Shown here in pieces: positions 1 through 32,000 of a stretch of DNA of 32,000 nucleotides (positions are counted from its first letter, which is position 1; every line of letters starts with the position of its first letter). The position numbers and the translations under genes were made by a program. The notes under the pieces are model-generated. The model was not told the DNA's origin and did no database searches. It was given only the letters and a program-made list of their open reading frames with translations. The DNA is from Akkermansia muciniphila ATCC BAA-835 (GTDB lineage Bacteria > Verrucomicrobiota > Verrucomicrobiia > Verrucomicrobiales > Akkermansiaceae): assembly GCF_000020225.1 (NCBI RefSeq), contig NC_010655.1:900001-932000 (forward strand), read 5' to 3'.

Positions 1-1516
1 ACCACCAGCCCGTGGGAAATGGCCTCTGAGGCTCCCGTCTTCTCCAGCGCTACGGACATCGGCAGCATGGCGGCAATCAGCACGATGCTCTCCCAGTTGA
101 TCGTCCGGTACGCCTCCTCCACATTGCGCAGACAGCCGCACAACACCATCAGGACGGCGGCAATCAATACCGCCGCCACAGCAGGCACCCAGTTGAACAC
201 CATGGCCGCAATCATCAGCAGCATAATGCCTGCGGCCAGGGGGGCCTTATGCGTCAGGGTCACCTTGGAGGCCTCCGCCAGGGGCTGGCCCACGACAACC
301 CATTCAAAAGTTTTCTCGCTCAGGCGCGCAATATCCGTCCAGGTTCCCTGAATCAGCAGCGTATCTCCGTACTGGAGCTTCACATCCTTCAAATTATGGA
401 AAATGTAATGGTTGTCCCGCTGGATGGCCAGAATATTGACCCCGTACTTGGCGCGCAGCCCCGAAGACTTCACGGGCATGTTGATAAGGTCCGAGTTCCG
501 CATGAGCAGCATTTCCGCAATGCCTATCTCGTCAAACTTCAATTTGCTTTTCAACAGGGAATCCGTATCTTCCGACGTCTTCCGGTTAATCATCTCCGCC
601 CCATATTCCCGGGCAAAACGGGCCACGTCCTCAAACTCCCCCATGACATAAATGACGTCGCCCCGGGCCACCCTCGTATCTGAACCCGCCATGGTCTGGC
701 TGACCGTCTGCAGGAAGGAATGCCGGCCGGAATGCCTGCGGCGCACCTCCACAATATTCACGCGGTAAAGGTCCGGTATCTGAAGATCATGCAGAGGATG
801 TTCCGTCAGAGGGGAATCCTCCAGCACCCGGAGGCGGTAAAGATTATTAATAATCTGGTACTCGTCTATCAACTGGCTGAGGGATTTCCCCTTGGCCTCG
901 TGTTCCGCCCTGTCGTCATGGCGTCCCAGAAACCTCCTGCTGAGGGGGATCAGCACCAAGATGCCCGTCACGATGCAGACAAGGCCGATGGGGGTGAACG
1001 CAAAAAAGCCCAGCCCCTCCATTCCGGCCTCCTGAAGCTGGTTGTTGACGACAAGGTTGGGGGGCGTGCCGATCAGCGTCAGCATGCCGCCCATACTGCT
1101 GGCAAATGCCATGGGCATGAGCAGACGGCTCGTCTGGATGCCTCCGTCCGCAGCCAGGCTCACCAAAATAGGCAGCATCAGCGCTACCGTCCCCGTATTG
1201 CTGACAAATGCGCCTATGCCGGCTGTAACAAGCATGGTCAGCACCAGCAGGCGCAACTCGCTCCTGCCGGCCAGTTTCATGATTCTGCCGCCCATCATCT
1301 TGGCCAGGCCCGTCCGGAAAATGGCGCCTCCCACCACGAAAAGCCCCACCATCATCACCACAATGGAATTGGAAAAGCCGGAAAGCGCCTGTTCCGGGCT
1401 CAAAATCCCGAACATAATCAGGCAGAGCAGGGAACACAGCGCGACAAGATCAGAACGAATCCTCCCCTGGACAAATAAAACGGCGGATACTCCCAGAATG
1501 AGAAGCGTGGTCAACA
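1..1516 (-). CDS. SLC13/DASS-family anion permease with internal duplicated TrkA-C (RCK_C)-like soluble insert; the C-terminus runs off the left edge of the window
   Basis: This ORF is absent from the supplied track because no stop codon lies in the window. Manual reverse-complement translation from the ATG at 1516-1514 is uninterrupted to position 1. It reads MLTTLLILGVSAVLFVQGRIRSDLVALCSLLCLIMFGILSPEQALSGFSNSIVVMMVGLFVVGGAIFRTGLAKMMG...TGTVALMLPILVSLA...GTPPNLVV... Hydrophobic TM blocks flank two similar soluble segments (..LYRVNIVEVRRR..VARGDVIYVMG.. and ..KYGVNILAIQRD..LQYGDTLLIQG..). The plus-strand track ORFs here (19-351, 249-683, 720-1478, 1042-1563) have off-frame composition. Confidence 0.8.
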
Positions 1517-1713
1517 TAGCAATAAACGGCAGGAGTGAAAAAACGGCAAGGGAGGATATCTAACATGACCTGCACGTCTTGTCGATAGGCTGAACAAGTC
1601 ATTCACAAAACCGTCTCTCCGCCGGCATCCGGCAGAAAAAACACTTTATGCATCCTGCTCGGAGAACCCCGCTTCCTCTTTCCTTCTCCGGTATCATGGG
1701 GATGAGGAAACAA

Positions 1714-1742
1714 TAAAAAACGCGCTCTCTGAAAGAACGCGC
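1714..1742 (-). terminator. Intrinsic terminator downstream of tRNA-Tyr
   Basis: The minus strand reads GCGCGTTCT-TTCAG-AGAGCGCG (about 8 bp stem including G:U, 5-nt loop), followed directly by TTTTTTATTG. Confidence 0.6.
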
Positions 1743-1756
1743 CATAAAATGAAAAG

Positions 1757-1842
1757 TGGTGGGTAGAGAAGGATTCGAACCTTCGAAAGCAAATGCTAAC
1801 AGATTTACAGTCTGCCCCCTTTGACCGCTCGGGAATCTACCC
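1757..1842 (-). tRNA. tRNA-Tyr (anticodon GTA), long variable arm, CCA encoded
   Basis: The reverse complement is GGGTAGATTCCCGAGCGGTCAAAGGGGGCAGACTGTAAATCTGTTAGCATTTGCTTTCGAAGGTTCGAATCCTTCTCTACCCACCA. It has acceptor GGGTAGA/TCTACCC, anticodon loop CT-GTA-AA, T-arm GAAGG-TTCGAAT-CCTTC and a class II extra arm. Confidence 0.93.
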
Positions 1843-2000
1843 ACTTGAAGTGATGTGCGGCGAATGTATAGGGATTCCCGTGCCTTAGCAAGTTTTTTTT
1901 ATAAAAAGTAGGTCCTCCCAGAAGCAGAAACCCCATATGCAACAGCCATGCCGCCGGAAGGAAAGCTGATGCAGGAACACAAGACCGGAAAAGGCAATTT

Positions 2001-2486
2001 TCACGAATCTCCCACATATACCGGAGCGCGGCTGTCCGGGGAATCCGCATCCAGTTGCTCCAGCTGGGGCAGAATGTTCTCCATGCTCTCCCATACGGAG
2101 GGAACAATCTTGATTGCGGTTCCAAACCGGACTGCCATCATCAGGGCGTCTGAAGGGCGGGCGTCCAGCTCCACCAGCTTGTCCATCACCTCATTGGCGG
2201 CCTCTATGGTCACGCGGGCATAAAAGACTTCATCCTTGCGGCCGTTGATAAGCACCAGCCTCACCCGGCATTCCATGGCGGATAAAAAGTGAGCCAGCAG
2301 GGAAGACGTGTCCGGCCGTACCGGGCGTTCCCCGTTCAGGCAGCGTTCCAGGGCCATGCCGTCTGTCAGCTCCATGAAAATGACGCCCACCTTGCCGGTC
2401 AGCGGATCACGCAGACACACACCCGCCCCGGCCCGGGTGTAAAGCAGGGCATAAGGTTCCAGAGCAATCAAATTTTCATCCGGCAT
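2001..2486 (-). CDS. Bifunctional nuclease (BFN/DUF151) family protein
   Basis: 161-aa ORF with an ATG start. It shows the family-typical pattern: RPDTSSLL, EVFYARVTIE, ELDARPSDALMMAVRFGTAIKIV. Confidence 0.8.
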   Translation of the reverse strand: MPDENLIALEPYALLYTRAGAGVCLRDPLTGKVGVIFMELTDGMALERCLNGERPVRPDTSSLLAHFLSAMECRVRLVLINGRKDEVFYARVTIEAANEVMDKLVELDARPSDALMMAVRFGTAIKIVPSVWESMENILPQLEQLDADSPDSRAPVYVGDS

Positions 2487-2505
2487 GGCGGGCGGAAATC
2501 ACATG

Positions 2506-3042
2506 TTAAAAACCGGGATTAATAACCCGTTCCGTATAGCGGGCAGCCACCTTGACGTATTTTTCCGCCCATTTGTGGTTATTATCCGCGGATTCCGGCC
2601 CCAGGTCCTTCACCACCTTGGCAGGAGAACCCAGCACCAGGGAATTGGGGGGAATGACGGTACCTTTGGTAATGAGCGCGCCCGCTCCCACCACAGACCC
2701 CTGGCCGATGACCGCTCCATCCAGAATAATGGACCCCATGCCTATCAGGCAATTATCCTCCACCGTGCAGGCGTGCAGAATCACGCCGTGCCCCACGGTT
2801 ACGTACTTGCCTACATAGCAGCCGAAATCGTCTGCCAGGTGGATGCAGCTGTTGTCCTGGATATTGGAGTAATCACCAATTACGATCTTATTGATATCTG
2901 CGCGCAGCGTGGTATGGTACCAGACGCTGGCATATTCCCCAATGGTAACATCTCCAATCAAATCAGCGCTTTCCGCCACAAAAGCGGTATCCGCCACTTT
3001 GGGCCAGAAGTTCGCGTAAGGTTCTCTTGCCATATAAGTCAT
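2506..3042 (-). CDS. Gamma carbonic anhydrase-like / hexapeptide-repeat (LbH) family protein
   Basis: 178 aa with left-handed beta-helix hexapeptide repeats (IGDVTIGEYASVW, IVIGDYSNIQDNSCIH, VTVGHGVILHACTVEDNCLIGMGSIILDGAVIGQGSVVGAGALI). This matches the YrdA/PaaY type. Confidence 0.85.
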   Translation of the reverse strand: MTYMAREPYANFWPKVADTAFVAESADLIGDVTIGEYASVWYHTTLRADINKIVIGDYSNIQDNSCIHLADDFGCYVGKYVTVGHGVILHACTVEDNCLIGMGSIILDGAVIGQGSVVGAGALITKGTVIPPNSLVLGSPAKVVKDLGPESADNNHKWAEKYVKVAARYTERVINPGF

Positions 3043-3162
3043 GTATTAATTGAAGATAAGACAGCATTCCAGTCTAAAAACGTTCATTCCGCGGGTATGC
3101 CGCAGCCGGAAACGAACACGGCCGAACCCACCCGAAAATGAAAGGCCGCAGGCACCTCCGCA

Positions 3163-5391
3163 CTAATTTTCTTCCCGGATGCCCTTCTTGCTGTTCTTCT
3201 CCCGCTTCTCCGCATCCTTGCGCAGGGAGTCGGCTTTTTTCCCATTACCTCCCTTTTCATAATACCCGGCTATCCTCCGCTGGATGGCGGCTTCCTTCTT
3301 TACCTTGAAATAATCGCCCGATTTAGTCCGGATATACCGGTTGTAGGAAGATTCCGCCTCCTTGGCCATCTGAAGCACGGCCTCCTGATCCTGGGAAACG
3401 TACTCGTAATATTGCCCCATCAGCGCTTCAAATACTTCCGCGCGGCGCGCATAATCCTTCATGGACTTCCGGTACAGGGCAGCCACCCCGGCCTTGTCCC
3501 CGTTTTCCATCAGGAGATCCGCCTGCCGCTTGATGGCGGCGGAAGTCAGGTCGCTGCGCCCCTCGTCCGTCTCCTTTTCCAGCTTCTTCAAATCGCGGGC
3601 AACATGGCGTTTATTGGTGGAAGCGTCCCTCATGGGGAAAATATACTCATCTTCCACGCGGGCGGCCATGGCCAGATAATCCGGACGGGAACGGAACTTG
3701 CGCTTAATCATGGCCACCAGTTCATCCCATTCTTCCAGCTTCGTGCCGCTCTCCGGGCGGCCCATCAGAGCAATCAGGCGTTCCCAGCCCAGGGGGCTGC
3801 CGGGAGTGGCCTGTGTGGCGGCTTCCAGCATTACCCGGGCGCAATCCGGCTTCTGCATCTCCTCAAACAGGTCCGCCAGGGAAAGATAATCCAGGGAAGT
3901 ATCCAGCCGGGCGCCATTCACCTTCTTGTCCATACCCTGGAGAAGGGTGGATTCATGCTTTGACTTGCAGTTGTGCGGATGGGAAAAATGCCCCGTATTA
4001 TATCCGTACCCGCCGTAGGACTGCCAGGTTTCATCCGTCGTCAGCAGATTGACCCAGGCATGCGGCCCGCGGTTGCCGTCCCCGGTAACATAGGCGGAGG
4101 GAATACCGTTGCATTTGGCGGTATTCACCGCAAAATAGGCCTGGTCCATGCAAATGCCGCCTTCATCCAGAATCTCCTGGAAGGTATAATTAGTATAAGG
4201 GTCCTTGCCCAGTGCGGCGCGGTCCATCCGGTAACGGATCATGGAATAGGCTCCGCCCCATCCTTTCCGGGTAAGGCGCACCTTTTTGCGCGCCCAATCC
4301 ATCTCCGACCTCGGCAGACGCACATCCACCACAAACAACAGCTCGGAAGGGCTTAATTTGGAAATGTCCGTGAGAAGCTCACGGGCTTCATCCATCTCCA
4401 TGAAGTACTCGAATACCTGTTCCAGCGTCAAAGGCGTGGTGGAAATATTGGTGGAAGAAGACGCCCTCAGCTTGGACGGGCTGGAAGCGATGCGGGGATT
4501 CAGCATGGCGCAGGCCAGCGCCAGGGAGGAATACCTGCTCCGGGGCATGGCAGAGGTTTTCATCCAGAATTCCGCCCACTTCCTCAAAATCCCTCCCCAC
4601 TCCTCCCCGGGTGTCTGCTCCCGCGCCATCGTGCGCAGGAAAAGTCTCAGGGGATCGGAAGGATCTGAAAAAAGCCATGGATAGAAATACCTGGGGGAAC
4701 TCTCCTTGATTTGTTCCTGGATGGTTTCCGCTCCCACTTTGCTGATGAGCTGGTACAGCTCATTGGCGCGCATGAGGTACGGGCTCTGATCGTACATGGA
4801 CGCGTCAAATTTGCCGAATTTGATGACCTTCACGGCATCCCGTTCCAAATTGGAGCGCAGGAAATCGGCATACAAGTCATAGCGGCCCGTTTCCAGGGCC
4901 AGATTGAAAGCATCCGTAAACAACTTTCTGTTGGCGGCGTTATTGGCCTTCAGGCTGACCAGAAGAACAGGCTTCTTGAAAATCTCCAGCCGCGGATCTT
5001 CCTCCTGGACCACGGGTTCTTCCTTCGGTTCCTCAGGGGAAGGCTCCGCCACTTCCGGTTCCTTGTTCTGCCGTTTTCCGGCGGCTTCCTCAGCAGCCAG
5101 GCGTTCCGCCTCAAGACGGGCTTTTTCCTCCGCCTCCGCGCGCGCCCGTTCCTCCGCCTTCCTGCGCGCCGCCTCCAGTTCCGCGGCTTTCCGCGCACGC
5201 GCCGCTTTCGCTTCCGCCTCCTTTCTGGCCGCCAGCTCAGCGGCGGCAGCCTTACGTTGAACGGAAACCCGGTGGTAAGCCACCCCTCCGGCGGCAAGAG
5301 CCAGCACCAGGACAATAGTTATAATAATTCCGCCGGAAGAGGATTTTTTATGCTTGGGAAAACCGGGACGCAGAGGATTGACAGGATTCAT
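3163..5391 (-). CDS. Membrane-anchored protein with an Ala/Glu/Lys/Arg coiled-coil segment, a transglutaminase-like Cys-His core and a helical-repeat C-terminus
   Basis: The track ORF 3163-5550 starts at a TTG. I prefer the ATG at 5391 (MNPVNPLRPGFPKHKKSSSGGIIITIVLVLALAAGGVAY is a basic N-terminus plus a TM helix). The coiled-coil reads AARKEAEAKAARARKAAELEAARRKAEERARAEAEEKARLEAERLAAEE. The transglutaminase-like signature is GGICMDQAYFAVNTAKCNGIPSAYVTGDGNRGPHAWVNLL. Confidence 0.75.
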   Translation of the reverse strand: MNPVNPLRPGFPKHKKSSSGGIIITIVLVLALAAGGVAYHRVSVQRKAAAAELAARKEAEAKAARARKAAELEAARRKAEERARAEAEEKARLEAERLAAEEAAGKRQNKEPEVAEPSPEEPKEEPVVQEEDPRLEIFKKPVLLVSLKANNAANRKLFTDAFNLALETGRYDLYADFLRSNLERDAVKVIKFGKFDASMYDQSPYLMRANELYQLISKVGAETIQEQIKESSPRYFYPWLFSDPSDPLRLFLRTMAREQTPGEEWGGILRKWAEFWMKTSAMPRSRYSSLALACAMLNPRIASSPSKLRASSSTNISTTPLTLEQVFEYFMEMDEARELLTDISKLSPSELLFVVDVRLPRSEMDWARKKVRLTRKGWGGAYSMIRYRMDRAALGKDPYTNYTFQEILDEGGICMDQAYFAVNTAKCNGIPSAYVTGDGNRGPHAWVNLLTTDETWQSYGGYGYNTGHFSHPHNCKSKHESTLLQGMDKKVNGARLDTSLDYLSLADLFEEMQKPDCARVMLEAATQATPGSPLGWERLIALMGRPESGTKLEEWDELVAMIKRKFRSRPDYLAMAARVEDEYIFPMRDASTNKRHVARDLKKLEKETDEGRSDLTSAAIKRQADLLMENGDKAGVAALYRKSMKDYARRAEVFEALMGQYYEYVSQDQEAVLQMAKEAESSYNRYIRTKSGDYFKVKKEAAIQRRIAGYYEKGGNGKKADSLRKDAEKREKNSKKGIREEN

Positions 5392-5663
5392 GGGGATGCA
5401 GCTTGAACGCGTTGAAGCAAATTGGGGAGGGGGATGAGACGGTTTTATCCCTGTTCCGTGTGACATAAAAGCGCAATACCTTTCCGAGGTCAACTTGAAA
5501 CAATGGTCTTTTGCTGAAGGTTCGTTTTCCCGGAACCCGTTAAGAATCAAACCAGAGTATTTTTCCTTGTATTTTCATAGCCATTTTATAGTATCGGGCC
5601 TCTTCATGTTTCCAAAAACATGAGAAAAACACAAGTATCCTGCTGATTATTCCTGGCTGACAT

Positions 5664-6335
5664 ATGTTTTTCCCGTTGCCTATGAACACTTTCTCTCATC
5701 TCAGTCCGTTTCTGGCCGTCATTTCGGGAAGCCTCTTCTCCGGAACGGCTCTCTGTAACGACATCGTGCTGCCTCCGCCAGATAAAAAGGGAGGAAAGCC
5801 CCTCATGCAGGTTCTTCATGAACGGCATTCCACCAGGTCCTTTGCAGACAAACCTATCCCGGTGGAAATCCTGTCCTCCCTGCTCTGGGCGGCGCAAGGC
5901 GTCAACCGGGACGATCCCGACTACCGCACGGCGCCGTCTTCCCGGAATTCCAATGAAATAGAAATCTATGTCGTTCTGCCGCAGGGCACCTATCTTTACA
6001 GGCCGGAAACCCACCGACTGGAGAAAGTGGTTCAGGGCGACATGCGGGCCGCTACGGGAACACAGGAATTCGCGGCTACCGCGCCGTTAAACCTGGTCTA
6101 TGTAGTAGACCAGTCCAAACAGCCGGGAGACTTTGATGCCAGGAGAAAGCTGGTCACGGCCTGCACGGATGCGGGGTTTATTGGAGAAAACGTTTACCTT
6201 TTCTGTGCTTCCGAAGGGCTCGGCACCGTGTTCCGCGCCATGATTAACGCCAATTATATCCAGCAGTGCCTGAAGCTCCCCGTCCTCAAAAAAGTCCTGT
6301 ACGCCCAGAGTGTCGGCTATCCGTCAAAATCCTGA
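5664..6335 (+). CDS. Nitroreductase-family protein with N-terminal signal-like segment
   Basis: 223 aa. HERHSTRSFADKPIPVEILSSLLWAAQGVNR is the typical nitroreductase N-terminal motif. The C-terminus reads GENVYLFCASEGLGTV. The N-terminus is hydrophobic (the true start may be the second Met, MNTFSHL...). Confidence 0.8.
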   Translation: MFFPLPMNTFSHLSPFLAVISGSLFSGTALCNDIVLPPPDKKGGKPLMQVLHERHSTRSFADKPIPVEILSSLLWAAQGVNRDDPDYRTAPSSRNSNEIEIYVVLPQGTYLYRPETHRLEKVVQGDMRAATGTQEFAATAPLNLVYVVDQSKQPGDFDARRKLVTACTDAGFIGENVYLFCASEGLGTVFRAMINANYIQQCLKLPVLKKVLYAQSVGYPSKS

Positions 6336-6705
6336 AAAAACCATAAGCCGGAACGCTGTGAGACTCGCCGTTCCATCGGCGGCTCTTCCTCATGCCTGCG
6401 AAAAACCGTCATGGGAACCGCCGTTCCCATGGAGATAAAAACGCCAGGAACCATTGCCGGGCCAGTCAGGAGCGCACTCTTCCGGACAGCCCGGCAACAA
6501 AGGAAAAAGCGTTTGACGAACTGTTGGATGAACGTTTCGGGCAAGCCCGGTTCCGCCACTCCGCCCTGCGGCATTGGCTGGAGAAATATTCAAACCGGAA
6601 TTCCCGGGAAACTGCGGCGCCAGGAAATCTACTCCCCGCTTGCGGTCTTTCCCATAGTTCAAATTCATGGAAAATCCGGAACCGCAAGCGGAAAACGCAC
6701 CAGCA

Positions 6706-8637
6706 TTACCACTGGTTGTCCAGGTTTTTGGTATTTATCTTTCCGGGTTCCTTGTTGCGTTCCTTCATGCCGCGGACAGGCTTGGGCTCCTTTTCGTGCA
6801 GGTCCAGAATATCAATCACATTCTCCCCTTTTTTCAGGAATGGGGCCGGGACATACAGCCTTAACTGAGGTCCCACATTCCAATAGCGCCCCACGTTGAT
6901 TCCGTTCACCCATACATACCCCTTGACATAGCGGGACATATCCAGAAACGTGTCCTGAGGCTCTTCAATATTTACAACGGCCCGGAAATGCGCCCCTTCC
7001 CGTTTCTGGGAAGGCCCCTTTCCTTTGGGAGCCCGCACAATGGAATCAGCTTTCAGGGGAAGCGCCCTCACCGTCCAGTTCTTTAACTCCCGCGTTCCCA
7101 GCTTCACAGGACCGTAAATCCCCTTGCGGTCACTCTCCATGCTGATATGAAAATTAATATGTCCCATGGCCTCTACCAGAACTTCCAGCGTCCCCGGCTT
7201 CCTGCGCTCCGGCAGTTTCACGCTCTTCTGCCCCAGCCGCCGATCCAGCGTGCCGACCAGCTCTCCATCCAGATACACCTGGGCATAGTCATTGACATTG
7301 GTAAATTCCAGCGTTTCAGGCGGTCCTGACGGAACGGCCGTTCTGTAAACGGCAATACCCTGGTTCTGGTTCCATTGTTCAAAATAGGGAGGCTGCGGGA
7401 ACTTGGACCGGAAAGGCTTGGGCAGGTTCTCCCAAAGGCCGGCATGCACTGCGGGCGTGAACTCCGGAATTTCCATGGCCGGAATGTCTGCGGGAGGTTC
7501 CGGCACAGCGGCTTCGGGAGGCAACTTTTTCAAAATGATTTCCCTCATCTGGGCATAATATTCATTCATCCGCCCCTGCTCATCCACGGGAGAACCGTAA
7601 TCATAACTCGTCAGGTCCGGCTGGTATTTTCCCGGCCCTCCGTTGTTGGCTCCGGCCGAGAATCCGAAATTGGTGCCTCCGTGGAAAACGAACAAGCTGA
7701 AGGAACGCCCCTTGTCCATAAACCAGCGGACGTGGTTGACCACTCCAGGGGTGGGAGCCCAATTCCCCTCCCCCCAGTGCCGCAGCCAACCCGGATATGT
7801 TTCCGAGGAAAAAACGGGAACTCCCGGATTGCATTTATTAGCCACTGCCCAATGGCCGTCGTTCAGCCCCGGATCCAGCCCTACGGCCACGCCTGGAAGC
7901 ACCACGCCTTTCAGAAAATGTTCTCCCGCGCCGTCGGAGGTGTAAAAGGGGCCAAAACCCTTCCTGCTCCAGAACGCCTTCAGCCATTCCATATACTTGC
8001 GGTCTTTACGCTGGTAGCTCCCGTATTCGTTTTCAAGCTGGGTCATCAGAATGGGGCCCCCGTTTTTGGCTAAAAAAGGCTCCGCCACACGAGCCACGGC
8101 CTCCAGATAACGCGTCTGCGCCTTCATGAATTTGGCGTCTTCCGTAGTTCTCAACTTGGCCTTGGGATCCTTCAGCAAATAATGAGGCAGCCCACCCAGA
8201 TCCCATTCCCCGCATGCATAGGGGCCGGGGCGGAATAAAACCCACATTCCTTCCTCCTGGCATAACTTGAGGAACCCTTCCAGATCCCGATTGCCCGTCT
8301 TAAAGTCAAAGCTGCCGTCCGGCTGCTCATGGTCATTCCAGAACACATAAAATGCAATAGTATTCAGCCCCATAGCCTTGGCGGTCCTGATGCGGTGCCT
8401 CCAGTATTCCCGGGGAATGCGCTGGGGATGCATCTCCGCGCCGCGGATCTGGAAGGGTTTCCCGTTCAGCATGAACTCCTGGTTCCCTTCCCCGCCGAAC
8501 CCGAACACAACGGGGGGTCCTCCGGAAAGAGCGGGTTTCTGTACATTCTGGACAGCCTCAGGGCCAGCCCATGCCAATGCTCCCACTCCGACGGCCATCA
8601 GTGCGGCAGACCAACTGAAACCATATTGCTTCATCAT
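6706..8637 (-). CDS. Secreted glycoside hydrolase family 35 beta-galactosidase
   Basis: 643 aa with signal peptide MMKQYGFSWSAALMAVGVGALAWAG. GH35 hallmarks are the acid/base region MTQLENEYGSY, the nucleophile region PVFSSETYPGWLRHWG, and NTIAFYVFWNDHEP-like and GPYACGEWDLGGLP blocks. Confidence 0.92.
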   Translation of the reverse strand: MMKQYGFSWSAALMAVGVGALAWAGPEAVQNVQKPALSGGPPVVFGFGGEGNQEFMLNGKPFQIRGAEMHPQRIPREYWRHRIRTAKAMGLNTIAFYVFWNDHEQPDGSFDFKTGNRDLEGFLKLCQEEGMWVLFRPGPYACGEWDLGGLPHYLLKDPKAKLRTTEDAKFMKAQTRYLEAVARVAEPFLAKNGGPILMTQLENEYGSYQRKDRKYMEWLKAFWSRKGFGPFYTSDGAGEHFLKGVVLPGVAVGLDPGLNDGHWAVANKCNPGVPVFSSETYPGWLRHWGEGNWAPTPGVVNHVRWFMDKGRSFSLFVFHGGTNFGFSAGANNGGPGKYQPDLTSYDYGSPVDEQGRMNEYYAQMREIILKKLPPEAAVPEPPADIPAMEIPEFTPAVHAGLWENLPKPFRSKFPQPPYFEQWNQNQGIAVYRTAVPSGPPETLEFTNVNDYAQVYLDGELVGTLDRRLGQKSVKLPERRKPGTLEVLVEAMGHINFHISMESDRKGIYGPVKLGTRELKNWTVRALPLKADSIVRAPKGKGPSQKREGAHFRAVVNIEEPQDTFLDMSRYVKGYVWVNGINVGRYWNVGPQLRLYVPAPFLKKGENVIDILDLHEKEPKPVRGMKERNKEPGKINTKNLDNQW

Positions 8638-8841
8638 GTTGAACAGTTAATTCATTTGAAGACGGTTGCCAATAACAATTTTTTTCTCTCTTCTCCGAAT
8701 CTTCGGAATACCCTTCCCCTCCGCCAGAAATCTGACGGGGCCGGACGGAACGGAGGCCTTCCGTTCCGTGGAATGTGATCATGTCATATATCTTCATCCC
8801 TTTGTATGAAAACCGGAGGACGCCTGTCTAAATTGATCAAT

Positions 8842-10647
8842 ATGAAAACAATTGTTCTTCTTCGCCATGGAGAAAGCACGTGGAACCGTGAAAACAGATT
8901 CACCGGATGGACGGACGTGGATCTGACGGAATTGGGAATACAGGAAGCCAACCACGCGGGCGACCTTCTGAAAGACAGGGGAATGGCCTTTGACCATGCC
9001 TACACCTCTTATCTCAAGAGGGCCGTGAAAACGCTCAACTGCGTGCTGGACCATTTGGACCAGGACTGGCTGCCCGTCTCCAAAAGCTGGAGGTTGAATG
9101 AAAAGCACTACGGCATGCTCCAGGGCCTGAATAAAAGTGAAACGGCTCAAAAATACGGAGACGAACAGGTACTGATCTGGAGGCGCAGTTATGACGTGGC
9201 GCCTCCTCCCCTGGCGGAGGACGATCCCGCCAACCCCAAATGGGATCCCCGCTACAAGGGAGTGCCGGACAGCGAACTTCCGCGAACGGAATCACTGAAA
9301 GAAACTATTGCCCGCATGATGCCCTACTGGGAAGGAACAGTTCTCCCTTCTCTACGGACGCTGGACAATATCCTAATCGTAGCCCACGGCAACACATTGC
9401 GGGGCATGATCAAGTATTTGAAAAACATTCCTGACGAACAGCTGCTTTCCCTTAATCTTCCTACCGCCACCCCCTATGTATTTGAATTTGACGACTCCCT
9501 AAACCTGGAAAAAGACTACTTTCTTGGGGATCCGGAAGAAATCCGCAAACGCATGGCGGCCGTCGCCGGCCAGGGAAGCGCAAAGAAAAAAAACGCCTGC
9601 GGAATAACCTCATTATCCTTTCCTATGACCGCCCATTCCTGCCGCATTGCGTTCTTTGACGCCAAGCCCTACGACCGGGATTCCTTCAATTCTGTCAATG
9701 AACGCGAATTCCATTACGACATCCGTTACTTCAAAGGGCACCTCACTCCGGACAGCGTGCCCCTGACCCGCGGTACGGACGTAGCGTGCATTTTCGTCAA
9801 TGACACGGCAAACCGGGAAGTAATACGGAACCTGAAGGAAAATGGCGTCAAATTGCTGGCTCTGCGTTGCGCCGGATTCAATAATGTGGATCTGAAAGCT
9901 GCGGAAGAAGCGGAACTGCCCGTCGTGCGGGTGCCCCAATATTCTCCCTATGCGGTGGCGGAACATGCCGTAGCCCTGATGCTTTCCCTGAACCGCAAAA
10001 TACACCGCGCCTACTGGCGCACCAGGGACGGCAATTTTTCCCTTCACGGCCTGATGGGCTTTGACATGAATGGAAAAACGGCCGGCATCATCGGAACGGG
10101 AAAAATCGCCAGAATCCTCATCCGCATTCTCAAAGGCTTCGGGATGAACATCCTGGCCTATGACCTGCACCCTGACCAGCGCTTTGCGGAAGAAGCCGGC
10201 ATTACGTACACCACCCTGGACGATCTGTACGCCCGGTCCGATATCATCTCCCTGCACTGTCCCCTTACTCCGGAAACGGAACACCTGATTAATACGGATT
10301 CCATTGGAAAAATGAAGGATGGAGTGATGATCATCAACACGGGACGCGGCAAGCTGATTAACACGGAAATGCTGATTGACGGCCTGAAATCAAAAAAAGT
10401 GGGAGCTGCCGGACTGGACGTGTACGAAGAAGAGGGAGAATATTTCTACGAAGACAAATCCGACAGGATTATTGATGATGATACTCTGGCTCGTCTCCTT
10501 TCCTTCAACAACGTCATCCTGACTTCCCACCAGGGCTTTTTCACGAAAGAAGCCCTGCACAATATTGCGGAAGTCACCCTGCACAACATCCGGGACTTTC
10601 TGGAAAGCAAACCTCTGATCAACCGAGTCTCGCTTCAGTCACGCTGA
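8842..10647 (+). CDS. gpmA-ldhA: Single in-frame ORF joining 2,3-bisphosphoglycerate-dependent phosphoglycerate mutase (aa about 1-250) to D-lactate dehydrogenase / D-2-hydroxyacid dehydrogenase (internal ATG at 9625)
   Basis: The N-terminal part, [28 protein letters not shown]...[15 protein letters not shown], is collinear with GpmA to its normal C-terminus (..AAVANQGKAK in E. coli). An 11-aa linker [11 protein letters not shown] follows. Then [17 protein letters not shown]...[12 protein letters not shown]...[14 protein letters not shown]...[33 protein letters not shown].. is collinear with LdhA. There is no stop between the two parts. The track start at 8806 is upstream; the ATG at 8842 gives the canonical GpmA N-terminus. 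Confidence 0.85.
9586..9593 (+). repeat. A8 homopolymer at the gpmA/ldhA junction; its length sets whether the two genes are fused
   Basis: The sequence reads GCA AAG AAA AAA AAC GCC TGC GGA ATA ACC... With seven A residues the frame becomes ...AAA AAA ACG CCT GCG GAA TAA (stop at 9605-9607). That would leave 17 nt before the ldhA ATG at 9625. Confidence 0.9.
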
Positions 10648-10778
10648 ACGTGCCCGGCGGGCGCTCTACGGAAATCCGGGACTTTCTCATCCGCCTTCTG
10701 CCGGACAGAAGGCGGAATTCGGGGAAAGGCGGCAGCTTTTTTATGCAAGCGCCGCCACTTCCCGCCGTATTATATACT

Positions 10779-11927
10779 ATGAGCACTCCAGCCCCTGCCT
10801 CCGTCCTGGCTCCCAAACCGCACTACGCCGCTCTGGACGGCCTCCGCGGGGTGGCCGCCGTCATGGTGGTCCTGTTCCACATGTTTGAAGGCAGCGCCAG
10901 GGACTTCCAGTTCCATACGGACCAGATCATCAACCACGGCTACCTGTCCGTGGACTTTTTTTTCATGCTGTCCGGCTTCGTCATCGGATATGCCTATGAC
11001 GACCGCTGGGAAAAAATGAACCTGTGGAACTTCTGCAAGCGGCGGCTGGTGCGCCTTCAACCCATGGTGGTCATGGGGATGCTGCTGGGGGGAATCCTCT
11101 TTTACTTCCAGGGGTCTGAAATCTTCCCGAACCTTGCGCAAACCCCCGTATGGAAAATGCTGCTGGTCATGACCGTGGGATTCACGCTGCTGCCCGTTCC
11201 CGTTTCCCTGGATGTGCGCGGATGGTCGGAAATGCACCCGCTGAACGGTCCGGCCTGGTCCCTCTTCTTCGAATACGTCGCCAATATCCTTTATGCCATG
11301 CTCATCAGAAAATTTACCAGCAGATGGCTGGCGGTCCTGGTCTTTCTGGCGGGCTGCGCCCTCATTCACCAGTGCTACACGCAGGGCAACAACATCGGCG
11401 GCTGGACTCTGGATGCGGAACAGTGCCGTGTGGGGCTTACACGGCTCATGTTCCCTTTCTTCGGCGGTCTGCTCCTGTTCCGCCTGTGCAAACCTGGACG
11501 GATCAGGCATGGTTTCTGGTGGTGCAGCCTGCTTCTGGCGGGAACCCTGGCGGCGCCCCATGTAGGAGGCGCGGAACATTTCCGCCTGAACGGCCTGTAT
11601 GACGCCTTCTGCATCATTGTCATCTTTCCCGTGATAGTCTTCCTCGGAGCCAGTGACATCCCTGGAGACATCTCTTCCAGAGCCAGCCGGTTTTTGGGAA
11701 ACATCTCCTATCCCCTTTATATCATCCACTATCCCATCGTATATCTCTACCTGGCCTGGGTTCACGATGCGGAAGTCCCTCTTTCCCGTGCGCTCCCCGT
11801 AGCGGCAGGCGTCTTATTCCTCTGCATTGCCGTAGCCTACGGGTGCCTGAAGCTTTATGACGAGCCCGTGCGCGCATGGCTTTCCAAACGCGTGCTGAAG
11901 CGGCGTCCTCCGGAACCCGGGGCGTAA
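10779..11927 (+). CDS. Acyltransferase family 3 (OafA/YrhL-like) integral membrane protein
   Basis: The track ORF starts at the GTG at 10650. The ATG at 10779 gives MSTPAPASVLAPKPHYAALDGLRGVAAVMVVLFHM, and the DGLRG..A...V...H motif is typical of acyltransferase_3. About 10 hydrophobic segments follow. Confidence 0.85.
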   Translation: MSTPAPASVLAPKPHYAALDGLRGVAAVMVVLFHMFEGSARDFQFHTDQIINHGYLSVDFFFMLSGFVIGYAYDDRWEKMNLWNFCKRRLVRLQPMVVMGMLLGGILFYFQGSEIFPNLAQTPVWKMLLVMTVGFTLLPVPVSLDVRGWSEMHPLNGPAWSLFFEYVANILYAMLIRKFTSRWLAVLVFLAGCALIHQCYTQGNNIGGWTLDAEQCRVGLTRLMFPFFGGLLLFRLCKPGRIRHGFWWCSLLLAGTLAAPHVGGAEHFRLNGLYDAFCIIVIFPVIVFLGASDIPGDISSRASRFLGNISYPLYIIHYPIVYLYLAWVHDAEVPLSRALPVAAGVLFLCIAVAYGCLKLYDEPVRAWLSKRVLKRRPPEPGA

Positions 11928-11989
11928 AGCGGAACAAACATCTGCCTTGCCCCTGGCGGGGCCAGGCCGGATACTGTCGGCGGTCTTTC

Positions 11990-13399
11990 ATGGAAAAACT
12001 GCCGACATCCTCCAAAGCTCTGCGCTACCTGCCCTTTCTTGTGGCATCTGCATTCTTTATGCAGATGCTGGATGCCACCATCCTGAACACGGCCATTCCC
12101 ACCATTGCCCGCAGCTTCAACAGCCATCCGCTGCAGCTCCACTCCCTGGTAACGGCCTACATGCTCACCGTCTGCGTCCTGATACCGGCCTCCGGATGGA
12201 TATCCGACAAACTGGGTTCCCGCCGTACTTTCCTGCTGGCCATCTCCGTTTTTTCCGTGGGCTCCCTGCTGTGCGCCCTTTCCGCCTCCGTTACCATGAT
12301 GACGGTATGCCGCGTCATCCAGGGAATAGGCGGCGCCTTCCTGATGCCCGTCGGGCGCCTTGTCATCCTGCGCTCCTATCCCCGCTCCATGTTCGTCAAT
12401 GTCCTGAACATTGTAACGATTCCGGCGCTGCTGGGCCCCCTTCTGGGGCCGGTGCTGGGCGGTATCATCGTACAGTACGCTTCCTGGCACTGGATATTCC
12501 TGATCAACATCCCGGTAGGCATGGCGGGCCTGTGGGCCACCTGGAAGCTGATGCCGGACCTGAAAGCGGTCCGGGAACAGAAATTCGACTGGCCGGGTTT
12601 CTTCCTTTTCTCCTCCTCCGCCGTCCTGGCTACGATGGGCCTCTCTTCCGCAGGAGGCATAACCGATAAGCCGCGCATGGTCATCCTCACGTCTGCCGGA
12701 GGCATTCTTCAACTTCTGTACTGGGTGCTGGCGTTCCGTTCAAAAGCCCCCATCTTCAGCCCGGCCCTGTTCCGCATCAGAAACTTTGCCATCGGAATCG
12801 CCGGCAACATCGTCTGCCGCCTGGGCGGAAGCTGCCTGCCGTACCTGATGCCGCTTTTCTTCCAGGTGGTGCTTGGTTATTCCGCTCTTCAGTCCGGCAT
12901 GTCCCTGATTCCGCTGGCCCTGAGCAATCTGCTGGCAAAAACGGTTGCGCCGCGTCTGCTCGGGAAATTTGGTTACCGGAACATCATGGTCGTCAATACC
13001 TTCACCATAGGATCGCTGCTGGCCTCCTTCCGCTTTGTAGGCCCCGGAACCCATGAACTTATTCTCCTGGGCATGCTCGCGTTGCTGGGCGGGGCCAACT
13101 CCATTCAGTTCACCTGCATGAACACCCTGACGCTGATTGACCTCCCCAATGCAGACGCCAGCAGCGGAAACTCCCTGCTTTCCACGATCATGCAGCTCTC
13201 CATTGCTGTCAGTATTGCCGCGGCCTCCCTGCTGCTGGACAGCTTCGGCGGCCATTCGGCTACCTCCGGAAAGGCTGTGGAAACCGCCTTTCATGCCACT
13301 TTCGCCACCATCGGCGCCATTGCCGCGGCCAGTTCCTTCATCTTCGCCCTGGTGGACAAAGACAAGGGAATCACCCGCAAACGGAGAAAAGCAGCTTGA
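11990..13399 (+). CDS. MFS transporter, DHA2 (EmrB/QacA-like, 14-TMS) drug:H+ antiporter family
   Basis: The ATG at 11990 gives MEKLPTSSKALRYLPFLVASAFFMQMLDATILNTAIPTIARSF, the canonical DHA2 N-terminus. It also has the GWISDKLGSRRTF motif and many TM segments. The track start at 11876 overlaps the upstream gene. Confidence 0.88.
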   Translation: MEKLPTSSKALRYLPFLVASAFFMQMLDATILNTAIPTIARSFNSHPLQLHSLVTAYMLTVCVLIPASGWISDKLGSRRTFLLAISVFSVGSLLCALSASVTMMTVCRVIQGIGGAFLMPVGRLVILRSYPRSMFVNVLNIVTIPALLGPLLGPVLGGIIVQYASWHWIFLINIPVGMAGLWATWKLMPDLKAVREQKFDWPGFFLFSSSAVLATMGLSSAGGITDKPRMVILTSAGGILQLLYWVLAFRSKAPIFSPALFRIRNFAIGIAGNIVCRLGGSCLPYLMPLFFQVVLGYSALQSGMSLIPLALSNLLAKTVAPRLLGKFGYRNIMVVNTFTIGSLLASFRFVGPGTHELILLGMLALLGGANSIQFTCMNTLTLIDLPNADASSGNSLLSTIMQLSIAVSIAAASLLLDSFGGHSATSGKAVETAFHATFATIGAIAAASSFIFALVDKDKGITRKRRKAA

Positions 13400-13421
13400 A
13401 GAAGAAAATTCCCGCCCCTGT

Positions 13422-13889
13422 TCAGGAACAGGAAGAGGAATCTCCCGTCTCAAGAGAACAGCACTGCGCAAACCGGGCGCGGGACTCTTCCAGGGTAATC
13501 GGTTTCTTATCCTCCCCCAGGGCTACATAAACCAGCTCCGCCTCTGTAATTTTGGCAATGTTATTGCAAAGCTTCGTCAGACGTTCCGCATACACCTCCA
13601 CCTTCACGGTGACGGAGGTGCGGCCCACCTTGATAATATCCGTATAAAAGGACACTACATCGCCCACCAGCACAGGAGCTTCAAACGTCAGGCTGCTCAC
13701 CGCACGCGTCACAATATAGCGGCTCAATGCATAGCGCATGGCGGTATTGGCTCCTGCAAGGTCCACCTGGCTCATCACCCAGCCGCCGAATACTTCCCCG
13801 CTCTGATTGGTATCCGCAGGCATTGGTTCCACGCGCAGGGCGGGAACGCGCCCTTCCGGAAGCTGGGCATGACGATATGTATTTTCCAT
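13422..13889 (-). CDS. Acyl-CoA thioesterase, hotdog fold (YciA-like)
   Basis: 155 aa. The YciA-type pattern is MPADTNQSGEVFGGWVMSQVDLAGANTAM...VTRAVSSLTFEAPVLVGDVVSFY. Confidence 0.85.
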   Translation of the reverse strand: MENTYRHAQLPEGRVPALRVEPMPADTNQSGEVFGGWVMSQVDLAGANTAMRYALSRYIVTRAVSSLTFEAPVLVGDVVSFYTDIIKVGRTSVTVKVEVYAERLTKLCNNIAKITEAELVYVALGEDKKPITLEESRARFAQCCSLETGDSSSCS

Positions 13890-14087
13890 AAATAAGAATA
13901 ATTATAAATTAATAAGGACATGCTTATCTATCACAGCCCTCTTGTAAAGGGTAAAACGCGGAAGCGGAAAACGGGCGGCGCCGGCACGCTCTGCGGAAAA
14001 AAGAAAACAGCCCGGAATAAACTGCTTTCCCATATTGATTAAGTTGGGCAGGCGGATTTCCGTGTCTTATCCCGGAGCTTTTCCACC

Positions 14088-14378
14088 ATGGCCGGTAAAG
14101 GCGGTTGTCCATTACTCATGGACCGCAACCATGAATCCAAAACAAAAAAAGTGGACGGGGAGGCACATCCCGCTTCCGACTTTGCCTACGTACCCGATCC
14201 GGAAAAGCCTTCCACCTGGAAACTGCCGATTTTCAACATGCGCCACGTAGGAGGGGCCCTGGCCGCCATGACCAGCGACTATCGCGGCAACCCCGTGGAA
14301 ATACCGGAAGGAGATCGCCGTGCCGTCATGAAAAAAATCCTGGCCAGGAAAGCGAAACTGGAACAGGAAGAAAGCTGA
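14088..14378 (+). CDS. Small hypothetical protein (96 aa; the start may instead be the Met at 14118)
   Basis: The ORF has balanced, protein-like composition (..HPASDFAYVPDPEKPSTWKLPIFNMRHVGGALAAM..IPEGDRRAVMKKILARKAKLEQEES). I recognise no domain with certainty. Confidence 0.5.
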   Translation: MAGKGGCPLLMDRNHESKTKKVDGEAHPASDFAYVPDPEKPSTWKLPIFNMRHVGGALAAMTSDYRGNPVEIPEGDRRAVMKKILARKAKLEQEES

Positions 14379-14926
14379 TTCCGTTTTCTTTCATTTCTTT
14401 TTTTCCGCCTGTAAACAGGAAGGAAAGAAATATCTTTTCCCTTCGTTCCCCGGTCTTAGCCGTTTGGGGACGGGCTGACACCATCCAGATACCGGCTTTC
14501 TGCGGCGCCTTCGGTTGGCACCCCCGTAGAAATGAAAGACATTCCCACCCTTCCGACGCTCCTGGCGGATACAGCCGGATATTTCACTTACGGACGGCAT
14601 CAAAAACGGTGGTAAAACAGAAGAAGAAATTAAATTATTCTAAAATCATCAATCATCCCAAGGATGTTTTTCCCCTAAAGTGGATTGGGGAAATTCAGGA
14701 AATCTGAAAATCAAATAACTTTCTCCGGCCAATAAAAACAACATTTAGAAAATTCCTATATAAATAAATATCAATGGCATATTGAAATAAAAACATGTCT
14801 TTCCCTGAACAGGCCGTCCGAAGCCTGGTCATCACGATAGGAATGAAGAATGCCGGAAAAGGGAATGCTGCCGGCTATTTCCCGCATGGCAGCGCTTTTC
14901 CCCTTCCGTCAACTCCGCATCAAAAT

Positions 14927-15841
14927 ATGACTGACGAAAAAATGAGCACAGAAGGTACTAACGAAATACAGGACCCGCGCGGTGAATTCCAACAGGAAAG
15001 ATATGAAAAGCAGCAGCAGAAAGCCCCCGGACTGCAATCCGGAATGAAGCCCGTGCCGGATTCCGGGGAACAAAGCTACCATGGCTGCAACAGGCTCCGT
15101 GGACGAAAAGCCCTGGTCACAGGGGGAGACTCGGGAATAGGCCGGGCGGCGGCTATTGCCTACGCACGCGAAGGAGCCGACGTAGCCTTGAACTACCTTC
15201 CTGAAGAACAAAGCGATGCCGAAGAAGTGGCGGAACTCATCAGAAAAGAGGGCCGGAAGGCCGTCCTGCTGCCGGGGGACCTCAGCGATGAAGTCTTTTG
15301 TAAAAAACTCGTCAGGGATGCCTTGGAAAAACTTGGCGGACTGGACATCATGGCCCTGGTAGCCGGTAAACAAGTGGCGGTGGAAGATATCCGGGACATT
15401 ACCACGGAACAATTAACCAAGACATTTGAAGTAAACGTGTTCTCCCTGTTCTGGATTGCCAAGGAAGCCCTTCCGCATCTCAAGCCGGGGACGAGCATCA
15501 TTACCTGCTCCTCCATTCAGGCCTACCAGCCCGGCAAGAACCTGGTGGACTATGCTTCCACAAAAGCGGCCATCATTGCGTTCAGCCGCTCCCTGGCCAA
15601 GCAGGTTGCCCCCAAAGGCATCCGGGTCAACGTGGTGGCTCCCGGCCCCATCTGGACAGCCCTGCAAGTAACCGGAGGCCAGCTGCAGAAGGATCTGCCG
15701 GAATTCGGACGGAAAACGCCTCTCAAAAGGGCAGGGCAACCTGTGGAACTCTCCGGACTATACGTCTTTCTCGCCTCCCAGGAATCCAGCTTCATTACTG
15801 CGGAGGTCTTTGGCGTTACCGGCGGCATGCATCTGGCCTGA
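14927..15841 (+). CDS. SDR-family NAD(P)-dependent oxidoreductase (YghA/YhdF / general-stress-protein-39-like)
   Basis: The ATG at 14927 gives [10 protein letters not shown]... followed by [30 protein letters not shown] (TGxxxGIG Rossmann motif). The catalytic region is [16 protein letters not shown] (YxxxK). The hydrophilic N-terminal extension is typical of this subgroup. Confidence 0.88.
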
Positions 15842-16013
15842 TGCGGAAACCCGCAATCCGGGAAAAGGGCCGGACTGACTTTCCGGAATCCCTTTCCGCA
15901 GCGCCACACCCCCGGATGACCGGGAAAGCGGCCGGAAACGGCTCTGCAAGGAAATCAGGGCATTGCTCCATTTCCCGGTTGTCCCGGCAAAAGGTTCCTG
16001 CTTGAATGGGGTA

Positions 16014-17036
16014 ATGGCATTTTGGAGGTTTTGGTTCATCTTTTTCCCTTTCACGGCGCTTCTCTTTTCCATGGTGCATGGCAGTCCTCTGAACGCACCC
16101 GTCATCACCCTTGGAGAGAAAAAAAGCCTGTTCGGAGAAAAAGCGCAGGCCAATGAATATGTCAGCTATGCCCTTTATTACTGGCCGGACCCCGCCAATC
16201 CGGACGGTCCTTACAAACCCATTGACGGCAAAAAGAACAAACGGCTCCGCAGCATGGACGACAGCGGCAGGATGGCCGCTTTCATCAGCACGGTCTGCAG
16301 CCTGGGACGGCAGTATGAACTCGACAGGGATCCGCAGGCCGCCTCCAGGGCCGGGCAATGGCTGAAAGCCTGGTTCATTGCTCCGGCAACCCGCATGCAG
16401 CCCCATCTGAAATATGCCCAAATTCGCCCCGGACACCGGACGGAAGGAGACGGAGGAGGCATCATCGACCTTTACCGCATGCCCGAATTCCTGGAAGCTT
16501 TGACGGCGTTGAAATGCTCCAATGCCCTAACGGCAGAGGAATGGAAGCAGGTGGACGCATGGCTGAACCAGTATTACACATGGCTGACTACCAGCAGGCA
16601 GGGCAGGCATGCACACACGCGCAGCAACAACCATTATCTGTTTTATGTGGCGCAATGCGCCCATTTGGCATCCTTCCTGGGCCGCAGCCATGAAGCGGCC
16701 CAATGGCTGGCAGAAGCCTTCGCCAACCTGGACCGCCACATCGCTCCCGACGGATCCCAGCCCGAAGAACTCAAACGGGCGGAACCCTGGCAATACAGCG
16801 TTTACACTCTTCAGGCATGGGGATACCTGGTGCATCTTGCAGAACGCATGGGCGACAAGAACTACCGTTACCGGAAAACACCCGCCGGGGCCTCCATTCA
16901 AAAAGCTGTGGACTATCTCCTGCCTTACCGCGCCAACCCTGAAACATGGCCCTGGCAAGGCTCCAGGGCAAACACTCCGCTGCCCGCCATCTTTGAACCG
17001 GAGCAGGCGGGCAGGCCACAACGGAAATGCTACTGA
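16014..17036 (+). CDS. Alginate-lyase-family (PL5-like) polysaccharide lyase-like protein, secreted
   Basis: The ATG at 16014 gives the signal-like MAFWRFWFIFFPFTALLFSMVHG. YYWPDPANPDGPYKPIDGKKN and NNHYLFY resemble the YWWPDP...PY..DG and NNH motifs of the Alginate_lyase (PF05426) fold. Confidence 0.7.
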   Translation: MAFWRFWFIFFPFTALLFSMVHGSPLNAPVITLGEKKSLFGEKAQANEYVSYALYYWPDPANPDGPYKPIDGKKNKRLRSMDDSGRMAAFISTVCSLGRQYELDRDPQAASRAGQWLKAWFIAPATRMQPHLKYAQIRPGHRTEGDGGGIIDLYRMPEFLEALTALKCSNALTAEEWKQVDAWLNQYYTWLTTSRQGRHAHTRSNNHYLFYVAQCAHLASFLGRSHEAAQWLAEAFANLDRHIAPDGSQPEELKRAEPWQYSVYTLQAWGYLVHLAERMGDKNYRYRKTPAGASIQKAVDYLLPYRANPETWPWQGSRANTPLPAIFEPEQAGRPQRKCY

Positions 17037-17127
17037 ACCGCGCCCGCCGTTAAAAGTATCCGTTTTTCCTGCTTATTGAAAATCCCCTCTCCAGCAGCAC
17101 GAACGGGGTATTTTCCCGGAAAACGAT

Positions 17128-17637
17128 TTAATAAGAAATCTCCCCAGTATTTTTCCCCTTAGATTTTTCCTTTCTTTTTGCTGCTCTCCATTCCCACGGA
17201 GATATGGGATTCAGCTCAGACCAGATGCCTTTTTGGGCCTTTCTGGCATCCCTTTCAAGAGAAACGAGTTTCCGGCTGGCGGAAAAATTTTTATAAATCC
17301 ACGCCCATCCTTCCTTCACCATCTCTTCGTTGACGAGCATTTTTCCATGCCATATTTCCCCTAAAATACGGCCGTACCTGTCACTCTCGGTATACCGGAC
17401 TGTAACCGCCTCTCCCCAAATCAGCTTTTCCAGGTATTCCTTGGCGCCTTCATACCCGTCCTGCTCCCTTTCCGGCGCATCAATTCCCTCAAGCTGTATC
17501 CGATGCGTACGCATTTGTTCAGGCGTCCTTTCCAGAAGGATGACCGTGTCGCCGTCAATCACGTTAATCACGACTCCCCTGATACTTTCAGCAAAAGCCA
17601 TGCAGGGACTTATCAGGAAAATCAAAAGCCATTTCAT
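17128..17637 (-). CDS. Secreted thermonuclease (staphylococcal nuclease/SNase-like) family protein
   Basis: The ATG at 17637 gives signal peptide MKWLLIFLISPCMAFA. VIDGDTVILL...RIQLEGIDAPE...YGRILGEIW..LVNEEMVKEGWAWIY is the SNase fold pattern. Confidence 0.85.
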   Translation of the reverse strand: MKWLLIFLISPCMAFAESIRGVVINVIDGDTVILLERTPEQMRTHRIQLEGIDAPEREQDGYEGAKEYLEKLIWGEAVTVRYTESDRYGRILGEIWHGKMLVNEEMVKEGWAWIYKNFSASRKLVSLERDARKAQKGIWSELNPISPWEWRAAKRKEKSKGKNTGEISY

Positions 17638-18012
17638 GAAAAATGATATAATCCAAAAAATATCAGGATGCAACTACTCTTTAGAGAAACCGTTCCCGCA
17701 CTGTTCACACGGCCGGAAACAGATGAATACGGTCATCTGTGGACAGCCTGTTCTGGAACAGGCCATCATGTTTTCCGGCATGAAGGAACACAATTCCCGA
17801 ACCTATTCCAACCTGTCCGGAACAACGGTAAACAGGCTGTATCATTGCCCCGCTCCGGAACATCTTTGTTCGCTGCCGTGCCGGGAGCGGAAGAACATCC
17901 CGCCGGCGTACCCCGGCAATCTAACCCATGCCGCCATTTAAAAAGACTGCACATTAAACAAGAAAAACCGGGCGCCCTGCAACATTCAATGGCATGGCGT
18001 GAGACATTTCAC

Positions 18013-18207
18013 TCATTTTTTCAATTCTTCGGCTATTCTGCCGAGGTTCTTTTCCGTTGCCTTTCTCAGTTTCTCCTGCTGTTTCCAGTACCATGCCGTT
18101 CTTTCCGACACCCCGGCCTGATTCGCCAGCCAGCGCACGGCGCCGCTCGTGTCACAGCCTGTTTTCTTCTGAATGACTTCCAGCAGTTGAGCGACATATT
18201 TATTCAT
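18013..18207 (-). CDS. Small (64 aa) HTH-like protein; last gene of the IbrAB-like cassette
   Basis: The ATG at 18207 lies 16 nt after the stop of the ParB-like gene. The protein is MNKYVAQLLEVIQKKTGCDTSGAVRWLANQAGVSERTAWYWKQQEKLRKATEKNLGRIAEELKK. The segment SGAVRWLANQAGVSERTAWYW looks like a helix-turn-helix. The track ORF (to 18345) overlaps the upstream gene and is not favoured. Confidence 0.6.
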   Translation of the reverse strand: MNKYVAQLLEVIQKKTGCDTSGAVRWLANQAGVSERTAWYWKQQEKLRKATEKNLGRIAEELKK

Positions 18208-18223
18208 GGATTCCGGGTTGATA

Positions 18224-18739
18224 TTATTTCGATTCCCATGCCCGGCTGAATTCCTCGTCCCGGAACAGGGAGGCAATCCCGCTGAGCTGCTTGAGGCGCA
18301 ACAATTCTTCCGCATCCATCCCCAGATTTTTGAGTATCCACGCATCCGACATGCCTGCCTCCGTCAACTCCTGGATAATATTGGTCATGAGGGCGATATT
18401 ATGAGATCCCCGGGCACGGTTGTGCCTGATGGTGGAAGCCATGCGGTTTCCAAGAGGCTTGTCGATTACGGCCACCGGCATCATGCCACCCTCCCGTTCG
18501 TAAATATCGCGGTAAGTCTTCATGATCTGGCAGCGGTGGAACCCGTCCACGATTTCATAGGTCCCGTCCTCCAGCTTATAACAAACGATAGGCATCGTAT
18601 AACCGTCCTCCTTGATGCTCTGGTAGAGCAGCTTCATTTCGGGGGGAGCTACGCTGTTCGGGTTATAGGCATTGGAACGTATCTGGTCCAGGGGAACGCG
18701 CCGGATTTTGTAAACGGGGGATTGATAGGAGGTTTTCAT
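18224..18739 (-). CDS. ParB/sulfiredoxin N-terminal-domain protein, IbrB-like
   Basis: 171 aa. The ParB/Srx catalytic-loop motif is EIVDGFHRCQ (DGxHR). The downstream STIRHNRARGSH block is characteristic of IbrB-type ParB-like proteins. The start ATG overlaps the upstream stop as ATGA (18739-18736). Confidence 0.85.
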   Translation of the reverse strand: MKTSYQSPVYKIRRVPLDQIRSNAYNPNSVAPPEMKLLYQSIKEDGYTMPIVCYKLEDGTYEIVDGFHRCQIMKTYRDIYEREGGMMPVAVIDKPLGNRMASTIRHNRARGSHNIALMTNIIQELTEAGMSDAWILKNLGMDAEELLRLKQLSGIASLFRDEEFSRAWESK

Positions 18740-20031
18740 AAAATATTGCGGTATTTATTGACGGCGGCCCGGCGCCGGGCAATCGCTCCCTTGGTTGGAC
18801 CGAACCCGGCGTACTTGCAAAAGTAATCATTCTTCATGATGCAGATGCACATGCGCTTGTAGGAAGGCACCTGCCGGAAATTGCTGACCGGCATGTCGTC
18901 GGGATAGCCCATAAACTGAATGACGTCGCGGTCGACGTAACGGCCCGACTTTCCCGTCACGGTCGCCAGAGGATAGGCGGCCAGCACTTCATCGGCAGTT
19001 CCGGGATCGACGGTACCCCCTTTCATCCAGTACTTTTTAGACCTCTCCAAAATGTTGTTGTAGTGTTCCGCCGTTTTCTCGTTCATTGTGGAAAGCAGGA
19101 ATTCATAATAGGACTTCCAGGTATGGCCGGGCGGCAGTTTGATGGTTTTCCAGCCCATGGCCGTCGTACCTCCGTACAAACCTGTGAAGTTGACGCCGTT
19201 GACGCGCCCGACCATGCGCGCCCAGTTGGCAGGATCAATAACTTTGTAAAGCTTCAGGCTTTCCTGGGCGCAGTCATTAAACGGGCTTGCCACCCGCATT
19301 TGCCCGATCGTAAGGCCTGCCTGGTACAGGAGATCGTAAAGGCGGTTATAGTCAAAACCAAAACGGGCGTTGGCCGTCCAGACGTCACTGACGCGCCAGT
19401 CATAAAGAGGGTAGGCGCTGACGGTCACGGCATCAGCCCGTGTAATCCACTTCCTTCCCTCATAAGACGTCCTTTTATTGCCGCGGGCAACGGCGGCGTA
19501 TCTGTTGAGGCTTTCATCCGCCCGCAGCCCTACCATGACGGCAGTACTTCCGTGTTTTTTGGCAAAATGGCGTGAAAGCTTATCCTGGAATTCATAGTCC
19601 ACCATACCGTGCCGGAACGGGACGTCCAGATTCTTTTCGTTGATTACATAGGGATTTTCCGGCATGGGTCGCACCCACAGTTTTTTCTGGGCGGCGCTCC
19701 ACGGCGTCCAGTAAGGTTCCCCCAGGGAGCATGCGGACTGGGCCCTGATCGGTACACAGTACCACATCTTACGAATGCCGGGGAATTGCTCCAGAAATGT
19801 TCTGGTGACATACTCGGTCGTCATCTGATATTGGGCCTCATAATCAAGGTGATACATGGACAGCTTATCCAGAAGGCCCTGTTCGGCGGCGTAACGATAG
19901 CAGAGATTAAGCATGACGCCGCTGTCCTTGCCGCCCGAAAAAGACACCAGGACATTGTCAAACTCTTGGAAACAATAGGCTATGCGTTCTAAAGCCGCCT
20001 CATAAACATTTTTATCCAGATATGTTTTCAC
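18736..20031 (-). CDS. PP-loop ATP pyrophosphatase of the PAPS-reductase family with a long C-terminal extension (IbrA/DUF3440-like)
   Basis: The PP-loop VLVSFSGGKDSGVMLNL lies about 30 aa from the proposed GTG start at 20031 (VKTYLDKNVYEAALERIAYCFQEF..). About 250 aa lie C-terminal to the PAPS-reductase core. The track ORF extends to the GTG at 20139, but that extension is R/G-rich (MVSGKMHGFRRSYPGRRVPVRQGAGGGWRK). The other frame there encodes a more protein-like 69-aa ORF, and its TGA overlaps this GTG as GTGA. Confidence 0.8.
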   Translation of the reverse strand: MKTYLDKNVYEAALERIAYCFQEFDNVLVSFSGGKDSGVMLNLCYRYAAEQGLLDKLSMYHLDYEAQYQMTTEYVTRTFLEQFPGIRKMWYCVPIRAQSACSLGEPYWTPWSAAQKKLWVRPMPENPYVINEKNLDVPFRHGMVDYEFQDKLSRHFAKKHGSTAVMVGLRADESLNRYAAVARGNKRTSYEGRKWITRADAVTVSAYPLYDWRVSDVWTANARFGFDYNRLYDLLYQAGLTIGQMRVASPFNDCAQESLKLYKVIDPANWARMVGRVNGVNFTGLYGGTTAMGWKTIKLPPGHTWKSYYEFLLSTMNEKTAEHYNNILERSKKYWMKGGTVDPGTADEVLAAYPLATVTGKSGRYVDRDVIQFMGYPDDMPVSNFRQVPSYKRMCICIMKNDYFCKYAGFGPTKGAIARRRAAVNKYRNIL

Positions 20032-20237
20032 AACTTTTCCAAAGCCTGTCTTTCGCCATCCGCCGCCAGCCCCCTGCCGGACGGGAACACGTCGGCCCGG
20101 ATATGATCGCCGGAAGCCATGCATTTTCCCTGAAACCACTCTTGCAGCTTGCAGCTCATAGGGATATCCCCTGTTCTTTCAAACAGGGTTGCAACGCCTT
20201 CATTTCTGCATAAATAAGCAACATCATGTTTTTTCAT
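20028..20237 (-). CDS. Small (69 aa) hypothetical protein; first gene of the IbrAB-like cassette
   Basis: The ATG is at 20237. The protein is MKKHDVAYLCRNEGVATLFERTGDIPMSCKLQEWFQGKCMASGDHIRADVFPSGRGLAADGERQALEKL. Its stop TGA overlaps the GTG at 20031 (GTGA). I recognise no domain. Confidence 0.45.
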   Translation of the reverse strand: MKKHDVAYLCRNEGVATLFERTGDIPMSCKLQEWFQGKCMASGDHIRADVFPSGRGLAADGERQALEKL

Positions 20238-20877
20238 GTTTTCAAATGCGCAGCAGCTTATCGTCCGTTATTTTCCGTCAACAATACCAACCTACTGAAT
20301 TATTGCGGCGGGTCAATGTTTTTACTGCAATTATTTCAGTAATTTTATTGTCATCACCCTCCTTCTCAAAATACCTGCGCTTTTTAGCGAGCAACACCAT
20401 TCCAGAAATGCCTTATGCATTGCGCCATGACCTCCTTTCCTTCTCCGCAACATCTGCGCTATGTGCAGCATTCAAGACGCTGCGTTGGAATGCACGGTTT
20501 CAAAATCGGAGACACAAAAATCATAACTTGCTTAAAATTAGGTGAACGAAAAAATGTACGACTCAGAGCCATTTTCCGGTTCCAACATCTTTCCCCCAAT
20601 ACTCTTTCCGGAACCGCATCTTCCAGGCAGACGATACATCCATCATTTCCCTCCTGAAGGAAAAATAACCGTGTTTCCCTTTTTGCAATCCGGGATGCTG
20701 TCCAAACATGAATATGCCGGTACACGCCTTAATCATGCCGTCAGATTAGACTTTAGGCGTTTTATGATTTTCCCCGAAACGCCAATTTCATGCCAGAACG
20801 GAATCAAAAAATGACATTTAGTCAGCACTTATGGTTGTTTTTCCGCGGTTTTTCACCTTTCCAGCCTCAAAACAGAC

Positions 20878-20916
20878 AAAAAAGAAGCCCTGTAATCCAT
20901 TAAAATTACAGGGCTT
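20878..20916 (-). terminator. Intrinsic terminator immediately downstream of tRNA-Asn
   Basis: The minus strand reads AAGCCCTGTAAT-TTTAATGG-ATTACAGGGCTT (perfect 12-bp stem, 20916-20905 with 20896-20885), followed by CTTTTTTG. Confidence 0.8.
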
Positions 20917-20926
20917 AGAAAATTAG

Positions 20927-21001
20927 TGGCTCCCCCGGTTGGGCTCGAACCAACGACCTAGTGATTAACAGTCACCCGCTCTACCGCTGAGCTACAGGGG
21001 A
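20927..21001 (-). tRNA. tRNA-Asn (anticodon GTT), CCA encoded
   Basis: The reverse complement is TCCCCTGTAGCTCAGCGGTAGAGCGGGTGACTGTTAATCACTAGGTCGTTGGTTCGAGCCCAACCGGGGGAGCCA. It has acceptor TCCCCTG/CGGGGGA, anticodon loop CT-GTT-AA and T-arm GTTGG-TTCGAGC-CCAAC. Confidence 0.93.
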
Positions 21002-21140
21002 GTTTGCATTCCATGGAACGCGGAGGGGTTTTTACTGGAGGTACGGGCGTTTGGCAAGTACTTTTTTACTCTTGCAGGCTTTTTGACGCAAAAAGGCTTC
21101 CGCGGCGCGGTCATGGCAACGGTGTTTTCTTGACCTTTGA

Positions 21141-22277
<1,137 letters not shown>

Positions 22278-22409
22278 ACAGGGCCGTTCTTCCGGCGCCG
22301 CAGGGGAAGGGACACCTGCGGCACGCCTTTCCTCCGGGGGGAGCGGTACCGCCTCCCCTCCGCTTTCCTCTTTCATTTCCGGGATTTTCCGGTTCTTTAT
22401 CCATCTATC

Positions 22410-23450
22410 ATGAACATCCTTATCATCGGCCAGGGAATTGCCGGAAGTTGTCTGGCGTGGGAATTGAAACGCCGCGGCGCGGAGTTTACGGTTGCAGACC
22501 GCCCCGTAGCGGAAACGGCCTCCCGGGTGGCGGCCGGATTGGTAAACCCCCTGACGGGCCGCGCCTTCCGCCCCGGATGGAGGCAGGAAGAATGCCTGGC
22601 GGCGGCAGAGGCCTTTTACCCGGAGACGGAACGGGAATTAGGCGGGTCCTGGTGGCAGAAAACTCCGATTTTCCGGGAAGTGGAGACGGAAGACCAGTTT
22701 GAAATCTGGCAGGAACGCCAGACGGCTCCGGAATCCTGCGCCTATGCCGGACCTCTTTTTCCATGGCCGGAACACTGGGAAGGCCGCGGGAAAGCCGCCT
22801 ATACGCGAGGTTCCGCCGTGCTGCACGTGGAAAACATGGTCACTGCTATGCGGCGTTTTTTTATGGAACAGGGCCGTTTTGTGGAAGCGGATGTATCCCC
22901 CACAGATATCCGGCCGGATGCAAACGGTCTTTTCCATTGGAACGGTCGCACGTTTTCCCACATAGTCTGGTGTACCGGCTGGGAAGCCGGGCTTCATCCG
23001 GACATGTCTCCGCTGAAGGGGCGCCCCTCCAAAGGAACCATTCTGGACTTGGACTTGAAAGAGCTGGACTGGCATGCCGGCATCCTGCATTTCGGACACT
23101 GGCTGGTTCATAACGGTTCTTTCTGGCGCTTCGGGGCCACCTACGCGTGGGCGTGGGATGCTCCCGGCATTCCGGAAGCCCCCGCCGTCCAGGAATTGAT
23201 GCTGGACCTTGTTAAACGCTATTCCGGGAACATGGACGTCATCCGCGCCCGTGCCGCCGTCCGCCCCATCATCCGCCGCAGCCAACCGGTCGCCGGTCCC
23301 ATTCCCGGGCTGGACGGTCAGTTCGTCTTCTCCGGGCTGGGCAGCAAGGGGGTGACCACTTCCCCCTGGTCCGCCGCCCAGCTTGCCGGACATCTCGTGT
23401 GCGGAACGGATCTGCCGCCGGATCTGCTACCTGCCGCGCTCTGGAAATGA
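22410..23450 (+). CDS. FAD-dependent oxidoreductase (DAO family)
   Basis: 346 aa. The N-terminal dinucleotide-binding motif is MNILIIGQGIAGSCLAWELKRRGAEFTVADR (GxGxxG). Length and C-terminal GLGSKG fit the DAO/glycine-oxidase-like fold. The substrate cannot be assigned. Confidence 0.75.
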   Translation: MNILIIGQGIAGSCLAWELKRRGAEFTVADRPVAETASRVAAGLVNPLTGRAFRPGWRQEECLAAAEAFYPETERELGGSWWQKTPIFREVETEDQFEIWQERQTAPESCAYAGPLFPWPEHWEGRGKAAYTRGSAVLHVENMVTAMRRFFMEQGRFVEADVSPTDIRPDANGLFHWNGRTFSHIVWCTGWEAGLHPDMSPLKGRPSKGTILDLDLKELDWHAGILHFGHWLVHNGSFWRFGATYAWAWDAPGIPEAPAVQELMLDLVKRYSGNMDVIRARAAVRPIIRRSQPVAGPIPGLDGQFVFSGLGSKGVTTSPWSAAQLAGHLVCGTDLPPDLLPAALWK

Positions 23451-23522
23451 TACGGAACATCAGCTGTCCTTCCTTGAACGGAACAGCTATTTTCCTTGTC
23501 AAAAGGTTCTGAACGCGATTAC

Positions 23523-24410
23523 ATGCGGCCTAATATGCGAGCGGAGAACGAGAACTGGGGAGATACGGTACGGAATCATCTGTTTGACCAGCGCAGCGCC
23601 GTCATGGTGCACTGGCTGATTCTGCTCAATGTAGTCATCTTTATCCTGGGATTCTTCTTCCAAGTGGACATCCCAAGGAATATTTACCCGCCTGTCCATT
23701 TGGACTTGATCCAGCTTTACGGAGCTTACAGCGAATATACGTGCTTTCACGAGGGGGAATTATGGCGGTTGCTTACCTATCAGTTTCTTCACGCCAATCT
23801 GGGGCACATCATGTTCAACATGATTGCCCTGTGGTTTTTCGGCCCGGTTGTAGAAGAACGTTTCGGCCATTGGCGCTTCCTGCTGTATTACCTGTTTTGC
23901 GGCGTGGCTGCAGCCCTGTTTTCCTCCCTGCTGGGGTACATGGGATTTTTTGATCCGGAATGGCGCTTCATTCCCATGGTGGGGGCCTCAGGTTCCATTT
24001 ACGGCATCATGGCCGCATGCGCGGTGCTCTTTCCCCATGCCCGGGTACAGCTTCTGTTTCCTCCGGTTAATTTGAGCGTGCGCCAGTTTGCCCTGGCCGT
24101 TCTCGGAGTCGCCGCAGCCGTCATTATCTTCCAATGGAACAATGCGGGCGGGGAAGCCGGCCATCTGGGCGGCATGTTCGCCGGATTTATTCTGACATTG
24201 CTGATTTTATGGAAGGAAAAGATGTCTTCCCCAAGACGGAAAGCCGCCTCTTCTTCCCACTATTCCCCTGAGCCTTCCAGCCGCCGCCCGGCACAGGCTT
24301 ACCCCTCTGAAAAGGAGGTGGATGAAATCATGGAAAAAATATCCAGGTCCGGCCTGTCCAGCCTGACGGAGGAGGAACGGGAAATTCTCCGGCGCGCTTC
24401 CCGGCGCTGA
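23523..24410 (+). CDS. Rhomboid-family intramembrane serine protease
   Basis: The track ORF starts at the TTG at 23496; I prefer the ATG at 23523. EGELWRLLTYQFLHANLGHIMFNM (rhomboid HxxxxHxxxN region) and the active-site GASGSIYG are present. Multiple TM helices and a charged C-terminal tail follow. Confidence 0.88.
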   Translation: MRPNMRAENENWGDTVRNHLFDQRSAVMVHWLILLNVVIFILGFFFQVDIPRNIYPPVHLDLIQLYGAYSEYTCFHEGELWRLLTYQFLHANLGHIMFNMIALWFFGPVVEERFGHWRFLLYYLFCGVAAALFSSLLGYMGFFDPEWRFIPMVGASGSIYGIMAACAVLFPHARVQLLFPPVNLSVRQFALAVLGVAAAVIIFQWNNAGGEAGHLGGMFAGFILTLLILWKEKMSSPRRKAASSSHYSPEPSSRRPAQAYPSEKEVDEIMEKISRSGLSSLTEEEREILRRASRR

Positions 24411-24483
24411 ACTATTTGTTAGATATTTTTATATTTTTCGTTATTTTCCTTCCTTTTTGCCATCCATTTCCTAGCATGGATGA

Positions 24484-26019
24484 ATGATGACGCGACTGTA
24501 TTCCTCCACCGTCCTGGGCGTAGATGGCGTAGAAGTGGAGGTGGAAGTGGATTTCCGCCCCATGGCGGAAAAACGCACCTTTATTGTCGGCCTTCCGGAT
24601 GCGGCCGTGAAAGAAAGCGGGCAGCGCGTGGACACGGCCATACAAAACAGCGGCCTTCCCTTTCAGCAGGGTATCTTCGTCGTTAATCTGGCTCCGGCGG
24701 ATTTAAGGAAGCAGGGCCCCGGATTCGACCTTCCCATCGCCCTGGGAATGGTTGCGGGAGCGGCTGAAAAGGAGATGGACGCTTCTGCCTGGTGCATTGT
24801 GGGAGAACTGGCCCTGGACGGAACCGTACGCCCCGTGCAAGGCATTCTGCCGCAAATCATGGAAGCGCGGCGCATGGGCAGGAAGCGCATCATGCTGCCG
24901 CAAGCCAATGCCTATGAAGGGACGCCCGTACAGGGTGTGGAAATTTACCCCGTTTCTTCCCTGAGAGAAGCCTGGCATTTGCTTACTTCCGACGCCCTGC
25001 CGCCTCCATTTACAGGTTTAGGGCGAGAGGCCCATGCTCCACGGGACAAAGACGCCGCTGTGGATTTTGACGAAATCAAGGGGCAGCCTTATGCACGCCG
25101 CGCCATGGAGATTGCAGCGGCAGGAGGCCATAATATCCTGCTTTGCGGCTCTCCGGGGTCCGGCAAATCCATGCTGGCGCAAAGGCTCCCGACCATTCTT
25201 CCGCCTCTGAGTCCGGAAGAAGCGCTGGAGACCAGTAAAATCCACTCCGTATGCGGTCTGCTGAAACGGGGGAACGGCCTGGTGGACCAGCGTCCGTTCC
25301 GGGCTCCCCACCACACCATTTCCGATGCCGGGCTGATGGGGGGAGGTGCGAATATCACGCCGGGAGAAGTATCCCTTGCTCACAACGGCGTCCTCTTTCT
25401 GGATGAATTGCCGGAATTCCGCCGTGCCGCTCTGGAAACCCTGCGGCAGCCGCTGGAAACCGGCCAGGTAGTTATTTCCCGCGCTTCCGGCACCATGACA
25501 TTTCCGTGCCGTTTCATGTTGGCAGCCGCCATGAATCCGTGTCCCTGCGGTTATCTGGGAGACAGAAGAAGAGCCTGCACCTGCCCCCCGGCGCAGATCG
25601 CACGCTACCGCCGCAAAATTTCAGGCCCGCTGCTGGACCGGTTTGACCTGCTGATGGAAGTTCCCGCCGTGGATCCCTCCATTCTGGCTTCCGCGCCTGC
25701 CGGAGAATGTTCCGCCAGTATCCGGGAACGCGTGGCGGCCGCACGGCGGCTCCAGTCCAGCAGATACGCAGGAACGCCTTTCCGCAATAATGCGGCCCTT
25801 TCCGGAAAAGCGCTCCAGAAGTATTGCCGTCTGCTGCCGGAAGGGAGGGCTATCCTGCTCCGCGCCGTGGAAGAACTGGCCCTTTCCGCCAGAGCCTATG
25901 ACCGCATTTTAAAGGTGGCCCGAACCATAGCGGATTTGGAAGGAACTTCTGATATTCAGGATGTCCATTTGTATGAAGCCGTGCAGTACCGCGCTTTCGA
26001 GCAATCACTGAGGGATTAG
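24484..26019 (+). CDS. comM: YifB/ComM-family Mg-chelatase-like AAA+ ATPase
   Basis: 511 aa. It has MMTRLYSSTVLGVDGVEVEVEVD (the typical ComM N-terminus), a Lon-protease-like N-domain, Walker A LLCGSPGSGKSMLA, GVLFLDELPEF (Walker B) and a C-terminal Mg_chelatase_C-like region. Confidence 0.92.
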   Translation: MMTRLYSSTVLGVDGVEVEVEVDFRPMAEKRTFIVGLPDAAVKESGQRVDTAIQNSGLPFQQGIFVVNLAPADLRKQGPGFDLPIALGMVAGAAEKEMDASAWCIVGELALDGTVRPVQGILPQIMEARRMGRKRIMLPQANAYEGTPVQGVEIYPVSSLREAWHLLTSDALPPPFTGLGREAHAPRDKDAAVDFDEIKGQPYARRAMEIAAAGGHNILLCGSPGSGKSMLAQRLPTILPPLSPEEALETSKIHSVCGLLKRGNGLVDQRPFRAPHHTISDAGLMGGGANITPGEVSLAHNGVLFLDELPEFRRAALETLRQPLETGQVVISRASGTMTFPCRFMLAAAMNPCPCGYLGDRRRACTCPPAQIARYRRKISGPLLDRFDLLMEVPAVDPSILASAPAGECSASIRERVAAARRLQSSRYAGTPFRNNAALSGKALQKYCRLLPEGRAILLRAVEELALSARAYDRILKVARTIADLEGTSDIQDVHLYEAVQYRAFEQSLRD

Positions 26020-26083
26020 CACTATGAATCTCTCTCCTTTCGCAACTACCCCAAAAACAAAGACATATTCCCGTTCCGAAAAT

Positions 26084-26111
26084 AAAAAAGAGGCAGCTTT
26101 TCAGCTGCCTC
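26084..26111 (-). terminator. Intrinsic terminator downstream of the PEP-CTERM protein gene (the hairpin also lies 3' of comM)
   Basis: GAGGCAGCT-TTTC-AGCTGCCTC forms a perfect 9-bp stem (26090-26098 with 26103-26111). On the minus strand it is followed by TTTTTTATTTTCGG. Confidence 0.8.
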
Positions 26112-26131
26112 CCGAATAACGAGGATATTTA

Positions 26132-26839
26132 CTATGAACGTCTGCGGCGCAACAGCATAGCTCCCAGGCCCAACAGGCCCAAAGACGCTGCGGCAGGCTC
26201 GGGAACCGTTTCATAGGAAACCTGTATACCTGTAATTGTATAAGCGGAAGTAGCGCCTCCAGCACCACCGCGTACTCCGGCAACTACCTTATACCCTTCC
26301 TCCCAGGTAAGGGGAGCCGCCGACATATCCAGGGAAATTGTCGTTGTTTCCGATGTAGAGGTAAATGAAAAATCCTGTATCTTGGAAAGTTCCTCAACCA
26401 GAGTGCCGGTTGAATCATATACGGCAAGTACCATGGAATAACTGCTGATTACAGAAGAAGGAGTATTGCAGGAAAACGTAATGGAAGAAACGGAATCCCC
26501 CTCCTGCGGCCCTCCAAGAACCATGGCAAAGGAAGACCCCGCTACTCCGGAGCGACCGCATAATGTAATGGAGCCTACATCATCCTGGTTAACCCAGGTG
26601 CCTTCGCCGTTTACCGTCCAATTCCCAACACTGTTGTTATTGCCGCCGGCATATATTCCATTTTGCAGGCCTTTTACTTTGTCCAGAAGCTGTTGCCCCG
26701 ATGTTCTCGCCATAGTGGCGGTCTGTGATACGCTTTGCGATTCAGGAAGCTCAGCAACAATCGTAGCCGCCTGGGCGGACATCATACATACGCAACTGGC
26801 TAACAAAACATAATGATAAACTCTCATAACGCTTTGCAT
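26132..26839 (-). CDS. PEP-CTERM sorting-domain secreted protein
   Basis: 235 aa with N-terminal signal (MRVYHYVLLASCVCMMSAQA). The C-terminal VPEPAAASLGLLGLGAMLLRRRRS has the PEP motif, a TM helix and an Arg cluster. Confidence 0.85.
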   Translation of the reverse strand: MQSVMRVYHYVLLASCVCMMSAQAATIVAELPESQSVSQTATMARTSGQQLLDKVKGLQNGIYAGGNNNSVGNWTVNGEGTWVNQDDVGSITLCGRSGVAGSSFAMVLGGPQEGDSVSSITFSCNTPSSVISSYSMVLAVYDSTGTLVEELSKIQDFSFTSTSETTTISLDMSAAPLTWEEGYKVVAGVRGGAGGATSAYTITGIQVSYETVPEPAAASLGLLGLGAMLLRRRRS

Positions 26840-27120
26840 TGATTAGAGGATTGTTAATCCGCTCTTTTTCTTTCCGTAACATCATGGGGAAAACGCTGGA
26901 CCTATTTTTTTCATGAATGGTTTACGATAACGTTCGATTCATAATAATGAATGATTTATGAAATAACATGCAGCTGTTAGAATGGAAGAGGCGCAAGAAT
27001 TAGTCTCTATAAAGCCCTTGCATCAAAAAAGAAGTCCACTGCCGGAATACCGCTCTTTCAACTTTTTATGTTGACAACGGATTAACAATCCGCTGTCCCC
27101 TTTATCCAATCCTTAATGAT

Positions 27121-27158
27121 AAAGAAAAAGCCGCCTCAGCAAAGTGAGGCGGCTTTTT
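27121..27158 (-). terminator. Intrinsic terminator downstream of metY
   Basis: GCCGCCTCA-GCAAAG-TGAGGCGGC forms a 9-bp stem (27130-27138 with 27145-27153) flanked by A/T runs. On the minus strand it is followed by TTTTTCTTTATC. It starts about 14 nt past the metY stop. Confidence 0.8.
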
Positions 27159-27171
27159 CCAAGAAGACTTT

Positions 27172-28473
27172 TTAACGAATAGCTTCCAAAGCCTGTTTGA
27201 GGTCCGCAATAATGTCTTCCGCAGCTTCCGTCCCTACGGAAAACCGGATGAGGTCAGGCCGTACGCCCGCCTCCATGAGCTGCTCATCCGTCAACTGGCG
27301 GTGCGTATGGCTGGCGGGATGGAGAACGCAGGTACGGGAGTCCGCCACATGGGTCACGATGGCGGCCAGCTTCAAACTGTCCATGAACTTGATGGAACGT
27401 TCACGGCCTCCCTTAATGCCGAAGGTTACCACACCACAAGATTGGCCACCGCGGAATTGCTTCTGCGCCAATTCATAATACTCATTGGAAGAAAGACCCG
27501 GATAATTAATCCAGGCAACATCTTCCTGCCCTTGCAGGAATTCCGCCACTTTCTGCGCATTTTCACAATGCCGCGGCACACGCAGGTGGAGGGTTTCCAA
27601 ACCCAAATTGAGCAAAAAGGCATTCTGCGGAGATTGGATGGAACCCAGATCGCGCATGAGCTGGACGGTCGCCTTGGTAATATAGGCTCCCTTGCCGAAG
27701 CTTTTGCTGTAGGAGAGCCCGTGATAGGAGGGATCCGGTTCCGTCAAACCCGGGAATTTATCCTTGTGCGCTTCCCAGTCAAAGTTGCCGCTGTCCACAA
27801 TCACGCCGCCCACGGCGGCGGCATGGCCGTCCATGTACTTGGTGGTGGAGTGGGTGACGATATCCGCACCCCATTCAAAAGGACGGCAATTAATGGGTGT
27901 GGCAAAGGTATTGTCCACAATGAGGGGAACGCCGTGCGCATGGGCAATATCCGCCATTTTACGGATATCCAGCACGCAAAGCGTGGGATTGGAAATAGTC
28001 TCCGCAAAGAAAGCTTTCGTATTGGGGCGGAACGCTTTGGCGATTTCCTCCGCCGGAGCGTCCTGGTCCACGAAAGTAACTTCAATGCCCATTTTCCGGA
28101 ATGTGACGGCAAAGAGGTTGTATGTGCCCCCGTAAATCGCCGAAGCACTGACGATATGATCCCCAGCCTCGCAAATATTGAAAATGGCAAAGAAGGAAGC
28201 CGCCTGGCCGGAAGACGTCAGAATGGCGGCCACACCGCCCTCCAGTTCGGCAATTTTTCTGGCAACCGCCTCATTGGTGGGGTTCTGGAGGCGTGTATAA
28301 AAGAATCCGGCTTCTTCCAGATCAAACAATTTTGCCATTTGTTCGCTGGTCTCGTACTTGAACGTCGTGCTCTGGTAAATGGGCAATACGCGGGGTTCGC
28401 CCTTTTTAGGCGCCCAGCCCGCCTGCACGCACAGGGTCTCCGGTCTCAATTCCTGATTCATCATGCGGGGCAT
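27172..28473 (-). CDS. metY: O-acetylhomoserine sulfhydrylase / aminocarboxypropyltransferase (PLP-dependent, Cys/Met metabolism family)
   Basis: ETLCVQAGW...PIYQSTTFKY...FFYTRLQNPT...HSTTKYMDGH (PLP-lysine motif) is collinear with MetY/MetZ-type enzymes. The track ORF starts at the TTG at 28605. The ATG at 28473 (MPRMMNQELRPETL) is preceded by AGGAGG. ATGs at 28464 and 28461 are alternatives. Confidence 0.9.
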   Translation of the reverse strand: MPRMMNQELRPETLCVQAGWAPKKGEPRVLPIYQSTTFKYETSEQMAKLFDLEEAGFFYTRLQNPTNEAVARKIAELEGGVAAILTSSGQAASFFAIFNICEAGDHIVSASAIYGGTYNLFAVTFRKMGIEVTFVDQDAPAEEIAKAFRPNTKAFFAETISNPTLCVLDIRKMADIAHAHGVPLIVDNTFATPINCRPFEWGADIVTHSTTKYMDGHAAAVGGVIVDSGNFDWEAHKDKFPGLTEPDPSYHGLSYSKSFGKGAYITKATVQLMRDLGSIQSPQNAFLLNLGLETLHLRVPRHCENAQKVAEFLQGQEDVAWINYPGLSSNEYYELAQKQFRGGQSCGVVTFGIKGGRERSIKFMDSLKLAAIVTHVADSRTCVLHPASHTHRQLTDEQLMEAGVRPDLIRFSVGTEAAEDIIADLKQALEAIR

Positions 28474-28572
28474 GCTATGCGATGCCTCCTGCCTTGTAAA
28501 GCAGGGAAAACCAGACGTATGGACAAATTCGCCCCTGCCCCCGCCGAAGCACACTCCCGGTTTTTTCCCAGT

Positions 28573-28620
28573 ATAAAACCCCTGTTCCCGGCAAATCAAC
28601 CGCAAGGACAGGGGCGTTTT
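28573..28620 (-). terminator. Terminator-like hairpin between the radical-SAM pair and metY (terminator or attenuator element)
   Basis: CCCCTGT(t)CC ... GG-ACAGGGG pairs 28579-28588 with 28606-28614 (about 17-nt loop). On the minus strand it is followed by TTTTATAC; on the plus strand by CGTTTT. Confidence 0.4.
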
Positions 28621-28721
28621 ACCTGCGCGCGGGATACCCTACGATCGAATGAAACGGCAATTCCTCCGATACCTCTTTCCCGGAACCAACCGTTCCCCGG
28701 TGAATAAAGCCGGGCATCTCA

Positions 28722-29969
28722 CTACTTGATTTCCGGCAAAGGGGTGGAAATTTCCTCTTCCGTCAGATAGCAGCCGGGATCGGACCCGTACCAGTGTCCG
28801 TTGGCAAACGCGGCACGGGTGCGGAAGCCTCCGCCGCACAGGGCGAAGTGAACGCAGCGGCCGCAACGGCCTTCAATCTTCTTCTGCCGTTCCAGAGGAT
28901 CGTCGGAACCGCGCAGCTCAGGCAACATTTCCGCTGCAGCTCCGGCCCTGGCATCCCATAAATCGGAAAACCGGTCACTTTTCACATTGCCCAGAGTAAC
29001 GGATTGCCAGAACTGGTCCGGATGCACGGCACCCTGTGTGTCAATATTGGCGATGCCCCGGCCGGAACTGTTCGCGCCGCCGCCATTCCATTGAAGCAGG
29101 CCGAGGGTTTCCTTCGCCAGAGGGGAGCCTTCCCGGAGCTGACGCAGAAGCAGGTAAATTCCGTCCGCAGGCTGGGTTACAGTCAGCACTTCACGGTTTT
29201 TTCCCTCCGCTTTCCATTCCTCTACACGGGCAATCAGCGTATCCATGGCATTCCTTGCTTCCTCCTGAGTCAGGGTCTGCACTTCCACGCCGCGGCCAGT
29301 GGGGACCAGATGGTAAAAACAGACGCGCTGGATGTCGTTGGCGTCAATAAAATCCAAAATCTGGCCCATGCACTGCACATTGTTGCGGGTCAGCGTCAGG
29401 CGCAGGCCTGTCTTTTGCCCCACTTCACTGCAAAGCCTGAATCCGCGCACCGCCTGCTCAAAAGAACCTTCCACACCGCGGAATTTGTCATGAACGGCGC
29501 CAATGCCGTCCAGGGAAATGCCTACGTACGCCACGCCCAATTCCTTGAACCGCGCTGCAGCTTCCGGCGTAATACGGGTGCCGTTTGTGGAAATGGTCAC
29601 CTTCAGCCCTTTTCCAGTGGCACGTTCCAGCAGTTCCATAAAGCGCGGATGCACCAGCGGCTCCCCTCCGGAAAAAAGTAGGGCATTCACCTTGTAGTCC
29701 GCCAGATCATCAATGACCGCGCAACACTGGTCCCAATCCAGCTCTCCCTTAAATTTCCGGGCAGAGGCGTCTGCATAACAATGCACGCATTTGAGATTGC
29801 AGGTACGCGTAATATTCCACACCACAATGGGCTTGCGCGCACGGGACGAAGCCGGTGCACAGGATTCCACGGCGCCCCCTGCAAAACGACCGTGCCCGTG
29901 GCCCTGTCCGTATCTCAAATGGTCCGCGGGCTGTTCCGCCCCTGTCCAAAGTCTGGTAATATTAATCAT
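28722..29969 (-). CDS. Radical SAM / SPASM-domain enzyme of the NirJ/AhbC/AhbD family
   Basis: 415 aa. The N-terminus MINITRLWTG...LRYGQGHGHG resembles NirJ/Ahb-type N-termini. The radical SAM cluster motif is TRTCNLKCVHC (CxxxCxxC). The C-terminal Cys-rich SPASM-like region is GRCGRCVHFALCGGGFRTRA. Confidence 0.8.
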   Translation of the reverse strand: MINITRLWTGAEQPADHLRYGQGHGHGRFAGGAVESCAPASSRARKPIVVWNITRTCNLKCVHCYADASARKFKGELDWDQCCAVIDDLADYKVNALLFSGGEPLVHPRFMELLERATGKGLKVTISTNGTRITPEAAARFKELGVAYVGISLDGIGAVHDKFRGVEGSFEQAVRGFRLCSEVGQKTGLRLTLTRNNVQCMGQILDFIDANDIQRVCFYHLVPTGRGVEVQTLTQEEARNAMDTLIARVEEWKAEGKNREVLTVTQPADGIYLLLRQLREGSPLAKETLGLLQWNGGGANSSGRGIANIDTQGAVHPDQFWQSVTLGNVKSDRFSDLWDARAGAAAEMLPELRGSDDPLERQKKIEGRCGRCVHFALCGGGFRTRAAFANGHWYGSDPGCYLTEEEISTPLPEIK

Positions 29970-31023
29970 GGTGTTGTGAAAGCCTGGGCTGATAAGGGCA
30001 AAGGTTGTCTTCCGCCATCATGTCTCCGTAAACGGCATAAGCGCGAGACCGGGACCCTCCGCAGATGGTACGGTACTCACACCGTCCGCATTTGCCCTGC
30101 AACGCATTGTCATCCCGGAGTTTGAGGAAAAGGGGGTGCGTGCGGTAGATTTCTCCAGGGTCATCCGTCCGGACGTTTCCTGCCGTTATGGGGAGAAAAC
30201 CGGAGGGCTGTATTTCCCCGGTATGAGAAATAAACATAATGCCCTTGCCGTCCCGGGTGGGAATGGCGCGGCGAGCAGGCTTGCTTCCCTGAGCACGGGC
30301 TTCCTGAAGCGCCACGCGGCGATAATGGTGCCCTTCCGTCGTTTTGACGCCGAAAGAAACCTCATGGCTTATCCTGCTCAGTTTTTTCCAGACGGCTTCC
30401 ACGTCTTCCGCCGCAGGCATCTCATCCATAGCGGCGCGGCCTGTGGGCACCAGAAGAAACACGCTCCACATGCCCGGTTTCATTTTTTTCACCAGCTCCA
30501 CAAAGTCGTCAAATTCTCCCAGCGTGCTCCTGGTAATGGTGGTGTTGATTTGCAAGTGCATGCCGGCTTCCTTCGCCATTTCCGCAGCCCGGAGAGTCCG
30601 TTCATATGTGTGGGGGACACCGCGGAAGGCGTCATGGGTACTTTCATGCGCACCGTCCAGGCTCAATGACATGCTCTGAACCCCAGCTTCTTTCAACGCA
30701 TGGAAATCCGTGTGCAACAGCCGGGCGGTAGCAGCAGGGCTCAATGCTACATGCAGCCCCTTGCCGGAAGCCGCACGGACCAATTCCAGAATATCCGGCC
30801 TCATGACCGGGTCTCCGCCTGTCAACACCAGCATGGGAGGCCGCAGTTCCGCCAACTGGTCAATCAGGCGCAATGCCTCCTCATGAGTCAATTCATCCGG
30901 GTGGGGACGCGGCTGGGCGACGGCGCGGCAATGTCTGCACGCAAGCGCGCAAGCGCGCGTCACTTCCCAGAAGACCAGGAAAGGGCGTTCATTGAGATCT
31001 GTTTCACTAAAAACCGGGCGCAT
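29962..31023 (-). CDS. Radical SAM / SPASM-domain enzyme (NirJ/AhbD-like)
   Basis: 353 aa. FLVFWEVTRACALACRHCRA carries the CxxxCxxC motif. The C-terminal SPASM-like region is GKCGRCEYRTICGGSRSRAY. The stop TAA (29964-29962) overlaps the downstream ATG (29969-29967) within ATGATTAA, an 8-nt overlap. Confidence 0.8.
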   Translation of the reverse strand: MRPVFSETDLNERPFLVFWEVTRACALACRHCRAVAQPRPHPDELTHEEALRLIDQLAELRPPMLVLTGGDPVMRPDILELVRAASGKGLHVALSPAATARLLHTDFHALKEAGVQSMSLSLDGAHESTHDAFRGVPHTYERTLRAAEMAKEAGMHLQINTTITRSTLGEFDDFVELVKKMKPGMWSVFLLVPTGRAAMDEMPAAEDVEAVWKKLSRISHEVSFGVKTTEGHHYRRVALQEARAQGSKPARRAIPTRDGKGIMFISHTGEIQPSGFLPITAGNVRTDDPGEIYRTHPLFLKLRDDNALQGKCGRCEYRTICGGSRSRAYAVYGDMMAEDNLCPYQPRLSQHHD

Positions 31024-31094
31024 TTTTCAGGACAGCCAATTTAGAACAATTATAATTTTTTGACCAGCCCAAAAGGACGCATCCTTTAAAAAGT

Positions 31095-31913
31095 TCACTT
31101 AGCCGCCTCTTCACGGATTTTTTGAACTTCCTTAGGCAGTTCGGAAAGGGAATTCAGAGCTTCCTTCAGGTTCCTGGAAGCATCCGGAGAAAGCATGATG
31201 GCCGTTACATGCTTGACAATGGGCTGCATCATTTCCACAAGCTGCTGCTGCACTCCCATCAGCTTGGCCTGCTGGTTGCGGGTGAGAGGCGGCAGGGCAG
31301 CCTGTTTCCTGGCAACGTCCAGCATAGCCGCCCGGTAGCGACCTATCTGTTCCACAGCAGCCTTGCCGGTTTCTTCATCTCTTACCCTGGCCAGAGAGTC
31401 GTTAAGCTTTTTTACTTCCTCCACAGTTTTGGTTAGCAGGGTTTCATGCGTGTTGCCCTCCGCATCCTCCTGGAACGGCTCCGCCTGCTCAGCCTTATCC
31501 CGGGAAGCCTGCGCCAGCTCCTTCTGAACAGACTGTAAATCCGCCAGGGCCTTTTGCAAATCGGGCGTAAGCAGACCTTCCTTCTTCAAACGGGACAGAG
31601 ATTTTATCAATTCACCTGAAATTTTCTGTGCTTCCGTCATCTGGGCGGAAACCTGAGCCTGCTCCTGAAGCGTGGCACCAGGAAGTTCCAGCTGTCTTTT
31701 CCCAATGTCCAGCAGCTTTTTATGAACTTTTTTAACCGTTTCCACAGCAGCGGCCGCTCCAGGTTCATCCGTTACCTTGTCCAGAGCCGCTGCGATTTCA
31801 TGCATGCTGGCAACGCTCTGCCTGGTCAGGGAAAGATGGGAGTCCTGGGCAAATGCGGAGGCTGTTATGCAAACGGCAGTGCCCAGGCTGATGGAAGCAA
31901 CAATTTTATTCAT
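31095..31913 (-). CDS. Secreted all-helical protein with an internal duplication; function unknown
   Basis: The track ORF starts at the TTG at 31967. The ATG at 31913 gives signal peptide MNKIVASISLGTAVCITASAFAQ. The rest is Ala/Glu/Lys/Gln/Leu-rich helical sequence in two related halves. Confidence 0.7.
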   Translation of the reverse strand: MNKIVASISLGTAVCITASAFAQDSHLSLTRQSVASMHEIAAALDKVTDEPGAAAAVETVKKVHKKLLDIGKRQLELPGATLQEQAQVSAQMTEAQKISGELIKSLSRLKKEGLLTPDLQKALADLQSVQKELAQASRDKAEQAEPFQEDAEGNTHETLLTKTVEEVKKLNDSLARVRDEETGKAAVEQIGRYRAAMLDVARKQAALPPLTRNQQAKLMGVQQQLVEMMQPIVKHVTAIMLSPDASRNLKEALNSLSELPKEVQKIREEAAK

Positions 31914-32000
31914 GATACGGAAGCCTTTCCGGTATGGAAGAATACGTTTTCCTCCTTTCCCCGTCAATGGCGGCTATTGTCAAGACCACTATATGAAAAA

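Follow-up and report, generated by a model that had tools for sequence, protein, structure and literature searches.

An IbrA/IbrB-type gene pair of likely prophage origin beside a tRNA-Asn gene in Akkermansia muciniphila

Organization of the locus

In the window (the whole stretch of Akkermansia muciniphila ATCC BAA-835 DNA that was analysed, 32,000 nucleotides long), four minus-strand ORFs occupy positions 18013-20237, and the same ORFs are present in independent gene calls from public assemblies. These are p69, a 69-aa relic ORF (20237-20028) whose stop overlaps the GTG start of the next gene; a 431-aa IbrA-type enzyme (20031-18736) with PAPS_reduct and DUF3440 domains; a 171-aa IbrB-type ParB/Srx protein (18739-18224), whose start overlaps the IbrA stop; and p64, a 64-aa protein encoded by the last gene of the operon (18207-18013). 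Re-reading of the sequence bears out the arrangement described in an earlier note on this DNA, with 4-nt overlaps at the p69/IbrA (GTGA, 20031-20028) and IbrA/IbrB (ATGA, 18739-18736) junctions and a gap of 16 nt between IbrB and p64, and the motifs SFSGGKDSG, DGFHR and RHNRARG lie where that note had put them. Its description of the locus as a low-GC islet holds mainly for the intergenic DNA (GC 0.41-0.45), the cassette genes being at 0.51-0.55, against 0.55-0.63 in the flanks.

The neighbouring genes encode LeuB, DAO, a rhomboid protein, a ComM-like protein, an SNase, an alginate lyase and an SDR, and no effector or other defence gene is found near the cassette. The SNase has an N-terminal hydrophobic leader, which suggests secretion. 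It was considered as a restriction-type effector and rejected, being a conserved neighbour, in synteny with the alginate lyase gene and not part of the segment derived from the prophage. In an Rfam scan of 17000-21200 the tRNA alone was matched, so that the 690-nt leader contains neither a riboswitch nor a known sRNA, and no LysR (YbdO/CitR)-type regulator adjoins the Akkermansia pair.

The IbrA-type and IbrB-type proteins

The IbrA-type protein consists of a PAPS_reduct domain, a PP-loop ATP pyrophosphatase (residues 27-237; PF01507, 7e-13, 49.4 bits against a cut-off of 22.5), followed by DUF3440 (residues 239-416; PF11922, 9e-79, 263.9 bits against a cut-off of 25), and it matches phrog_2302 of PHROG at 1e-102. 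DUF3440 measures about 190 aa, so that the C-terminal extension is shorter than the roughly 250 aa first estimated. The PP-loop is intact, with an ATP-type SGGKDS at residues 32-37 (SFSGGKDSG, 30-38), of which S32, G33, G34, K35, D36 and S37 are all invariant in an alignment of 45 homologues; Cys92 and Cys395 are invariant as well, and about 80 positions are invariant across phyla, every PP-loop catalytic residue being kept. A Foldseek search with the AF2 model (pLDDT 83.7) relates the N-terminal domain to CysH, CysD, APS reductase and FAD synthase and finds no structural analogue of DUF3440 in the PDB, and PDB sequence searches return no solved structure of the IbrA family. The protein is about 57% identical across phyla and 47% identical to phage genes annotated IbrA.

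The IbrB-type protein matches ParB_N in Pfam (4e-7, 30.5 bits against a gathering score of 26.3) and phrog_2159 at 1e-75. It comprises an N-terminal NTP-binding fold, in which DGFHR replaces the GERR of ParB, and a helical HTH-like domain, and its Foldseek matches are ParB, KorB and Noc, together with SbnI, SerK and Srx. Its homologues from Firmicutes and phages show 72-77% identity, and those at 73-75% carry the NCBI name 'IbrB-like domain-containing protein'.

Judged by Pfam architecture, by phage genes annotated IbrA/IbrB and by fold matches, on which the assignment rests, the pair is a further member of the IbrA/IbrB family; the HMMs (PAPS_reduct, DUF3440, ParB_N) and the fold searches both support the assignment that the earlier note had proposed. 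The same PAPS_reduct and DUF3440 architecture is seen in E. coli IbrA/IbrB (ECOR-9 island) and in the K-12 paralogues YbdN/YbdM, and in E. coli IbrA/IbrB the ParB_N partner likewise lies immediately downstream in one operon. Unlike the E. coli genes, the Akkermansia pair is a likely prophage remnant with a lineage-specific 64-aa gene and a relic leader ORF. E. coli IbrA and IbrB reportedly co-activate prophage eib genes (Sandt et al. 2002), which to our knowledge is the sole genetic phenotype described for the family.

Prophage origin at a tRNA-Asn hotspot

An intact form of the operon is found in the Akkermansia prophage L095, where it consists of genes for an integrase, X350, an SNF2 helicase, IbrA, IbrB and p65. 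The window aligns with L095 at 20052-18017 (79% identity) and at 20340-20180 (71%). Upstream of p69, the promoter/leader region (20240-20447, minus strand) is 71% identical to L095 1350-1515 and is conserved in L011 up to 20447. On the same strand, a promoter scan places a promoter-like site at 20369-20342, and a TTGACC -35-like box (20316-20311) lies between two degenerate copies (20342-20322 and 20309-20292) of the prophage operator palindrome, which is present in L095 as two perfect 21-nt copies and whose copies in the window fall below detection. From this similarity, the leader region appears to have been inherited from the prophage early operon.

The tRNA-Asn(GTT) gene that would have served as the integration site (20927-21001, minus strand; ARAGORN and Rfam) has its 3' end facing the cassette, and a terminator scan places its terminator hairpin at 20916-20885 on the same strand. 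In other strains, mobile-element junctions fall at 20971-20974, 20922 and 20779, and other integrase-bearing elements sit at or beside tRNA-Asn. No direct repeat of the 3' end of tRNA-Asn, which as an att-like site would mark the far edge of the island, was found, and tblastn with the L095 integrase detected no integrase remnant in the DNA that separates the tRNA from the cassette. Since the operon is intact in L095, the locus in the window can be read as a prophage remnant at a tRNA-Asn integration hotspot, which fits the accessory origin beside a tRNA that had been suggested for it. It is highly probable, as regards both anatomy and origin, that a temperate Akkermansia phage integrated at tRNA-Asn and left the locus behind as a domesticated remnant of its integrase-proximal early operon. 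In this history, the integrase and the remaining phage would have been lost from the locus, an internal deletion of about 2.2 kb would have taken out X350 and SNF2 and left an in-frame 69-codon stub ending on the IbrA start codon, and IbrA, IbrB and p64 would have been retained under strong purifying selection.

Two small ORFs of different standing

By blastn, tblastn and alignments to L095, codons 1 to about 39 of p69 are traced to the 5' end of the 350-aa prophage gene X350 and its last 8 codons to the 3' end of the SNF2 helicase gene. The dN/dS of p69 is 0.88, against 0.06 for IbrA, 0.04 for IbrB and 0.07 for p64, and it carries 8 nonsynonymous and 4 synonymous polymorphisms, against 8 and 65 in the remaining three (Fisher p 9e-5). 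It no longer has the Cys/His ligands found at the N-terminus of X350, and searches of Pfam, NCBIfam, PADLOC and PHROGs assign it to no family. It had been put forward as a specificity or regulatory subunit; it is instead the fused remains of two prophage genes that were deleted and evolves neutrally, and the GTGA at the p69/IbrA junction is inherited from the SNF2-IbrA junction. A stub in L002 joins the X350 N-terminus to 55 aa of the SNF2 C-terminus (E 6e-24). The p69 ORF remains open throughout the 23 sequences examined, which leaves room for a weak role, at most as a leader or coupling ORF that, if it does anything, would only deliver ribosomes to the IbrA GTG. The locus thus shows that small ORFs in tight overlap may be deletion scars and not subunits.

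The second small ORF, p64, is a real gene under selection, with one nonsynonymous polymorphism to nine synonymous ones, and is limited to Akkermansia and its phages. Downstream of IbrB, prophage L095 (p65) and a distant relative, L108 (P0277), have homologous genes. Profile searches of 1.84 billion representatives return the narrow family of p64 itself and low-complexity noise, with no wider family, and that family amounts to only 36 clusters or 24 representatives among billions of proteins. The earlier description of p64 as HTH-like has weak matches, all of them below threshold, and an HTH at residues ~27-50 is probable. Its place as a cassette member stands in so far as it is selected and follows IbrB, and applies to the Akkermansia lineage only.

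Conservation in Akkermansia and spread of the family

Akkermansia relatives retain all four ORFs, with nucleotide identities of 85-99%. Exact copies of IbrB are found in 41,288 collection blocks and LeuB in 40,933, and 18 of the 20 places sampled carry the cassette; ten of the 20 were sampled by IbrB, where the cassette is present by construction, and both places that lack it are among the ten sampled by LeuB. A scan of the genome collection with strict IbrA peptide patterns, which is not a presence/absence map, gave two Akkermansia loci. The cassette, which had been taken for an accessory element, appears to be fixed in A. muciniphila today. A prominent human gut symbiont has thus kept the minimal pair under strong purifying selection after shedding the remaining prophage, and this retention implies that the pair by itself does something useful for the cell.

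Of 93 IbrA loci, 89 have IbrB on the same strand and no more than 1 kb away, and in 59 of them the genes abut or overlap. Only IbrA and IbrB are linked in this survey, and no homologue of p69 or p64 is present in about 85 non-Akkermansia IbrA loci, so that the co-conserved four-gene unit envisaged earlier is not borne out. An SNF2 helicase gene is present in 37 of 80 viral IbrA loci and abuts IbrA in 26 of those, an EctC-like cupin, separate or fused to IbrB, is present in 16 of the 80, and methyltransferase and GNAT genes are sometimes found within the module. The strongest of these hints of action on DNA, the SNF2 helicase, has been lost from the Akkermansia cassette. Temperate phages carry the pair at the lysogeny-switch end of their genomes. 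Virulent phages have it as well, which rules out control of lysogeny as its core role. IbrA/IbrB-type pairs are found in thousands of metagenomic protein clusters, 226 phage records and 727 plasmid records, the last including Klebsiella virulence plasmids, and according to published sources the pair is also chromosomal in E. coli K-12 (ybdNM) and in Listeria, belonging in the latter to the core genes. The family is thus common yet without assigned chemistry, and no biochemical function or mechanistic work was found in the literature for IbrA/IbrB, DUF3440 or YbdN/YbdM.

Comparison with known systems

The earlier note had drawn parallels with the Dnd, BREX type 4 and Dpd systems. DndB/DndC likewise combine a PAPS-reductase-family PP-loop enzyme with a ParB-fold DGxHR-type protein acting on or near DNA, but DndC, unlike IbrA, is without DUF3440. 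The DndC equivalog HMM TIGR03183 scores IbrA at 20 bits against a cut-off of 290.4, the PADLOC DndC model at 25.7 bits over residues ~156-263 only, and no DndA, DndD, DndE, DndFGH or other restriction partner is present at the locus. The PADLOC BrxP match reaches 20 bits over residues 12-46 only, with no PglZ, BrxC, BrxL or other BREX genes nearby. DpdA/DpdB also pair a ParB-like NTPase with a base-modifying enzyme, and SNF2-type helicases are found in the wider Dpd cluster. IbrA, however, is not QueC, neither the window locus nor the Akkermansia loci contain a DpdA/TGT-family transglycosylase, and no preQ0 pathway is present at the locus. Phage phiFN37 carries an IbrAB pair and a separate ParB-like/TGT pair, which indicates that IbrAB and Dpd-type systems are distinct. 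Membership in all three systems was rejected. PADLOC 2.0 likewise recognises no defence system here, returning only weak partial DndC, BrxP, MTase_II and RT_UG29 matches for the four cassette proteins.

The best structural matches of IbrB are the CTP clamps ParB, KorB and Noc, with which it shares the NTP-binding and helical domains and with which boxes I and II align. It differs from these in having DGFHR for GERR and YNPNS for NPxQPR, in being 171 aa long without a ParB-type C-terminal dimerisation domain, and in having no ParA or parS context; the parB_part model TIGR00180 scores it at 23.4 against a cut-off of 58.45, and the GERRxR patch is missing. Sulfiredoxin, SerK and SbnI are ATP-dependent phosphotransferases. 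Their fold can be superposed on the N-terminal domain of IbrB (2.2-3.1 Å across some 85 residues, 24% identity), and they share with it a motif of HR type. In contrast to these proteins, IbrB has an extra helical domain and an invariable pairing with IbrA, and it has Phe (in DGFHR) in place of the catalytic Cys of sulfiredoxin.

Possible function of the pair

The explanation that accounts best for these observations, and that is held with modest confidence, is a prophage-derived IbrA-IbrB pair acting on nucleic acid. The working unit would be the pair, probably as a complex, in which IbrB, with its ParB/Srx fold and helical HTH-like domain, may bind DNA in a nucleotide-dependent manner. The chemistry can be proposed only tentatively: IbrA would adenylate a substrate with release of pyrophosphate, and a nucleophile would then replace the activated oxygen. 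The most likely target would be DNA, at the base or the backbone, giving a covalent mark that alters gene expression or phage-host conflict, while p64 may serve as a lineage-specific DNA-binding accessory or regulator. The SNF2, cupin and methyltransferase neighbours favour, without proving, ATP-dependent action on DNA, and a putative role of the cassette in nucleic-acid modification can reasonably be inferred; the window contains no partner that would define the substrate, for instance a sulfur donor or a transglycosylase. A more elaborate model, which is speculative and on balance unlikely, would make IbrA-IbrB a two-component nucleic-acid-modifying machine, where a PP-loop adenylating enzyme would be brought to its site on DNA by an NTP-gated ParB/Srx subunit, phages would add an SNF2 motor and variable tailoring enzymes such as EctC-like cupins in order to mark DNA, and A. 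muciniphila would have captured the two-enzyme core and a small HTH protein as a fixed chromosomal function, epigenetic or anti-phage. The ancestral operon and the helicase and cupin partners provide concrete constructs for modification and regulation assays.

A purely regulatory module, in which IbrB is an NTP-gated clamp or co-activator and IbrA a cofactor or a nucleotide sensor or consumer, would control host or resident-prophage genes with no covalent modification, and would explain the eib co-activation, the family's sole known phenotype, equally well. The likeness of IbrB to CTP-binding ParB, KorB and Noc, which includes the helical DNA-binding region, and the position of the pair at the lysogeny-switch end of temperate phages point the same way, and a published list includes E. 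coli YbdM among predicted transcription factors (PMC9068703). This is nevertheless considered unlikely, since the invariance of the PP-loop residues and of about 80 positions across phyla is hard to explain for a non-enzymatic cofactor, the recurrent SNF2, EctC-like cupin, methyltransferase and GNAT partners suggest chemistry, and the pair is found in virulent phages; in addition, DGFHR is the motif type of Srx, SerK and DndB and not GERR, and 171 aa would be too short for a dimerisation domain.

Clearly less probable is a single accessory modification, defence or conflict cassette of all four genes, whose two small proteins (69 and 64 aa) would serve as subunits for specificity or regulation. 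The ORFs are tightly packed and co-directional, all four are kept in Akkermansia relatives, and p64 is selected and follows IbrB in the prophage and in the distant relative, but this is outweighed by the relic nature of p69, by the absence of small-ORF homologues outside Akkermansia, by the lack of a PADLOC system or a nearby effector, and by the apparent fixation of the locus. A toxin-antitoxin or abortive-infection pair, with a ParB-like antitoxin and a DUF3440 toxin kept by addiction, is very improbable: TASmania lists Listeria lmo1309/lmo1310 (ParB/DUF3440) as such a pair by guilt by association (PMC7020466), and two-gene pairs do persist on plasmids and chromosomes, yet that entry derives from gene adjacency, the identities of IbrB and IbrA across phyla are unlike those of fast-evolving pairs, and the pair lies beside helicases in virulent phages and has no PADLOC match.

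Although the Pfam family name, the closest solved folds (CysH and APS reductase) and a literature that treats phage PAPS reductases as sulfur-metabolism genes would suggest a genuine PAPS reductase (CysH) auxiliary to sulfur assimilation, as phage annotations usually state, this is barely credible and CysH membership was rejected, since the cysH/PAPS-reductase HMMs score far below their cut-offs (TIGR00434, 21.9 against 165.1 bits; NF002537, 17.8 against 154; TIGR02057, 13.5 against 254.2) and IbrA has an ATP-type SGGKDS loop, an extra 190-aa domain, an obligate ParB/Srx partner and surrounding genes of replication and lysogeny rather than sulfur. The sulfur-metabolism label routinely placed on phage IbrA genes is very likely wrong.

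Organization of the IbrA/IbrB Cassette

The cassette consists of four minus-strand ORFs, which independent gene calls in public assemblies also give and which confirm the positions of the earlier note: p69 (69 aa, 20237-20028), IbrA (431 aa, 20031-18736), IbrB (171 aa, 18739-18224) and p64 (64 aa, 18207-18013). The GTGA overlap between p69 and IbrA, the ATGA overlap between IbrA and IbrB and the 16-nt gap before p64 are all real, and the GTG start of IbrA is backed by an alignment in which homologs start MK(T/K)Y.

The IbrA/IbrB assignment is upheld by Pfam, PHROGs and the structural matches of the models. IbrA matches DUF3440 (9e-79) and PAPS_reduct (7e-13) in Pfam, as well as phrog_2302 (1e-102), and its C-terminal extension, previously put at 250 aa, is present as DUF3440 but measures ~190 aa. 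In the AlphaFold2 model (pLDDT 83.7), the N-terminal domain of ~240 residues matches CysH, CysD, APS reductase and the FAD synthase PAPS domain (E ~2e-7), with TilS, TtuA and NcsA among remoter matches, and DUF3440 has no structural match in the PDB. The SGGKDS PP-loop is invariant in the alignment, as are ~80 further positions including Cys92 and Cys395. IbrB clears ParB_N in Pfam and matches phrog_2159 (1e-75); its model finds structural matches in CTP-binding ParB, KorB and Noc across both domains. For the N-terminal domain there are further superpositions, at 2.2-3.1 Å, on SbnI, free serine kinase and sulfiredoxin. The DGFHR motif of IbrB aligns to the GERR box of ParB. Conservation of IbrB is unusually high, with 72-77% identity to homologs of Firmicutes and their phages. 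In the pair, a PP-loop enzyme of the ATP type is combined with an NTP-binding, HTH-like protein of the ParB/Srx kind. It is a further member of the known, uncharacterised IbrA/IbrB family and does not in itself amount to a system of a new type.

Conservation and Partner Genes

Across 93 IbrA loci (80 from IMG/VR, together with metagenomic and phage records), ibrA and ibrB are obligately linked and, in most cases, coupled in translation. In 89 of these loci IbrB is encoded on the strand of IbrA at a distance of at most 1 kb, the two genes abut or overlap in 59, and three of the four loci without a linked IbrB are truncated contigs. Homologs of p69 and p64 were not detectable in this survey beyond the Akkermansia loci, so that a co-conserved four-gene unit, as had been proposed, is not borne out, and neither is p64 as one of its subunits.

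Phage IbrA/IbrB pairs associate with a DNA motor and tailoring enzymes, and the bacterial pair is under selection without that motor. An SNF2-family helicase is encoded in 37 of the 80 viral loci, in 26 of them immediately upstream of IbrA, and an unknown protein of ~140 aa in 32. In 16 viral loci (within L057-L075, e.g. L057:5308-5775, L058:5311-6249 and L066:3049-4068) there is an ectoine-synthase-like cupin (Pfam Ectoine_synth, E 1e-36 to 1e-45), placed either as its own gene between IbrA and IbrB or as an N-terminal fusion to IbrB. No literature on this cupin association was found; the cupin may be a sign that the pathway involves cyclodehydration-type chemistry. Occasional partners include a methyltransferase, GNAT, a small HTH protein and a second IbrA paralog, the last exemplified by a gut prophage (L004:8171-9316, also L005), where a 381-aa paralog without alignment residues ~340-375 lies two genes beyond the first IbrA-IbrB pair.

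The pair adjoins integrase and repressor genes in temperate phages, is also encoded by virulent S. thermophilus phages, and is present in 727 plasmid records; plasmid records with IbrA homologs include 323 from Klebsiella and 190 from E. coli. One such example is the K. pneumoniae IncFIB plasmid NZ_CP083752.1 (L109:5977-7838), on which an IbrA/IbrB-like pair of just two genes separates fecIRA from iroBCDN. In Fusobacterium phage phiFN37, a second ParB-like gene (L014:8745-9266), followed by a queuine tRNA-ribosyltransferase gene, lies 3 kb downstream of IbrA/IbrB; this second pair resembles DpdB/DpdA, and two ParB-partnered systems therefore coexist in one phage.

Prophage Origin of the Cassette

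The accessory origin suggested earlier is borne out by matches to an intact operon in an Akkermansia prophage (contig L095), whose IbrA is 84% identical to that of the window. This contig carries an intact prophage end in the order integrase, X350 (a 350-aa gene), SNF2 helicase, IbrA, IbrB, a 65-aa gene (p65) and a diverging S24-repressor region. Window positions 20052-18017 align to 3652-5689 of the prophage contig at 79% identity, and 20340-20180 to 1350-1515 at 71% identity, the latter segment holding the promoter and the first X350 codons. In the prophage, the promoter element TTGACC is bracketed by two perfect 21-nt palindromic operators; both operator copies are degenerate in the window, as expected after loss of the cognate repressor. 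The low GC that had also been noted is confined mostly to the intergenic DNA. Elsewhere, GC falls to 0.40 at 14400-15000, the rest of the window averaging 0.55-0.60.

The p69 ORF is a scar left by a deletion. Over its first ~39 residues it aligns to the N-terminus of X350 (tblastn E 0.003 in a small search), whose Cys/His ligands are no longer conserved. The last 8 codons of p69 are those of the SNF2 C-terminus; they read ERQALEKL in the window, and L011 and L096, both close relatives, have GRKALEEL. The GTGA overlap between p69 and IbrA is the former SNF2-IbrA junction. A 74%-identical relative (L002) has a stub of ~20 X350 residues joined to 55 SNF2 C-terminal residues (67% identity, E 6e-24), at a different point from the window junction.

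Selection data, where dN/dS compares the window with one 90%-identical relative and polymorphisms come from 16 A. muciniphila haplotypes, confirm p69 as a scar. Its dN/dS is 0.88, compared with 0.06 for IbrA, 0.04 for IbrB and 0.07 for p64, and its nonsynonymous/synonymous polymorphisms number 8/4, as against 6/37, 1/19 and 1/9, respectively (8/4 versus a pooled 8/65, Fisher p = 9e-5). The 69-aa protein, once considered a possible specificity or regulatory subunit, is thus an X350/SNF2 fusion remnant.

Purifying selection acts on p64, which is a genuine gene. The prophage p65 that follows IbrB is its homolog (81% identity), as is P0277, a protein of a more distant relative whose gene also follows IbrB, with a 4-nt overlap. 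The family is tiny: 5.8 billion proteins contain 36 clusters of it, and 1.84 billion representatives gave 24 matches. All HTH matches of p64 are sub-threshold. The p64 frame is open for 46 codons further upstream, over the ibrB 3' end (18013-18345, minus strand). IbrB-p64 fusions of 238-241 aa, created by four different frameshifts, occur in public assemblies (P0157, P0158, P0160 and P0162); each is rare (1-2 members), and they may be sequencing errors. In the L096 lineage (IbrA 89% identical), p64 is frameshifted past residue ~43 to give a 94-aa product (L096:6872-7156); the C-terminal part may be dispensable, or p64 may be decaying there.

Possible Role of the Pair

PP-loop enzymes adenylate carbonyl or carboxyl oxygens. 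In the mechanism we favor, IbrB would target DNA in a nucleotide-dependent manner and IbrA would adenylate a group on nucleic acid, leaving it ready for substitution, with a possible effect on transcription or phage-host conflict. The main rival is that the pair acts only as a regulator, in the manner of ParB/KorB; this would account for eib co-activation, to our knowledge the sole phenotype known for IbrA/IbrB; a literature search found no published biochemistry of the family. IbrA-type genes are generally taken for sulfur auxiliary genes in phage papers, a label that is doubted here because HMM scores, domain architecture and gene context disagree with it. DndC, CysH, CysD and partition ParB HMMs all scored far under their cut-offs against the cassette proteins, in which PADLOC recognised no defence system. 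The pair gains interest from having been domesticated by a major gut symbiont, and from its partner genes in phages.

The tRNA-Asn Integration Site

The tRNA-Asn gene (20927-21001, minus strand) has its 3' end towards the cassette, with a strong terminator hairpin after it. In the collection, 41,288 indexed blocks contain the exact IbrB sequence and 40,933 that of the adjacent LeuB. The cassette is at this site in eight of ten LeuB-sampled places; ten IbrB-sampled places carry it by necessity. The two cassette-free places have other mobile DNA against the tRNA side, with junctions at 20922 and, for an integrase-bearing prophage, at 20779; the fetched stretch ends before the far side. Three IbrB-sampled places have extra mobile elements between tRNA and cassette, whose junctions fall within the tRNA gene at 20971-20974. 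These varied junctions make tRNA-Asn an active integration hotspot, of which the IbrAB remnant appears to be the oldest layer, now fixed in the species. By strain (L100, L102, L112, L115 and L119), inserts at the tRNA include a full prophage, a kinase/VWA island, HicA/MqsA-bearing elements and an integrase-primase island.

A rabbit Akkermansia MAG is syntenic over the cassette and its SNase side and differs in the opposite flank. The SNase gene (17128-17673, minus strand) encodes a staphylococcal-nuclease homolog that is probably secreted, since it has an N-terminal hydrophobic leader, and it keeps its synteny with the cassette and an alginate lyase gene even in loci with a different opposite flank. 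The SNase-p64 spacer (17674-18012) is not conserved between species, and there is an indel of ~90 bp (17760-17854) in the comparison locus L010. IS1595-family transposase insertions lie near the locus in some A. muciniphila genomes (L098:13135-14052 and L110:13895-14653).
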